Part shown: piece by piece, positions 1-64,000 of the stretch
How positions within the stretch are numbered: the stretch's first letter is position 1
Layout: every line of letters begins with the position of its first letter
Made by a program: the position numbers and the translations under genes
The notes under the pieces: model-generated
The model's database searches: none
Seen by the model: the letters and a program-made list of their open reading frames with translations, nothing else
What the model was told of the DNA's origin: nothing
Assembly (NCBI GenBank): GCA_965212015.1
Contig: OZ243037.1
Span: 1,376,001 to 1,440,000 of the forward strand
Source: Cenarchaeum sp.
GTDB lineage: Archaea; Thermoproteota; Nitrososphaeria; Nitrososphaerales; Nitrosopumilaceae
Direction of reading: 5' to 3'
Length of the DNA stretch: 64,000 bases

Positions 1-1
1 C

Positions 2-268
2 AATCAGAACTATGATGCGTATTCCAGATCACAGGAGGTCAGGGCGCTTGCGGGCATTGTCGGCAAGGCCGGCCTTACAAGCGTCGATCTAAAGTACCTT
101 GAATTCGGCGACGACTTTGAGAACGCATTTTTGTCCCAGGCAGTCGACGAGAACAGGACAATCGAGGAGACGCTTGCGCTGCAGTGGAAGGCAGTATCAA
201 ACCTGCCAAAAAACGAGCTGACCAAGGTCAAGGACAAGTACGTCGAGCAGTACTACAAGGAAAGATGA
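2..268 (+). CDS. atpB: A/V-type ATP synthase subunit B, C-terminal part (truncated by window edge)
   Basis: Frame 2 reads NQNYDAYSRSQEVRALAGIVGKAGLT...DENRTIEETL...KER*, the typical subunit B C-terminus; lies directly before subunit D. Confidence 0.93.
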   Translation, partial: NQNYDAYSRSQEVRALAGIVGKAGLTSVDLKYLEFGDDFENAFLSQAVDENRTIEETLALQWKAVSNLPKNELTKVKDKYVEQYYKER

Positions 269-271
269 CAA

Positions 272-907
272 TTGTCGTTTGGCCAGAATGTCGCTGCAAC
301 AAAGATTGAGCTCCTGAAATTCAAGCGCTCAAGCCAGGTCGCCACGATGGTGCAGAAAATCCTTGACGACAAGAGAAAGGTCCTTTTAAAGAACATCGAG
401 GAGATGATCGACGAGGCATCAAAGGCGCGCGGGGGAATATGGGACCCCCTCCAGGACGTCTACAAGTCGGTAAACGAGGCGTACCTGTCGCTTGGGACCG
501 GTACTGTCGACTCGGTGGCAGAGTCGGCCCCCGCGGTGATGCAAGTCGACATTGACGTCAAGCGTATAGTGGACGTAAAGATTCCGGCCCTCACCGTCAC
601 AGAAAAGGACACAAAGTCAATGCCCTACGGGTTTGCCGATACCAACTCGTCAATTGACAGGGCCTCAAAGCAGATAAAGTCGCTGCTGCCAAAGATCTGC
701 AAGGCAGCCGAGTACGAGAACTCTATATTCAGCCTTGCAAAGGCGCTTGAAAAGACGCAAAAGCTCCTCAACGCGCTTGAAAACGTAATAATTCCGCAGT
801 ACCAGCAAAAGATCCGCTTTATCATATCGACTCTCGAGGAGCGCGAAAGGGAGGAATTTGCAAAACTAAAAAAGGTAAAGGCCGCCATAGAAAGGAGAAA
901 GCAATGA
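272..907 (+). CDS. atpD: A/V-type ATP synthase subunit D
   Basis: Coiled-coil protein with LEKTQKLLNALENVIIP and LEEREREEFAKLKKVK motifs; follows atpB. Confidence 0.95.
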   Translation: MSFGQNVAATKIELLKFKRSSQVATMVQKILDDKRKVLLKNIEEMIDEASKARGGIWDPLQDVYKSVNEAYLSLGTGTVDSVAESAPAVMQVDIDVKRIVDVKIPALTVTEKDTKSMPYGFADTNSSIDRASKQIKSLLPKICKAAEYENSIFSLAKALEKTQKLLNALENVIIPQYQQKIRFIISTLEEREREEFAKLKKVKAAIERRKQ

Positions 908-1041
908 CCAAAGAGGAGATAAAAAAACTGCTGGATGAATCAAAGCGATCCCTGGACGAGGCGCACGACGGCCTGGGCGCCGACATTAAAAGCGATCTGG
1001 GCGGCTTTAAGAAAAAGACGCTCGATCACGCCTCAAAATAA
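904..1041 (+). CDS. small helical protein (45 aa) coupled to atpD
   Basis: ATGA overlap with atpD stop; MTKEEIKKLLDESKRSLDEAHDGLGADIKSDLGGFKKKTLDHASK; below the ORF-track length cutoff. Confidence 0.65.
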   Translation: MTKEEIKKLLDESKRSLDEAHDGLGADIKSDLGGFKKKTLDHASK

Positions 1042-1235
1042 CGCCGGCACGTACCGGTGCCAGGCGGCAAGGATTGAATCTGCCAACCGTTTTTCCGACC
1101 GCATTGGTCGTGCCCGTACTGTACGCCTGTGATCTTTGGCCCGCCCCATCCCCGATCCCAAATTTTGGATCGGGACCACGGATGACACACTTGTGAACAG
1201 GGTACAATTTTATACAATTATTATGATATGGATTT

Positions 1236-1373
1236 ATGATCGAAGACGATTTGGAGGATCTACGCGAGGATCTCTGGGATAGCATTGACAAGATAAAAGC
1301 GAGACTCTTGAACCTTGAAAATAGAATGGAAAAAGTGGATGGCAAAGATTCGGGATATAACGGCCTAGATTAG
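1236..1373 (+). CDS. small coiled-coil hypothetical protein (45 aa)
   Basis: MIEDDLEDLREDLWDSIDKIKARLLNLENRMEKVDGKDSGYNGLD; heptad pattern; TTTATA box about 25 nt upstream. Confidence 0.5.
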   Translation: MIEDDLEDLREDLWDSIDKIKARLLNLENRMEKVDGKDSGYNGLD

Positions 1374-1758
1374 AAACTATTGTGTCAGAGCGTTACCCCG
1401 AGTTTATCATCCATGAAATCACACTTGTACGGTGCCAAAGAATCATCCGTATGGATAGTGGGGAGATTAAAATTCGCCATTGACATTTGGGATCAAAACG
1501 CCCCCTTGACCGGGTTGACTGCGGATCTGTGATTGCCGGCGCGTCCCGGCTTTAGCTGTATTGGATAATCAGCGCTCTCCGATCCGGCCCCGTTCTCTTT
1601 TGCCAGAGTTATTTTCCTTGAACTATTATTTGGGGATTGGGCGCAATTTGGCGCAAGAGATCCGGTGCCTGTGGGCAAACATCCCCTCCCGGACCTAACC
1701 GATTACTGGTGCGGCATCTTATGATTTAAATATGGAAATATGAGGGGTTTACTCGTTA

Positions 1759-2070
1759 ATGAAACCTGTTATGATCATTTTGCTGGCAGTATCGGGGGCG
1801 TTTCTGGCATCCGGCATAACGGATGTTGCTTATGCCGCAGAGGGCGACGCCGCAGGAATGAGTGACGGCTCCAAGCTGATCGGAGCTGGAATTGCGTTTG
1901 GCGTGGCAGCAGGCGGCGCAGGCGTCGGTCTTGGCTATGTGGGCTCTGCGGGCCTTGCGGTAATCAGCGAAAACCCGGCACTCCAGTCCAAGGTATTCAT
2001 CTTTATCGGAATGGTGGAATCCATTGCCATCTATGGTATAGTAATGATGTTTATCATCCTGGGACAATAA
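1759..2070 (+). CDS. atpK: A-type ATP synthase subunit K/c (proteolipid) with N-terminal leader
   Basis: GAGIAFGVAAGGAGVGLG hairpin and GMVESIAIYG with the ion-binding Glu. Confidence 0.95.
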   Translation: MKPVMIILLAVSGAFLASGITDVAYAAEGDAAGMSDGSKLIGAGIAFGVAAGGAGVGLGYVGSAGLAVISENPALQSKVFIFIGMVESIAIYGIVMMFIILGQ

Positions 2071-2088
2071 GCCCCGAATCCGTATTTT

Positions 2089-2550
2089 TTAGCTATAGTC
2101 TATCTTGCTTACGTCGAGTATCCTTCCGCAGTACCTGCACTTTAGGATGAGGTTGCCCTTGTCCACCACGTCCATCACGGATTCCGTGTGCTCCTGGCTG
2201 TTCGTTATGCAGTCCGGGTTTGTACACCTGAAAATCCGGTCGATCTCGTTTGGCAGCGCCACCCGGCGCTTTTCGACTAGCTTGTAGTTTTTGATAATGT
2301 TCACGGTGGCCTTGGGGGCAATCACTGCCAGCTTGTTTGTGTCGTCGTCCCTGAGAAACCGGTTCTCCACCTTTATGATGTCCTTTTTGCTGAATTTTCC
2401 GCTGGGGACGTTCAGTGCCACCGTAATCAGGCTGCCGTCCTTTCCGCTGATGCCCAGGGCGCCTAGCACCTGGAGGCCCCTGCCCTCGTTGATGTGGTCA
2501 ATTACCGTCCCCTCCTTGATCCTGCGCACAATCAGTTCGGATTCCTGCAT
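2089..2550 (-). CDS. pyrI: aspartate carbamoyltransferase regulatory subunit
   Basis: IKEGTVIDHI, KKDIIKVE, CTNPDCIT...CRYC zinc site. Confidence 0.97.
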   Translation of the reverse strand: MQESELIVRRIKEGTVIDHINEGRGLQVLGALGISGKDGSLITVALNVPSGKFSKKDIIKVENRFLRDDDTNKLAVIAPKATVNIIKNYKLVEKRRVALPNEIDRIFRCTNPDCITNSQEHTESVMDVVDKGNLILKCRYCGRILDVSKIDYS

Positions 2551-2592
2551 TAGAATACTTTGTATATCTACCCGTATATATCATTGAAAGCA

Positions 2593-3522
2593 ATGAACGA
2601 ATTCTTCGGCAGGGACATTATCTCCATTAGGGATCTGGACAAGCCCAAGCTCGAAAAGATATTCGAAACCACGCAGAAAATCCTCGATTTCTCCATAAAC
2701 GAGCGCCGGGAGATAAGCAGGGGGCAGACACTGGGATACCTGTTCTTTGAGCCAAGCACCAGGACCCGGCTGAGCTTTCAGGCCGCCATAGCGTCGATCG
2801 GGGGCACGTCGCTGGGAATCGCCGACATTGCCTCCTCGTCGACCCAAAAGGGGGAGAGCCTTGCCGACACGGTAAAGATCATGTCCATCTATTCGGACGC
2901 GCTAGTCCTGAGGCACCCGCTTGACGGCTCGAGCAGGTTTGCCGCAGAGGTCTCCGACAAGCCGGTAATCAATGCGGGAAGCGGCACAGAGGAGCACCCC
3001 ACCCAGGCAATACAGGATCTGTTCACGATTAAAAAGGAAAAGAAAAGAATCGACGGCCTGAGCATCGGCATAGTGGGAGACCTAAAGTACGGAAGGACGG
3101 TATACTCGCTTTTGCAGGCGCTGGGAAACTATGACGTAAAGGTGCACCTCATCTCGCCGGAATCCCTCAGGGTGAGGGCCGACTCTATCTATGACATAAA
3201 AAAATGCCTGGACTTTACAGAGTCCGGGAGCCTTGAGGAGAACATTGACGAGCTAGACGTGATATACATGACGAGAATCCAAAAGGAGAGGTTTCCCGAC
3301 GAGGAGGAATACCTCAAGGTCAAGGGAAGCTATATGCTCGGACTAGACGTGCTGCAAAAGACAAAGGATGATGCGATAATACTCCACCCGCTGCCCAGGC
3401 TAGACGAGATTGCAGTCGAGGTGGACTCTACAAAGCAGGCAAAATACTTTCAGCAGGCAGAATACGGCAAATACACCAGGGCGGCCATGCTGGGCCTGAT
3501 CCTAAACGAGAACGGAATATAA
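2593..3522 (+). CDS. pyrB: aspartate carbamoyltransferase catalytic subunit
   Basis: FFEPSTRTRLSF, HPTQ, HPLPR motifs; ATG at 2593 preferred as start; divergent from pyrI. Confidence 0.97.
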   Translation: MNEFFGRDIISIRDLDKPKLEKIFETTQKILDFSINERREISRGQTLGYLFFEPSTRTRLSFQAAIASIGGTSLGIADIASSSTQKGESLADTVKIMSIYSDALVLRHPLDGSSRFAAEVSDKPVINAGSGTEEHPTQAIQDLFTIKKEKKRIDGLSIGIVGDLKYGRTVYSLLQALGNYDVKVHLISPESLRVRADSIYDIKKCLDFTESGSLEENIDELDVIYMTRIQKERFPDEEEYLKVKGSYMLGLDVLQKTKDDAIILHPLPRLDEIAVEVDSTKQAKYFQQAEYGKYTRAAMLGLILNENGI

Positions 3523-3564
3523 TTCTCCACAACTTAATTATGCGGCAATGCGCCACAAACCTAC

Positions 3565-4884
3565 ATGAAGTCGCTTCTTGCGCTGGGACCTGTCATTATC
3601 GTAATGGTGATGGCGCCTGCCGGCGCCTACGGCCACGGCCTGAGCCTTGATGCAATCCCGTCGGTGAATATCGACGGAACAAAGTCCACCATAACGGTGG
3701 AAATGTCTGCCGGCTCGGACTCGAAGCGGATCACGATTAGCGCCGCAAGCGATGCTACGGGGCAGAACGCAGGCGGCGTGACGTTTCTTGTCGGGGTTTA
3801 TCACGGAGGAGAGATTATACTTGATGACTATTTCCTTGCCGTCGACGGCATTGTCGCAATCGATGCGGTTGCCGGCACAGGCGGTGTGGAGGTCTCCGGC
3901 CAGCGACACGGGACGCCGGAGGCCTGGCGTGCTACAGACGGGCAGCCCGTAACTGTCACCGGACCGGTATTCCAGGATGCCGGCCTGTACACATTTGAAA
4001 TACAGGTGTACGGCGCAGACGGGCAGCCCCAGGGGGGCGTGCACAGGGCCGATCTGAGCATCACCGAGACAAAAGAGTTTGTCCAGGATGACGGGGTAAA
4101 ATTCGGGACAAGGTCGTATTTTGACGCAATAACCGGCCTGGAATACGACTCGCAGGCAGGAACGGTAAGCATAGAGATGCCGTTTGACTGGAGCCAAAAT
4201 ACAATCTCGCACATTCCAGTCGTCCACGTGGAGGTGCACTTTCCAAAGGACTTTGCAGAGTATACCAGCCCCAGCTATGCGGGGACCGTAAACGGCGTCG
4301 ATTTGTTCCGGTCGTCTGTCACCATAGACGACTATACAGAGCCTGATGAGCGCATCGTACATTTCGTGCTGCTTGCCAGCCACCTGCAGGTCATCAAAAA
4401 CCAGCTTGCAGATGAGCTGCCGGCCAACATGGTCTTTGGGCTCGCCATGAGCGACGAAAACCAGTTCCCAATGACTGCGTATACGGCAGGCGAGGAGTTT
4501 TACGTCGATCTCTCGTGGGAGCCACCGGAGATAATGCCGGACCAGGACGTCAACTTTATCTTTACAATACGTGACGGCGCCACCGGCTCCCCGCTGCGCC
4601 AGTCCTCGTACGACTTTGTGATAATCCAAAACGGAAAAGAGATTCACCGCGTGCACGACACGGCAACAGTCGGGGGATCGTTTGCAAAGTACACGTTTTC
4701 AGAGGCGCAGACGGGGCCCACAATAGTGCGCTTTGAGGACATACGCGGGACCGGTGCAGAGACTGAGTTCGGGCTGGTGATAGTGCCAGAGTTTGGCGGT
4801 GTTGCGCTTTTGGTGCTGCTAGTCACGATGGCCTTTGTCGTAATAGGCTGCAGATCATCTGCCTTTCGGGGAATTCGCATCTGA
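3565..4884 (+). CDS. secreted PEFG-CTERM sorting-domain protein
   Basis: Signal peptide ending AYG-HGL; C-terminal VPEFG plus TM helix plus basic tail; paralogous to 10536..12230. Confidence 0.88.
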   Translation: MKSLLALGPVIIVMVMAPAGAYGHGLSLDAIPSVNIDGTKSTITVEMSAGSDSKRITISAASDATGQNAGGVTFLVGVYHGGEIILDDYFLAVDGIVAIDAVAGTGGVEVSGQRHGTPEAWRATDGQPVTVTGPVFQDAGLYTFEIQVYGADGQPQGGVHRADLSITETKEFVQDDGVKFGTRSYFDAITGLEYDSQAGTVSIEMPFDWSQNTISHIPVVHVEVHFPKDFAEYTSPSYAGTVNGVDLFRSSVTIDDYTEPDERIVHFVLLASHLQVIKNQLADELPANMVFGLAMSDENQFPMTAYTAGEEFYVDLSWEPPEIMPDQDVNFIFTIRDGATGSPLRQSSYDFVIIQNGKEIHRVHDTATVGGSFAKYTFSEAQTGPTIVRFEDIRGTGAETEFGLVIVPEFGGVALLVLLVTMAFVVIGCRSSAFRGIRI

Positions 4885-4892
4885 CGTACCGG

Positions 4893-7637
4893 TCACTTGT
4901 AGACCAGGGCGTTTATTTTTCGCTTGTCCTGCACGCCCTTTACAAAGAACAGCGATGCGGCAATCACGCCCAGTGCAATTATGGGGGATGCAATTTCCGT
5001 ATATTCCGGCCAGTCTGCGTCCCGCCTGATTTCCCCGGCGGGGGATTCTGTAAGCTCTAGCACTGCAAGCTTTGATGGCTTTTGCTCGACAAACCAAATG
5101 TTTCCCCCGTCATCTGACGTGGTAAACTGCACCCAGGATTCCTCGGTGGGAATGGGTACCGTCATAATGTCGCCATTGTGCGGATCGTACGCCGCAAGCT
5201 TGTCCACAGTATGCATCGCAAACCAGACGTTCTGGTATTTGTCAAGTGAGGCGCTGTTTGGAAATGCGGCCTCGTCAGGGGACCGGACTCTCTCAAAAGA
5301 GTCAAGCACCGGACTGTATCTGGTCATCCAGCCGTTCTCCCGGTGCTCTGCAATCCACAGGTTTCCATCAGAGTCAAACGTTATGGTCTCCGGGGTGGCA
5401 AGCGGCGCATCCGGTGCAAGCTCTGTAATCTTTCTATCGTCTAGCTCCACATAGCCTATCTGTCCTATATTCTGCGTAAACCACGCCCGGGAATGGTCCA
5501 CTGCCACTGCAAACGGGCCCGAATCGGCAGTGGGCAGCTCGTACACGTCAAGCTCCCCCGTTGCATGGTCGTACCTTACGATGGCGTTTTTGTTTGCGAC
5601 AGAGGCCCACATGCCGCCTTTATCGTCCTCGTCAAGCGCTATTACGAAATTCTTTTCTGCCTCGGGGGCTATTCCCGAAAACTCTATAATCTCGAACAAT
5701 TCGGTCTCTGGATCAAGATACCCTATTTTTCCTGCCGGAACGTCGGTAAACCACACCCTTCCCTGCGAGTCGATCTCTAGGGTGATGCTGGCCTGCCCGT
5801 CAAACTCGTATTCCGTGAATGCCTCGTCCTGGATTGAAAACTTCCAGAGCCGCGGATGCGACGCATCGGTAATCCAAATGTTTCCGCGCCCGTCATATTC
5901 AGGATAAAGCGGCGCGCCCTTTACGGGAAGCTCGTATTCCGTGATTTTTGCATCCAGCTGATCCAGCCTTGGCTTTACCAGCAAGTCAAGTGTTACTGCG
6001 TCGTTTGCGCTCTGGGTTCTCTGCGCCTCAATCTCTACTTGCCACCGTCCCGAGAATCCAAAGGTCACATCGCCGCCGTAAGAGCCGGACCCGTCCCGCT
6101 CCACTGGTATCTCTATCGGGGTTATGCCCCGCTGCGGGTTTGAGACCTTTACCTTTAGCGAGCCCAGATCCGGCAGGGAATTTCCTGCAAGGTCAGTCGC
6201 CCTGACCGTAATAGTGTTGGCGCCGGCGGCAAACGGAAAGATATCCACATCAAAGCGGACCTGGTCTGCAAACTCTGAGGCGGTATAGCCGTATGCTGCG
6301 TCTGCCTGCACGGTCTGAGTCTCGCCCTCTGGAAGGGTCCCGTTGGTCAGCAGCGCCACGATTCCCAAAAGCGCGATTCCCAGGACCGCCTCTATCCTCA
6401 GGGCGCGCCCAAGCTTTTTGCTGACAGAAATTTTGGCTGAAATGTCTTTTAGCGCCACTCTTTGTATGCCGAACTGGTGGTACCCCCCCACCCCGATCAT
6501 CGCGCCGGCAAGCAGAATCTTTGCAATGATCAGCTTGCCATAGGTGGATTCCGTAATGCTTTTGACGTCGCCTTCCAGCATCCACATCAGCGTGGGGCCG
6601 GTGATTGCCACGATTCCTATTGCAATTACGATCATAATGGAGAACCTTGGAATCGAGGCGAGGGACATTTTCTCCCTGATGCCGCCGTCAAGTGCGCCAA
6701 ACGACGGGAGCAGGACGAATGCGAAAAACAAAATCCCGCCAATCCACGCGGCGGCAACCAGGTTGTGTATATAGTCGAGTGCGACGGCCGGCGGCTGCTC
6801 GCTTGCCATTCCGTGTCCCATCATGGTGGTGGTGGCAATGAGGACAAGGGACAGCGCCAAAAGCGGGATCTGTCCCGCAAACGAAAGGCGTTTTGCGCGC
6901 TCCATTGCAAACCATGCGGCCAAAAGCGCCACTGTCACTGCCATGCGTATGGTCCACGTTGTTCCAAACGAGGTCTGCAGTGAGTCAAAGACCGACGCCT
7001 CCAGCCTCAGGGTCTGGATTGCCAGCATTAGTATGTTTGATGCAAAGACGACTATAATGCCAAGGCCCACAAGCGACATGAATTTTCCGTGAAACACGCA
7101 GTCCAGCTTTTTCCCGACCTCCGGATCCCTTCTCTGCGTCCCCCACACAAACATTGATGCAATGACCGCGCCAAGTATTACGGTCTGCCCTACTAGTCCG
7201 GGAAACCTGGCGCCTGCCTCGGGAAAAAAAACCAGATCGGCTATTGCCTGCTCCTCTCTTGCTGGCGCCTCCACTGTCACGTCGCCGACTCCAAAGACGA
7301 ATGCGGACGGCACGAGATGCCCGTCGACACGCGAGAGCACCTTGCTTGTAACGGTGTATGCGCCCTCGCTTAGCGGCGCGGTAGTCACTATCAGGGAATA
7401 GTCCCCCTCGTGGTATCTGGTGTCCCTGTTGTCTATCTGCTCCCCGCTGCCGTCAAAGACCTTTAGTGCGCTGTGGTTGATCTCTATTGCCTCAGAGTAT
7501 CTCACTATTACCTCAGATATCCCGACTGGCGCACTTGAGAACCTGGGCGGCACGGTCTCTTCTGTAAACGGGTGTGCCGATACTGCAGTGACCCCCACCA
7601 TTATCAGGATCAAAAAGGCAAGCAAAATCCCCCTCAT
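4893..7637 (-). CDS. CopC/CopD copper-binding and uptake fusion with Ig-like domain and Vgb-like beta-propeller
   Basis: Signal peptide then AHP, VLSRVDGH (CopC); multiple TM helices with GH and HNLVAAAWIGG (CopD); repeated DxxGxxWF propeller blades; C-terminal TM. Confidence 0.88.
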   Translation of the reverse strand: MRGILLAFLILIMVGVTAVSAHPFTEETVPPRFSSAPVGISEVIVRYSEAIEINHSALKVFDGSGEQIDNRDTRYHEGDYSLIVTTAPLSEGAYTVTSKVLSRVDGHLVPSAFVFGVGDVTVEAPAREEQAIADLVFFPEAGARFPGLVGQTVILGAVIASMFVWGTQRRDPEVGKKLDCVFHGKFMSLVGLGIIVVFASNILMLAIQTLRLEASVFDSLQTSFGTTWTIRMAVTVALLAAWFAMERAKRLSFAGQIPLLALSLVLIATTTMMGHGMASEQPPAVALDYIHNLVAAAWIGGILFFAFVLLPSFGALDGGIREKMSLASIPRFSIMIVIAIGIVAITGPTLMWMLEGDVKSITESTYGKLIIAKILLAGAMIGVGGYHQFGIQRVALKDISAKISVSKKLGRALRIEAVLGIALLGIVALLTNGTLPEGETQTVQADAAYGYTASEFADQVRFDVDIFPFAAGANTITVRATDLAGNSLPDLGSLKVKVSNPQRGITPIEIPVERDGSGSYGGDVTFGFSGRWQVEIEAQRTQSANDAVTLDLLVKPRLDQLDAKITEYELPVKGAPLYPEYDGRGNIWITDASHPRLWKFSIQDEAFTEYEFDGQASITLEIDSQGRVWFTDVPAGKIGYLDPETELFEIIEFSGIAPEAEKNFVIALDEDDKGGMWASVANKNAIVRYDHATGELDVYELPTADSGPFAVAVDHSRAWFTQNIGQIGYVELDDRKITELAPDAPLATPETITFDSDGNLWIAEHRENGWMTRYSPVLDSFERVRSPDEAAFPNSASLDKYQNVWFAMHTVDKLAAYDPHNGDIMTVPIPTEESWVQFTTSDDGGNIWFVEQKPSKLAVLELTESPAGEIRRDADWPEYTEIASPIIALGVIAASLFFVKGVQDKRKINALVYK

Positions 7638-7752
7638 ATGCCTCCCTATTGCCCTTTTGACAATTTAAACAGTCGTCAAGTTTCTAGTCCGCACCGGGAT
7701 TCCCCGGCGCCGCTGCGTAATCTTAAAATCATTAAGCCCGCCCATTTTACCC

Positions 7753-8364
7753 ATGAAATGTTGTGTGGCGCTGCTCTCTGCGCTGATGCTAGGCGCGGGA
7801 CTGTTCTCCCCGGCACTGGCGCATACCACCGTAGGCGTGGGCGGCTATGAGATCGAGGTGGGATGGGGCACAGAGCCGCCTGTTGTGGGGTTTAGAAACG
7901 AGATTACCTTTGAGGTCAGCACCCCCGGCGAGGCAGAGGGCGTAAAGACGGCGGTGAAAAACGCCTTTCAAAACATGGATGCCACCGCCAAATTCGGCGG
8001 AATTACAAAAAAACTCGACATCAATTCTGCCACCACTCCGGGACACTATTTCTCAAACATAATCCCCACAAAGACCGGCTCCATTGCAGTCGTCATGAGC
8101 GGCGGCATAAAAGACACGCCGGTAAACGTTGAGATTCCCGTCGAGGACGTGGAGGGTACTGCCGTTCTGGACTTTCCGCCAAGGTCGGACTCTGGCGATA
8201 CGGCGGGACTGAAAAGCGCAATGTCCGTACTGCAAAAGGAGATCCGCGCGCTGCAGTCCGGGACGGGATCGGATGGTAATGCCTACAACTTTGCAGTGTT
8301 CGGACTGTCACTTGGTGCGGCGGGCGTGATCTTGGCGATTGTTGCAATGCTAAAAAGAAAATAA
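7753..8364 (+). CDS. exported membrane-anchored protein with predicted N-terminal His
   Basis: Signal peptide ALA-HTT, beta-rich domain, coiled coil, C-terminal TM plus KRK. Confidence 0.8.
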   Translation: MKCCVALLSALMLGAGLFSPALAHTTVGVGGYEIEVGWGTEPPVVGFRNEITFEVSTPGEAEGVKTAVKNAFQNMDATAKFGGITKKLDINSATTPGHYFSNIIPTKTGSIAVVMSGGIKDTPVNVEIPVEDVEGTAVLDFPPRSDSGDTAGLKSAMSVLQKEIRALQSGTGSDGNAYNFAVFGLSLGAAGVILAIVAMLKRK

Positions 8365-8377
8365 AAGGGGGGTTTTT

Positions 8378-9523
8378 CTAGACTCTTGGAATCATGCCGA
8401 GCTTTGTTCTTGCAGTTACTGCAATTATCGAAACAATTGCAACTGCCAGAATCATAGTGGCTATGGTACCAAACTCTGGAACGATGTTGGTGAATGTTAC
8501 AGTTTCTCCGATTGGTCCGGTCTTTGGATCAGCAACGCCGTATCCCTGGAATGTCACAGTGACGTCCACCGGGTCTGCCGAAACTAGTGCATCAGTTGTG
8601 TGTGTTCCGACTCCTTCGTGCTCGTGTGCTGCTGTCTTTTCAAGGACGGTTTCCCCGTTCTGCGTCACTATAACATCATAGTTTGCATGTTCGGTTTCGC
8701 CAAACTCGACTTTGATCTCCATTGTTTCTCCGGCTGTTGGTGCGGAAGCATGAATTTTGACCTTGGTGCCGTCAGATATCATACCTGCCGTGCCGTCCTC
8801 CATCATCATCATGCCGTCGTCACCCATCATCATGGTGTCGTCATCGTCACCCATCATCATGGTGTCGTCATCGTCACCCATCATCATGGCATCGTCGTCT
8901 GTCATTGCGTCGTCATCGTCACCCATCATCATGGCATCGTCGTCTGTCATTGCGTCGTCGTCGTCACCCATCATCATGGCATCGTCGTCTGTCATTGCGT
9001 CGTCGTCGTCACCCATCATCATGGCATCGTCGTCTGTCATTGCGTCGTCGTCGTCACCCATCATCATGGCATCGTCGTCTGTCATTGCGTCGTCGTCGTC
9101 ACCCATCATCATGGCATCGTCGTCTGTCATTGCGTCATCACCTGGTTCTTCAGCGGTAACAGTAACGGTTCCAACCATGTGTGGATGTACTGCACAATAG
9201 TACGGATAGTCGCCTGCTTCGTCAAACGTAACTTCGAACGTGGTTCCTGCTGAAAGCGGACCGCTCTCAATCAATTTAACAGCAGTACTGTTATCTACAG
9301 TGTGAAAAATGCTATCATCGTTGGTCCATGTTACCGTGCCGCCAACGTCAACTGTGACGTCGCTTGGAATAAAGCACTCGTTGGTTTCTTCACAACCTGG
9401 AGTATTACTACCCTCTGGCATGCTTACTGTAGCTTTTCCGTGATCTCCGTATGCTATGGGAGTAGCAGCTAGTGCTACGATAGCAAAAAGAACAAAGAAA
9501 GAGCCAATAGCTAATGTCTTCAT
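8378..9523 (-). CDS. plastocyanin/azurin-family blue copper protein with Met/Asp repeat insert and PEFG-CTERM anchor
   Basis: WTNDDSIFHTV and YYCAVHPHMVG provide the H, C, H, M type-1 Cu ligands; IVPEFG plus TM at the C-terminus. Confidence 0.92.
   Translation of the reverse strand: MKTLAIGSFFVLFAIVALAATPIAYGDHGKATVSMPEGSNTPGCEETNECFIPSDVTVDVGGTVTWTNDDSIFHTVDNSTAVKLIESGPLSAGTTFEVTFDEAGDYPYYCAVHPHMVGTVTVTAEEPGDDAMTDDDAMMMGDDDDAMTDDDAMMMGDDDDAMTDDDAMMMGDDDDAMTDDDAMMMGDDDDAMTDDDAMMMGDDDDAMTDDDAMMMGDDDDTMMMGDDDDTMMMGDDGMMMMEDGTAGMISDGTKVKIHASAPTAGETMEIKVEFGETEHANYDVIVTQNGETVLEKTAAHEHEGVGTHTTDALVSADPVDVTVTFQGYGVADPKTGPIGETVTFTNIVPEFGTIATMILAVAIVSIIAVTARTKLGMIPRV
8801..9142 (-). repeat. coding tandem repeat: about 6 x 45 bp (GDDDDAMTDDDAMMM) plus 2 x 27 bp (GDDDDTMMM)
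   Basis: gtcattgcg recurs at 8901, 8946, 8991, 9036, 9081 and 9126 (period 45). Confidence 0.97.
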
Positions 9524-9568
9524 TACATGGGTAGCATTGCGAGTAACATAAAAACCTCACTTGGATTT

Positions 9569-10420
9569 TCAGGCATTTTGGCGCCGATCCCGTCCAAATC
9601 CGCGCAATTTCAGGACGGCGAGGGCTGGAATCCCAAGGTATATCCCGGCATTGAGCAGGATTACGCCGGATCCGTATGCCAGCATTTCTGCCTCCGAATC
9701 GACGTCCACATAGTTAAGGATGCCCAGCGTCGCCAGCATCGGCGTCAGTCCCAGCTTTACGACCTCCCTAAAGACGGGGTTTTCCCTCTCGAGATCCGCC
9801 ACTATCGGGGAGAACGAATAATACACTGCATCAAACGCGCCCATAAATGCAGAGCCGGACTCTGTACCCAGGACAACATTGTCGCGAATCTCCCTTAGCT
9901 GCTGCACCTGCGGTGCAAGCTCAGAACCGTACGCCGCAGTTGCAATCAAACATCCGTTGGTCGGCTGCGCGACGCATACTCCGTCCACCATTACCTCGTT
10001 TATGTCGCACGGTACGGGCGGAACATCGCCTGCAACTATGCTAAACGAAACAGCCTCTGCGGGAATCGGCTGGAACAAGATCCCCTCAATCTCTATTGTT
10101 GCAGTATACGTTCCCTCATCAAGGACTCCTATCGGAATTGTCACCGAGCCAGTCGAGGTGTGCGTCAAGGGAATGGGGCCAAACGCGGCCTCGTCGTCCT
10201 TGTATACTGCCATGCTGTAATCTATATGCTCTTGAACATTGTTCGTCTGCGGGTTGAGAAAATCAATGTACACCTTTACCTGATCACCGGGTAAAATCCT
10301 GCCGGGGGCTGTCGAAAAATCAATATTCAGGGTACCGTCTTCTGTCGGCAACACCTGCGAATTTGTCTGTGCAAACGCAGGCGGGATCAAAAACAAAACC
10401 AGCAGCAGCAAAGCCTTCAT
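9569..10420 (-). CDS. secreted CFI-box-CTERM domain protein
   Basis: Signal peptide MKALLLLVLF; GCLIATAAYGSELAPQVQQLREIRDN and YYSFSP motifs; C-terminal TM. Confidence 0.88.
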   Translation of the reverse strand: MKALLLLVLFLIPPAFAQTNSQVLPTEDGTLNIDFSTAPGRILPGDQVKVYIDFLNPQTNNVQEHIDYSMAVYKDDEAAFGPIPLTHTSTGSVTIPIGVLDEGTYTATIEIEGILFQPIPAEAVSFSIVAGDVPPVPCDINEVMVDGVCVAQPTNGCLIATAAYGSELAPQVQQLREIRDNVVLGTESGSAFMGAFDAVYYSFSPIVADLERENPVFREVVKLGLTPMLATLGILNYVDVDSEAEMLAYGSGVILLNAGIYLGIPALAVLKLRGFGRDRRQNA

Positions 10421-10535
10421 GCCGTATTTTTTACCACAAACAATAAAAAACTTGCCAAATTCCAAGTTTCACGGCCGCTGCGCCCCGCCACACACTTGTA
10501 TATTTAAATAAGGAAAATCACCAAAAAAGGAACAC

Positions 10536-12230
10536 TTGCACTCAAAAATACCGATATTTTTCGCACTGCTGGGGATTGCGGCAGTACCGCTGTTGACAGG
10601 CGGCGCGTATGGACACGGCCTCGGAGGCGACGTTGCGCCGCCGATTGATTTTGAGGGCGAACAAGTCACGGTCAGCACGCAGATGAATCCCGCCGACATT
10701 ACCGTAGGCGAGGTTGATTCTGCAAACATGGCAATCCGGTTCTACAACGAGGACACCAATTCCACACTGAACAGCGTGACTTATCGCGTCGAAGTCTGGA
10801 GGAGCGATGATCTGCTTGCCAGAAACCTGTTTTACGACGACGACGGGTTTCTCAACATAGAGGTCCGGCCCGTATACGACTGTAACGAAGTCGACCTGTG
10901 GAGGTGCACCACGTATGCGGGATCCGAGCACTCCGTCTCGCCGGGGGCGCTGTACGTCTTTGGGGAGGGGCGGCCGCTCATAACGGGGCCCATCTTTGAC
11001 AAGGGCGGCCTGTACAACATCAAGGTGACCATCGAGGGCGCCACCAGCCCCAGGACCATTGTTGCCTCGCCCCTGAAATACGACACGTTCGTCAGCGTTG
11101 CGCAGGAGCAGCCGTTTTCAATCCAGACTGCCAGTGCAGAGACCCCCGTAGTGGTAAAGACGTACTATGACGAGGTCGACAATTTTGCCTATGATTCGTC
11201 TGACAACTCCATTGGATTTGACATGCCGTTTGACTGGTCGCCTGACTATATCCAGTACGTATCCGTGGTACACCAGGAGCTGCAGCTGCCAAAGTCGTTT
11301 GCCCCGTACATGGACGTGACGCAGTTCAGGGGCTTTGTGGACGGAGTCGAAGTCGAGCAGCGGGTGCTGGTGCTGGATCCGTACTCGTCAGAGGACACAA
11401 ACACCATCCACTTTCTGGTCAACGGCGAGGAGCTAAAAAGAATCAACAGTGTGCTGGGACCGCAGCACGAGCAGAGCCCGACCATGGAATTCAAGCTTGT
11501 CCCCCAGGCCGGGGTCACAAAAAACTCGCTCGGGTTCTTTCTAGTCGACGTGGAAACATTCGATGATACTGGCACCACCGTAAACATTTCGTGGGACGAA
11601 AAATATGTGGCAGGAGACGAGATTCCGTTTGAAATCAGCTTTTTTGATAAGAACAAAGAGCTGATCAAGGATGTAAGATATGCGTATTACCTGATCGATT
11701 CGGCAGAGAACATACTGCTGGAGGTCGGAACCACCAAAGACAGCTCGGGGGACCTTGGGATATCCGCATTTGAGGGAATCGACATTCAAAAGATCACGCT
11801 GCCCTCCTCTGATACGTACCGGCTGGACATCAGGGTGCTGGGAACAGGAATCAACTATGATTCCACGTACGCCGGAATCGGCTCGACGATATTCGAGATA
11901 GGATCCGACGGTTCCATTGTACCAAGAGCATTGCCTGATCCGGCACCAACCCAGACAGAGACAGTCTCCATTCCAGAGTGGGTCAAAAACAACGCCAGAT
12001 GGTGGGCGGAGGGAAGCATTGATGATGCGGCATTTGCAACAGGAATAGAGTTTATGATAAAACAGGGAATCATATCAATTCCCACAACCGAAGGCCGGCA
12101 GGGCGGCGGTGCGGAAATCCCGGAATGGGTGAGAAGCAATGCCGACTGGTGGTCGCAGGACCTGATAACTGACGAGGACTTTGCAGGCGGTCTACAATAT
12201 TTGATAGCAAACGGTATAATTACGGTTTGA
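10536..12230 (+). CDS. secreted protein with two thaumarchaeal IPxWVKNNAxWW C-terminal domains
   Basis: Signal peptide AYG-HGL; MPFDWS domain shared with 3565..4884; IPEWVKNNARWW and IPEWVRSNADWW repeats. Confidence 0.85.
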   Translation: MHSKIPIFFALLGIAAVPLLTGGAYGHGLGGDVAPPIDFEGEQVTVSTQMNPADITVGEVDSANMAIRFYNEDTNSTLNSVTYRVEVWRSDDLLARNLFYDDDGFLNIEVRPVYDCNEVDLWRCTTYAGSEHSVSPGALYVFGEGRPLITGPIFDKGGLYNIKVTIEGATSPRTIVASPLKYDTFVSVAQEQPFSIQTASAETPVVVKTYYDEVDNFAYDSSDNSIGFDMPFDWSPDYIQYVSVVHQELQLPKSFAPYMDVTQFRGFVDGVEVEQRVLVLDPYSSEDTNTIHFLVNGEELKRINSVLGPQHEQSPTMEFKLVPQAGVTKNSLGFFLVDVETFDDTGTTVNISWDEKYVAGDEIPFEISFFDKNKELIKDVRYAYYLIDSAENILLEVGTTKDSSGDLGISAFEGIDIQKITLPSSDTYRLDIRVLGTGINYDSTYAGIGSTIFEIGSDGSIVPRALPDPAPTQTETVSIPEWVKNNARWWAEGSIDDAAFATGIEFMIKQGIISIPTTEGRQGGGAEIPEWVRSNADWWSQDLITDEDFAGGLQYLIANGIITV

Positions 12231-12244
12231 GGAGGGATAACTGC

Positions 12245-12451
12245 ATGAAAGACATCAACAAAATCCTGCCAAAAATCCCAAACATGAAGTGGGGGGCGCT
12301 GATGAATACCGCGCCGACCAGCCAAAAGGTGGACGAAATGAACAAGATATTCCCGGCAAACGGCAAGTGGCATACCGTCTTTGAGGAAAAAGACCAGATA
12401 CACATAGACGGAAAGCGCGTCTGGAAAAAGGACGCAAAATCCTGGACATAA
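12245..12451 (+). CDS. small hypothetical protein
   Basis: GGAGG upstream; MKDINKILPKIPNMKWGALMN...; host-like codon usage. Confidence 0.75.
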   Translation: MKDINKILPKIPNMKWGALMNTAPTSQKVDEMNKIFPANGKWHTVFEEKDQIHIDGKRVWKKDAKSWT

Positions 12452-12719
12452 CGCGGGCTAGAATTCTTCTGGCAGTGATTCCGACCCAATTCCAGCAAAT
12501 TCAGATTTGCGGCGAAATCTACTCGTGGCCATTCGTGACCGGCAACCGGATTTCACAGTATTTAAGCACCATTAAAATTAAGTACAACTAGATGATATCT
12601 ATATGCGTGTGGAATCCCAGCTATTCAGGGTTATCTCTTGGAGATTGTGATAATGAGTTATAAAAGGCGGTTTTTAGAAAATATGATAGGAGATATCCGG
12701 CGGGGGCAAGCAACATAAA

Positions 12720-13022
12720 ATGACAAATTTAGAACGACCGAGTGAGTTGCAAAGCGGATTCATACTTGCCAAGTGCTCTAAAAGAACCCACAACGATTGC
12801 AGAAAAATACGTGACGCCATTATCGATGGATCTGATGGGTATGTTCAGGAGGCATACACTACAAACGCCGATATTGATAATGAAACGTGGTGTGTTGCAG
12901 CTTCTGCCTTGGTTCCTGAAAATAAGGCCAAAAAATTTGAAAAACACTTGCGATCTATTCATACAACAGGTAAAAAACCTGTCACGATCAAAAACCTCAA
13001 ATTTATCCTCAATAAGCAATAA
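12720..13022 (+). CDS. hypothetical protein, possible divergent Lrp/AsnC ligand-binding (RAM) fold
   Basis: AT-rich ORF; GFILAKC...VQEAYTT...WCVAASA beta-alpha-beta pattern; fold assignment is inference. Confidence 0.6.
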   Translation: MTNLERPSELQSGFILAKCSKRTHNDCRKIRDAIIDGSDGYVQEAYTTNADIDNETWCVAASALVPENKAKKFEKHLRSIHTTGKKPVTIKNLKFILNKQ

Positions 13023-13047
13023 ATTTATTCGGGACTAGTTTTTCTAT

Positions 13048-13992
13048 ATGATATTGCACGTTTTCATAGTTTTGGAGTCTGGTAAGGAAAAAAGAGCTCT
13101 CAAAGCGATCAAATCCATGAATCACGTCCAAATCACTGCCCATAATTCAAATGAAATTGTCGTAAAATTGGATAATCCACCACAGAACAAATCCAAACAA
13201 ACACAGATAAAAAACTCATTTACAAAAATTCCGGGTGTATTGCAAGCCAGTTTAGTACCTCCATATCTTGCTGTTAAAAATGCCAAAAGAGATGAAGCAT
13301 TCCGGACAAATAAATGTGGGATATTTTTTGACATTGATAGCACATTAACTCAAGGTGCACCCGGAACTATACATCCTAAAATAAAGAAAATCCTTCAGCA
13401 AATCCAAGATCGCGGAATATGGATTTTCTTTGCTACCGGGCGTTCAATGCCAGATGTGATTAATCTAATTACAAATTACCCTGCCGAATCCCATGCGATT
13501 GCAGAGAATGGAGGGCTCATTCTGGGATTTGGCAAAAACGGGTATATGGAATTTGGCAACAGAGATGAGCCAGACAAGGTATTAAATCATCTGAAAACCA
13601 AATATAGAATTCCTGAGGATATGCGGCAAGGAATACGATTGACTGAGGTGATATTTTTACAACGTGATGTATCCCGCAAACATCTTGATTCGGCAATCAA
13701 ACACAGTAATGCCAAGGTGGACGTTCATCCTAGTACTAACTCATATCACATCTCCCAAACTAAAATCAACAAAGGTACTGCCATGCTTAAATTGTGCGAA
13801 TTATTGCACTTTAATCGCTTTATAATTGCCGTCGGCGATGCAGACATGGATATTCCCATGTTTGAAAAGGCGGATTATAGCTTTGCAGTAGGAAACGCAT
13901 CACCAAACGCAAAAAACGCGGCAAATCAAGTTCTAGACGGAGAATTTGAAAAAGGCATCGAAGAAATCTACAACCTAATCAACCGAGTCTAG
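13048..13992 (+). CDS. HAD-IIB (Cof / phosphoglycolate phosphatase-like) hydrolase with N-terminal Lrp/AsnC RAM-like domain
   Basis: FDIDSTLT, ATGRS, IAENGG, NKGTA, VGDADMDIPMF motifs; N-terminus VFIVLESGKEKRALKAIK...EIVVKL...FTKIPGV. Confidence 0.88.
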   Translation: MILHVFIVLESGKEKRALKAIKSMNHVQITAHNSNEIVVKLDNPPQNKSKQTQIKNSFTKIPGVLQASLVPPYLAVKNAKRDEAFRTNKCGIFFDIDSTLTQGAPGTIHPKIKKILQQIQDRGIWIFFATGRSMPDVINLITNYPAESHAIAENGGLILGFGKNGYMEFGNRDEPDKVLNHLKTKYRIPEDMRQGIRLTEVIFLQRDVSRKHLDSAIKHSNAKVDVHPSTNSYHISQTKINKGTAMLKLCELLHFNRFIIAVGDADMDIPMFEKADYSFAVGNASPNAKNAANQVLDGEFEKGIEEIYNLINRV

Positions 13993-14100
13993 GCGTGCGA
14001 TATCGATTTATATCCCCATATGTAGCCTCAACCAAAACCCAAGACAGGCGCCGGCCGGTACAACATTATTATACAAATCTCGAATGATCCATATCAATTC

Positions 14101-14859
14101 ATGATTCCACTACGAGACGAAAACCCGCACCCGCCGGGATTCAAGCCAAAGGTGACCATCGCCTTAATAATAGCCAACCTGGCGGTATTTATCTACGAGA
14201 TTGCAGTTACCGGGCAGTTTTGGGAGTTTACCAACTCGCGCGCCGCACTGTTGTTTTTTGAGTGGGGCGCCGTTCCAAGCTGCGTTACGGGATCGCAGTT
14301 TATCGTAACGCAGGGGATACAGATCCCGTGCCCCGCAATCCCGGAATTATCGCTGCTAAGCTCCACCTTTATGCACGGCGGGCTGATGCACCTGGGCGGC
14401 AACATGCTGTTTTTGTGGATATTCGGGGACAATATCGAGCTAAAATTCGGCAAGATAAAGTTTCTTGCAATCTATCTAGTGTGGGGGCTGGGCGCCGGAC
14501 TTGCCCACGTTTTTGTAGATCCCACAAGTGTCATTCCCGCAGTCGGCGCATCGGGTGCAGTCTCTGGCGTTCTTGGTGCGTATCTTATAATATTTCCAAA
14601 GGCCAGAATCCTGACTTTTGTGGGCTATTTCATGATGCACATTCAGGCCAGATGGTTCCTGCCGTTCTGGCTGGTCTTTCAGAATTTGCTGCCGTTTTTC
14701 GTTGGCGGTTTCGGAGTCGCAGGCGGCGGGGTCGCATACATGGCGCACATTGGCGGTTTTGCAATCGGGTTTGCAGCCGGCTTCATATACAAGAGAATGC
14801 ACAGGACCGAATCCACCTACGGCACAAGATACGGCTGGCGCGGTGACGACTATCGCTGA
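14101..14859 (+). CDS. rhomboid intramembrane serine protease
   Basis: FMHGGLMHLGGNMLFLWIFG, VGASGA, AHIGG. Confidence 0.95.
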   Translation: MIPLRDENPHPPGFKPKVTIALIIANLAVFIYEIAVTGQFWEFTNSRAALLFFEWGAVPSCVTGSQFIVTQGIQIPCPAIPELSLLSSTFMHGGLMHLGGNMLFLWIFGDNIELKFGKIKFLAIYLVWGLGAGLAHVFVDPTSVIPAVGASGAVSGVLGAYLIIFPKARILTFVGYFMMHIQARWFLPFWLVFQNLLPFFVGGFGVAGGGVAYMAHIGGFAIGFAAGFIYKRMHRTESTYGTRYGWRGDDYR

Positions 14860-15070
14860 CTTTATTCCTGCGACCTGCTCAAAGCTTTACTGGAAACCAA
14901 GATGAACCTGAACCTGTTCATACCGCACTGAAACCAGAATCCTACAGACCTCACTGCGACCTATTCTGCACTTGCGTACAATCCACCTGCCTGCGCGTCT
15001 TGTGCGGTATGAGGGCAGGTCCGGCTGCTGTTACCCGTTTGTTCCACCTCTAAGGAATAAATCACGCCTG
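14858..15070 (-). ncRNA. candidate structured ncRNA with repeated (C)AGG(Y) motifs (element A)
   Basis: No credible ORF; terminal stem TTTATTCCT 14861-14869 with AGGAATAAA 15053-15061; 11-bp stem TCATACCGCAC/GTGCGGTATGA; 11 AGG motifs on the minus strand versus 2 on the plus strand. Confidence 0.55.
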
Positions 15071-15349
15071 ATGGCCACACCGTATAATGCCAGTAATCAC
15101 GGTATCAATGTATCCCGGCAGGACACGGGAGCAAAAAAACGACTTTGCGCGGACCGTCACAGAATCGGCGGCAAAAATTCTGAAAACCAAGGAAAACCAC
15201 GTGATCGTAGTCTTTGATGAGAATCCAAAGGAAAACTGGTTTATGGCCGGAGAACAGCTGTAAGCCGATTTTTTTATTTTTTCAGTCCCCGTGCCAATCC
15301 ATAACCGCAGACATGAAAGTTTTTATGTTGTTAAAACGGAGCGGTATCG

Positions 15350-16171
15350 TTGCAAAATACGGCATTATTCACACTTTTGGCCATACTGGCTACCGCATCG
15401 GGAATCGCCGTGCCATACGCGCACGCCCAGGATTCAAGCGTGCAGATCATACCTGCAAAGGACGGCGAGTGCGGGGATGCAGAAAAATGCTTTGTGCCAG
15501 ATACTATTACAATTAACGCAGGCGATACCATAACATGGACAAACGCCGGCGATTCATCGCAGACCACCGTGACTAGCGGCAGCATAGATGACGGCCCCGA
15601 CGGAGTCATCGACTCAAAGCTGATCGCACCGGGAGAAGAGTTTTCACAGACATTTAACATTGCGGGGACGCATTCCTATTTCTCAATGATTCAGCCCTGG
15701 ATGACTGGCACCATTACAGTACAGGCGGCAGTGGCAGACGTTGACGCAACAAGCGAGCCGGCGCCATCGGCAGAGACCGGCGGCTGCCTTGTTGCGACTG
15801 CGGCGTACGGTTCTGAGCTTGCACCGCAGGTGCAGCAGCTAAGGGAGATTCGCGACGATACCCTGCTGTCGACTGAATCGGGAACGGCATTCATGCAGGG
15901 CTTTAACCAGGCCTATTACTCGTTCTCGCCGGCAGTGGCAGATCTCCAGCGGGCAAGTCCCGAATTCCGCGAGGCAGTAAAGCTCGTCATCACGCCAATG
16001 CTCTCCACACTCTCCATAATGACGCTGGCAGAGTCAGGCTCAGAATCCGACGTGCTGGCACTTGGAATCTCAGTCATTGCGCTAAATCTGGGCATGTATG
16101 TTGCGGCTCCTGCGGCGGCCGGACTTGTCATACACAGGAAACTAAGGCCAAACCCCGGCACAATACAGTAA
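15350..16171 (+). CDS. cupredoxin-fold protein lacking most copper ligands, with CFI-box-CTERM
   Basis: CFVPDTITINAGDTITWTN fold signature, but TTVTSG and YFSMIQPWM replace HTVTSG and YFCxxHPWM; GCLVATAAYGSELAPQVQ. Confidence 0.88.
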   Translation: MQNTALFTLLAILATASGIAVPYAHAQDSSVQIIPAKDGECGDAEKCFVPDTITINAGDTITWTNAGDSSQTTVTSGSIDDGPDGVIDSKLIAPGEEFSQTFNIAGTHSYFSMIQPWMTGTITVQAAVADVDATSEPAPSAETGGCLVATAAYGSELAPQVQQLREIRDDTLLSTESGTAFMQGFNQAYYSFSPAVADLQRASPEFREAVKLVITPMLSTLSIMTLAESGSESDVLALGISVIALNLGMYVAAPAAAGLVIHRKLRPNPGTIQ

Positions 16172-16205
16172 CACTCTTTTATTTTGCACGTTCATTGAAT
16201 TTTTG

Positions 16206-17015
16206 ATGGTAAAGGCAGCAATCGTGCAGCTCCGGGCGTCGACTAGCAAAAAAGACAATCTGGAAAAAATACTGAAATACGTCTCGCAGGCTGCGAAAAA
16301 AAACGCAAAGCTAGTAGCGTTTCCGGAATTCATGATGTTTTACACGCCGCAGTCGCAGACGCCGTCGCAGCTGGCGCGCCAGGCAGAATCAATCGACGGC
16401 GGGTTTGTGCGCGCCATAAGGGAATCCGCAAGGGAGAACTCTATAGAGATAGTGGGGACGTTCTATGAGACCAGTGCAAAAAAAAACAGGGTCCATGACA
16501 CGTCGTTTCTAATCGACAGGTCCGGCAGGGTGGTATCCAGGTACAGGAAAATACACCTGTATGACGCGCTGGGATTTCGCGAATCCGACAAGATGGTCCC
16601 CGGTTCGGGGATTTCCAGGCCGGCAGGAACGCAGATTGGAAGGCTCGGCATGCTGATATGCTACGACCTGAGGTTCCCCGAGGTATCGCGCACGCTGGCA
16701 TCATCCGGCTCTGAAATCATAGCAGCTCCGTCTGCCTGGGTCCGGGGAAAATCAAAAGAGGAGCACTGGATAAGCATGAACAAGGCGCGCGCCATTGAAA
16801 ACGGGTGCTATGTGATATCGCCTGACCAGGTAGGACATGCCTACTGCGGGCGGAGCGTAATTGTGGATCCGTACGGCAAAATCCTGCTTGACATGAAGAA
16901 AAGAGAGGCAATGGGGACTGCCGACATTGATCTCGAGGTGGTCAGGCAGACGCGCAGGGCCCTGCCGCTGCTCAAAAACAGGAGGCTTGACATATATCCG
17001 GGCTTTAGGATTTGA
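16206..17015 (+). CDS. carbon-nitrogen hydrolase (nitrilase/Nit family)
   Basis: FPE, YRKIHLYD, ICYDLRFPE triad; ARAIEN. Confidence 0.95.
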   Translation: MVKAAIVQLRASTSKKDNLEKILKYVSQAAKKNAKLVAFPEFMMFYTPQSQTPSQLARQAESIDGGFVRAIRESARENSIEIVGTFYETSAKKNRVHDTSFLIDRSGRVVSRYRKIHLYDALGFRESDKMVPGSGISRPAGTQIGRLGMLICYDLRFPEVSRTLASSGSEIIAAPSAWVRGKSKEEHWISMNKARAIENGCYVISPDQVGHAYCGRSVIVDPYGKILLDMKKREAMGTADIDLEVVRQTRRALPLLKNRRLDIYPGFRI

Positions 17016-17472
17016 CCTTTCTGGTCTTGCAGTTGTGGTTTGAGCACTGGTGCGTCCATTTCTGCTTTCTGGAATACCGGAAAATCACCACGGGCCACCT
17101 GCAGCTCTCGCACGTCCTCTTGAGCGCCCGGAGCTTTGCCCTTTGCAGGAGGGGAGCCGAGGCCTTGCAGCCGCTGTAATAGTTCGAGCACCCCATGAAG
17201 CGCTTTCGGGTCTTTTTGGATCTTATCACCATCAGCTGCCCTATGCCGCATTCCGGGCACGGCGCAAGCCCGTTTTTCGGCTCGTTTGTCCCCAGAATCA
17301 CGTATTTTTTTTTGGACGGCGACCACGAGAGAAACCCGTTGACATCAAAGTACTGCCTGATCTCTTTTTTGAACGTGTCGATTCTTTTCTGGCTGGTCCT
17401 TATGGTGTGGCGGCACTTTGTAATGTCGCGGTTGGCCCGGACGGGCTTTTGCAGGGCCTGTTTTTGTTTCAT
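17005..17472 (-). CDS. stand-alone topoisomerase-type C4 zinc-finger protein
   Basis: CPECGIGQLM...FMGCSNY...C and CESC...CSNHNC; ATG at 17472. Confidence 0.85.
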   Translation of the reverse strand: MKQKQALQKPVRANRDITKCRHTIRTSQKRIDTFKKEIRQYFDVNGFLSWSPSKKKYVILGTNEPKNGLAPCPECGIGQLMVIRSKKTRKRFMGCSNYYSGCKASAPLLQRAKLRALKRTCESCRWPVVIFRYSRKQKWTHQCSNHNCKTRKVKS

Positions 17473-17534
17473 ATTTTGATTTGCAACACTTGTTATTAAA
17501 ACAATTTTTATAGGGACATTGGTCAGCAAGTTTT

Positions 17535-18689
17535 GTGGAAAAGGTTTGCGTTCTTGGTGCGGGAAGCACCAAATACGGAAAATTACAAGACAGCATTTCC
17601 GATATAACGGTCCGGGCCTCGATTGACGCAATTCAAAGCGCAGGGATTGATCCCAAGGACATCAAGGCCGGCTATATCTCAAACGTCTTTGGCGTCGCCG
17701 ACAAGCAGGTACACCTGGGACCGGTAATCATGAGCAATCTTGGAATACCGGAGAGGCCCTCGCTGTCCATCGAGTCGGCCTGCGGCAGCGGATCCGTCTC
17801 GTTCAGGGAGGCGTTTGCAAACGTGGCAGCGGGATTCTACGACGTAGTCCTGGTTGCCGGAACAGAAAAGGTGACGCATACCGGAACCGAATGGACCACG
17901 ACTTATTTCTCGTACTGTTCGGATTTCTTTTACGAGGGGCAGGCCGGCGCGTCGTTTCCGGGCCTGTTTGCATCGATGGCCAGGGCGTACCTGTCGGAGT
18001 TTGACGCCACCGAGGAGGATTTTGCAAGGGTGGCAGTAAAAAACCACGAAAACGGGCTGCTCAACCCAAAGGCGCACCTGCGCAAAAAGATCACAGTCGA
18101 CGACGTGATGAATTCTGCGACAGTCGCAAGCCCGCTCAAGCTTTATGACTGCTGCCCGTTTTCTGACGGCGCCAGCTCTGTCATCCTGTGCAGCGAAAAG
18201 TTCGCCCGCGAGCACGGCGGCGACTATGTCCGGGTCATCGGCTCCGGAAGGGGAGGATCGCCTGCGGCACTGCAGGATCGCGCCCACATGACTACCATCC
18301 CGAGCACAAAAATAGCGGCGGATGCGGCCTACAAGATGGCAGGAATTACCCCAAAGGATGTAGATTTTGCCGAGGTCCACGACTGCTTTACCATCGCCGA
18401 AATAGTCGACAGCGAGGATTTGGGGTTCTTTGAGAAGGGCAAGGGCGTCGAGGGCGTGCGGGAGGGCCAGACCTCAAGGGACGGCCAGATACCGATCAAC
18501 CCGTCAGGCGGGCTAAAGTCAAAGGGCCATCCGATCGGCGCAACGGGGGTGGGACAGGTAGTCGAGGTTTATGATCAACTGACTGGCAATGCGGGTCAGA
18601 GAACCGTACGGGACGCCAAAGTCGGCCTGACCCACAATTTCGGCGCAACGGGGGCCAGCTGCGCGGTCCACATCTTTCAGGGAGTGTAA
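17535..18689 (+). CDS. archaeal acetyl-CoA acetyltransferase (thiolase)
   Basis: ESACGSG, AEVHDCF, NPSGGLKSKGHPIGATG. Confidence 0.95.
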   Translation: MEKVCVLGAGSTKYGKLQDSISDITVRASIDAIQSAGIDPKDIKAGYISNVFGVADKQVHLGPVIMSNLGIPERPSLSIESACGSGSVSFREAFANVAAGFYDVVLVAGTEKVTHTGTEWTTTYFSYCSDFFYEGQAGASFPGLFASMARAYLSEFDATEEDFARVAVKNHENGLLNPKAHLRKKITVDDVMNSATVASPLKLYDCCPFSDGASSVILCSEKFAREHGGDYVRVIGSGRGGSPAALQDRAHMTTIPSTKIAADAAYKMAGITPKDVDFAEVHDCFTIAEIVDSEDLGFFEKGKGVEGVREGQTSRDGQIPINPSGGLKSKGHPIGATGVGQVVEVYDQLTGNAGQRTVRDAKVGLTHNFGATGASCAVHIFQGV

Positions 18690-18690
18690 A

Positions 18691-19056
18691 ATGTCCGGCA
18701 AGCAAGAGTTTGTAAAACAGGCCAAGGAGGGAAACGTCCTTGCGCACAAGTGCGCAAAGTGCGGCAACCTCTGCCTGTCTACTGTCTATTTCTGCCAGAA
18801 ATGCGGCGCCAGGGACTTTGAGGATGCCGTATTCAAGGGGACCGGGACGGTGGCCACATACACGATAATCACGGTTCCGCCGGCAGGGTTTGAAGAGCAT
18901 ACGCCATATGCCTGGGTGGTGCTCAACCTGGACGGCTCCAAGCTGCGGGTGTCCGGATTCATGGCCGGAATCGCAAGCCCGGACGATCTCTTGGTCGGCT
19001 CGCCTGCCAGAATAACCGGCTTTGACGAGCGCGGGATCCTGCTAGAAAAGCGCTAA
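18691..19056 (+). CDS. DUF35 Zn-ribbon/OB-fold thiolase partner
   Basis: CAKC...CQKC, GTVATYT, PYAWVVL; directly after the thiolase. Confidence 0.93.
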   Translation: MSGKQEFVKQAKEGNVLAHKCAKCGNLCLSTVYFCQKCGARDFEDAVFKGTGTVATYTIITVPPAGFEEHTPYAWVVLNLDGSKLRVSGFMAGIASPDDLLVGSPARITGFDERGILLEKR

Positions 19057-19124
19057 AATAATTCATCATTATCATTAAAAAAACCAAAGCACGTTTTTAT
19101 TTATCCTAAAGGTGGATCATCTGT

Positions 19125-19286
19125 ATGTCCGTGGATGTCACGTGTGGTAAGTGCGGTGAAAAGATTACCACGATGAAAATGCTAAAGCCACTCAAGGACG
19201 TGCTGAATCCATACAACGGAAAGTGTCCGTCGTGCGGGCAGGCGCTGTCGACATCCGAATTCTCGCTAGATGTCGACGAGAACTGA
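19125..19286 (+). CDS. small zinc-ribbon protein (53 aa)
   Basis: MSVDVTCGKCGEKI...GKCPSCGQAL...; TTTATTTA box upstream; below the track cutoff. Confidence 0.8.
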   Translation: MSVDVTCGKCGEKITTMKMLKPLKDVLNPYNGKCPSCGQALSTSEFSLDVDEN

Positions 19287-19350
19287 TCGTAATCTGCGAT
19301 AAACGTTCTAGTCACAAGTCTTATTTAGCTCTTTTTTTTACACATGGATC

Positions 19351-21441
19351 ATGGAGCTTAGCGAGGACATCGAGGAGCCAAAGAGGGACGGCATCCTGCA
19401 GTCCACGTCAAAGCGCGTGCGGATGATCTTTTCTGTAATGGCAAGCCCCAACAGGATTGACATACTCCGGATCCTCAACTCAAAGGGCCCGCTGACCTAT
19501 TCTGAGCTAAAGTCGCTGGCCGGATTCAAGTCAAAAAAGGAGAGCGGCAAGTTTGCCTATCACCTGAGAAAGCTGCTAAGGCAGTCCCTGGTGGCGCTAA
19601 ACAAGTCCGAGCGCCGCTATACCATAACCAACCTTGGAAAGCTGGTTCTGAGCCTCGCCCGGCAGATCGAGGAGCGGTCGATAATCGAGAGCGGCAAGAT
19701 GTACGTGAGGACGTCGCACGAGTCAATCGAAGAGTTCAACTCGCACAAGATAATCCAGTCCCTGGTAAGGGAGGGAAGCCTTCCCCTGGAGCTGGCCCAA
19801 AAGATCACAGAGGAGGTCGAAAACCGCATCTACAAGTACCAGACCACCTACCTGACCGGATCCCTGATACGGGAGATGGTCAATTCCGTCCTGCTCGAGC
19901 ACGGCCACGAGGAGTACCGCAACAAGCTCGTGCGGCTGGGACTGCCAGTATACGACGTCCTGGAGATGATGTCAAACGTGGACATTGTAAACAACGGGGC
20001 AGAGGGCATACTATCCAGGACCGGACAGGCGATATTCTCAGAAAACCTGCTCACAAACATGCTGCCAAAGGACGTGGCGGACTCTCACCTGTCAGGCGAC
20101 TTGCACATAACGAACCCGGGAATCTGGTCGCTATTGCCGGACATTTTGTTTGTCAACATCAAGGAGCTAATCGAGGACGGCCTTGATCTTGGCGGCAAGT
20201 TCCTTGACGTTTCCAGATTAAAGTCAGTAAAGACGCTTGACGACCTGTCAGTCGCCATATCGATGATAATGTCGCTCATCTCAAAGGAGGCCTCACAGGA
20301 GATAGTGTTCAGCGGAATTGCGCAGCTGTTATCCAAGCACTCAAAAAACATACCCGAGCTTGTAACAAAGGTTACCAACGCGTTCATATCTGCGTCGACT
20401 GCATCAAAGTACAACAAGGATCCCACGCTGATCTCATTCGTGCTGCAGATGGGCACGGATACAAAAACAAACAATGCGGTAATCGAGGCGTACAAGAACT
20501 ATGTAAGAATAACGCCGCTGCCCAGCATCGGCCTGGTAATTGATCACACAAAGACGAAAATCTCTGATGTCTCTGCTGAGCTTTCCGAGATAATTGCGCT
20601 GGGCGGAAGAATAATCATCGGCAAAAAGACAATGTCCAACCGCGCAATAATTCCCAGCACGACAAAGAGCTCCACGCTGTCGATAAACCTGCAGTCCATA
20701 TCGATAAACCTGCCAAGACTTGCATTCGAGTCAAACAAGGACGAGACATACTTTAGGGCAAGGCTTGCCCTGCTGATGAAGCCGGCGATATCGTCGATGG
20801 GGCTGAGAAAAAAAGAGATTGCCGATTTGACAAGGCGCGGACTCAATCCAATCCTTGCAAAAAACACGCAATACATGCAGCGCGGCTCGATCACACTTGT
20901 TCTGAATCTCACCGGGTTGCGCGAGGCAATCTTTAACATACTTGGCTATACCGAAAACAAGGCCGGCCGCGACGTGCTCTACAAGGTAGTCGAGACTGCA
21001 ATCGATGTCGCAAAAAAGAAGGGCAAGGAGATCGGCGACGACGTGAAAATCTGCATGACCGAAAGCGACGGCTCTACCAGGTTTGCAACCATGGACGGCG
21101 AAAAATACGGCAAGAACTCTGTACTGAAAACAATAGAGTCGGACTCTTATTCTGACGGGATGACACTAGATGCCGCAGACGTCGCCGGCCTTACGGCAAA
21201 AAGCGATCAGATTACAGAATGCAACAGGCTGGCCAAGACCCTCAACGGGGGCCTCTTGGTGAGCCTAAAGATAGGCAGGGAGCTTGGCGCAGGCGACATC
21301 AAAAAGGCCATAGAAAAGACCGCCGATCTCGTAGGATCCTTCAGGCCGGTCCAGCAGGTTCCGATCTGCGGCGGATGCGGCTTTAAGGACGAGACGCTCT
21401 CTGAAAAGTGCCCAAGGTGCAAATCCCCGTATATCATCTGA
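19351..21441 (+). CDS. ArsR-type wHTH + ATP-cone + degenerate class III RNR (NrdD-like) fusion
   Basis: wHTH (NRIDILRIL...FAYHLRKL), ATP cone (YVRTS...EEFNSHKIIQSL), NrdD motifs HLSGDLHI, SINLPRLA, TGLREA, RFATMDGEKYG and a terminal CxxC/CxxC; no glycyl-radical loop. Confidence 0.85.
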   Translation: MELSEDIEEPKRDGILQSTSKRVRMIFSVMASPNRIDILRILNSKGPLTYSELKSLAGFKSKKESGKFAYHLRKLLRQSLVALNKSERRYTITNLGKLVLSLARQIEERSIIESGKMYVRTSHESIEEFNSHKIIQSLVREGSLPLELAQKITEEVENRIYKYQTTYLTGSLIREMVNSVLLEHGHEEYRNKLVRLGLPVYDVLEMMSNVDIVNNGAEGILSRTGQAIFSENLLTNMLPKDVADSHLSGDLHITNPGIWSLLPDILFVNIKELIEDGLDLGGKFLDVSRLKSVKTLDDLSVAISMIMSLISKEASQEIVFSGIAQLLSKHSKNIPELVTKVTNAFISASTASKYNKDPTLISFVLQMGTDTKTNNAVIEAYKNYVRITPLPSIGLVIDHTKTKISDVSAELSEIIALGGRIIIGKKTMSNRAIIPSTTKSSTLSINLQSISINLPRLAFESNKDETYFRARLALLMKPAISSMGLRKKEIADLTRRGLNPILAKNTQYMQRGSITLVLNLTGLREAIFNILGYTENKAGRDVLYKVVETAIDVAKKKGKEIGDDVKICMTESDGSTRFATMDGEKYGKNSVLKTIESDSYSDGMTLDAADVAGLTAKSDQITECNRLAKTLNGGLLVSLKIGRELGAGDIKKAIEKTADLVGSFRPVQQVPICGGCGFKDETLSEKCPRCKSPYII

Positions 21442-21635
21442 AATTCGAAAATTTTGAGCTGTTTTCGATGCGGCCACCACCGTCGGCGTGACTTTATTCA
21501 GATCTACCGGGACGGATCAATCCACCGGTATGACGTTCATAATAGCGGTGTCAATATTTTTGAACCCCGACGGACAGATTTTTTGTAGAATCATTTATAC
21601 GCATATTCATTTTACTAATTTTGAGGACATTATAA

Positions 21636-24284
21636 TTGGACAATTCCACCATAGAATCGACTATCGGCGAGATCAGAAAGCGAAACGGCAAGGTAGACAG
21701 CTTTAACATCGACAAGATCTCAAATGCCATATTCAAGGCCCTGTCTGCCACCTCCAAGGCAGATCGCGATCTGGCAGAAAACCTTGCAAGGGGCGTGGCC
21801 ACAAAGCTCATGGAGCAGGGGTTTTCGGCCTCAAGGCAGCCCAGCGTGGAGAACATTCAGGACATGGTCGAGATTACCCTGATTGAAAACGGCCACGGCG
21901 AGATTGCAAAGGCGTACATTCTGTACCGAAACGAGCGCAGCATGGTCCGCGACGAAAAGATGAGGGTCCTCAACTCCCAGAGCCTGGATCCGGTCGCAAA
22001 GTTCTTTGATCTCAACTGCCTGCGCGTTTTGGCATCCAGATACCTTCTCAGGAACAACAAAAACGAGATCACAGAGAGCCCCAGCCAGATGTTTGAGCGC
22101 GTGGCGATCCTGATCGGCATCGGGGATCTGCTGTATGACGGCGAGATATTCGACAGGGACGGCCGCTCAAAGCAGGACGAGGAAGTGGCCAAAAAATACC
22201 TTGAAAAACTCGACAGTTTTGACTACAAATTCAAGATAGGCGACTATTACCTGAACAAGTACCACCTCAGATCCCTTGTCAACCATTATGTCGCCCTGGC
22301 AGACAAGGGGCAGATAAAAATCGGCTTTAAGGACCTGCTGACAAAGATAGCCGGAAAACAGTTCAACAGGTATGCAGATAAAATCAAGGAGTATTACGAG
22401 TTAATGACATCACAGGACTTTCTTCCAAACTCGCCCACAATGATGAACGCAGGCGGAAGGCTGGGACAGCTGTCTGCGTGCTTTGTGCTTGACATGCCAG
22501 ATGACATGGAGGCAATCATGAAGTCGACGTCAGACGCCGCGCTGATCTTCAAGTCCGGCGGCGGCGTGGGAATAAACTATTCAGACCTGCGCCAAGAGGG
22601 CGACATTGTCGCCTCCACGTCCGGCGTGGCATCCGGCCCCGTCTCGTTTATGAACATTATCAATACCGTGACTGAGGTCGTAAAACAGGGCGGCAAAAGG
22701 AGGGGCGCCAACATGGGAATCATCGAGGCGTGGCATCCCGACGTGGAAAAATTCATCACAAACAAGACGGAATCCGGCGTGCTGGAAAACTTTAACGTCA
22801 GCGTCGGAATCTGGGAGGATTTCTGGAACTCGCTTGTCAACTCTAAAGACGGCAAATACATGCTCAGAAGCACGCGCGAGCGCACTCCCGTGCGCGAAAT
22901 CAATGCGCACCAGCTAATCGACCTCATTGCGCTGTCCGCGTGGAAGAGCGCAGAGCCGGGGCTCATATTCTTTGATCAGATAAACAAGTACAACGTTTTT
23001 GCAAAGGCAAGAGGCGGGCCGCTGCGCGCGACGAACCCGTGCGGGGAGCAGAGCCTGTACCCGTACGAGTCGTGCAACCTGGGATCAATCAATCTTGCCA
23101 ACCTTGTAAAGCGAAAGGCAGACGGCGAGTACGAGTTTGACTGGCAGAGATACGAGGAGACGATTAGAAAGACCACCAGGTTCCTTGACAGCGTAATTGA
23201 CGTGAATCTCTATCCGGTAAAAGAGATAAACACCGCCTCCAAGGATTCCAGGAGAATCGGACTGGGGGTCATGGGCGTGGCGGATCTATTATACAAGCTG
23301 AGAATTCCGTACAACTCCAAGGAGGGCTATGAGCTACAGTCCAAGCTTGCCGAGGCCCTTACCTACTATTCCATGGAGGAGAGCGTGGCCCTGGCAAAGT
23401 CTCGGGGCGAGTTTCCGCTGTGCTCAAAGACAGAGTATCCGGAGGGCAGGATTCCCGTCGCGGGATACTATGAAAGGCCAAAGGACGAGCACACGTACGA
23501 CTGGGACGCACTCATTGACAAGATAAAAATACACGGAATCCGGAACGTCCTGACGACCACGGTGGCCCCCACGGGAACACTCTCGATGCTTGCCGACTGT
23601 TCCAACGGCATGGAGCCCACGTTTGCGCTGGTCTTTGAAAAGCGCGTAACTGTCGGGCGGTTCTTTTACACCAACAAGATAATAGAGCAGGTACTGCGCG
23701 ACAACGGGCTGTACGACAAAAAGATACTCGAAACGATTGCAGACAATTACGGATCCCTCCGGGGCCTTGAGGAGATTCCCGAATGGATGCAGAACATCTT
23801 TGTGACGGCGATGGACATACACTGGTCTGACCACCTCATGGCGCAGGCCGTATGGCAGGAATGGATCGGCAATGCTATAGCAAAGACAATCAACATGCCG
23901 TATGACGTCTCTGCTGACGACGTAAAGGCGGCATACCTGCTGGCCCACGAGATGGGCCTCAAGGGAATCACGGTATACCGCGACGGCTCGAGGCACAAGC
24001 AGGTGCTGCACATGACCAGTGAGAATGCAGAAAAGTCCTTTGACGTCGTGCCAAGCGACTATCTTGTACAATACGTAGAGGGGAACATACACAACACGTA
24101 CATAAAGTCCCAGGTTGACGCGGCGCTGAGCTTCAAGGCGTCTGACAAGCCGCAGATGGAGCAGAACATCTCTGAGGAGGAGACAGAAAAAACACTGTGT
24201 CCCAACTGCAAAAACAAGCTGGTCTTTGTGGAGGGGTGCAGCATATGCATAGACTGCGGCTTTAGCGGATGCACGTCCGGATAG
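21636..24284 (+). CDS. nrdJ: adenosylcobalamin-dependent (class II) ribonucleotide reductase with ATP cone
   Basis: PNSPTMMN, SACFV, TNPCGEQ, CNLGS, APTGT, KGITVYRDGSR, C-terminal Zn ribbon. Confidence 0.95.
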   Translation: MDNSTIESTIGEIRKRNGKVDSFNIDKISNAIFKALSATSKADRDLAENLARGVATKLMEQGFSASRQPSVENIQDMVEITLIENGHGEIAKAYILYRNERSMVRDEKMRVLNSQSLDPVAKFFDLNCLRVLASRYLLRNNKNEITESPSQMFERVAILIGIGDLLYDGEIFDRDGRSKQDEEVAKKYLEKLDSFDYKFKIGDYYLNKYHLRSLVNHYVALADKGQIKIGFKDLLTKIAGKQFNRYADKIKEYYELMTSQDFLPNSPTMMNAGGRLGQLSACFVLDMPDDMEAIMKSTSDAALIFKSGGGVGINYSDLRQEGDIVASTSGVASGPVSFMNIINTVTEVVKQGGKRRGANMGIIEAWHPDVEKFITNKTESGVLENFNVSVGIWEDFWNSLVNSKDGKYMLRSTRERTPVREINAHQLIDLIALSAWKSAEPGLIFFDQINKYNVFAKARGGPLRATNPCGEQSLYPYESCNLGSINLANLVKRKADGEYEFDWQRYEETIRKTTRFLDSVIDVNLYPVKEINTASKDSRRIGLGVMGVADLLYKLRIPYNSKEGYELQSKLAEALTYYSMEESVALAKSRGEFPLCSKTEYPEGRIPVAGYYERPKDEHTYDWDALIDKIKIHGIRNVLTTTVAPTGTLSMLADCSNGMEPTFALVFEKRVTVGRFFYTNKIIEQVLRDNGLYDKKILETIADNYGSLRGLEEIPEWMQNIFVTAMDIHWSDHLMAQAVWQEWIGNAIAKTINMPYDVSADDVKAAYLLAHEMGLKGITVYRDGSRHKQVLHMTSENAEKSFDVVPSDYLVQYVEGNIHNTYIKSQVDAALSFKASDKPQMEQNISEEETEKTLCPNCKNKLVFVEGCSICIDCGFSGCTSG

Positions 24285-24679
24285 GAACCGTCATTCCAGG
24301 ACACTAAAAAAACAAAATCCCCCTTCTGCCGCGGGGGCAGTTGTACGTTGACTCGTTTATGTGAGCTTTTGGACGCCCGGCTAGCGCCGCGAGATGTCTC
24401 TGACTCTTTTTCCCTGTCGGGGCCCATTTGATAAAAAAATTGGGGTCAAAAAAGTTAGTTTTTTGGCAAACTTTGGGCACACCAGACATTGAAACCGGCC
24501 CCCATCAGGCGCGTCGGATGCCCGTTTGAAAAGCTTTTTTTGTGGGGCCTGCCGCAAAAGGGCGATTGGTTTGCACGCCAACAAAACCGGGGGGTTCATC
24601 TACGGATGGCTCTCCCGGGAAACTCGTTTTTGGAGCGTGACTTGGTTTATTACCAAAGGGGGACAGCACAAGCCAAAGC

Positions 24680-25276
24680 TTGAGGGTAAAATGCGATTCA
24701 AACGGGATCAGCCAGGCGGTAAATGCCGTCCGCGCAGGCAAGGTCATCATCTTTCCGACGGACACAGTCTACGGGATGGGTTGCGATCCCTTTGATGCGG
24801 ACGCAGTAAGGGCGGTTTACGGCCTCAAGCGGCGCCGGGCCTGCAAGCCGCTTCCGGTACTGGGATACTCTGGAGACGATCTTTCTGTTATAGCCGAGCT
24901 GGGGGAAATGCACGAAAAAATCACCTCGAGATTCTGGCCGGGCCCGCTTACCGTCGTCACCGGGGTAAGGGACGAAAGGATAAGGCAGTCACTCGGGCTG
25001 GCAGACAAAATCGCAGTAAGGGTGCCCCGGGGCCGATGCGTGCGCGAAATACTCAAAGAGTGCCGGCTCTTGGTGGGGACCAGCGCAAACGTATCGGGGG
25101 AAAAGCCGTTTGTTGATCCGCAAGAGTGCCTCCAAGCGTTCGGGCAGGTTCCGGTATTTGTGGACGGGGGGGCAATAGCCGGCGGGGTGGAATCCACCAT
25201 AGTGGAGCTGGACTGCGACGGGGTAAGGATTCTGCGCAAGGGCGGGATTGCCGGGGAGCTGCTCGGGACGCCTTGA
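24680..25276 (+). CDS. L-threonylcarbamoyladenylate synthase (Sua5/YrdC/TsaC)
   Basis: FPTDTVYG, KRR...KPL, FWPGPLT, TSANVSG. Confidence 0.93.
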   Translation: MRVKCDSNGISQAVNAVRAGKVIIFPTDTVYGMGCDPFDADAVRAVYGLKRRRACKPLPVLGYSGDDLSVIAELGEMHEKITSRFWPGPLTVVTGVRDERIRQSLGLADKIAVRVPRGRCVREILKECRLLVGTSANVSGEKPFVDPQECLQAFGQVPVFVDGGAIAGGVESTIVELDCDGVRILRKGGIAGELLGTP

Positions 25277-25791
25277 ATCTGATCGTTACGTGCCCCAGGC
25301 ACTTTGAGGAGGATGCGGCAGACGAGATCTCCGGCATACTAGACGGCATGGGCGCAGACCTGACCGTTCAAAAGAGCCGCTTTTCTGGAATCCTGATGGT
25401 TGATGCAAAAATCAGCCCTGCCGCCGTCTCGCGGCACATCCGGGAGCGCATACACGACGAACCGTGGTCTGTCAGGTACATACTCAGGACGATACCGGTG
25501 CAAAAATGGATTGCAACTGACATGGAGCAGATTGTAGCCGAGTCGCAAATACTCGCCGGGACAATACGGGCGGATGAAAAGTACAGGGTTACGGTGGAAA
25601 AAAGGGACTCTGAAATATCCTCGCGCGACATAATCTCCAGAATCGCCGACCTGATGGAAAATGAGGTCTCGTTGGAGGCGCCTGACAGGATAATACTCGT
25701 CGAGATACTCGGGGATCATACCGGGCTGTCGGTGATAAGTGCCGATGACATACTCAGCGTCGAAAGGGAAAAGCGCAGAATCTCAGAATAA
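25273..25791 (+). CDS. THUMP-domain RNA-binding protein
   Basis: TTG start overlapping the upstream stop; NLIVTC...YRVTVEKR...VSLEAPDRIILVEI. Confidence 0.9.
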   Translation: MNLIVTCPRHFEEDAADEISGILDGMGADLTVQKSRFSGILMVDAKISPAAVSRHIRERIHDEPWSVRYILRTIPVQKWIATDMEQIVAESQILAGTIRADEKYRVTVEKRDSEISSRDIISRIADLMENEVSLEAPDRIILVEILGDHTGLSVISADDILSVEREKRRISE

Positions 25792-26550
25792 TACTGCGGC
25801 GCGCTCTACTAGAATGTCCTCCAGCGGCACCCTTGACTCGACTGCCCGGATGTGCGTTTTGGTTATGCCGAATTCCTTCATCAAAAACCCCTCGTTTTTT
25901 TTGGGCGGACTGGCATCAAGCTGGGGCCGCAGCGTGTGGTGCATCCTGTCAAGCATGGCGCCCGGCCCCACTGCCACGAGCAAAAACCTGTCCTTTTTGG
26001 CAATGCCTACCTTGGAGATTGCATACGAGATCTGATTCGTTCCGGCAAACCTCATTAGCATGTCCGTCTCTAGCTTTTTGGACAGCATGATGCCGTGTTT
26101 TTGCGCATACAGGGAGATTAGCAGTATCCTTTGCACGTGGGATCTGCCCATTACATAGTCTGCCGATATTGCCTGTATGGCCAGCCGGGGAAACTCTTTG
26201 CGGAGACAGTCCAGAAACTGCACGTTCGAGTCCCCGTCGCGCCTGACAGAAAAGATCTCGGCGTTTTTGCCCGCCTTGAGCCGCACCCTTGGCGAGCCGC
26301 CGTGGATGACGGGGATTATCGACACCGTGTCCCCGGAGCGTATCGGCGCAGACTTTCCGCCCGTTATGGCAGAATCGGCGCCGTTAATTGCAACTATTGT
26401 GTTGGCCGCGTCAAACTCCATTGTTTCATCGGGTTTTTTTGCAAGCAGATAGTCTAGCAGCTCCTGCACCGTGAGCTCGTCCTTTTCAACCGGCATGGAA
26501 TCGGCGCGGAACGATTTTTTGGCGCCGCCAAGAAACTTTACCGTTATCAA
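25783..26550 (-). CDS. MoaD/ThiS ubiquitin-like domain fused to a Cgi121-like (KEOPS) domain
   Basis: ITVKFLGG...VAING...GDTVSIIPVIHGG, then LETDMLMRFAGTNQISYAISKVG...LVERAAVL; start uncertain (26550 or 26565). Confidence 0.85.
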   Translation of the reverse strand: MITVKFLGGAKKSFRADSMPVEKDELTVQELLDYLLAKKPDETMEFDAANTIVAINGADSAITGGKSAPIRSGDTVSIIPVIHGGSPRVRLKAGKNAEIFSVRRDGDSNVQFLDCLRKEFPRLAIQAISADYVMGRSHVQRILLISLYAQKHGIMLSKKLETDMLMRFAGTNQISYAISKVGIAKKDRFLLVAVGPGAMLDRMHHTLRPQLDASPPKKNEGFLMKEFGITKTHIRAVESRVPLEDILVERAAVLF

Positions 26551-26574
26551 TTCAAAATCCCGCATCCGTGCAGG

Positions 26575-27042
26575 TCAGTTCTTTGGCTCTGCTGCCGTCT
26601 CTGTTGTAGGTTCGACTGTGGCCGGCTCTACCGTCTCTGTTGTAAGTTCGACTGTGGCCGGCTCTGCCGTCTCTGTTGTAGGTTCAACCGTCTTTGCAAT
26701 AGGTTCGCCTGTATCAGTCTCTGCTGCCGGCTCTATCGTATCCGTCTTTGCAATAGGTTCGCCTGTGGCCGTCTCTGTTGTAGGTTCGCCTGTCTCTGCG
26801 TCCTTTGCCTGGCTCTCTGAGACCTGCTCGTCGAACTCTTTTTCACGCTCTTCTTTTTCTTTTTGCTGGCGTATCTCGCGCTTTATGAACTTTGTAATAA
26901 ATCCCGCAATCTCATTTTTTAATTCCTTGGAGCGTATGATTGAAACATCATCCAGAGCTTTTTTGTTGTCCACAAAATCCACGCCAAAAGACGACTTGTA
27001 GCTATTCATTACCTCCATTGAAAGTATCTTGACTCTGTCCAC
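26575..27042 (-). CDS. rps17e: 30S ribosomal protein S17e with long acidic repeat tail
   Basis: FGVDFVDNKKAL...SKELKNEIAGFITK; GTG start at 27042. Confidence 0.88.
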   Translation of the reverse strand: MDRVKILSMEVMNSYKSSFGVDFVDNKKALDDVSIIRSKELKNEIAGFITKFIKREIRQQKEKEEREKEFDEQVSESQAKDAETGEPTTETATGEPIAKTDTIEPAAETDTGEPIAKTVEPTTETAEPATVELTTETVEPATVEPTTETAAEPKN

Positions 27043-27073
27043 TCCGGTCGTTACGGGAGGGGGTTTTTTATAC

Positions 27074-27829
27074 CTATATGCCAAGAAAGCGCCTCGAGTT
27101 CTCCTCCAAGAGGGCGCACGTTTCGTCATACGACTTTTGGAGCACCTTGGATGCGCAAAAGACGACGCTTGGAATAAAACCGACCTGGGCCGTCCTGAGG
27201 CCAAAGCACCCGGCGAATCTTACCGGCCCGTCAGTCTCGACGAGAATCCTGTCGCCGGCGGTGCGCGAAAGAAGGCTCTGCTTGTCATTGGCATACACCG
27301 TGACGGGGCCGTACGAGACAAACAGGCCCATCTCCATTGCCCTTTTTAGCTGTTTTTTGTTGCCGTCAAACCAGTGCAGGCACGCGCCGTCCAGGGAAAA
27401 CGACGACAGTACTGCAAGCACCTCGTCCAGGCTTTTTCTGGAATGGATTGATACCGGCTTGCCGTGCTTTTCTGCCAGGGACAACAGTCCCTCAAAGACG
27501 CGCCTCTGCTCCTGCGAGTCCGCATCGGTTTTGCAGTACGTGGGATCCAGCCCTATTTCGCCGATTCCGGCAATCGATGCGGCGTTTTGCCCGATAATGC
27601 CGGCAACTGCGTCAAGACCTTCTGACGCCTTTTCCGGATGAACCCCGACAAACGGCAGGACCAGGTCGCTTGTCCCGGCAAGCCGCAGCGTCCGCTCTGA
27701 GTCTTTTGCATCCATCGAGACGCAGCACGCCCGCGCGTTCATGCGCTTCATGTTTTGAAGGATCATCTCCAAATCGGGCAGATACTGCGGGTCAGTCAGG
27801 TGCACGTGGGTGTCGTATAGCCAGTACAT
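27074..27829 (-). CDS. tatD: TatD family hydrolase
   Basis: DTHVH, GVHP, GEIGLD, IHSR, ETDGP. Confidence 0.95.
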   Translation of the reverse strand: MYWLYDTHVHLTDPQYLPDLEMILQNMKRMNARACCVSMDAKDSERTLRLAGTSDLVLPFVGVHPEKASEGLDAVAGIIGQNAASIAGIGEIGLDPTYCKTDADSQEQRRVFEGLLSLAEKHGKPVSIHSRKSLDEVLAVLSSFSLDGACLHWFDGNKKQLKRAMEMGLFVSYGPVTVYANDKQSLLSRTAGDRILVETDGPVRFAGCFGLRTAQVGFIPSVVFCASKVLQKSYDETCALLEENSRRFLGI

Positions 27830-27931
27830 GCCGCTTGGTTGCGTGCCTCCTTAAAATAGTCTGCATAAATCAATCCCTTGGTGATATTTTTTCACTTAGA
27901 ATCTTTTATCCGTATTGGCAAAACACCGGCG

Positions 27932-28153
27932 ATGAAGTCATCTGAGCTGGGACTATCCACCATGTATCGAATCCTGAAAAAATCAGGCGCGCAAAGGGTC
28001 AGTGAGGCGTCTGCCGACGAACTGCGGCGCGTCGTAGAAGAGATTGCACTCGGAATAGCAAAAAACGCAGTCGCCATGTCCGTCCATGCTGGCAGAAAGA
28101 CGGTGCGGGCAGAAGACGTAAAGCTCGCCTCAAAATCGTTTACAAAATTCTGA
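27932..28153 (+). CDS. archaeal histone
   Basis: RILKKSGAQRVSEASA...HAGRKTVRAEDVKLA histone fold. Confidence 0.93.
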   Translation: MKSSELGLSTMYRILKKSGAQRVSEASADELRRVVEEIALGIAKNAVAMSVHAGRKTVRAEDVKLASKSFTKF

Positions 28154-28253
28154 TTCGCAGCCGGCAACGGCACGCCTTGCATGCGGGCGAGCAGGTTCCG
28201 ACTTGGCAGTTTCCATCTAAAGAGTTTAATTGTTTAGCGGTACAACCCACCCC

Positions 28254-28325
28254 GGTGAGGTGGCAGAACGGTCATGCGTGGGCCTGCAAAGCCCATATAC
28301 GGGGGTTCGACTCCCTCTCTCACCT
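28254..28325 (+). tRNA. tRNA-Cys(GCA)
   Basis: Acceptor stem GGTGAGG/TCTCACC, anticodon arm TGGGC-CTGCAAA-GCCCA, T loop TTCGACT; TTTAAT box upstream. Confidence 0.96.
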
Positions 28326-28346
28326 TGTAATGAATCCGTTCTAAAA

Positions 28347-28634
28347 CTAGATGGACAGGCCGAAATTGTCTGCAAACTTGCTAAACGTCTGGTATTCCTG
28401 CAAAAACTCCCTTCCGGAGGAGCTAATCTTGTACCTGCACGCGCCGCGCGAATCGACCTGTTCTAGCAGGCCCTGGGACACCAAGGTGCCCAGAATCCGC
28501 GAAATCCGCCCGTGCGATATGTTGGCCTTTCGTATCAGGTACGTGACGCTAGCACCGCTGTCGTCTTGCAGCTCGTCCCTGGTGGTAACTAGTATGTCGC
28601 CTATGATCTTCATGTGAGTCCTGTACTCGGCCAT
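28347..28634 (-). CDS. winged helix-turn-helix protein (thaumarchaeal type)
   Basis: YRTHMKIIGDIL...LIRKANISHGRI...YKISSSGREFL. Confidence 0.88.
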   Translation of the reverse strand: MAEYRTHMKIIGDILVTTRDELQDDSGASVTYLIRKANISHGRISRILGTLVSQGLLEQVDSRGACRYKISSSGREFLQEYQTFSKFADNFGLSI

Positions 28635-28767
28635 TCCACCATAAGATCGTGATTTTTAATATGATAGTTGTTAGATGCCCTCTCGTGGACTAAAGGGATA
28701 AAAGAATTTGACAAATATATTTGAGGCCGGTTTTGCGCGGTTTTTGGGCATGTGCCGCCCCGGCCAG

Positions 28768-29418
28768 TCACCTGCCAGAGTCCGGCCCCTCGTCGAACTT
28801 TATCCTGATCATCGAGGCCTTGCTGAGCGGAATGAACAGCGAGACCAGGCCCGCTATCTTTATGGATATCGAGACATAGTACAGGACGGATTCCGGAAAG
28901 ACAAACGAGTACCATCCCAGAAACTCGCCCAGTGCAAGCAGGCTCAGCCCCACTGAGACGAACACCGTCCCCTTTTTCCTGTTCTCCAAAAAGGACAGCA
29001 TGGTCTCTATTGCGCCGTACACCAGCAAAATAAACGAGGTCGCCCTGAATATGTGCTCTATGTGGATGGCCGATATTATGAACAGCGGAAAGACCCCGAC
29101 TGATCTCAGGTACTTGTTCTTTGGAAAAAACGACTTGATGCCGTGCGAGAATGCGATGAAAAAATACCCCACCGTCTGGATGCTTATTCCCAGGGTCTGC
29201 ACCCATCTTATGATGTGGCCGTTTTTTAGCACCAAGTCTTCTGCCATATAGCCCGTCCAGATGACCAGAAACCCGCCGCTGATGGCAAAAAACGCTATGG
29301 CCAGCCGGAACAGCGTGGGACTGCCGGTATTTTTAAACCCCACATACGACATTACCCCGATTATCAGGCCCACTAGAAACCCGATCAGGTTCAGTATATT
29401 CTCAAAGAGGAATTCCAA
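28768..29418 (-). CDS. multi-pass (about 7 TM) membrane protein, possible sensor domain
   Basis: About seven hydrophobic segments; co-oriented and upstream of the wHTH gene. Confidence 0.8.
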   Translation of the reverse strand: MEFLFENILNLIGFLVGLIIGVMSYVGFKNTGSPTLFRLAIAFFAISGGFLVIWTGYMAEDLVLKNGHIIRWVQTLGISIQTVGYFFIAFSHGIKSFFPKNKYLRSVGVFPLFIISAIHIEHIFRATSFILLVYGAIETMLSFLENRKKGTVFVSVGLSLLALGEFLGWYSFVFPESVLYYVSISIKIAGLVSLFIPLSKASMIRIKFDEGPDSGR

Positions 29419-29465
29419 CTATACCGACATGTTTTGAAATTAATTATTTTAACATAATGGTTGTT

Positions 29466-29687
29466 TTAACCGGACTGTGAATCCCAGTCATCCAGCGTGC
29501 CTGCAGTCTGCCCCTCGGTGCTGCCCGTATAGTCGCCGAGAATGTCCGAATAGGTGGCATCTGCGTGCGCCACATACCTGACATACTCCCCGTAGGTCAT
29601 GTCCATGCCGCAGTTTTCGCACCTGACCAGCGAAAAATCCATGCTAAGATCCGCGTTTTTCTTGCATTTTGGGCACTTGATCTTCAT
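29466..29687 (-). CDS. small zinc-finger protein
   Basis: MKIKCPKC...VRCENCG; ATG at 29687. Confidence 0.8.
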   Translation of the reverse strand: MKIKCPKCKKNADLSMDFSLVRCENCGMDMTYGEYVRYVAHADATYSDILGDYTGSTEGQTAGTLDDWDSQSG

Positions 29688-29760
29688 CGATTCTGATGGC
29701 GTTTCTTGGCTATTATGAGTTGGGGTTAAAAATATTAGGAGTTGCCGGCCGCATGCCTGC

Positions 29761-30051
29761 ATGGCAAAAACATGCACGAAATGCAAGTCTGAAATTCCAG
29801 ACGGCACAGAGCTCGAGGCGCAGGCCGAAAAGTATCCGTGCTGCCCGAAATGCTGGGCGGAATGGAAGGAGTACCGGGTTATGGTAATGAACGAGATGAG
29901 GCTTGACATGTCCATGTCAGACCACCGCAAGGTCCTCAAAAAGCACGAAAAGATATTCGCAGGCGTGCTGTCCCCGGAGGGCGACGTCATTGACTATAGC
30001 AACGAGGAGAACCGGAATCCCGAAGAGCCTACAGGCCAAACATCGCCCTAG
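29761..30051 (+). CDS. Fe(II)-trafficking YggX-like protein
   Basis: CWAEWKEYRVMVMNEMRLDMS...RKVL matches the YggX core. Confidence 0.8.
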   Translation: MAKTCTKCKSEIPDGTELEAQAEKYPCCPKCWAEWKEYRVMVMNEMRLDMSMSDHRKVLKKHEKIFAGVLSPEGDVIDYSNEENRNPEEPTGQTSP

Positions 30052-30490
30052 CGCTGTCCGGTATTATCAGCAGGATCCTTCTCTTTGACTCTGCATCGAG
30101 GCCGGCAAGAACCCCGCTTATGGTGCCTGACAGCACCTCTTTTTCACGCTGCCCCAGCGAGAGGTATGCCTCGAGTATGCCGTCCAGGTTAAAGTCGACA
30201 AGCTTTCTGGGATTGCCGCTGATCTGTCCCACATAGCCCGCAAAAAGCGAGCTTCGCTGCTCCTCTGAAAAGGTGGCCAGGACCTCCAGCCACGTCTTGA
30301 ACAGCCTGGAAAAGCTGGCAAAGGGAATCGTCGGCCCGGCATCTAGCGCGCTGCCGATTACGGCGTCCTTTTCTGCCTGATCCATCGAAAAGAATTCCAG
30401 CATCCGCTTTTTCAGGATGGGTTTTCGCAGAAAATCCGGCAGGCTGGAGAGGTTTACAATGATGTTTCCGGCATAGTTGGGCTCAGACAA
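30029..30490 (-). CDS. hypothetical protein
   Basis: 153-aa helical ORF with host-like codon usage; TTAATA box upstream. Confidence 0.75.
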   Translation of the reverse strand: MSEPNYAGNIIVNLSSLPDFLRKPILKKRMLEFFSMDQAEKDAVIGSALDAGPTIPFASFSRLFKTWLEVLATFSEEQRSSLFAGYVGQISGNPRKLVDFNLDGILEAYLSLGQREKEVLSGTISGVLAGLDAESKRRILLIIPDSARAMFGL

Positions 30491-30567
30491 TACCGTACGC
30501 CGGGTAATTTGATTATTAACTGTATTACACTCTAGCTTAAAATAAACCGTAATGATTCACCTCACAC

Positions 30568-31566
30568 ATGCCCTCGACAATCATAGTTGGCGGATTTTTC
30601 GGCGACGAAGGAAAGGGAAAGATCATATCGTATTTGGCAAAAAAAGACAACCCCGCCATAGTCGTCCGCGGGGGTGCCGGCCCCAACGCGGGCCACACAA
30701 TCAAGGAGGGCGGCAGGGTGTACAAGGTCAGGATGCTGCCGAGCGGTTTTTTGAACGCAGGCTCTGCCGTGATGATCGGGCCGGGCGTGGTTGTAAACCC
30801 CGACATACTGCTAAAGGAAATGCGGGATTTCGGCACTGAAAAAAGATCCTTTGTGGACGGCAACTGCGGAATAATCGATCCCGAGCACATAGAGCTGGAT
30901 TCTGGCGGCCCGCTGAAGGAAAAGATAGGCAGCACGGGATCGGGCACGGGTCCTGCAAACGCCTCAAGGGCGATGCGGACACTGCGGCTCGCAAGGGACG
31001 TGGATTCGCTCTCAGAGTACGTCCGGGACGTCCCGCAGGCAGTCAACTCTGAGCTGGATTCCGGCGGCGGCGTACTCATAGAAGGCACGCAGGGAACGTT
31101 TCTTTCGCTGTGGCACGGCACCTATCCGTTTGTAACCTCAAAGGACGTGACGGCCTCCGGCATATGCGCCGACATTGGGGTGGGCCCCACTAGAATAGAC
31201 GAGGTGATAGTCGTCTTCAAGTCGTATGTGACCAGGGTGGGAACAGGACCGCTTGATGGCGAGCTTGACGATGCCGAGACGCAAAAGCGCGGCTGGGCCG
31301 AGGTTGGAACGGTCACGGGCCGCCCCAGGCGTGCAGCAGACTTTGACTTTGGCCTTGCAAAGAGGGCAGTCATGCTAAACGGCGCCTCGCAGATAGCCAT
31401 AACAAAGCTTGACGTGCGCTTTCCAGAGTGCAACGGCAAGACCAGCTATGAAGAGCTGTCAGCAGAGGCCAAATCTTTTATAAAAAACATAGAGGAGCGC
31501 CTCGGGGTTCCAGTCACGCTTTTGGGCACCGGTCCTGCGGTAAACGACGTGATTGACCGGCGATGA
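30568..31566 (+). CDS. purA: adenylosuccinate synthetase (short archaeal type)
   Basis: GDEGKGK, GPNAGHT, EGTQG, GTVTGRPRR, TKLD. Confidence 0.97.
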   Translation: MPSTIIVGGFFGDEGKGKIISYLAKKDNPAIVVRGGAGPNAGHTIKEGGRVYKVRMLPSGFLNAGSAVMIGPGVVVNPDILLKEMRDFGTEKRSFVDGNCGIIDPEHIELDSGGPLKEKIGSTGSGTGPANASRAMRTLRLARDVDSLSEYVRDVPQAVNSELDSGGGVLIEGTQGTFLSLWHGTYPFVTSKDVTASGICADIGVGPTRIDEVIVVFKSYVTRVGTGPLDGELDDAETQKRGWAEVGTVTGRPRRAADFDFGLAKRAVMLNGASQIAITKLDVRFPECNGKTSYEELSAEAKSFIKNIEERLGVPVTLLGTGPAVNDVIDRR

Positions 31567-31569
31567 CTG

Positions 31570-31745
31570 TGCGGCAGGCGTGAAATACAGCCTGCATTGC
31601 AATCAGAGTTTCAAGCTTTTGCAAGTGTGACTGGCCTGCCAGTCTCCAAACTAAGAGGCACGCCTGTCCCTTGAACCTGCAAGGCGCGTCATCACGCCTG
31701 CACGCAACGAGTCGCGCCTAACACTTTTGGTCACGCCTGTACGAG
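31570..31745 (-). ncRNA. candidate structured ncRNA with repeated CAGG(Y) motifs (element B)
   Basis: Seven (C/T)AGG(C/T) motifs on the minus strand; hairpins GACTGG-CAGG-CCAGTC and CCTTG-CAGGTT-CAAGG; 10-bp GCAGGCGTGA/TCACGCCTGC stem. Confidence 0.55.
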
Positions 31746-31827
31746 ACGTGCGGGAAAATTCGAGACTGCGCTGCGACACGCGCGCGCGGTGGGTTAGGTT
31801 TAATTTAGTTGGTATTTCAAGTCCCGC

Positions 31828-32499
31828 ATGGAGCAAACAGACAAGCTGCCCAAATACATACAGGTAAAATCGCCGCTGGAATTTTCACGGCTGATATGCG
31901 CCCTTGAGCGCACGCCGCGGGTATCCTTTCTTCATGATCACGGGGGCAAAAAAATCCTCTCAGTCCAGATGGATCTGCTAAAGGAAAAACCAATCATCTA
32001 TTACACGGATCTCGAGGATCACGGGCACTATCTCTGCTACGGGTTCAAGGGCGGAAGGGAAGAGTCCATGATTGTGGACTCGATGACCGATAACAGCAAG
32101 ATTTACTCGCCGATCGTAAGGATAAAGTCGCTTCCCAACAATCTCAGGGAGGGAAACGGCTCGGACGACATGTACCATCCGATAGTGCTTGAGGACACGG
32201 CCAGCCTGGCCAAGCTCAGCTACGGCTTTGAGGACGCCCCGTTTCCGCTGTTTACCTTTCCAAACGACGGCAAATGGCTAATGGGGGTATTCATGCACTT
32301 TAACGAGGACAATCCGTCCTACTTTTGCTATGTCGTGCTCGACGAGGAGCCAGGAAAGCCATTTCTAAAGTACTCATTAAACAACGGCATGACCCCCTCG
32401 TTTGTAGACAATCCGTCCGAGCACGGATACTCGTACATTAAGATTATAAAATTAAAAGACACCCATCCGTTGGTCGACTATGGCCAGCTTCAAAACTAG
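31828..32499 (+). CDS. hypothetical protein
   Basis: 223-aa ORF overlapping the pyrF start; TTTAAT box about 25 nt upstream. Confidence 0.8.
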   Translation: MEQTDKLPKYIQVKSPLEFSRLICALERTPRVSFLHDHGGKKILSVQMDLLKEKPIIYYTDLEDHGHYLCYGFKGGREESMIVDSMTDNSKIYSPIVRIKSLPNNLREGNGSDDMYHPIVLEDTASLAKLSYGFEDAPFPLFTFPNDGKWLMGVFMHFNEDNPSYFCYVVLDEEPGKPFLKYSLNNGMTPSFVDNPSEHGYSYIKIIKLKDTHPLVDYGQLQN

Positions 32500-33214
32500 A
32501 ATCAGGCAGGCGGCCGGAAAGGGCGGCCGGATCATACTTGCCTGCGACCACGTCGGCTCTGCGATAGGGCCCAGGACCATCAAAAGCATAGAAAAACTGC
32601 ACCCGTACATTTGTGCGGTAAAGCTCAACTTTCACCTGCTGCTGCCGCTGGGGCGCAAAGAGATATCGGACATTAACAAGACGGCGCACCGGTACGGACT
32701 GTTGAGCATTGCCGACATTAAGCTAAACGACATTGGCGATACAAACCAGGTCGCAGCAGAAAACCTGTGGAGATCCGGCTTTGATGCGGTAATTGCCAAC
32801 CCGATAATGGGCAGAAAAAGCCTGGCGCGGCTCGTCTCATGCGCGCACAAGCGGGAAAAGGGCGTAATTGCGCTGTGCCACATGAGTGCGCCAGAGGCCC
32901 GTATGTCCTACGAGCTTGGCGTAACGCACGAAAAAAAGCGCTCAGAGCTGTACCGGTTGTTCCTGGACTGGGCCGTATCCTGTAGGGCAGACGGGATAAT
33001 TGCCGGCGCCACCTATCCCGAAATAATACGCTACTGCAAGACTAGGGCAGGCGGCAAGCTGGACATTTATTCGCCGGGGGTGGGCACGCAGGGGGGCAGC
33101 GCAGGTGAGGCGCTCCTTACGGGAAGCGACTATCTGATCGTGGGACGCACGATACTGCGCTCAAAGAATCCCGTCGGTGCCGCAAGGGCGCTGCACTCAC
33201 AGGCCGCCGAGTAG
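32480..33214 (+). CDS. pyrF: orotidine 5'-phosphate decarboxylase
   Basis: ADIKLNDIGDT, SPGVGTQGG, IVGRTI. Confidence 0.95.
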   Translation: MASFKTRIRQAAGKGGRIILACDHVGSAIGPRTIKSIEKLHPYICAVKLNFHLLLPLGRKEISDINKTAHRYGLLSIADIKLNDIGDTNQVAAENLWRSGFDAVIANPIMGRKSLARLVSCAHKREKGVIALCHMSAPEARMSYELGVTHEKKRSELYRLFLDWAVSCRADGIIAGATYPEIIRYCKTRAGGKLDIYSPGVGTQGGSAGEALLTGSDYLIVGRTILRSKNPVGAARALHSQAAE

Positions 33215-33610
33215 CTTTTCTGCCTTGGATATGGTCCGTCTTGCATTGTCATACGTAGTCTTTAGCTTTGCATCCCCAAAGCTCAGCCATAAAAAGTCCT
33301 GGTGCTCGTGGGAGATGGTGACTGATTCGGTCTCTGTCTTTGCCAGATAGAATATCACCTTTTTGTTTATCCGCCGGCCCTCGAACTGAAAGGTATAGCC
33401 TATGGTCTCCCTAAAGTCCCGTATGAACTCAAGATCCTTTATTCCGGTCTCCTCTCTTGCCTCCCGCACCGCAGTCTGCCTGGGCGACTCGCCGCCCTCC
33501 ATCTTTCCCTTGACCAGATCCCAGTGTCCGGACGGATAGTGCAGTACTAGATACAGCCTGCCCTTTTTTGTATTCCGGAATATCACCGCGCCTGCGGACG
33601 TCTCTTTCAT
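33197..33610 (-). CDS. Nudix hydrolase, Ap4A-hydrolase-like
   Basis: HWDLVKGKMEGGESPRQTAVREAREETG Nudix box; SHEH. Confidence 0.92.
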   Translation of the reverse strand: MKETSAGAVIFRNTKKGRLYLVLHYPSGHWDLVKGKMEGGESPRQTAVREAREETGIKDLEFIRDFRETIGYTFQFEGRRINKKVIFYLAKTETESVTISHEHQDFLWLSFGDAKLKTTYDNARRTISKAEKLLGGL

Positions 33611-33611
33611 G

Positions 33612-34400
33612 TCATTTCCCCATGCGCCTCTTTCTTTTCTGGTACATCCTGATGGCCCTCATTAGATCAATCTTTCGGAACTCCGGCCAAAAGACGTCCA
33701 TGAATACCAGCTCGCTGTACGCGCTCTGCCAGAGCAGAAACCCGCTGAGCCTCATTTCGCCGGACGTCCTTAGGATCATGTCCGGCGAGGACTGCGGCAG
33801 GTAGGACGTGTACAGATTCGACTCGATCTCCTTTTTGTCAATCCCGCCTATGTCCAGCTTGCCGTCCTTGATCTTTTGGCCTATCTTTTGCACCGCGTCG
33901 ATCAGCTCGTCGTGCCCCCCGTATGCGATGGCTATGTTCAAAAAGTGATCACTGTGTGAGACAGTCGCCTCGTCGAGCTTTTCTAGTATTTCCCTGATTG
34001 ACTCGGGCAGCATGTCCACCTTTCCTATCGCCTTTACCCTCATCTTTGACCTGTAAATCCTCGGATCACTGTACAGCTTGTTGAGCCTTGCGCCGATCAG
34101 CTCGTACAGATAGTCCAGCTCGCCGTCCTTTCGCCCCATGTTCTCAGAGGACAGCACGTAAAGGGTGATTATCTTTATGCCAAACTCCTCGCACCAGTCA
34201 AGCAGGTTTTCGACTGCGTCCGCACCCCTCTGGTGGCCGGCACTGGCCAAGCTCAGGTTTCTTTTCGCCCAGCGGCGGTTCCCGTCTAGAATCAGGGCCA
34301 CGTGGTTGGGGATATCGCCCCTCCGTATGTCGCCTTCCAGCCTTTTTGAGTATATCCGGTATAGCCCGGTCAGGTAAAACGCAGCCTCCCTAAGAGTCAT
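33612..34400 (-). CDS. uppS: cis-prenyltransferase (polyprenyl diphosphate synthase)
   Basis: HVALILDGNRRWA, SSENMGR, RTSGEMRLSGFLLWQSAYSE. Confidence 0.95.
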   Translation of the reverse strand: MTLREAAFYLTGLYRIYSKRLEGDIRRGDIPNHVALILDGNRRWAKRNLSLASAGHQRGADAVENLLDWCEEFGIKIITLYVLSSENMGRKDGELDYLYELIGARLNKLYSDPRIYRSKMRVKAIGKVDMLPESIREILEKLDEATVSHSDHFLNIAIAYGGHDELIDAVQKIGQKIKDGKLDIGGIDKKEIESNLYTSYLPQSSPDMILRTSGEMRLSGFLLWQSAYSELVFMDVFWPEFRKIDLMRAIRMYQKRKRRMGK

Positions 34401-34450
34401 CAGTGCTTTGTGCCCCCCCGATTCGATATCAGTGTTTTTAACATGCCGGC

Positions 34451-35599
34451 TTATTCTGTGGGGTTTTGTTCTTCATCTTTTTGCCCCCTGAACTTTTTGA
34501 AGAGCAGCATGGCGCTGATGAGCGTCGCGGCAAGCCCGGCCAGCAGCGGGGGAATCAGGGTGAATGAGCTCTCGTCGTGAATCAGAATGTTTGTAAACTG
34601 TGATACGGTGGGATACAGCGCCACTAGCACTATGAGCCTCAGCGTGTCGCTTATCTGGTGCCTTATTCCGGCAAACCAGTTGCTCAGCAGGATTCCCGCA
34701 AATATCGCGCCGACTCCGACCCACAGTATGGGCAGCATTCCGGAAACGAACTGTCCAATGATGGCGCTGTTTGACACGATTGAAATCAGCTCCGCGCCCT
34801 CCTCGATCAGGCCGGCATCGACGATTGAAATTCCGGCAGGTACCGACGACATGATCAGGATTATTCCCGCGACAATGGTGAACAGCCTTACGAATCCCGA
34901 CGGCGTGGGCTTTGTCCAGTTGGACCACGCCCGGTCTACATCAAAGGCCCTGATCAAAAACGCCGCGCCCAGGATGCTTATCGACACTGCAAAGATTTCC
35001 GCAGTATACCCGAACACCGTGGCAATCCCGCCAATCAGCAGCAGGATTCCCGGAACGCCCAGAAAGAACTTTGAATACTTTGAATCGTACGCCATCATCT
35101 TTAGGTATTTTCCAAACACCGCATAGGAATACTCTACGCTCCTGCTGACCCTCATGACCACCCTCTGGACGGATATCACGGGAAGCACGTTCTGTATTAT
35201 CGGTATGACGCTCTCGTCGTCCTCGCCGTCAGAAACTATGACTGCCCCGTTTGCGGCGTACTTTTGCAGGACGGATCTTATCTCGGATGCAATCTTTTCG
35301 TCGGCCTGGACGCCCTTGCCTGAGACGCCGGTGACGGTAATGACCTCGACTTTGTATCCCTTGCTGAGCAGATCCTCGTACGTCTTGATTGCGGAAAATA
35401 TCGCATTAGAGTCGGCGTCCTCCGGATCCTCCAGCGCAAGCCTCTGTGCGGTCTCTATGCATGCGTCCCTTCCCACGACCGGGGTGGCAATCTTTGTCTT
35501 TTCACCCACGTCGTTGTCCCTGTCCACGCAGATTACCAGCAGCCTGTTGGCAGTAGAGGAGCTGATGTCTTTTTCCAGCTTTTTGTTGCTTTGGGACAT
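34451..35599 (-). CDS. DUF373 family membrane protein
   Basis: LVICVDRDND, DPEDADSN, VSDGEDDE, VVMRVSRSVE. Confidence 0.88.
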   Translation of the reverse strand: MSQSNKKLEKDISSSTANRLLVICVDRDNDVGEKTKIATPVVGRDACIETAQRLALEDPEDADSNAIFSAIKTYEDLLSKGYKVEVITVTGVSGKGVQADEKIASEIRSVLQKYAANGAVIVSDGEDDESVIPIIQNVLPVISVQRVVMRVSRSVEYSYAVFGKYLKMMAYDSKYSKFFLGVPGILLLIGGIATVFGYTAEIFAVSISILGAAFLIRAFDVDRAWSNWTKPTPSGFVRLFTIVAGIILIMSSVPAGISIVDAGLIEEGAELISIVSNSAIIGQFVSGMLPILWVGVGAIFAGILLSNWFAGIRHQISDTLRLIVLVALYPTVSQFTNILIHDESSFTLIPPLLAGLAATLISAMLLFKKFRGQKDEEQNPTE

Positions 35600-35675
35600 T
35601 CCTATTATACCTGCGATATTGCTTTTTAACAATTTCCAACGTTTAAAATTATGATAATTCGGTTTCAGGCGTGAC

Positions 35676-36173
35676 CTACGGCCTGGCGTCGTCCGATGAC
35701 ATGGCCAGTGCCTCTGCCCTGGCCTTTAGCTGGCCTATGGCATCTAGCGCCTCCTCCAGCCTGTCCTGACTGGCGCCGTCTTTTGCCATGTTTGCAAACA
35801 CTATGGTCTCCCGGATGTGCGAGTTTGACTGCCTGAGGGATTCCATATAGCCGATATAGCTCTGCTCCCACTCCTCAGTCGGGCCGCTGTTGACGACCTT
35901 TATGATTTCGGCATTGATCTGCCAGGTGGCCGCCTCTGCCGAATTTATGTACTCTTGGGCATCCACGTCCCCGTCTAGCAGCCCCTGGAATTTTTCGTCC
36001 AATTCCGCATTGATTGATTTGTGTATGTTTTTTACCCCGTCCAGGTTGGCCTCAAAGTCGGACACTACAAACACGGTGTCCTGATTGTACGGTATGTTCC
36101 ACACCAAAAAACTGGCCACCGTGATTGCCCCCAGGATGCCTGCCGTGATCAGGACGCCCCTTTTCGAGGCCAT
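35676..36173 (-). CDS. membrane-anchored helical hypothetical protein
   Basis: N-terminal TM (MASKRGVLITAGILGAI) followed by a helical bundle. Confidence 0.78.
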   Translation of the reverse strand: MASKRGVLITAGILGAITVASFLVWNIPYNQDTVFVVSDFEANLDGVKNIHKSINAELDEKFQGLLDGDVDAQEYINSAEAATWQINAEIIKVVNSGPTEEWEQSYIGYMESLRQSNSHIRETIVFANMAKDGASQDRLEEALDAIGQLKARAEALAMSSDDARP

Positions 36174-36436
36174 GCCCCCCTTTCTTGACACCATGGTTCC
36201 CCCGTGTATGGCGTCCGCTTGTAAATATACCGCCGGTTCCAATTATGGCGTTAAATGCCCGATTTTTGGAAGAAATCGCGCTTCTCTCCGAAATCATAAG
36301 ATAATTCCAAATTTGCCGCGAAATATTCGCAATCCGTCGGGATTGGGGCACTGAAAAAATCCGTACTGTCTAGTTTATAGTTAAATATTCTTTACAGGCT
36401 CTTCCTAAATATGACGCTTCCCGTGTTTTGGTTATA

Positions 36437-36580
36437 ATGGTAGAGGCATACTGTGTAAAATGCAGGGCAAAAAGGGAGATAAAGGATCCCAAAGAGACAA
36501 AGTTGAAAAACGGGAGGCCGGCAGTAAAGGGCACATGCCCGAAATGTGGAACCAACGTCTTCCGAATAGGAAAAATCTAG
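36437..36580 (+). CDS. small zinc-ribbon protein, DUF5679-like (47 aa)
   Basis: MVEAYCVKCRAKREIKDPKETKLKNGRPAVKGTCPKCGTNVFRIGKI; below the track cutoff. Confidence 0.88.
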   Translation: MVEAYCVKCRAKREIKDPKETKLKNGRPAVKGTCPKCGTNVFRIGKI

Positions 36581-36717
36581 GGTTCCCGGCCACCGGTTCT
36601 TTTTTTACAAGCGGTCAGATCCGGTGCATGCGGATTCAAACGTCTCCTTTGGGGGCCCCGCCGTTGCCCTTTTTTTTAAAACAAATCCATATAGGGCGCG
36701 TGGTCTGATCTCAGGCA

Positions 36718-37137
36718 TTGACAAAGGCAGAGTATGAAAAGCTCCTCAAGGGGATAAAGGACAGCCTGTCTGACAAAAAGCAGGCCAGCGAGCGCTTTGA
36801 GCTTCCGCCAGTCGACGTAATGTGGGAGGGACAAAAGACGTTTTTGCGGAATTTTTCTGACTTTCCAAAGATCCTGAGGCGGGATCCCGACAAGGTGCTG
36901 CAGTACCTCTCCAAGGAATTCGCAGTGCCCGCAGAGCGGATGGGCGACAAGGCCATGTTTATCGGAAAAAGGGATCCGGACGACTTTACCAGGCTGTTTC
37001 GCATATACGTCAAGGACTATGTCGACTGCCTCACGTGCAACAGCCCGGATACGAAAATAATCAAGGAGAACCGGCTCTCGTTTCTGGTATGCGAGGCCTG
37101 CGGCGCCAAATCCACGATGAAAGGCAAGTATGCATGA
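36718..37137 (+). CDS. eif2b: translation initiation factor aIF-2 beta subunit
   Basis: ERFELP, TFLRNF, CLTCNSPDT...CEACGA. Confidence 0.95.
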   Translation: MTKAEYEKLLKGIKDSLSDKKQASERFELPPVDVMWEGQKTFLRNFSDFPKILRRDPDKVLQYLSKEFAVPAERMGDKAMFIGKRDPDDFTRLFRIYVKDYVDCLTCNSPDTKIIKENRLSFLVCEACGAKSTMKGKYA

Positions 37138-37433
37138 TGCAGTTTTGCGTCAAAACGGCCACATACAGACAAAGCTCCATGCTCAACATCTGTGATGCCG
37201 ATCTTATCGGACGGGACGTACGGAAGGACGAGCTACAGGTAAGCATCAGCCGGAGCTATTACGGGGATAGGACAGTCGATGCGGCAGAGGCCGAGACACT
37301 TCTGCAAAACTCGTCTATAATCAACATGGCCGGCAGGCAGACCGTCTCGCTGTCGATACGTTTGGGAATCGGTTCCAGCGAGGGCGTCAAGAACATAGGC
37401 GGCATACCGTTTCTGATTGTGTTCAAAATGTAA
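37134..37433 (+). CDS. DUF424 family protein
   Basis: NICDADLIG...YYG...IINMAG...IGGIPF; ATGA overlap with aIF-2 beta. Confidence 0.88.
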   Translation: MMQFCVKTATYRQSSMLNICDADLIGRDVRKDELQVSISRSYYGDRTVDAAEAETLLQNSSIINMAGRQTVSLSIRLGIGSSEGVKNIGGIPFLIVFKM

Positions 37434-37469
37434 AACAGCACTTATATAGAAAAAACTGCGTATTGGCTT

Positions 37470-37781
37470 GTGGGAAAACGCAAGGTATTAAACGAGAGCG
37501 AGCTAAAAAAAATCCGCCTTCCGGAAGAGGGCGAGCTTTTGGGAAGGGTGATAAAACTTTTGGGCAGTGATCAGGTTTTGGTAAAATGTACGGACGACAT
37601 AACCCGCCGCGGAAGAATACGCGGAAAGCTAAAGCGAAGAATCTGGATACGCGACAACGACATTGTAGTTATTGCGCCGTGGGATTTTAAGAGCGACGAG
37701 AGGGGGGACATTGTATGGCGGTTCACCCTGCCGCAGGTCGACTGGCTAAAGAACAACGATCACCTTCCCAGGGACTTTTGA
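37470..37781 (+). CDS. eif1a: translation initiation factor aIF-1A
   Basis: RIRGKLKRRIWIRDNDIVVIAPWDF. Confidence 0.96.
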   Translation: MGKRKVLNESELKKIRLPEEGELLGRVIKLLGSDQVLVKCTDDITRRGRIRGKLKRRIWIRDNDIVVIAPWDFKSDERGDIVWRFTLPQVDWLKNNDHLPRDF

Positions 37782-37804
37782 GCGTCATTGCACGGTAAGC
37801 TGTC

Positions 37805-38587
37805 TTGATCATCCACGACGACATTAGCGCAAAGCTCGAGTCAAAGATAAACGACAAGCTGATGCAAAAGGCCAGCCGCGGAAAAATTTTTGACGGGTTC
37901 AAGAAAAACAAGGTGGTCAACGAGGTGCTGGACAAGACCACCATGCTTACGCTTTACGACATGATCAACTCGCACGTCATCTCATATGTCAACGGGGTGG
38001 TAAGCGCCGGAAAGGAATCCGTCCTGTTTTGGGCCGTGGCAGGAGAGCGGGACGTCGCCCTGAAAATATACCTGGTCACCACGTCGAACTTTAAGCGCCG
38101 CCTGCAGTACATACAGGGGGATCCGCGCTTTACAAGGATCAAAAAGGGGACAAGGAACCTGATCGGCCTGTGGGCAAGAAAAGAGTTTGCCAATCTGGAG
38201 CAGTGCCTCAGGCGCGGCCTGTCAGTTCCAAGGCCCATACACGTCTCCAAAAACGTGCTTGCCATGGAGTTTATCGGCGAGGGCGGCTCCCCCGCCAAGA
38301 CGCTTTTAGAGTCACAGGTCGACGAGGGCGACTATAACGAGGCAGTATCCATCATCCGGAGGATGTACCGTGATGCCGGACTGGTCCACGGGGATCTGTC
38401 CCCGTACAACATTTTCAAGCACAAGGGCGGGCTGACTGTCTTTGATCTCGGCTCTGCAGTGGACGTGCAGCATCCCGGCGCCGAAGAGTTCCTGAAAAGA
38501 GACATTAATAATATCACGAATTTTTTCGTAAAGAGGGGACTGGTGGTGGAAAACCCGTTGGACGTGCTAGAGGCGGTGGTCAGTTGA
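37805..38587 (+). CDS. rio1: RIO1 family serine kinase
   Basis: SAGKES, WARKEFANL, LVHGDLSPYNI, FDLGSAV. Confidence 0.94.
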   Translation: MIIHDDISAKLESKINDKLMQKASRGKIFDGFKKNKVVNEVLDKTTMLTLYDMINSHVISYVNGVVSAGKESVLFWAVAGERDVALKIYLVTTSNFKRRLQYIQGDPRFTRIKKGTRNLIGLWARKEFANLEQCLRRGLSVPRPIHVSKNVLAMEFIGEGGSPAKTLLESQVDEGDYNEAVSIIRRMYRDAGLVHGDLSPYNIFKHKGGLTVFDLGSAVDVQHPGAEEFLKRDINNITNFFVKRGLVVENPLDVLEAVVS

Positions 38588-39153
38588 GCTTTGAAAAAAT
38601 AGTCAGGATTCCGACTGAGCGAATCGCGGTCCTTATCGGCAAAAACGGTGCGACAAAGGCCAAAATCGAGGATTCGTGCTCTGTGGCCATTGACATTGAC
38701 AGCCAGAGCGGCGAGACGCTAGTCAGCAGCAGCGGCGGTATGGAGCAGATCAAGCCCTTCAAGGCAGTCGAGATAATCTCGGCCATCGGGCGGGGGTTTT
38801 CCCCAGAGACTGCCATGAACCTGCTAGAGCCCGACAAAACGCTGCACGTCATGGATCTGAGAGAGTTTGCCGGCAAGTCGCCGTCACAAATTGAAAGGAT
38901 AAAAGGGAGAATAATAGGAGAGGGGGGTAAGGCCAGAAAAAACATGGAGAATCTAAGCGGAACAAACATCTCGGTATACGGGAGGACGGTCTCTGTTATC
39001 GGCGACGTGACAAGGCTGAGGCTGGCAGTTGATGCGATATCGTCGCTTTCCAGCGGGAGCGTCCACGGCTCGGTTTACAGCAGGCTCGAGTCGGCCAGGC
39101 GCCGCGAAAAGGCAGAAAAAATGAGGCTGTGGGAAGATCAGGATGTCTTCTAA
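38584..39153 (+). CDS. KH-domain rRNA-processing protein (Dim2/PNO1)
   Basis: LIGKNG, AIGRGFSPE, GRIIGEGG; conserved aIF1A-rio1-KH-top6 context. Confidence 0.93.
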   Translation: MSFEKIVRIPTERIAVLIGKNGATKAKIEDSCSVAIDIDSQSGETLVSSSGGMEQIKPFKAVEIISAIGRGFSPETAMNLLEPDKTLHVMDLREFAGKSPSQIERIKGRIIGEGGKARKNMENLSGTNISVYGRTVSVIGDVTRLRLAVDAISSLSSGSVHGSVYSRLESARRREKAEKMRLWEDQDVF

Positions 39154-40993
39154 GGAACAATTCAACCAGATCTCGCCAAGCGAGTTCTTTTATAGGAACC
39201 GCGATCTTGCGGGATTCAGCAACCCCACGCGCTCGCTGTACACGGCAGTCAGGGAGTTTGTGGAAAACGGGCTGGATGCGTGTGATCAGAGCGGCATACT
39301 GCCTGACATCCACCTTACAATCAAGGCAGTCGATTCGGAAAGGTCGGATCCAAAACCGTACATGCTGACCGTAAGGGACAACGGCCCGGGAATAGAGTCA
39401 AAGCACATTCCGCTTGCGTTTGGAACTGTTTTGTACGGCTCAAAGTTCGGCCTAAAGCAGGCAAGGGGCATGTTCGGATTAGGCGCGACGATGGCAATAC
39501 TGTACGGACAGATAACCACAAACAAGCCAGTCGCAGTAAAGAGCTCGATGGACGGCCAGACGCAGGAGGAATACGAAATGCTGCTGGACATTCAGAAAAA
39601 CAAGCCGGTAATACTAAAGCACAAGACGGCAAACACGTCCCGGAGGGGGCTGTCAGTCAGCATCTGCCTTGAGGGCGACTATTCCAAGGCGGGAACCAAG
39701 ATACGCGATTACGTCTATCAGACCTCGCTGATCACGCCGTATGCGTCGATCACGTTTGATGATCCCAAGGGCGAAAAGACAAAGTACCCCAGGATAATCA
39801 GGACAATGCCCCCGCCCCCCACGATAATCCGGCCACACCCGTACGGCGTGGACGTGGAGACGATCCGGCGGATGATGACGGACAGCTCGTTTCAGATTCC
39901 ACACATTGATGATGCGATACTTGCAAAGGTGCGCCGGGAGCTCGGGGCGGGCAAGACAAATCCGGACTTTGATGAAATGATGAAAAGGGCGGCGAAAAAA
40001 TGGTCGTCACTTACAAAGCCGGTCCGGGTGATAATCGCCCTTGCGTCGTTCATAAAGGCGGATCTTCAGGATCTTGGCAAAATCCGGATTGACGACATTG
40101 ACATCTCAAACCAGCGGCTGTCGTACTGGGACTTTGGCAAGTCCGAGTCAGTCGTGATAGAGCTGGACCCGCAGAGCGACTATTACAAGCAGCTGAGCAG
40201 CACGGTCCTCGGCGACACCATAGTCACGTTTCTGACAAAGCGCTTCCAGCGGGTGGGCAGGACCACCGCCGAAAAATTTGCAAAATTCGCCAGATTCAAG
40301 CCGGAAAAAAGGCTCGGCATGATGACAAACCAGGAGCTAGTCCACCTGAGTGACTCGCTGCAAAAATTCACCGACTTTATGTCGCCTGATCCCAGCTGCC
40401 TTGCGCCGCTCGGCGGCGAACCGCTAGAAAAGGGGATCAAAAAGTTCTTCGAGCCTGACTTTGCCGCAGTCATACAGCGGTCCGCATCTGCCTATTCGGG
40501 CTTTCCGTTTGTAATCGAGATGGGCGTGGCATACGGCGGAAACATCTCCACTAGGGGCCTCAAGGTGTACAGGTTTGCAAACCGCATTCCGCTGCTGTAC
40601 GACGAGGGCAGCGACGTGGTCCTAAAGGTGGTAAACGACATTGACTGGAAGAGGTACAGCGTCAACACGGATCCGCCGCTTGTGATAGTCTCGCACATCT
40701 GCTCGACCCGGATACCCTACAAGACGGTGGGAAAGGAGAACGTGGCAGACAGGCGCGAGATAGAGCGGGAGCTCAGGCTTGCGCTCCAGTTCATACTGAG
40801 AAAGCTTTCCATATACATGAAAAAGAAGGGCAAGGCAGAAATGGCCAAGAAACGGGCGAATCTGTACTCGAAATACGTACCCTTAATTGCCCAGTTCTGC
40901 ACTGAACTGGCAGGCGAGAAAAAGGAGCCGGATTACAAAAAGATGCTAAAGGAGGAGATTGTGGTTGAAGAAATCAAAAAAACGGGCAAGTAA
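39143..40993 (+). CDS. top6B: DNA topoisomerase VI subunit B
   Basis: EFVENGLDA, DNGPG, GSKF, RGMFGLG, RFANRIPL. Confidence 0.97.
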   Translation: MSSKEQFNQISPSEFFYRNRDLAGFSNPTRSLYTAVREFVENGLDACDQSGILPDIHLTIKAVDSERSDPKPYMLTVRDNGPGIESKHIPLAFGTVLYGSKFGLKQARGMFGLGATMAILYGQITTNKPVAVKSSMDGQTQEEYEMLLDIQKNKPVILKHKTANTSRRGLSVSICLEGDYSKAGTKIRDYVYQTSLITPYASITFDDPKGEKTKYPRIIRTMPPPPTIIRPHPYGVDVETIRRMMTDSSFQIPHIDDAILAKVRRELGAGKTNPDFDEMMKRAAKKWSSLTKPVRVIIALASFIKADLQDLGKIRIDDIDISNQRLSYWDFGKSESVVIELDPQSDYYKQLSSTVLGDTIVTFLTKRFQRVGRTTAEKFAKFARFKPEKRLGMMTNQELVHLSDSLQKFTDFMSPDPSCLAPLGGEPLEKGIKKFFEPDFAAVIQRSASAYSGFPFVIEMGVAYGGNISTRGLKVYRFANRIPLLYDEGSDVVLKVVNDIDWKRYSVNTDPPLVIVSHICSTRIPYKTVGKENVADRREIERELRLALQFILRKLSIYMKKKGKAEMAKKRANLYSKYVPLIAQFCTELAGEKKEPDYKKMLKEEIVVEEIKKTGK

Positions 40994-42065
40994 GGCTAAA
41001 GAAAAGCAAAAGAACCTGCTAGAGCTGCTCAAAAGCCAGGGCTCAAAGATATACGGGGACCTTGAAAAGGGCGAGTTTCCAAAGTTTCACATACCCAGCA
41101 GGTCTGTCAGCAATATAGTCTATGACGGCAAGACCAGGCAGTACATATTGGGAAGCAACGTCGCCGTGCGCAGCTCAAAGAACACCTCGCAGCTGAGGTC
41201 CTTTACGCAGCTGATGTGGCTTGCATTCTTTGCAAACCGGCTGACCAAGGAGAAAAAGTCATCCACGCTGCGGGACGTGTACTATTCGTCGCAGGCCTTT
41301 GCGATGGACTTTGAGGACCAGTCAGAGTCTGACAATATTATAGTGGATTTAGAAGCTGTCCTGACAAAGCCGAGGGAGGACTTTCACGTGTTTCCCGAGG
41401 AGCGAAGCAGCATATTTGGGGATCTCAACATAGAGTATACGGTCCCCGGATACGAGGGCAAAAAGATGAACCTATCGAACCACCCGGACGGATACGCAAT
41501 AGGCCCGAGCCTTACCACTGCCGAGCTGGTAGACACCGGCGCGGACATTGTGATTGCGATAGAAAAGGGCGGGCTGTTTACCAGGTTTGTCGAGGAACAG
41601 GTGGACAAAAAGTTCAAGGCCATAATAGTTGACACCGGGGGGCAGGCCCCGCGCTCCACCCGTACCCTGCTAAAAAGGCTGCACGACGAGCTAAGCCTTC
41701 CGGTGATAATACTCACCGACGGCGACGTGTACGGGGAGCACATTGCAATGGTGATAAAGTCCGGATCCGCAAACGCAGCACACCTGCGCGAGCTTACCGT
41801 GCCGGACGCAAAATGGGTCGGCGTATGGGCCAGTGACATTGACAAGTACAAGCTGCCAACCATACCGATGACAGAGTCGGACATCAAGAGGTGCCACGAC
41901 CTGCGAAAGGATCCCCGGTACCAGAAGGGAATCTGGAAAAAGGAGCTCGACGAGTTTTTAAAAATCAAAAGAAAGGCGGAGCTTGAGGCGTTCTCAAAGT
42001 ACGGGCTGACAAACATCACCGACAAGTATCTGCCGCACAAGCTAGAGATAGCAAAGACGCTATAG
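40959..42065 (+). CDS. top6A: DNA topoisomerase VI subunit A
   Basis: TLRDVYY, IEKGG, TDGDVYG, KAELEA. Confidence 0.97.
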   Translation: MWLKKSKKRASKAKEKQKNLLELLKSQGSKIYGDLEKGEFPKFHIPSRSVSNIVYDGKTRQYILGSNVAVRSSKNTSQLRSFTQLMWLAFFANRLTKEKKSSTLRDVYYSSQAFAMDFEDQSESDNIIVDLEAVLTKPREDFHVFPEERSSIFGDLNIEYTVPGYEGKKMNLSNHPDGYAIGPSLTTAELVDTGADIVIAIEKGGLFTRFVEEQVDKKFKAIIVDTGGQAPRSTRTLLKRLHDELSLPVIILTDGDVYGEHIAMVIKSGSANAAHLRELTVPDAKWVGVWASDIDKYKLPTIPMTESDIKRCHDLRKDPRYQKGIWKKELDEFLKIKRKAELEAFSKYGLTNITDKYLPHKLEIAKTL

Positions 42066-42524
42066 CCTTTTTATGCGCAGGGTCAGCACGCCGTTTCTGT
42101 ACTTGAAATCGTGAATCTGCATGTCGTTTGAGCCCTCGATGGGAATCTCTTTTGCAAAGTTGTTGCTTGCGCGTATGTACAGGACGCCGTCAATCGACCT
42201 TACCGTGATTTTGTCCTCGGGGCCTGGGACCTCGGCCACAAAGACAAACTCCTCCTCGCCCTTTATCAGGTCATAGACCCAGTTTTTCATTTCCTGCTCC
42301 CCGGCGGAATACTTTGGCTTTTGCTCCATGGCCATCTTTTTGATGACCCGAATCCAGTAAATCATGGTGGCTGCCGCCCCCCCTATCAGGATAAAGCTGA
42401 CAAAGCTAGAGTCGGTGCGCTGGGTTATGATGTAAACCACGCCTAAAAACAGTATTACCACTATGGGAAGGGCGAAATTCAGCGATTGCTCGTTTGAATA
42501 CGTGCCCTTGTAGCTTGCCAACAT
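42060..42524 (-). CDS. membrane-anchored Hsp20/alpha-crystallin-like protein
   Basis: Two TM helices, then VAEVPG...YRNGVLTLRI. Confidence 0.8.
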   Translation of the reverse strand: MLASYKGTYSNEQSLNFALPIVVILFLGVVYIITQRTDSSFVSFILIGGAAATMIYWIRVIKKMAMEQKPKYSAGEQEMKNWVYDLIKGEEEFVFVAEVPGPEDKITVRSIDGVLYIRASNNFAKEIPIEGSNDMQIHDFKYRNGVLTLRIKRL

Positions 42525-42633
42525 CGCACGATCCGCCTTTGCCAAATATAAAGTATATTTGATGTACGGCTCGCGCCACGTCCGGATTCTGCCGGAAAAA
42601 ACCTGTTATATTGAGCGCGGCGCACCGCATAAT

Positions 42634-43980
42634 ATGGCCAGGCTGTTTGGAACCAACGGAATACGCGGCGTGTTCGGCGTGGATTTTGACCTAGAGTTCA
42701 TACACGATATAGCGGTGTCCGTTGCCGCGTTCTTTGGGGCCGGCCCGATTCTTGTAGGGTATGACGGCAGGAGCTCCAATATTGTAGTTACAAAGACTGT
42801 CTGCTCTGCGCTAAACTATGCCGGCACCGACTGCCGCCTGGCCGGCCTGGTTCCGACGCCGTGTCTGGAATATGCCACAGAAAAGCTCGGCTATGCTGGG
42901 GCGATAATGGTTACTGCGTCCCACAATCCCCCGCAGTACAACGGAATCAAGCCGGTGGCATCTGACGGCGTAGAGATTTCACGCGCAGACGAGCTAGAGA
43001 TTGAGGAAATTTATTTTAACAGGCGGCCTCCTGCCGCCAAAAAGTTCGGGACCGCCGAAACGGATGACCGAACCATTCCTGCGTACATTGAGGGCATAAA
43101 GTCGCAGGTGGACCATTCTGCGATACGCAAAAAAAGACCCGTAATAGTGATTGATGCCGGCAACGGGGCGCAGGCAGTCACCGCACCGGTACTGTGCGAG
43201 CAGCTGGGATGCAAGACCGTGCTGATTAATGGTATGATAGACGGCGGGTTTCCCGGACGCGGCCCAGAGCCGCTTCCCGAAAACCTGCACGGGCTGTCTG
43301 ATGCCGTCCGCAAGCACGGCGCCGATCTCGGAGTCGCATTTGACGGCGACGGGGACAGGAGCATGTTTTGTGATCAAAACGGCGCGATACTCAGCGGTGA
43401 CCAGTCCGCGCTGCTTCTCTCCGGGTTTATTCTGGAGAAAAACCCCCGTTCCACCATAGTCACGTGCATTAATTCCGGATCCTCGATCGAGTCCCTTGCC
43501 AGAAGGTACGATTCCGACGTGATTAGGACCGCCGTGGGAAGCGTCGAGGTCTCAAGAAGGATGGTCTCTGCCGGCGCACTAGTCGGGTTTGAAGAGAATG
43601 GCGGCTTTATGTACGGACGGCACAACCAGGTGCGAGACGGCGCGATGGCCCTGGCACTGGCACTCGATCTTTTTGCATCACGCCAGGCCACAATATCCGA
43701 GTGTATAGGCGAGCTCCCAGAGTCGTTTACCGCAAAGGACAAGGTTCCGTGCTCGCCGGAAGGCGCACAAAGGATAATGGCCGCCCTAAAGTCCCAAAAC
43801 CCAGATGCCGACACCACCGACGGAATCAAGATAATCACGGATGAAAAAAACTGGGTCATGGTCAGGCCCAGCGGGACCGAGCCGATAGTCAGGATATACG
43901 CAGAAGGCGGCTCGCCTGCAGGACTTGGCGCGCTAATGTCCGGGTATGTTGCAAAAATCAAATCAATTCTTTCCGAATAA
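42634..43980 (+). CDS. glmM: phosphohexomutase (phosphoglucosamine mutase / PMM-PGM)
   Basis: LFGTNGIRG, TASHNP, DGDGDR, GFEENGG, RPSGTEP; substrate specificity is inference. Confidence 0.88.
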   Translation: MARLFGTNGIRGVFGVDFDLEFIHDIAVSVAAFFGAGPILVGYDGRSSNIVVTKTVCSALNYAGTDCRLAGLVPTPCLEYATEKLGYAGAIMVTASHNPPQYNGIKPVASDGVEISRADELEIEEIYFNRRPPAAKKFGTAETDDRTIPAYIEGIKSQVDHSAIRKKRPVIVIDAGNGAQAVTAPVLCEQLGCKTVLINGMIDGGFPGRGPEPLPENLHGLSDAVRKHGADLGVAFDGDGDRSMFCDQNGAILSGDQSALLLSGFILEKNPRSTIVTCINSGSSIESLARRYDSDVIRTAVGSVEVSRRMVSAGALVGFEENGGFMYGRHNQVRDGAMALALALDLFASRQATISECIGELPESFTAKDKVPCSPEGAQRIMAALKSQNPDADTTDGIKIITDEKNWVMVRPSGTEPIVRIYAEGGSPAGLGALMSGYVAKIKSILSE

Positions 43981-44041
43981 CACTTTTAAAACCAATCACC
44001 GGCATTTATGGAATGGAGATGAACCCCTAGGGTGATACATA

Positions 44042-44425
44042 ATGGGAAAGGCATATTACGTTAAATTCGAAACACCCGAGGATCTCATAAGCCCGATTTT
44101 GGAGGCAGTCCGGGTGGCCAAGCAGAGCGGCAAGATCAAAAAGGGCACCAACGAGGTCACAAAGGCCATCGAGCGCTCTACTAGCAAGCTGGTGGTAATT
44201 GCAGAGGACGTGGAGCCGCCTGAGGTCGTGGCGCACCTTCCGATACTGTGCGACGAGCAGCAGGCCGCATACGTGTTTGTCCCAAGCAAGCAGGATCTGG
44301 GAAAGGCGCTGGGCTTTGACATTACGTCGGCAGCTGCTGCAATCCTGGATGCCGGAGACGCGCAGCACATTGTGGATCAGGTCGTCGACACGGTTTCTAA
44401 AATCAAGGGCGGCAAGACTGAATGA
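44042..44425 (+). CDS. rpl7ae: 50S ribosomal protein L7Ae
   Basis: [28 protein letters not shown]. Confidence 0.97.
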
Positions 44426-44634
44426 GCACAGAGGCAGAAGAGATTACCTCGGCTGAGATAATCCAAATCGTGGGCAGGACCGGCATTGCCGGCGAGGTAA
44501 TCCAGGTCAGGGTAAAGGTTATGGACGGAAAGGACAAGGGCCGCATTCTTACAAGGAACGTAAAGGGATCCGTCCGGATGGGCGACATTCTGAGGCTTCG
44601 CGAGACCGAAAGGGAAGCTAAAAAGATAAAGTAG
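44422..44634 (+). CDS. rps28e: 30S ribosomal protein S28e
   Basis: [14 protein letters not shown]...[20 protein letters not shown]. Confidence 0.97.
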
Positions 44635-44640
44635 GTGTGT

Positions 44641-44841
44641 ATGATGAGCCTCCTGGTAAAACCGTGCAGCTTTTGCGACAGGCCCGTGGCCAAGGGCTCC
44701 GGAACGCTGTTTGCAAAAAACGACGGAACCGTAATGTGGTTCTGCTCCTCAAAGTGCAAGAAAAACATGCTGGTCTTGAAACGTGATCCAAGAAAGTTCA
44801 AATGGACGAAAAAGTACGTAAAGGGCGGAATTAAAAAGTAG
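44641..44841 (+). CDS. rpl24e: 50S ribosomal protein L24e
   Basis: CSFC...GSG...FCSSKC...PRKFKWT. Confidence 0.96.
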   Translation: MMSLLVKPCSFCDRPVAKGSGTLFAKNDGTVMWFCSSKCKKNMLVLKRDPRKFKWTKKYVKGGIKK

Positions 44842-44843
44842 AA

Positions 44844-45245
44844 TTGTCCGAAAAATCACTGTTCATCCTAAAGCCAGACGCAGTAGCGCGCAACCTTACG
44901 GGTAAGATAATTGCAAGGTTTGAAAGAAAGGGGTTTATTCTGGTAAAGCTGAAAATGTTCCAGTTCTCAAAGCAGCAGGCAGCCGACTTTTACTGCGTCC
45001 ACAAGGACAAGCCGTTTTTTGGGGATCTCGTGTCGTTTATCACGTCCGGCAGGGTGGTTGCCGCAGTCATTGAGGGAAACAATGCGGTTGCGACGACCAG
45101 GATGATGATCGGCGCCACAAAGTCGTTTGAGGCCGCCCCCGGCTCGATCAGGGGGGATTTCGGCCTGGGCTTTACTGACAATATAATACATGCCTCGGAT
45201 TCCGAGGAGAGCTTTTTGCACGAAGAGGGTGTAGTGTTTCAGTGA
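44844..45245 (+). CDS. ndk: nucleoside diphosphate kinase
   Basis: KPDAV, PGSIRGDF, NIIHASDS. Confidence 0.97.
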   Translation: MSEKSLFILKPDAVARNLTGKIIARFERKGFILVKLKMFQFSKQQAADFYCVHKDKPFFGDLVSFITSGRVVAAVIEGNNAVATTRMMIGATKSFEAAPGSIRGDFGLGFTDNIIHASDSEESFLHEEGVVFQ

Positions 45246-45251
45246 TAGGAA

Positions 45252-47033
45252 TTGAAGGTAAGACAACCCATTGTGGCAGTACTGGGCCACGTTGATTCAG
45301 GCAAGACCTCGCTGCTAGACAAGATCAGGGGTACAGGCGTGCAGCAGAGGGAGGCAGGCGGCATTACACAGCACATTGGCGCAAGCTTTCTTCCGCAGGA
45401 GACCATACAAAAAATATGCGGCTCACTATACGACAAGCTGGGCCGCTCAGAGACGCAGATTCCCGGCGTGCTCGTAATCGACACCCCGGGCCACGAGGTC
45501 TTTACCAATCTGAGGAACCGCGGGGGCTCGGCGGCGGACATTGCAATACTGGTTATAGACGTAAACCGGGGATTTCAGCCGCAGACGACAGAAAGCCTAC
45601 AGATACTCAAAAACAGAAAGGTCCCCTTTGTGGTGGCGCTAAACAAGGTGGATCAGATTCCCGGATGGCGCAGCAGCGACGCTGCGCTAGTCTCGCAGGC
45701 AATAAAGGCGCAGGACGCCTCGATTCAGGCCGATCTGGACCAAAAGATATACGACGTGGTGGGAACCCTGTCGGTGCTCGGCTACCGCTCAGAGGCGTTC
45801 TACCGGGTGCAGGACTTTGGCGAGGAGATATCCATCGTCCCGATGAGCGCCCGCAGCGGGATGGGGATTCCGGAGCTGCTCGCAGTATTGATCGGCCTGA
45901 CGCAGCAGTATCTTGCAAAAAGGCTGAAACTGGGGGACAAGGACGCGCGGGGAATCGTGCTGGAGGTAAACGACGAGGTGGGAATGGGGCCCACTGCCAA
46001 TGTAATCCTAATTGACGGCTCGATTGGCAAAAACGACACGATCCTTGTGGCAAAGCGCAACAACATAATTGTCACTCGGCCAAAGACGATACTGCTTCCC
46101 AAGCCGCTCGACGAGATGCGCGACCCGCGCGACAGGTTCAAGTCGGTGGATTCTGTGGAGGCCGCCGCCGGAATCAAGATCGCCTCGCCTGACCTGGAGG
46201 GCGTGCTGCCCGGCTCCACGGTATATGTGGCAAAAAACGATCCAGAGATTAAAAAATTCAGACAGGAACTCGAGGCAGAGATGGAGTCGGTGTTCATCTC
46301 GAGGGAGACTGACGGGCTGACAATAAAATGCGACACGATAGGATCCCTTGAGGCGATAACTGCAATGCTTCAGCGCCAGCAGATTCCAATCGCAAAGGCG
46401 GACATTGGCCCGGTTAACAGGCGCGACGTCATCGAGGCCGGGATGATCAAGGGTAATGACAGGCATCTTGGGGTGATACTGGCCTTTAACGTAAAGACGC
46501 TTCCGGACGCAGAGTCCGAATCCCTTGAAAACCACGTCCGGATATTTTCCGACCGGGTAATCTATAGCCTGATTGAGGGCTATACGAAATGGGTGCAGGA
46601 CGACACCATGCACGAGGAGGACGCAGTATTCTCTGAGCTCACCCCGATTGCAAAGTTTACCTTTATGAAGGGATTCGTGTTTAGGAACAACGATCCCGCG
46701 GTGTTTGGGATACGGATTGACGCAGGCAGCCTCCGGCAAAAGACGGACTTTATGAACGAGCAGGGCAAAAAGATCGGCCGGGTGCACCAGCTACAGGAGG
46801 ACAAAAAGACAATCTCTACGGCAAGGACCGGATCCGAGGTTGCGTGCTCGGTTCAGGGCGTCACCATAGGGCGGCAGATACGCGAGGAGGACGTGTTTTA
46901 CTCGCTGCCGCGGCACCACGAGGCAAAAAAGCTCCTAAAAGAGTTCTCGCACAAGCTGACGCCAGACGAGTTTGAAATGCTCAACCATATCGTGGAGACG
47001 CAGCGCAGGATTGATCCTGCCTATGCCTACTGA
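45252..47033 (+). CDS. infB: translation initiation factor aIF5B (IF-2)
   Basis: GHVDSGKT, GGITQHIGA, DTPGHE, NKVD. Confidence 0.97.
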   Translation: MKVRQPIVAVLGHVDSGKTSLLDKIRGTGVQQREAGGITQHIGASFLPQETIQKICGSLYDKLGRSETQIPGVLVIDTPGHEVFTNLRNRGGSAADIAILVIDVNRGFQPQTTESLQILKNRKVPFVVALNKVDQIPGWRSSDAALVSQAIKAQDASIQADLDQKIYDVVGTLSVLGYRSEAFYRVQDFGEEISIVPMSARSGMGIPELLAVLIGLTQQYLAKRLKLGDKDARGIVLEVNDEVGMGPTANVILIDGSIGKNDTILVAKRNNIIVTRPKTILLPKPLDEMRDPRDRFKSVDSVEAAAGIKIASPDLEGVLPGSTVYVAKNDPEIKKFRQELEAEMESVFISRETDGLTIKCDTIGSLEAITAMLQRQQIPIAKADIGPVNRRDVIEAGMIKGNDRHLGVILAFNVKTLPDAESESLENHVRIFSDRVIYSLIEGYTKWVQDDTMHEEDAVFSELTPIAKFTFMKGFVFRNNDPAVFGIRIDAGSLRQKTDFMNEQGKKIGRVHQLQEDKKTISTARTGSEVACSVQGVTIGRQIREEDVFYSLPRHHEAKKLLKEFSHKLTPDEFEMLNHIVETQRRIDPAYAY

Positions 47034-47042
47034 CGCCGGGTC

Positions 47043-47345
47043 TTACTGGCCTGTAACTACTTCCATCTGGCCGAACTTGCCCTTTGTGAGTGCAACCTCG
47101 CCCTTGAAGGAATTCGTATAGCCGTTTGTGATCTTTACCTTGTCACCGTCGTTTATCTTGGGAATGTCCTCTCCCCACAGTGTAAGCTTGATCTCCCCTG
47201 CATCGTCTGTAAGATAGGCGTCACAAACATCGATTGTTCCGCCCGCCTTTTTGTTGACCGTTCTTGCTTCGCCCTTTTTGGATATGGTTCCCTCTATATC
47301 CACGCCGCTCCGCATGTTTTTGGCCTCTTCGGTATTTACGTTCAT
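47043..47345 (-). CDS. ssb: single-OB-fold ssDNA-binding protein
   Basis: DDAGEIKLTLWG...VKITNGYTNSFKGEVAL..GKFG. Confidence 0.9.
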   Translation of the reverse strand: MNVNTEEAKNMRSGVDIEGTISKKGEARTVNKKAGGTIDVCDAYLTDDAGEIKLTLWGEDIPKINDGDKVKITNGYTNSFKGEVALTKGKFGQMEVVTGQ

Positions 47346-47470
47346 GGCTTGACATCAATATGCGGCAATTATAAAGTTTATTGAAACCAAGATTCCGGCC
47401 TGAAACGGCATTATGGCAGCCATTATCCGTGATCGTAATTGACAAATACGGGATCTGGAAAATCCCTGTT

Positions 47471-47571
47471 GCAGGGGTATCGAAGCCCGGTCAACCGAGA
47501 AGGACTCAAGATCTCGACGATAGGAAATCCTTTCCCTTAGGGGTTCGTGGGTTCGAATCCCACCTCCTGCA
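47471..47571 (+). tRNA. tRNA-Leu(CAA) with 16-nt intron at 37/38 (47511-47526)
   Basis: Acceptor stem GCAGGGG/CTCCTGC, anticodon arm AAGGA-CTCAAG^A-TCCTT, long variable arm, GTTCGAATCC; BHB-like junction; mature length 85 nt. Confidence 0.92.
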
Positions 47572-47596
47572 TCATTCAAAAAGGGCCAATTTCCGG

Positions 47597-47719
47597 CTAT
47601 GCCGTGATTGCCTTTATCCTAGAAACGCTGTGCCCGTTGATCTCTTGGTGCATTCTTGCGTGGGCATCGTCCCTGAAGATCAGGTCGCACCGGTAGCATT
47701 TCCAAAGATTATCAGTCAC
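47597..47719 (-). CDS. small C2H2-type zinc-finger protein (40 aa)
   Basis: MTDNLWKCYRCDLIFRDDAHARMHQEINGH...; CxxC-x12-H-x5-H; GTG start inferred. Confidence 0.7.
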   Translation of the reverse strand: MTDNLWKCYRCDLIFRDDAHARMHQEINGHSVSRIKAITA

Positions 47720-48030
47720 GACATATAAAACACCAATTTTCCTTATAAGGATATTGTACGATTGGTTCATTTTTGCACGAGATATGGCGTGTGATGCTGA
47801 AAAGCATGTATTGTTTAGTGATAATCTGCAGTTTTTTAAAATTCTCCGCGTCTGGGGCCGAACATTGGGCATCTGCTATTCCCGTACAGACTAGATGTCC
47901 CGGGATTGTAAGGATAACGCGTGTAGTGCGCGACCGGCCCGGATCCCATCGGGGATTATCAGGTGAACCATACAGGACCATTCTACCGGACCGCGCAAGG
48001 GTTTAGAATGGCGTGCAATTAACACCGTAC

Positions 48031-48651
48031 ATGGCGGATCTCCTCGAGGTGTTTGCAGAGTTTTCGTATTTCGGGATATTTCTGACCCTGATTGCAGTCA
48101 ATGCGGCGCCGCTTTTCATGCCACCCACGTGGATTATACTCTCGTCGTTTTACGTAATAGATCCGGCCCTGGATCCGGCCGTACTGGCCATAGTCGGGGC
48201 GACGGGGGCCACCATAGGAAGGCTGGTACTAAAGCAGGCCAGCGGGTTTTTCAGGCGGTTTGCGGGACGGGAGCAAAAGTCAAACCTGGAGGCAATCGAG
48301 GACTATCTGAACAGGAAAAAATTCGGATACGTCCTGATATCCTTTCTTTTTGCCGCAACGCCGCTTCCCAGCAACATGCTTTTTGTGACGTACGGCCTGA
48401 TGCGGACCAAAAACATCGGAACATACGTGGGGTTCTGGCTCGGCAGGATGATATCGTACTATATAATGATCTCAATTAGCAAGCTGGTGCTCACCCCGTT
48501 TTTGCAGCTCTTCGAGGACAGGCTGGTCGGAATCCTGGTTGCAGACGCAGTCGGAATAGGCATAGTCGTTTTCTTTATGACCATTAACTGGAGCCTCTTG
48601 CTGACCCAGAAAAGATTAAAGTTCGTCCGGCCGGGAATCTGGAGGTTCTAG
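48031..48651 (+). CDS. DedA/VTT-like membrane protein
   Basis: APLFMPPTW, GATIGR, FAATPLPSNMLF, FWLGR. Confidence 0.8.
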   Translation: MADLLEVFAEFSYFGIFLTLIAVNAAPLFMPPTWIILSSFYVIDPALDPAVLAIVGATGATIGRLVLKQASGFFRRFAGREQKSNLEAIEDYLNRKKFGYVLISFLFAATPLPSNMLFVTYGLMRTKNIGTYVGFWLGRMISYYIMISISKLVLTPFLQLFEDRLVGILVADAVGIGIVVFFMTINWSLLLTQKRLKFVRPGIWRF

Positions 48652-48713
48652 CCGGTGCGGCCCGCGCAGCTAGTCAGGAATCATTAAATATTCAACAATC
48701 ACCCGTGTCTCTT

Positions 48714-49124
48714 ATGAGCAAACCGGCCGACTTGGGATCATTAAAGATCGGCTCGTACATACTGCTTCCCGTAGGTGATCAGGCAACGGGGGAGCCGTGC
48801 AGGATTTCAGAGTACGACACCAGCAAGCCGGGAAAGCACGGCGCCGCAAAGGCAAGGATTGTCGGAGTCGGCGTCTTTGACGACCAAAAAAGGCCGCACG
48901 TGGGCCCTGTTAGCATGCAGGTTCACGTCCCGCTGATCGACAAAAGGACCGGGCAGATCATATCCATGACGGGCGACATAACCCAGATTATGGACTCTGA
49001 AACGTTTGAGACAATCGACGTCTCGCTGGTAGACGAGGAGGTCCAGGGCAAGCTGGAAAACGGGCAGAACGTAGAGTTCTGGAAGGTAATGGACAGGACT
49101 AAAATAATGCGGATTAAAAACTAG
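48714..49124 (+). CDS. eif5a: translation factor aIF-5A
   Basis: SKPGKHGAAK hypusine motif. Confidence 0.97.
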   Translation: MSKPADLGSLKIGSYILLPVGDQATGEPCRISEYDTSKPGKHGAAKARIVGVGVFDDQKRPHVGPVSMQVHVPLIDKRTGQIISMTGDITQIMDSETFETIDVSLVDEEVQGKLENGQNVEFWKVMDRTKIMRIKN

Positions 49125-49127
49125 TCT

Positions 49128-49190
49128 GATGCTGATGATTAGCGGAAAAGCCGTCTGATTTGTGATGACGATTATGAGTAATGAGGCATC
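49128..49190 (+). ncRNA. box C/D methylation-guide sRNA, predicted target tRNA-Met C34
   Basis: Terminal stem GATGC/GCATC; box C TGATGA 49133-49138; D' CTGA 49155-49158; C' GTGATGA 49162-49168; D variant ATGA 49181-49184; D guide complementary to ACTCATAATCG. Confidence 0.8.
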
Positions 49191-49214
49191 CCACACACAT
49201 TATGGGACAGGGCC

Positions 49215-49931
49215 ATGAAGCTGGCAGCATTGTTCTCAGGCGGCAAGGACAGCACGTACTGTATGTTCCAGTCGGTACAGGAGGGGCATTCCATAGAATG
49301 CCTGCTTACGGTTGCGCCAAAGTCACAAGAGAGCATGCTGCTGCACCACCCGAACATACGGATTACAAAGCTCCAGTCCCGCCTGATGGACATACCGCAG
49401 ATATATGCAGAGTCAGACTCTGATGAGACTGAGACCGGTCTGCTTGCCCGGATGCTAAAAGAGGCCAAAGAAGACTATGGCATAGAGGGACTGGTGCAGG
49501 GCGGGATATCAAGTGAATTTCAGAAAAAAAGATTTGCCGGCCTGTGCGGGCCGCTAGGTTTGGAGCTGGTCTCACCTGTATGGGGGCGGGATCAAAAAAA
49601 ATACATGCGCGTGCTGCTGGAATCCGGATTCAGATTTATAATTACAAGCGTCAGCGCCGGCGGGCTGGATGACTCCTGGCTTGGCGAGGAGATATGCTGC
49701 GAGAACCTGGACAGGCTGGAGCGGAGCTCTGTAAAGTTCGGCTTTAACCTTGCCTTTGAGGGTGGGGAGGCAGAAACGCTGGTTATCGGCTGCCCAATGT
49801 TTGCGGGGCATATCAGGATCATCCGGTCAAGGAAGGTGTGGGACGGATACAGAGGAAGGTTTGAAATAGAGGAGGCCGAGCTAGTCCGTAGTGATAGACG
49901 ATCTAAAAACCAACCTCCGGGCCGCGATTAA
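49215..49931 (+). CDS. dph6: diphthine--ammonia ligase (Dph6)
   Basis: FSGGKDS, GEGGE-like FEGGEAETLV. Confidence 0.92.
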   Translation: MKLAALFSGGKDSTYCMFQSVQEGHSIECLLTVAPKSQESMLLHHPNIRITKLQSRLMDIPQIYAESDSDETETGLLARMLKEAKEDYGIEGLVQGGISSEFQKKRFAGLCGPLGLELVSPVWGRDQKKYMRVLLESGFRFIITSVSAGGLDDSWLGEEICCENLDRLERSSVKFGFNLAFEGGEAETLVIGCPMFAGHIRIIRSRKVWDGYRGRFEIEEAELVRSDRRSKNQPPGRD

Positions 49932-51216
49932 AAAAATCGTAAACTCGTCCGGCATTGACGACAAGCTAATAGACGGGCTTGCGCACGACACGCAGATGGC
50001 GCTGTTGCTGGCAGACGTCGATCCCGGCCTGGTCAGCGAAATCACCACAAAGCTAAAGACAAGAGCGCATGATGAGACCCCGCCTCCGGGCCTATCCAGA
50101 AAGGATCACATTGTAAAGATTCTGTACGACGAGCTGGCAAAGCTTCTTGGGGGCGAGACAGAGTTCCAGTTTCACGCCGGAAGGACGGACAGGATTCTGA
50201 TGCTGGGAATACAGGGAAGCGGCAAGACCACTATAACATCAAAGCTTGCAAGGCTCTTTACAAAGCAGGGCCTAAAGGTGGGCGTGATCGGGGCCGACAC
50301 GCACAGGCCCGGCGCGCTAGTGCAGCTGGATACAATGTGTGCAAAGTCCGGAGTCGAGGTGTTTGGGGACAAAAACGACAAGGACTCGCTGCAGATAATC
50401 CGCAAGGGGCTGCATCACTTTGAGGATTCCACACCGGATGTGGTGCTGATTGACACTGCCGGCAGGCACAAGGAGGAGGGCGACCTGCTCGAGGAGATGA
50501 GGCAGGTCGGACAAGAGGTAAAGCCGGACCTGACCCTGTTGGTAATTGACGGCACCATAGGAAACCAGTGCTTCAAGCAGGCCAAGGCGTTTCACGAGAC
50601 CATTCCCGTCGGCGGTATAGTGGTTACAAAGCTTGACAGCTCTGCGCGCGGCGGAGGCGCCATTGCGGCATCAGCCGCCACCGGGGCGCAGGTGATGTAT
50701 GTCGGAACGGGGGAGCGAATCGACGACATTGAGCAGTTCTCCCCCACGCGCTTTGTCGGCAGGCTGCTCGGGATGGGCGACATTAAGGCGATTTTGGATC
50801 TTGCAAAGCGGCTCGAGGACGAGGGAGACGAGGTCCGGCTAAAGAGGATATCGGGCGGCAAGATGAACATGGATGACTTTTACTATCAGCTCGAAGAGGT
50901 CAGCAAGATGGGATCGCTGCGGGGATTCCTGGACAACCTTCCGGGGTTTTCCGGTGCGATAAAGGAGGATCAGCTCGACCAGATGGAGGACAAGATGCAG
51001 AGGTGGCGCTACATAATACAGAGCATGACCAAGGCAGAAAAGGACGATCCCGGCCTTATCAACTCGTCGAGGACCACGCGCATTGCAAGGGGCTCGGGAT
51101 GGCAGGAGCACGACGTAAAGCAGCTGCTAAAAAACTACAAAAACTCAAAGAACGTAATGAAGGCCTCAAAGGGAAGGCAGATGCAGGGAAGCCTCAAGCG
51201 CATGGGCCTGGGCTAG
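49891..51216 (+). CDS. srp54: signal recognition particle protein SRP54
   Basis: GIQGSGKTT, DTAGRH, TKLD, RLLGMGD, M domain RIARGSG. Confidence 0.96.
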   Translation: MIDDLKTNLRAAIKKIVNSSGIDDKLIDGLAHDTQMALLLADVDPGLVSEITTKLKTRAHDETPPPGLSRKDHIVKILYDELAKLLGGETEFQFHAGRTDRILMLGIQGSGKTTITSKLARLFTKQGLKVGVIGADTHRPGALVQLDTMCAKSGVEVFGDKNDKDSLQIIRKGLHHFEDSTPDVVLIDTAGRHKEEGDLLEEMRQVGQEVKPDLTLLVIDGTIGNQCFKQAKAFHETIPVGGIVVTKLDSSARGGGAIAASAATGAQVMYVGTGERIDDIEQFSPTRFVGRLLGMGDIKAILDLAKRLEDEGDEVRLKRISGGKMNMDDFYYQLEEVSKMGSLRGFLDNLPGFSGAIKEDQLDQMEDKMQRWRYIIQSMTKAEKDDPGLINSSRTTRIARGSGWQEHDVKQLLKNYKNSKNVMKASKGRQMQGSLKRMGLG

Positions 51217-51247
51217 GCTCAAATGTGGCAGGCGCCCGTGAAAAAAC

Positions 51248-52384
51248 ATGAGGCCTACAATACAACAGGTAATGCAGGACGCATCGCGCATTCAAGGTGA
51301 CTATTCCCTGTGCGATTCGTGTCTGGGACGGCTATATGCAAAGAGGCTGTCGCTGTCATCCAACAGGCTGCTTGGAAAAAGAATCCGCAGGGGGGTGCGC
51401 CGCACAAAGTGCTACATATGCCGGGATATGATTGACAACCTGGATTTGTTCCATCTGGCAATAGCCGACAGGACAAAAGACCACCAGTTTGCCTCCTTTA
51501 TGATGGGGGTGATTCTAAGGCCGTCGGTAATGGAGCGCGACGATCTCGTGCGCTCTAGATACAAGCTAATGGGAATCGACAGCGTAAAGACCGACATTTC
51601 AAGGCAGCTGGCAAAGAGACTTGCACAAAGGACGAAATCAAAAATAGACCACGCAGAGCCCGAGCTGATAGTTACAGTTGATCTCAAAAACGAGTCAGTC
51701 GAGCTGCACTCAAAGTCCGTGATACTGGCCGGACGGTACACGAAAAGCTCCCGGGGGCTGCCGCAAAAGCAAAAGCCGTGTGCGGACTGTTGGGGAAAGG
51801 GCTGTACAAGGTGTAGCTATCACGGAATATCCGGCTTTGAGAGCATTGAGGGAAGAATATCGGAATTTCTGTATGAAAAATTCCGCGCAAGACAGACAAA
51901 AGTCACGTGGATAGGGGGCGAGGACAAGACCAGTCTGGTGCGCGGTACGGGAAGGCCGTTTTTTGTGCGGGTTATCAATCCGCAGAAAAGAAGGGCGCGC
52001 CTGCCAAAAAAGATAGACCTGGACGAGGTCTGCCTCCTTGGGCTAAGGCGGGTGCCGTCAGTAAGGTCCCCGGTAAGGTTCCGCTCCAAAATAAGCCTGT
52101 CTGTGGATACGGATGGTGCGTGCCCCCCGCTTGGGGCACTGGCCTCACTCAGGAATTCGCGGCTGGCAATATACCAGGATTCAAAGAGGACCGAAAAGTC
52201 GGTATATTCCGTGCGGTATAGAAAGACCTCTGCCAGCTCGTTTGTACTGTCCTTTGAGGCAGACGGGGGGGTGCCGATCAGACGGTTTGTCGGCGGGGAT
52301 ACGGTCTTTCCCAACCTCTCTGACCTGCTGGAGGTAAGGTGCATCTGCCGGCACTTTGACTTTGATCAGATTTTGATCCAATAA
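51248..52384 (+). CDS. pus10: tRNA pseudouridine synthase Pus10-like
   Basis: CDSCLGR, CYIC, GRYTKSSRGLPQ, GGEDK, GTGRPFF, ADGGVPIRRFV. Confidence 0.88.
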   Translation: MRPTIQQVMQDASRIQGDYSLCDSCLGRLYAKRLSLSSNRLLGKRIRRGVRRTKCYICRDMIDNLDLFHLAIADRTKDHQFASFMMGVILRPSVMERDDLVRSRYKLMGIDSVKTDISRQLAKRLAQRTKSKIDHAEPELIVTVDLKNESVELHSKSVILAGRYTKSSRGLPQKQKPCADCWGKGCTRCSYHGISGFESIEGRISEFLYEKFRARQTKVTWIGGEDKTSLVRGTGRPFFVRVINPQKRRARLPKKIDLDEVCLLGLRRVPSVRSPVRFRSKISLSVDTDGACPPLGALASLRNSRLAIYQDSKRTEKSVYSVRYRKTSASSFVLSFEADGGVPIRRFVGGDTVFPNLSDLLEVRCICRHFDFDQILIQ

Positions 52385-52419
52385 CTACAAATAACTAGCG
52401 TAAATTTACGAATCTGACC

Positions 52420-52521
52420 ATGCCGGCAAGAAAAAAGAACAAGCACAACAGACGCGCCGACAACAATGCCGCACGAAGAAAGAAAAAGACCGCAAAAAGG
52501 TCAAAGCCGAAAAGACGCTAG
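52420..52521 (+). CDS. very small, highly basic protein (33 aa)
   Basis: MPARKKNKHNRRADNNAARRKKKTAKRSKPKRR; fills the intergenic gap. Confidence 0.55.
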   Translation: MPARKKNKHNRRADNNAARRKKKTAKRSKPKRR

Positions 52522-52572
52522 CCTCTTTGTGATAAAGAACATTTTTACACCTACTGCCGTCGATCTGACCCT

Positions 52573-53280
52573 ATGGATCCCTTGTTTGGGGTGGAAAAAT
52601 CGTTCAAGCAGGGCTTGATCTCCGGGGACGCCTTTTCCCTGATAAAGAAAAGATTCCCCCTGGTGGTGTCGGGAATCGACCGCATAGAGAGGGCGTCGGG
52701 AATAAACTATCCCGTGGCGTATGTAGAGCCGTCCGTAATAGTATCGCAGTCCGATCCCGGCTCCTTTCAGTACGGGATTCTCTTTGCCAGGACCATTCCG
52801 CTGACCATAGACGGCAAGCTCCAGGTGGTAATCCAGATTTCGGCACCGCTGGTATCCTATGGCCTCAAGGGAACGATACACGCGATACTGGCCCACGAGT
52901 TTCTGCACTATTTGGAGCTAATCCGCCGCGTATCGAGGATGGAGATGCTATCTGACGAGATATCCGGCAGCATCTTTGGGAACGTGTATGCCGATGAGGC
53001 AAGGCTCTTTGAGCCCAGGGCGGTCTTTGATGACAAGACCCTGCTGTCGCACATTACGAAAAAATTTCCGGCCGGGTTCCGGGACTACAAACTGGAGGAT
53101 AAGACCCTAAAGTACTGGATTGAGAAAAAGCTGCCAAAGACCAACATTTCCCTTGACACCAACATTACAAAACTCTCGCCGCAGACGCTTGCATCAATAC
53201 AGCTGAACCCCGGATTCCTCTCGCGGCTAGACGAGATGGAGCAAAAAAGCGCCAAAATCAAGAGGCGAAAGACTCACTGA
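52573..53280 (+). CDS. hypothetical protein with HExxH (zincin-like) motif
   Basis: [12 protein letters not shown]. Confidence 0.78.
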
Positions 53281-53450
53281 TTGAATTCCGTAAGGTTGCA
53301 TCTTCCGCAGGCGCGCCTGTCCTTGTGATCCGACATAAAGACGCCCTTGCCGCATCTTGAGCAGATTTTTTTTAGCCTTGTAATCTTTTCGCCCTCTACC
53401 TTGTAATAGCCAGAAACCTTTGGACTGGATCCCTTTTTGCCCGCCATCAT
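53274..53450 (-). CDS. rps27ae: 30S ribosomal protein S27ae
   Basis: [37 protein letters not shown]; overlaps the rps24e stop; below the track cutoff. Confidence 0.94.
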
Positions 53451-54031
53451 GCCTTCTCCTTTGCGTCGGCCGAATCATCCTTGGCAGGCGTCTCTGCGGG
53501 GTTTTCGGTTTTTGCGTCTGACTCTATCTTTGTATCGTTAGTTTTTGCAGAATCATCCTTTGGTGCGTCAGCCGAATCATCCTTTGCAGGCGTCTCTGTT
53601 TTTTCAGAACTCTCCTTGGGTGCGTCTGTTTTCTCGGAATCCTCCTTTGCGTCAGGCTTTGCGGAATCATCCTTGGGCGCGTCTGCCGGCTTTGCGTCTG
53701 TTTTCTCGGAATCCTCCTTTGCCGCGTTTGCCTTTTCTTCTGCTGATTTTTTTGCCTTTTCCAGCCGATTGAATATTGTGGGATTGACGTGGGACTTTGC
53801 CAGAACCTCGTCCTCATAGACGAAAAACGTACCCGTGACTGTCGACTTGCCGACGTGGTTTTTGAGCCTCATTGGAATCACCATCTTTCCGTCCAGCTTG
53901 AACTCTTTGGTAACCATGTCTATTGCGTCCAGCTTGCCCAGCTTTCCCCCCATGCCTGCAAAATTGCAGGTAATCTCCCTTCTAGACAGAAACGTGTTGT
54001 CTGTGTCGTTTATGGCCTCGATAACTGACAT
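53447..54031 (-). CDS. rps24e: 30S ribosomal protein S24e with long acidic repeat tail
   Basis: NTFLSRREI...[16 protein letters not shown]; S24e-S27ae gene order. Confidence 0.9.
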
Positions 54032-54118
54032 GCGTATCCACAACCATCCGAGTTGTTCATATAAACCTTAATTGGCCCTAACGAAGAAATTTAAGAAATA
54101 GCACGGGATATACTAGAT

Positions 54119-54676
54119 ATGGAAAGATACATGATTCACCTGAAAAACAACGGATACGGGCCGAGGGACTCGCGCGATATAGTCCACAGGGCCCGGTTTC
54201 TCTGCGCCAATCTGGCCTCAGTAAGGATAGCCCGCGTGGCCAGCAACTTTATCGAGCTTGACGTGTCTGTCGAGCCAGAAGGGCTTGACGGAATAGTGGA
54301 CAAGCTCGGCCCCATAGGGGGGCTTGACAATATACGCCATGTGGTGGAGGAAAAGATTGAAAAGGACGACGGAATCCGAGACGGCATTTTTTATTTCAAC
54401 AATGAGCGGTTCTGGGAGGCGCACGAGGCGTGGGAGGGCGCATGGAAGCAGTGTACCGGCGATGAAAAGTCGCTGGTCCAGGGAATAATCCTGGTGGCAG
54501 TAGCGTTTGCACACTCGCAAAAAAACGACAGCCCCATAGGACTCAACATGTTTGGGCGGGCGCTAGAAAAGATGGGGGACTTTGCCGGCCTGTACCATAA
54601 TATAGACATTGGCCGAATCCGAAAAAAGATAACCGAAATGAAAAGCGCACGCGAGATGATTCTCTTCAAGATCTGA
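54119..54676 (+). CDS. DUF309 family protein
   Basis: FNNERFWEAHEAWEGAW...QGIILVAVAFAH. Confidence 0.9.
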   Translation: MERYMIHLKNNGYGPRDSRDIVHRARFLCANLASVRIARVASNFIELDVSVEPEGLDGIVDKLGPIGGLDNIRHVVEEKIEKDDGIRDGIFYFNNERFWEAHEAWEGAWKQCTGDEKSLVQGIILVAVAFAHSQKNDSPIGLNMFGRALEKMGDFAGLYHNIDIGRIRKKITEMKSAREMILFKI

Positions 54677-55961
54677 TCTGCTCAATTACGGTTTTCAGAA
54701 CATATGCGCCCTCCAGCATTCCAAGCCTTCCCCTTTTGGCATCATTCTCCGTGTACCTGGACGTTCCATCGGGCTTTATGCTGCCGCCTGAGATCAGAAT
54801 CGGGACGGGATCATCGCTGTGGCCCTTGTTTATGCACGGAGTGGAGTGGTCCGCCGAGATTACCACCGTCTTGTCATCGCCAATGTTCTCAAGTAATGTG
54901 CCAAAGAACCTCCTGTCAATCTCTTCAATGTTTTTTGTCTTTCCTGCGGCATCGCCGTCGTGGCCGAACTCGTCTGGCCCCTTTAGGTGTACATAGATTG
55001 CGTTTTGCGTCTCCATTGACTTTGCAGCCACTCTTGCCTTTTGCTCATAGTCTGTCAGCTCTCCTGCCTCAAAGGCCCTCATCTTTAGCACCTTTGAGAT
55101 TCCAAGCTCGACGGGCATGTCCACTATACATGAAAAGTTCATAGAGTATTTTTCATTAATCGGCGTTACATCCGGATACTTGTTTCCCGCATCGCGCAAA
55201 ATTATACATCCGAGCCGCTTTTTGTCGCGTGTGGCGCGCTCTATATTGGTTATACTGTCCTTTAGGATGGAGATCGACTGTGCGGTGAATTCGTTTACCA
55301 GGTCTGCTGCAAGCCTTGATGAGGCATGCTCGTCTAGCGGCAGGCACTTGTCTATCTTTAAAAAGTCCCCCACCGCCTTTGCTATTCCCATCCCATCTAT
55401 CCTGCCGTACGCGGGATCCGTGTTTGTTATGTTCGATGAGAGCCCCTCATCCGATCTTATCCTTACCGTTACCCGGTGGCCTATTGTGGGCGAGACCGAT
55501 ACTGAGGTGTTTGGGTGCGAAAAGCGTATGCCCTTTTCTAGCTCTGCTGCCACTGCGCCTGCATCCTCCTTTTCAATGTGCCTTCCTGCCCTCCTGTCGG
55601 TGATTATCCCCCCATCTAGGGTGGCAAAGTTTCCCCGCAGTGCCAAGTCGCCGTCCTTAAAGTCGACTCCTATCCCTATGGCCTCAATTACGCCTCGGCC
55701 GGCATAGTCTGCGTGCCGGAACCTGTATCCGAGCATGTTAAAGACTGCGATATCGGACTCTGGGGCGATCCCCCGTCCTACGGATATCACCTCGCCCATG
55801 ACACCTTTTTTTGCCAGCCGGTCCATGTTGGGGGTGTGTGCAGCCTGGAGCGGGGTCTTGCCGTCTAGATCGGGATGCGGCAGATCGCCCACGCCGTCTA
55901 GCAGGACATAGATTATGTGGATATCAGAATTATCCAAAATAGATAGGCTCCGTTCCTGCAA
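54666..55961 (-). CDS. apgM: 2,3-bisphosphoglycerate-independent phosphoglycerate mutase (archaeal)
   Basis: LDGVGD, KTPLQAAHTPNMD, APESD, HLKGPDEFGHDG, ADHSTP, HSDDPVP; start uncertain. Confidence 0.94.
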   Translation of the reverse strand: MQERSLSILDNSDIHIIYVLLDGVGDLPHPDLDGKTPLQAAHTPNMDRLAKKGVMGEVISVGRGIAPESDIAVFNMLGYRFRHADYAGRGVIEAIGIGVDFKDGDLALRGNFATLDGGIITDRRAGRHIEKEDAGAVAAELEKGIRFSHPNTSVSVSPTIGHRVTVRIRSDEGLSSNITNTDPAYGRIDGMGIAKAVGDFLKIDKCLPLDEHASSRLAADLVNEFTAQSISILKDSITNIERATRDKKRLGCIILRDAGNKYPDVTPINEKYSMNFSCIVDMPVELGISKVLKMRAFEAGELTDYEQKARVAAKSMETQNAIYVHLKGPDEFGHDGDAAGKTKNIEEIDRRFFGTLLENIGDDKTVVISADHSTPCINKGHSDDPVPILISGGSIKPDGTSRYTENDAKRGRLGMLEGAYVLKTVIEQIRS

Positions 55962-56085
55962 AAAGTCGCGGATGCTTTAAGTCTTTCACCGGTTGATCAC
56001 AATGCGGCGATCAGAGAGTCGCGCGCGTCTTACAAGTCCGATGCAATGTGAAATAGTTTTAACACGCCTTATCTGTCCCTATGTG

Positions 56086-57102
56086 ATGGGCGACATGCGC
56101 AAGGATTACGTTTCTGAACGTTTCATGATTGTAACCAAAAAGGACGACGAGGTTGCCGATCCCGCAAAGTCACCCCTTGCCCCGGGAAACGAGTCAAAGA
56201 CCAATCCGTCGGTTCTGTCCCTTGTGGCACGGGACGGAATGCTGCAGAGGCTGCAGGATAACGAGGATGAGCGGGTAAAGGACTGGATAATACGCGTCTT
56301 TGAGGCCAAAAACCCGGCAGTATCGATAGAGTCGGCAAACACGTACAGCGACAGGCCGCACTATAGCGAGCCGGCATACGGGTACCATTACATCGTGGTG
56401 GCCTCGCCGAATCCGACTGACACATTTGCCACAATTGACGTGGAGCAGTGGTCGAATATTCTGGTGGTGGTGCAGGACCGCCTGCGCTGGCTGTACACCC
56501 AAAAGGGCGTGACGTATGTCTCGATTTATGCAAATTACGGCAGGGACGCCGGATGCTCGGATCCATACCCGCATCTAAACATGGTGACCTTTTCTACTAT
56601 ACCACCTGTAATCGAGTCCGAGGTAGACGCATCACACAAGATTCTCAACGAAAAGGGCGTGTGTCCAATGTGTCAGACAGTCAATACCGAGATTGGCGGG
56701 CCGAGGCAGGTTTTGCAGACAGAAGGCTTTATGGCCCTGTGCCCGTGGGCCCCGTCGCATCCGTACGAGTTCTGGATATGTCCCAAAAAGCACGCCACCA
56801 GTTTTTCTAAAATAACCCAAAAGGAGATAAACGACCTGTCGCTGATTCTGCGCGCGACACTCGGCGGAATCACAAAGTCGATAAAAAACCTCTCATACAA
56901 CATGGTGTTCCATTTATCGCCTGAAAAAAAGAACAGCCGGCAGATTCACTGGCATATCGAGGTGTATCCCGTGACCAATTCCTGGTCCGGCCTGGAGCGC
57001 GGATACGGGGTGTTTCTGAACAACATATCGCCAGAGGATACTGCAGAAAAGCTGGGCGCCGCATGCAGAAAAGAGCTGGCAAATCTGGTGGGAATTAGCT
57101 GA
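56086..57102 (+). CDS. GalT-like HIT nucleotidyltransferase
   Basis: GYHYIVV, NYGRDAGCSDPYPH, CPMC, HWHIE, GLERG. Confidence 0.85.
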   Translation: MGDMRKDYVSERFMIVTKKDDEVADPAKSPLAPGNESKTNPSVLSLVARDGMLQRLQDNEDERVKDWIIRVFEAKNPAVSIESANTYSDRPHYSEPAYGYHYIVVASPNPTDTFATIDVEQWSNILVVVQDRLRWLYTQKGVTYVSIYANYGRDAGCSDPYPHLNMVTFSTIPPVIESEVDASHKILNEKGVCPMCQTVNTEIGGPRQVLQTEGFMALCPWAPSHPYEFWICPKKHATSFSKITQKEINDLSLILRATLGGITKSIKNLSYNMVFHLSPEKKNSRQIHWHIEVYPVTNSWSGLERGYGVFLNNISPEDTAEKLGAACRKELANLVGIS

Positions 57103-57144
57103 TTTTTGTAATGGTTTATTTATCAAAATCCAGGTTATAGTGGT

Positions 57145-57579
57145 ATGGCGGTAGAAAAGTACATTGCGGCAGCCGGTCTGGGGCTGTTTATAATGTTTTC
57201 AGGCGAGATAATATCCATCTATAACTTTATGCAGGCAGTGCCCGGCGAGACCACCTTTATCCTGGAGCCTGATCCCAAGATACTGCAGTTTATTTCGATC
57301 GGGGCCGCCCCTGCCGTAATCATGGCGGCAATCTCGTTTATCATGGTGAGGAGGTACGGCTCGAGGCCTATTGGCGCCATGATAATTGCAGGCGGGGCAA
57401 TAATGCTGACAGGAATGATTGTTGCGCATTCCCTGATAGACGGAATTGATCCCGTGTACGAGAGCAAGTTTATCCCGGTATTAACGCCGCTGTTCATGAT
57501 AGTGTCGATACCGGTAATGATAGTTGGTTCCAGGCTGCTTGTTACCAAAAAGCGCACGCCAAAAAAGGAATTCGTCTAG
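57145..57579 (+). CDS. 4-TM membrane hypothetical protein
   Basis: Four hydrophobic segments and a basic C-terminus. Confidence 0.8.
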   Translation: MAVEKYIAAAGLGLFIMFSGEIISIYNFMQAVPGETTFILEPDPKILQFISIGAAPAVIMAAISFIMVRRYGSRPIGAMIIAGGAIMLTGMIVAHSLIDGIDPVYESKFIPVLTPLFMIVSIPVMIVGSRLLVTKKRTPKKEFV

Positions 57580-58007
57580 TGGTCGAATCTCATTGCGTCT
57601 GAATGTCTTTTGAATCCGAGCTTTTCATAGAACGGTTTTATACTGTCTGAGCATTCCAGAATGGTTTTGTAGCATCCGGCGTCCTTTGCGTATTCCAGGG
57701 ATTTTAGGACCAGCCTTTTTCCTATATTTTGTCCCTGAAAGTCCTTTTTGACAGAGACATCCTCTATGTGGCCGACCATTCCCCCGTTGTGGATGAACTT
57801 TGGCTCGATTAATAAGGTGAGGGTGCCTACTATGCCGCCGGCGGCAGCAACTAGGATTACGTGGTTTGGATTTGCTCTTATTTTGTCATATACCTCCTCT
57901 GCCTTTGCGGGACTGATGTCGCTTGTCTTTCTTAACGAGTCTAGCGAGTCCAGAAATCCGCAAAACAGATCCGTTCTTTTCAGTTTGCGGATGGTAATGT
58001 CAATCAT
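57576..58007 (-). CDS. GNAT acetyltransferase, glucosamine-6-phosphate N-acetyltransferase (GNA1)-like
   Basis: IEPKFIH, GHIEDV, QGQNIG, GCYKTILEC, FYEKLGF. Confidence 0.9.
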   Translation of the reverse strand: MIDITIRKLKRTDLFCGFLDSLDSLRKTSDISPAKAEEVYDKIRANPNHVILVAAAGGIVGTLTLLIEPKFIHNGGMVGHIEDVSVKKDFQGQNIGKRLVLKSLEYAKDAGCYKTILECSDSIKPFYEKLGFKRHSDAMRFDH

Positions 58008-58708
58008 TACAGCTTTCCCAGCTTTTCGAGAAAATGCCTGTACGCCTTTTGATAGGATTCCTTGTCCCCGATGTCCATGAACCCCTTTTTGGTGTAAAAA
58101 CTGTCAACTGGCATTCCCTTTGAGATTGCCTTGCGTATCAGGTCGTCCATTCCGTACTGTCTGTTTTTTGGGATATGGTCCATGATTTCCGGCTCCATTA
58201 TGTAGCAGCCCATGTTGATGTTTGCTTTTATTTCCGGCTTTTCGTTCCACTTTTTGATGCGCCCGTTTTTTGCAGTCTCGATTATACCGTACGGGAGGTT
58301 TGTCTTGTATTCGGATATGCTCATGGTGACAAATGACTTTTTTTGTCTGTGCTGTTTTGCCATGTTTCTGAGGCCAAAGTCGAATATGGAATCCCCGTAC
58401 ATGCACACAAACGTCTCGTCTACTAGATCACCTGCAGTCTTTAGCTGCCCTGCCGTGGCAAGCGGTCTGTCTGATATAGCATACTGTATGTCGACTCCGA
58501 ATCTCTTTCCGTCCTCGAAATAGTCCTCGATGGTCTTTCGCAGATAGCTCACACATAAAATTAGGGATTTTATTCCGTTTTTTTTGTTCCAGTCGACCAG
58601 GTGTTCCAGTATCGGCTTTTCGCCGAGTGGCAGCATTGGCTTTGGAAGAAACATGGTGTACGGCTGGAGTCTGGTGCCCAGGCCTCCGGCCAGGATTACT
58701 GCCTTCAT
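58007..58708 (-). CDS. sugar-1-phosphate nucleotidyltransferase
   Basis: ILAGGLGTRLQP...PKPML, YGD, EKP, DIG. Confidence 0.93.
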   Translation of the reverse strand: MKAVILAGGLGTRLQPYTMFLPKPMLPLGEKPILEHLVDWNKKNGIKSLILCVSYLRKTIEDYFEDGKRFGVDIQYAISDRPLATAGQLKTAGDLVDETFVCMYGDSIFDFGLRNMAKQHRQKKSFVTMSISEYKTNLPYGIIETAKNGRIKKWNEKPEIKANINMGCYIMEPEIMDHIPKNRQYGMDDLIRKAISKGMPVDSFYTKKGFMDIGDKESYQKAYRHFLEKLGKL

Positions 58709-58898
58709 GGGTTTGTGTCCGGGTGATGGGTATTTATTTTGAGGCGGATATGGGGGGATTTTTTGTGGGCAGGCAGGACCTCCATACCGCATGATCAATG
58801 ATTATCCGATAGATCGTAGATTTTGGGGAGATTATAACTGTGCCTTCCACTAGTTAAGTTAACAGACCAAATACACACATTTTAATAATTGCCACGAA

Positions 58899-60047
58899 TT
58901 GATATTGGTATTGATACAAGGCGGGCTAGAAGAGATTATTTTAAAGCAAGATAATTCACTTTTTAGTATATTTGAGCAAAAACGCTCTGATTCGAAATGG
59001 ATTAAAAAACGCGAAGAACGCCACGAGTTATTCTCGAAACTATTATCAAAGGAGAATATATTGTCTCTATTGGAATCTGATTTTAGAAAAATAATTAAAA
59101 ATCTTTGGGCGTTTAACGGTTGGAATAACAAAGATTATCTTGTTGATCAAATTCTTGCAAAAAATGATCTGACAAAAATCAGAGAATCATTAAATGATCT
59201 GTTATATGGTTCTGATAATTTAGAGCTTAGGTTTGATAATTTTAAAATCAAAAATCTTGGAACTGCCTCAATTACTGAAATAATGTCATTTGTAAACCCA
59301 GATCAATATGCATTGTGGAATGATAAACCCCGTAAAGTTTTCCACATTTTAGGAATTGATCAAATCCCTGACAAAGTCTTCAAATATTCACAAATATCAG
59401 GATCAAATTATGTCAAATGCAATCAAATCATGAAAGATATTCGTACAATTCTGACAAATAAAGGTTTTATAGATATTGATCTACTTGATGTGGATCTTTT
59501 TATTCATACGATCTTCGATGATAAACGAGAAAGACATACACCAAAAAATGGAAAAATTACTAACAATCCACCTCCCGAAACACAAGATATGACTCATTGG
59601 GATGCAATTGGATTGATTACAGAATTGGGCAATACTCTGGGATTTGACACCTATGTTGCAGATCCTACACGAAAATATAAAAACAAACCACTTGGTAACA
59701 TTGCTTCCTCCAAAGATGTTCCAGAACAATGTAAAACAATCCCTGGCATTACTCTTATCGATGTAATTTGGTCTAGACCAAACCCACCATTTTATATGTT
59801 TGAGGTAGAAGACAAGGGAACTATGAGGGATGCACTTCTTCGTTTATATCAGGCACGAGTTTTTGATACAAAGTTTCTAGTTGTCTGTCCATCTACAAAT
59901 CGTGATAAATTTAAGAAATATGTGACAATGGATCCTTATAATGCAATAAAAGATCGATATTTGTTTAGATCTTTTGATGAACTTTATGAAATATATAAAT
60001 CAGTAATGAGCAATACAAAAATAAAAAATCAATTTTTTGGTGATTAG
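58899..60047 (+). CDS. putative restriction endonuclease (helical N-domain plus PD-(D/E)xK-type C-domain)
   Basis: Very AT-rich; KNLGTASITEIM...P.QYALWN; C-terminal LG..LGFDTYVAD...IDVIW...FEVE...ALLRL; start uncertain. Confidence 0.65.
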   Translation: MILVLIQGGLEEIILKQDNSLFSIFEQKRSDSKWIKKREERHELFSKLLSKENILSLLESDFRKIIKNLWAFNGWNNKDYLVDQILAKNDLTKIRESLNDLLYGSDNLELRFDNFKIKNLGTASITEIMSFVNPDQYALWNDKPRKVFHILGIDQIPDKVFKYSQISGSNYVKCNQIMKDIRTILTNKGFIDIDLLDVDLFIHTIFDDKRERHTPKNGKITNNPPPETQDMTHWDAIGLITELGNTLGFDTYVADPTRKYKNKPLGNIASSKDVPEQCKTIPGITLIDVIWSRPNPPFYMFEVEDKGTMRDALLRLYQARVFDTKFLVVCPSTNRDKFKKYVTMDPYNAIKDRYLFRSFDELYEIYKSVMSNTKIKNQFFGD

Positions 60048-60094
60048 ATTTTCAATCTACAAGAATTAGATGTGATGCATAATCGATCAACTCA

Positions 60095-61480
60095 TGACGT
60101 CTTTGCAGAACCGGTACATGATCAACACGCGTTAAAGTTACAAAATATGACAAAGTATAGTCTGTAACACACAAAAAACATACAATTTCACAAAATCATG
60201 CGCAAAAATACAGCGCTTCAGGCGCCCTGTGTTATGTGATCAAAACCCGTACTTGAGACGTTCCCGTCGTTCATCCCACAGCAGATCAAAGTTTGCAAGA
60301 CCCGTCACCACTTGTAAATCCCTGTAAAATTCCGCATCAGTGCCGACATACAGATGAATCAGTATTTTGTACAGCTTTAGAAGCCTTATGGCGTGTTCTA
60401 CTTTTATTCTAATGTTGCTGATCCTTCTGTTTTTATTTTTTTGTGCACCGTCCAGCTCGGCATTTTTCGGTTTTTTGGTGGGTTTTTGTACGTTGGCACC
60501 GGGTAGATCCTTCTCGATGGCCTGGTATCCCTTGTCCACGTATACCGTAACTTTGTCCTTTTTTACCGCATTCTTATCTTTCATGCTCTTGCTCAACGGT
60601 CCGAGATTGATGTTGTTATATTGGAGCATCTTGAGATCTTGCATCGATCCCGGCACAGGTTTTCCTGTCGTAATAACCAGCTTGTCGCGATTAGCCACTA
60701 TGGTGGTGTTTAGCGTGTGCTTTTTTTTCCTCCCTATATAGTAGACTTCACTTGCGGCAGGATCGGACGGCCGCTCTATGGCTATGTGCGTGCCGTCTAT
60801 GTACAGCTCGCCTCCGTTGCTGCCCGGAACCAGATGTTTTATCTCCTCGATACTTTTTGCATTCTGTATTTCTTCGGAGATATTTTCCGCAGTAGGCAGA
60901 ATCTCCAACAATATTGTTCTGGCAAATTCTAGATATCGCGATATCGTGCTCTGATCCACCCCGAATATCGGCATGAGCTCGTACTAGGATATGCCAAGCT
61001 TTTCTTTCATCATTATCAACAGCAGTACGTGCCGTATGTGCAGCTTGCACCTGTTTCCGAGTTGGAATCTGTCATCTGAAAACAGGGGGGCGTCCGGATC
61101 GGCCTTGACCTTGCGCGTGAATTTTTCCAGGATGTAATTGAACTGTTTGGGATTCTTTTTTGTAGTGTGATATAGCATGGTTGGATTGGCGATAAACTCG
61201 TCAAGCAACTCGCACCTGTGCATGATTTTTGACTTTTTCGGCTTGTTACGCCTGTCCGCGTTCTCGTCAACATACCACAGATCGTCTTCCTTGTAGAGTT
61301 TTTTCTCCAGACTTTTGATCTCCTACTGTTGCCTGTATATGATCTGATCCTTGGATTCTGTCATCAGATATGTGCGGCATACACATGCGATCTAAAGTTG
61401 TCGGTTGAATATAGTTTTAAATTTAGTCAATTATGCATCACCTCTATTGTATATTGGGTTGTATGTCCTTCTGCATGTCA
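60095..61480 (-). mobile_element. IS5-superfamily (DDE_Tnp_4-type) insertion sequence, degenerate
   Basis: Contains the transposase pseudogene; left end TGACGTCTTTGCAGAA (60095-60110) partly mirrored by TTCTGCATGTCA (61469-61480); ends tentative. Confidence 0.65.
60240..61364 (-). pseudogene. IS5-family transposase interrupted by two in-frame TAG stops
   Basis: Single frame from ATG 61364; TAG at 61323-61325 and 60984-60986; HTH FGVDQSTISR, YIDGT, VDKGY, RIKVEHAIRLLK. Confidence 0.88.
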
Positions 61481-61544
61481 ATTCAGGTCAAATCTAGAAA
61501 GATTCTGGTGTGTTAACAGATATTAGTCACAAATGCCGATCGCT

Positions 61545-63989
61545 TCAGACATTCTTCCTATCATGTTTTTTGATCTCTATAATTCGTGTCATCTCCGAGT
61601 GTGTGGATGTGATGATCTTGACGGCGATCCGACCGGATTTTGGGATGGCAAACGGCGCGGATTTTAGTGTAAGCATAGAGTCCCAGAGATCCTGATCTAT
61701 ATGTTTTTGAAGATTCTTGTAGAACCCTTTTACCTGTGCATCATTTTTTGCCCCCGGAAAATGCACCTTCCGAGCAAAGAACGACCGACCGTCATATTTG
61801 GTGTCTATCATCCAGCAGTAAACGTCCTGCTTGGTTCCCTGCCGCGTGTTGCCGGTGGCCGGATCAAAAGTATCATATCCCTGTATCTCTACGATCATCT
61901 TATCTTCGCTCAGTTCTGTCCTGATGTCGGGCTCTCCGACCAGTACGAATGCTACATCGTCTTTATTGTCCTTTAGGTTTCCCATCTGTAGATCCTGATT
62001 TGCCATAAATCTATAGATATCCATGCGGCCCCTTTGCTCGTTTTCGACCGATGCTTCATAGGCAAACGCCACTATGATCAGGACGCTTACGCTCGGCATT
62101 TTTGATGCCTCCTCTACGGCATGATCCACCATTATCGGGGGGACTGTGCAGTCATCGTTGGCCACCAGTATGCACGCTTTTTTTCCATCAAACGTGGCTC
62201 TGTGGGTTATTACATTGCCCGGATATTCCTCAATGTCTGACAACGTGATGTTGGAACCGTCAAATGTTATGCCGGTATCGCGCAGCGCAGATATGATGTT
62301 TTGATGTGTGCTTGTGGGTCGTTCTCCTACAGATTGATTTGGATTTACGTATCGATAAGGCGAAAGGCTCTCTATGGTAAATGGAGAACTGACCCGTATT
62401 TTTTTCACGTCCTTCTCAAGCCTGTCTACCATGTAATCAATAGATGGCTCAAGATCCGGATATGCAAGAAACTTTGCACTTACGTGAGGCATGCGTTCGC
62501 ACACAAACCCACATGACGGATCTTCGGCGTATTGATTCTTCATAGGCAGAAACGCTTGTTGTGCTTCTTTTCGCAGCTCGTTTTCCCTCCGTAAACCGTT
62601 CTCGGAATCAAGCAAGGTAAACCACGGAAATATTCCAGTTATGATCCTCTGACGAGTCAGATTTATGGCCACGAGGCTCGCATCAGACGTGATCCATCTT
62701 CGACCCCATTTCTCCGCTACAAATGCGGTCGTACCAGAGCCACATGTAGGATCAAATACAAGATCTCCGGGATCGGTGGTCATCAAGATACATTTTTTTA
62801 TGGTGGATTCCGATGTTTCTACAACATAATGTTTGTCTGAGGCAGATTCTTGTTTGTTCCAAATATTGTTTATTCTGCGACCTGGTATTTCGTCTTCATA
62901 TTTTTTCCAATTTAGACTGCGGCTACCTACAAGTCGATTTTTTTCAGCCATTTTGTCAAGACCATCATAGCTGACACCCCAATGTTTGTCCATTGGACAC
63001 TTCCAAATCTTATTGTTCCATTTGTAATCTTTAGAACGTGTTTTGCTATATCCTTGTGAGTGTAATGGCATTTGTCTGAAAAGTCTTGCATCTTTTGGTA
63101 GATTCTTGTCAGGATCAATCTTTTCCTCAGGTTTTAGATTTCTTATGGTTCCATCTTTTAGTTCTACTAATGCGGCATAACTCATTAGATCTAGCATATC
63201 CTTTCTTGTAGACGTAGGCTCATACAATTGATGATATTTTACGGATTTTGTGTTCTTTGCATACCATAGCAAATAATCCGTCACGTCCGGAAGGCCACTA
63301 CTAGACGATGCACCTGATTTTGCAAACGGTATCATGCCCATGCGATTCTCTGCCCCAAACACTTCGTCTAAAACTATCCCTATCCTGTTTGCATTTGCCG
63401 ATCCGATCTGTAGGAAAAAACTGCCGGTCTCATTGAGTAGCTCCTGTGCGTGGGATGCAATCTGATATATGTTGTCCAGATAGGAATGGATACCGTTCTT
63501 GTACGTGTCCCTGAACGTTTGCAATGCTACGGTGTCATTAGGAATATCACCCGAGTCTTTGTTCTTGTTTATATTGGCTTGCAAAATATTCTTAAAGTTG
63601 ATCCCGTAAGGCGGATCAAAGTAGATCATCTGAACTTTTCCTGCCATACCTTCCTTGGCTAACATGGATGACATTACATGGCGGCTCTCGCCCCTGACTA
63701 TTCTGTTCTGCCAGTGTCCGCTATACTTGTACCATTGGAACTCGGCACCTTCCGGCAGGCCATCATACTGCTGGCCAAAAAAATCAAGACCAACCACATA
63801 GTGCTTTTTCAGTGATTCTGCAAAGGCAGCAGGATGAATTTTCTCATGTATGTATAGAGGACTGGCAGAGGTCGAATCGGGCATCTCTTTTTCCCACTGT
63901 AGGTGTGGCGGATACAGATCCTTGGGGATTCGGCTCTTTATCTTGTCGGGAAGTTTGTAAGGAACGGGCCGTACGTCCGTTGGCTTCAT
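61545..63989 (-). CDS. adenine-specific DNA methyltransferase, type III Mod-like (beta class)
   Basis: IYFDPPYG precedes FDPTCGSGTT; C-terminal WMIDTKYDGRSF and IAVKII; frame stays open to the window edge. Confidence 0.9.
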   Translation of the reverse strand: MKPTDVRPVPYKLPDKIKSRIPKDLYPPHLQWEKEMPDSTSASPLYIHEKIHPAAFAESLKKHYVVGLDFFGQQYDGLPEGAEFQWYKYSGHWQNRIVRGESRHVMSSMLAKEGMAGKVQMIYFDPPYGINFKNILQANINKNKDSGDIPNDTVALQTFRDTYKNGIHSYLDNIYQIASHAQELLNETGSFFLQIGSANANRIGIVLDEVFGAENRMGMIPFAKSGASSSSGLPDVTDYLLWYAKNTKSVKYHQLYEPTSTRKDMLDLMSYAALVELKDGTIRNLKPEEKIDPDKNLPKDARLFRQMPLHSQGYSKTRSKDYKWNNKIWKCPMDKHWGVSYDGLDKMAEKNRLVGSRSLNWKKYEDEIPGRRINNIWNKQESASDKHYVVETSESTIKKCILMTTDPGDLVFDPTCGSGTTAFVAEKWGRRWITSDASLVAINLTRQRIITGIFPWFTLLDSENGLRRENELRKEAQQAFLPMKNQYAEDPSCGFVCERMPHVSAKFLAYPDLEPSIDYMVDRLEKDVKKIRVSSPFTIESLSPYRYVNPNQSVGERPTSTHQNIISALRDTGITFDGSNITLSDIEEYPGNVITHRATFDGKKACILVANDDCTVPPIMVDHAVEEASKMPSVSVLIIVAFAYEASVENEQRGRMDIYRFMANQDLQMGNLKDNKDDVAFVLVGEPDIRTELSEDKMIVEIQGYDTFDPATGNTRQGTKQDVYCWMIDTKYDGRSFFARKVHFPGAKNDAQVKGFYKNLQKHIDQDLWDSMLTLKSAPFAIPKSGRIAVKIITSTHSEMTRIIEIKKHDRKNV

Positions 63990-64000
63990 TATACGCGCAG

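Follow-up and report, generated by a model that had tools for sequence, protein, structure and literature searches.

NrdR is the RNR-specific repressor of bacteria, a protein of about 150 amino acids that consists of an N-terminal zinc ribbon and an ATP-cone. Inactive enzyme folds fused to (winged) helix-turn-helix domains are also found among regulators, as in Bacillus subtilis PurR (phosphoribosyltransferase-like) and MocR/GabR (aminotransferase-like). The candidate RNR regulator described here (hereafter the regulator) is encoded directly upstream of nrdJ in the window, the whole analysed stretch of 64 000 nucleotides of DNA from an ammonia-oxidizing archaeon. Like NrdR, it has an ATP-cone joined to a DNA-binding module and lies next to RNR genes, and both are presumed to work by one logic, in which the adenine-nucleotide state sets DNA binding at RNR promoters. 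Unlike NrdR, in which the zinc ribbon binds DNA, the regulator is predicted to do so through a winged helix; it is a 696-residue chain with a whole dead RNR body, and its homology to NrdR is restricted to the cone. As in PurR and MocR/GabR, a DNA-binding domain is combined with a non-catalytic, enzyme-derived part that would act as sensor or scaffold in regulating the same pathway, but here the donor enzyme is an RNR and a separate, putatively nucleotide-sensing cone is also present.

The regulator shares ancestry and fold with NrdD (structures from T4, E. coli, T. maritima, P. copri and S. thermophilus), together with an N-terminal ATP-cone, a Cys4 zinc ribbon and a predicted dimer on the same helices. 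Missing in comparison with NrdD are both active-site Cys residues (the thiyl-radical Cys among them), the glycyl-radical domain and an activase; there is an extra winged helix-turn-helix (wHTH) domain, and the specificity-site effector contacts are not conserved. With the ArsR/SmtB winged-helix regulators it has in common an N-terminal HTH_20 match above the cut-off; it differs from them in that the archaeal DUF7347 is matched best and nothing points to metal sensing. No description of the regulator family, or of an RNR-derived transcription factor, was found in the open-access literature. The features of the locus are collected in Table 1.

Table 1. Features of the regulator–nrdJ locus (positions are those of the window).
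Feature	Position	Strand	Basis
Promoter-like conserved sequence GTCACAAGTCTTATTTA, ~25 nt before the ATG of the regulator gene	19311..19327	+	30 upstream regions aligned
Candidate RNR regulator gene (wHTH, ATP-cone, dead NrdD-like body; 696 aa)	19351..21441	+	ORF, translation, Pfam, AlphaFold
wHTH domain, ArsR-like/DUF7347 type (residues 26–108)	19426..19674	+	Pfam, orthologue identity
ATP-cone-like domain (residues 117–200), hairpin variant V-R-T-S for V-x-K-R	19699..19950	+	Pfam, cone alignment
NrdD-like alpha/beta barrel body without catalytic residues (213–660)	19987..21330	+	hhalign, Foldseek, Cys count
C-terminal Cys4 zinc ribbon (C673, C676, C687, C690)	21367..21420	+	Translation, E. coli NrdD alignment
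Conserved 47-nt element between the regulator gene and nrdJ, candidate operator	21520..21566		29 orthologous gaps aligned
Putative nrdJ TATA box, TTTATA	21594..21599	+	Conserved columns, 29-locus alignment
Shine–Dalgarno-like GAGGAC of nrdJ	21623–21628	+	29-locus alignment
nrdJ, adenosylcobalamin-dependent class II RNR with its own N-terminal ATP-cone	21636..24284	+	Pfam, NCBIfam

Domain make-up and reductase chemistry

Pfam matches HTH_20 (32.6 bits; cut-off 27) and DUF7347 (40.9 bits) to residues 26–100 of the regulator, the ATP-cone to residues 117–189 (35.1 bits; cut-off 25.8) and NRDD to residues 399–692 (85.2 bits; cut-off 26.2), while the ArsR/SmtB subfamily model NF033788 stays below its threshold (24.2; cut-off 55). 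The motifs quoted in an earlier, sequence-only reading of this DNA were all located in the translation: HLSGDLHI (246–253), PDIL (263–266), MSNRAI (428–433), SINLPRLA (450–457), TGLREA (521–526), RFATMDGEKYG (577–587), NGG (632–634) and CGGC...CPRC (673–690). The AlphaFold model, built with a 100-sequence alignment, has a pLDDT of 92.7 and a pTM of 0.87 (15 close orthologues alone gave a pLDDT of 49.5). The NrdD-like barrel claimed in that reading is borne out by Foldseek matches of the model to solved class III RNRs with E values of 1e-20 to 1e-13; those to 9dca, 4col, 8p2s and 1hk8 lie at 1.9e-20 to 1e-14. Since the regulator profile also aligns with E. coli NrdD in hhalign (probability 99.84%, E = 3.8e-30, 512 columns), the likeness to NrdD is beyond chance. 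A phmmer search of PDB sequences with the regulator sequence returned 0 matches, and the 15-sequence profile gave weak matches only.

Residues were matched to NrdD by hhalign, by a six-sequence L-INS-i alignment and by motif-anchored counts. The regulator contains six Cys residues in total (568, 624, 673, 676, 687 and 690); because residues 1–567 are free of Cys, there is none after the HxxGDxHI segment or in the finger loop, just as had been read from the DNA. The second active-site Cys (E. coli C175, T4 C79) is not present, its position aligning to Ile265, and neither is the thiyl-radical Cys (E. coli C384, T4 C290), whose loop aligns to the Cys-free KTMSNRAII. The missing glycyl-radical motif RxxGY (the Gly681 tail in E. 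coli), another point of the original reading, is likewise accounted for: the protein ends after the zinc ribbon, with the stop codon six residues past its last Cys. The zinc-ribbon Cys residues themselves align to the Zn site of E. coli NrdD, and all four are invariant in 15 orthologues. Across the family, the finger-loop stretch holds some Cys in 13 of 76 members, in a GCR context in only one; a Cys near the place of the second active-site residue occurs in 3 of 57 members and at the canonical position in 0; and [RK]xxG[YF] is matched in 2 of the 33 members whose tail is at least 25 residues long. Canonical NrdD proteins encoded beside distant relatives keep both Cys residues and the glycyl-radical tail, whereas the adjoining wHTH paralogues do not. 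The NCBIfam NrdD equivalogs score far below their cut-offs on the regulator (TIGR02487, 81.6 bits against 326.35; five others lower).

Searches for RNR partners and regulators covered the whole host genome (1.76 Mb, 99.7% complete) beyond the window. NrdG (best TIGR02491 score 32.5; cut-off 126) and NrdG2 (best TIGR02495 score 51.9; cut-off 131) were not found genome-wide, which extends to the complete genome the earlier remark that the window has no NrdG activase; a profile search of the genome also found no Gly_radical domain. As a positive control, NrdG2 scored above the cut-off in all four of the four genomes in which a canonical nrdD lies beside a relative of the regulator. A 237-aa radical-SAM protein encoded elsewhere in the host genome (NrdG2, 51.7 bits) stays below every cut-off, scores best as QueE and was rejected as an NrdG activase. 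nrdJ, the only gene of the genome that PF02867 matches, encodes the sole RNR of the host; this is the intact class II enzyme that had been recognized 194 nt downstream (TIGR02504, 713 bits against a cut-off of 400; barrel profile covered from 1 to 523 of 523). The only two ATP-cones in the genome are those of the adjacent regulator and nrdJ genes. No NrdR was detected in the host genome with TIGR00244, a model that was positive in 9 of 14 control genomes; PMC9110341 describes NrdR as rare in archaea.

The regulator might still be a class III RNR, served by a trans-acting glycyl-radical subunit and an unrecognized activase. The retained fold, zinc ribbon and several NrdD motifs would suit such an enzyme, as would the weak match of the radical-SAM protein to activase models, but with residues 1–567 lacking Cys neither catalytic position is filled, the genome has no Gly_radical domain, the radical-SAM protein scores best as QueE and the search does detect NrdG2 where canonical nrdD is present. 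We consider continued reductase activity very improbable. By these residue assignments the regulator is a catalytically dead derivative of class III RNR and not an enzyme, with both catalytic Cys residues and the glycyl-radical tail gone and no activase in the genome, in agreement with the sequence-only reading. The mis-annotation that it foresaw is found as well, close homologues carrying the source name 'anaerobic ribonucleoside-triphosphate reductase'.

Conservation and genomic neighbourhood

The regulator is under strong purifying selection and is not decaying. Values of dN/dS are 0.000–0.031 for the wHTH domain and cone and 0.026–0.135 for the barrel (nine of ten orthologue pairs computable). 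Among 15 orthologues that are 73–83% identical overall, pairwise identity reaches 100% in the wHTH domain and 98.9% in the cone, and the GKFAYHLRKL helix of the wHTH domain is nearly invariant across 100 diverse members. Within the host's taxonomic family, 60 of 61 genomes have a homologue (52 of 52 where completeness is at least 90%), and the regulator family as a whole spans many taxonomic families. In one genome of the host's family the gene is split in two, with an in-frame TGA. Such a split copy, like the loss of the catalytic residues and tail, might be expected of a decaying nrdD relic without function; the dN/dS range of 0.00–0.14, the intact frame in 60 of the 61 genomes and the spread over many families contradict this, and we give a functionless relic practically no weight.

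Directly downstream of the regulator, on the same strand, nrdJ is found at 29 of 29 loci with enough flanking sequence in the host's taxonomic family, and it is also downstream in one genome from another family of the order. At 21 loci from other archaeal families, the downstream gene is a class III nrdD in seven and a class I/II RNR gene in four, and the neighbour is not an RNR gene in the remaining ten (pyrB or pyrI in opposite orientation in four, RNase P RNA in five and a phosphoglucose isomerase gene in one). The regulator is conserved next to RNR genes of three classes. The comparison of orthologues for synteny and for loss of Gly and Cys, proposed when the locus was first read, supports the loss of catalysis and the linkage to RNR genes, with nrdJ downstream at every one of the 29 loci.

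Neighbouring genes often encode interacting proteins, and both the regulator and NrdJ have ATP-cones, which in RNRs mediate oligomerization according to PMC12662201. These points would fit a protein that acts on other proteins: it would regulate or scaffold NrdJ or the replication machinery and contact its partners through the winged helix. However, the wHTH domain matches DNA-binding families and is identical in the 15 orthologues, and each change of RNR class between lineages (NrdD, NrdJ, class I/II enzymes) would require a change of partner; we regard a role of this kind as improbable.

ATP-cone, barrel and nucleotide sensing

Across the family, conservation is highest in the ATP-cone, where 31 of 92 columns reach at least 80%. 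Among the nucleotide-contact positions named in PMC12662201, K/R133 is conserved in 98% of members, I134 in 99% and T169 in 93%, and R190 and R195 in 90–96%. The Lys-Arg pair of the hairpin, which contacts phosphates in RNR cones, is replaced by Arg-Thr-Ser in the regulator (aligned with the cones of NrdJ and of E. coli NrdD, NrdA and NrdR), so nucleotide binding by its cone is not assured. The same Arg-Thr-Ser variant occurs in a seemingly functional NrdD from a different archaeon, and the hairpin of the E. coli NrdR cone reads Lys-Ser, which is close to the Arg/Thr-Ser of the regulator.

That the dead barrel might sense dNTPs, as the first reading implied, is weakened because the effector-contact residues are not conserved: T4 Gln114 and Glu181, the class III RNR residues that PMC12662201 names as contacts of the effector base, correspond to Met305 and Ala351 in the regulator. 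The ATP-cone, rather than the dead barrel, looks like the better candidate sensor. The barrel is predicted to dimerize through helices 297–313 and 339–354, with a score of 0.82 compared with 0.00 for the best control; at least 91% of the contacts agree over three runs, with a partner pLDDT of 84 or higher. When this score was calibrated, the mark was reached by 20 of 30 solved one-chain pairs and by 1 of 23 solved single chains. As NrdD dimers are solved structures, the pass may only mirror the likeness to NrdD.

Candidate operator and proposed role

Besides the promoter, the 47-nt element is the only alignable block in the 29 orthologous gaps between the regulator and nrdJ. It lies ~30–75 nt upstream of the putative nrdJ TATA box and contains the palindrome TATGAnnTTCATA (21529–21541), flanked by CACCG (21523–21527) and CGGTG (21546–21550), together with a second, imperfect palindrome of the GTCAA-N5-TTGA type at 21550–21565. 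The start codon of nrdJ is TTG at 21636. From the conserved sequence, we infer that TTTATA is the archaeal TATA box of nrdJ and that GTCACAAGTCTTATTTA is the promoter of the regulator gene. An RNA element in the nrdJ gap was considered and rejected (no Rfam match at E values up to 1; fold z-score of −1.17).

In a PWM scan of the 1.76-Mb genome, the 47-nt element scored 53.0 bits and the next site 18.3. No convincing second site was found in the genome by PWM, including the region before the regulator's own gene; the next-best full-length sites lie inside an ORF (18.3) and between two integrase genes (17.4). A half-motif site at the start of a cdc6/orc1 ORF (19.7) was no outlier and was set aside. 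The PWM was also negative in 21 distant loci and in one sister-family genome. A 14-nt identity between the 47-nt element of the window and one distant locus was observed and may be due to chance.

From its position only, we guess that the 47-nt element is the binding site of the regulator. The position of this candidate site, before the putative TATA box, differs from that of NrdR boxes, which according to PMC9110341 overlap the start site. In archaea, a location upstream of the TATA box slightly favours activation over repression, and activation of nrdJ seems marginally the likelier sign.

A DNA-binding regulator need not sense nucleotides or be specific for RNR genes: the cone and barrel could serve as an oligomerization scaffold and the adjacency to nrdJ could be inherited synteny that carries no regulatory meaning. 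The altered hairpin Lys-Arg, the specificity-site residues that are not conserved, the 10 of 21 distant loci without an RNR neighbour and the lack of a regulon definable by PWM searches of the genome and the 21 distant loci all fit this explanation. Against it, conservation peaks in the cone, which keeps most of its nucleotide-contact positions, and inertia alone hardly explains the adjacency because the RNR neighbour persists while its class changes (nrdJ, nrdD, class I/II). We judge a regulator with neither nucleotide sensing nor RNR specificity to be unlikely.

The explanation that we prefer, and think probable, is that the regulator works as a dimeric transcription factor that controls the RNR gene in response to nucleotides, similar to NrdR in function and different in build. 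DNA binding by the regulator, nucleotide binding by its cone and the sign of control are points that we infer. A duplicate of nrdD would have gained an N-terminal winged helix and lost its radical chemistry, with the whole glycyl-radical tail also lost in the host lineage, and the barrel would have been kept as a dimerization scaffold. The dimer would position two winged helices on a palindrome ahead of the RNR gene, which in the host is nrdJ. Binding of an adenine nucleotide to the cone, which adjoins the DNA-binding domain, may alter DNA binding or assembly, and RNR transcription would thereby track the nucleotide pool. The protein would be a functional archaeal counterpart of bacterial NrdR made from other parts.

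In a broader and more tentative form, to which we give slightly less than an even chance, this widespread archaeal family would be the main regulator of dNTP supply. It would have arisen by nrdD duplication and winged-helix fusion, read ATP/dATP through its variant cone and control the RNR of whatever class a lineage employs (nrdD in anaerobic relatives, nrdJ in aerobic ammonia oxidizers). It would fill the place of NrdR and be the first RNR turned transcription factor.

The many close homologues named as anaerobic reductases amount to a systematic database error that could make aerobes seem to have an anaerobic RNR. The family would also display a path from an enzyme to a regulator of its own pathway, with intermediate forms still standing beside a working nrdD. 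The control of RNR transcription in archaea is largely unknown, and ammonia-oxidizing archaea, among the most abundant microbes of ocean and soil, have only one RNR to rely on, and it requires B12. If the proposal is true, a dedicated regulator that senses nucleotides would connect growth and B12 use in these organisms with the supply of DNA precursors.

Fold and loss of radical chemistry

The gene of the candidate RNR regulator (below, the regulator) encodes a protein of 696 residues whose winged-helix, ATP-cone and NRDD matches are listed in the table, and every motif quoted in the sequence-only reading was recovered from the translation at its reported place. The NCBIfam equivalog models of NrdD all score far below cut-off (best 81.6 versus 326). 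Profile alignment matches E. coli NrdD to a profile of 100 diverse regulator homologues over 512 columns (probability 99.84%, E = 3.8e-30). The AlphaFold model based on this 100-member alignment has a pLDDT of 92.7 and a pTM of 0.87; 15 close orthologues as input gave a pLDDT of only 49.5 and were replaced by it. In Foldseek the model matches the class III ribonucleotide reductases (RNRs) of S. thermophilus (9dca; E = 1.9e-20), T. maritima (4col; E = 1.3e-18) and T4 (1hk8; E = 1.1e-14), the latter two answering the structural comparison that had been proposed, with class I enzymes ranking below at about 1e-7. The regulator is an NrdD homologue without radical chemistry.

The six cysteines of the chain lie at positions 568, 624, 673, 676, 687 and 690, so that neither catalytic cysteine can be present. 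Ile265 aligns with Cys175 of E. coli NrdD, the segment KTMSNRAII aligns with its Cys384 finger loop, and the chain stops six residues past the zinc ribbon, where E. coli NrdD runs on to RVCGY. The claim that the protein lacks a cysteine after HxxGDxHI and in the finger loop, together with the glycyl-radical loop, is thus borne out, and the same losses recur among homologues. In a motif-anchored count over 99 other representatives, three of 57 have a cysteine close to the first catalytic position, never at the canonical residue, and 13 of 76 have one somewhere along the finger loop, a single case being in a GCR context; the Cys4 ribbon is present in 73 of the 99, and of 33 tails of at least 25 residues two match [RK]xxG[YF].

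The host genome, a single contig estimated to be 99.74% complete, contains no NrdG above cut-off, as the earlier reading had anticipated from the window; its best candidate scores highest as QueE. It likewise yielded no Gly_radical domain, no second NRDD match and no NrdR. Its one class I/II barrel is nrdJ, and its ATP-cones are confined to the adjacent regulator and nrdJ genes. As a positive control, NrdG2 was found above cut-off in all four genomes in which a canonical nrdD adjoins a regulator homologue. Catalytic death of the regulator is well supported.

Sequence comparison also gives good support for strong selection on the protein, greatest at the N-terminus. Over the whole protein, 15 orthologues are 73-83% identical; by domain, the pairwise figure is 100% for the winged helix (wHTH), 98.9% for the cone, 70-87% for the barrel and 75% for the zinc ribbon. 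In nine of ten close pairs (the tenth being saturated), dN/dS ranges from 0.000 to 0.031 in residues 26-200 and from 0.026 to 0.135 in the barrel. Across 100 diverse members, columns conserved at 80% or more are most frequent in the cone (31/92), followed by the wHTH (13/83), with none of 150 in the mid-barrel. A stand-alone 97-residue wHTH paralogue is encoded elsewhere in the host genome (G000:C1:915684-915977; L042 685-978); it shares ∼41% identity with residues 20-115, has GKFEFHVKKL where the regulator has GKFAYHLRKL, and suggests that the fused wHTH was drawn from an archaeal family of small regulators.

Features of the regulator locus in window coordinates, with protein domains by residue
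Feature	Position	Strand	Remarks
Thiolase gene	17535-18689	+	pair with next gene, 17535-19056
ChsH2/DUF35-type zinc-ribbon and OB-fold gene	18691-19056	+	
53-residue double-CxxC zinc-ribbon ORF	19125-19286	+	between the pair and the regulator gene
Promoter-like conserved GTCACAAGTCTTATTTA	19311-19327		ahead of regulator gene; alignment of orthologous upstream regions
Regulator gene	19351-21441	+	
Winged-helix domain	residues 26-100		Pfam HTH_20, 32.6 bits; DUF7347, 40.9 bits
ATP-cone	residues 117-189		Pfam, 35.1 bits versus cut-off 25.8
NRDD family	residues 399-692		Pfam, 85.2 bits
47-nt block	21520-21566		conserved in 29 gaps
TATGAnnTTCATA	21529-21541		within block, between CACCG and CGGTG
GTGTCAATATTTTT	21548-21561		14 nt, identical in L056
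Second imperfect palindrome, GTCAA-N5-TTGA type	21550-21565		within block
TATA-like TTTATA	21594-21599		nrdJ promoter, conserved in 29 gaps
SD-like GAGGAC	21623-21628		nrdJ promoter, conserved in 29 gaps; TTG start
nrdJ	21636-24284	+	

Genomic neighbours and origin

The downstream gene encodes an intact adenosylcobalamin-dependent NrdJ with an ATP-cone of its own (TIGR02504, 713 bits versus 400), which upholds the earlier description of a class II RNR gene 194 nt downstream. Of 61 Nitrosopumilaceae genomes, 60 carry a regulator homologue, among them all 52 with a completeness of 90% or more; the sole genome without one is 73% complete. In one relative the gene is split into two overlapping parts and has a TGA in frame (G001:C1:1756004-1758075), which could be a true pseudogene or an assembly error. 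A same-strand nrdJ follows in all 29 loci with enough flank, at 194-328 nt (a thirtieth ends at a contig edge and was left out). The arrangement recurs outside the family, in one genome of the same order with a homologue of 53% identity; the proposed synteny therefore holds. Close homologues carry source names of Nitrosopumilus or Nitrosarchaeum proteins and are labelled 'anaerobic ribonucleoside-triphosphate reductase', as had been suspected, 'helix-turn-helix domain-containing protein' or 'ArsR family regulator'.

In relatives too, the thiolase and ChsH2/DUF35-type genes occupy a syntenic position ahead of the regulator. The 53-residue ORF is alignable in nearly all of 30 orthologous upstream regions and matches no Pfam family above cut-off.

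The representative library gave 1124 clusters at E ≤ 1e-3 and 169 at E ≤ 1e-30; a Bathyarchaeota MAG protein labelled 'hypothetical' represents one long form. When 401 genomes of the phylum were searched with a profile, 351 gave a match at E ≤ 1e-10, the weaker of these perhaps being ordinary NrdD; among the 150 matches listed, coverage extends over nearly the whole profile, wHTH included. Among the loci of the best 30 matches, 21 come from other families; being related to one another and chosen by score, they are neither an independent nor a random sample. A class III nrdD lies downstream in seven of these 21 (families f35 and f41), sometimes after a short glutaredoxin-type ORF, and a class I/II RNR gene in four (family f4; three by Pfam, one by tblastn only). 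With the host and sister families included, an RNR gene follows the homologue in five of the ten families considered, and the link to RNR genes is well supported.

The other ten distant loci have different neighbours. In four distant lineages (L051, L059, L060 and L062), pyrB or pyrI lies on the opposite strand, tail-to-tail with the homologue; these aspartate carbamoyltransferase genes mark a further locus of nucleotide synthesis. One locus has a phosphoglucose isomerase gene. In five loci the gene of archaeal RNase P RNA lies directly downstream, two by Rfam in one lineage (L053 3774-4084 and L065 119-415; RF00373, 212 bits) and three by eye from the same GC-rich sequence (L054, L058 and L073).

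A six-sequence alignment bears on the origin of the family. The canonical nrdD neighbours retain the equivalents of Cys175 and Cys384 and SRITGY or SRVVGY. The wHTH paralogues beside them have Glu at the first catalytic position and SRVSAK or SRSSAK (Gly to Ala) in a tail that is still present; the finger-loop cysteine persists in one. One canonical neighbour shares the unusual cone of the family (VRTS...YLSAPLIRE...TRLGLPV). This contrast and the common cone would fit a duplication of an nrdD of the subclass with that cone, fusion of the duplicate to a wHTH, stepwise decay of the radical features and, finally, loss of the tail in ammonia oxidisers, although we infer the order of these events.

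A conserved block upstream of nrdJ

Apart from the stop-codon region, the 29 aligned regulator-nrdJ gaps share only two conserved stretches, the nrdJ promoter and the 47-nt block. The start of nrdJ is apparently TTG, likewise in most orthologous loci, with ATG in some. A position weight matrix (PWM) built from the block gives 53.0 at its own site versus 18.3 at the next best in 1.76 Mb. A+T content is much higher in the aligned intergenic sequences of most relatives than in the host genome (∼51% G+C), so that the element stands out on a different base composition. A known RNA was considered and rejected, as the block matches none and its fold is not unusual (z = -1.17).

The block is a candidate operator; that the regulator binds it would be a guess from position. 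The block is centred ∼40-60 nt ahead of the TATA box; in archaea, sites upstream of the TATA box suit an activator somewhat better than a repressor, and by this analogy the same may apply here. No block-like sequence was found ahead of the regulator's own gene, and the PWM did not detect the block in the sister family or the 21 distant loci. The 14-nt GTGTCAATATTTTT recurs in a distant archaeon (L056), where it lies in the gap separating the regulator from the glutaredoxin/nrdD genes, roughly 105-120 nt past the stop of the regulator; given the PWM negative across distant loci, this identity may be chance. A weak look-alike of the element (17.4 bits) lies between two back-to-back phage-integrase-family genes (G000:C1:316767-319677); the site is probably a mobile element, and the match is probably chance.

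Possible nucleotide sensing and relation to known regulators

Among the RNR cone contacts described in PMC12662201 are hairpin Lys9/Arg10 (StNrdD Lys19/Arg20), Lys21 and Ile22 of helix 1, His59 of helix 3 (StNrdD Gln79) and Lys91 of helix 4 (StNrdD Arg105). In the cone alignment the hairpin of the regulator family reads V119-R120-T121-S122, with Arg replacing T121 in 16 of the 100 members; at this place E. coli NrdR reads V-V-K-S. The hairpin is altered, yet other contact positions are conserved (K/R133 98%, I134 99%, T169 93%, Y189-R190 88% and 90%, R195 96%), which makes a nucleotide site in the cone plausible, not assured.

The sequence-only reading had cast the dead enzyme body as the sensor. 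The specificity-effector contacts described at the NrdD dimer interface include Gln114 and Glu181 in T4 numbering (PMC12662201). These align with Met305 and Ala351, which are not conserved in the family, and the barrel is therefore a weak candidate for sensing dNTPs in this lineage. A homodimer of the barrel is predicted, with helices 297-313 and 339-354 at the interface (score 0.82; best of three controls 0.00), with at least 91% of contacts shared between runs and a partner pLDDT of at least 84. In the calibration of the method, the mark applied was passed by 20 of 30 proteins solved as same-chain pairs and by one of 23 solved as single chains; as NrdD dimers have been solved already, the pass may merely reflect likeness to them.

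By analogy, the nearest system in function would be NrdR, in which an ATP-cone and a DNA-binding module act on RNR promoters, and which a passage of PMC9110341 calls 'rare in archaea'. The regulator differs from it in its DNA-binding domain, the lack of a TIGR00244 match and its length (696 residues versus about 150); it is an NrdD by descent, yet fails four defining features of that family. PurR and MocR are regulators built from dead enzymes fused to a helix-turn-helix, a design that the regulator appears to share. The open-access literature, searched in main texts, yielded no description of the regulator family.

The observation as first made is confirmed in its domains, motifs, lost catalysis and neighbouring nrdJ. 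As for the idea that a dead enzyme regulates nrdJ, catalytic death, selection and a link to RNR genes are well supported, its sensing barrel is weakened, and we consider a regulatory mechanism reasonably probable.
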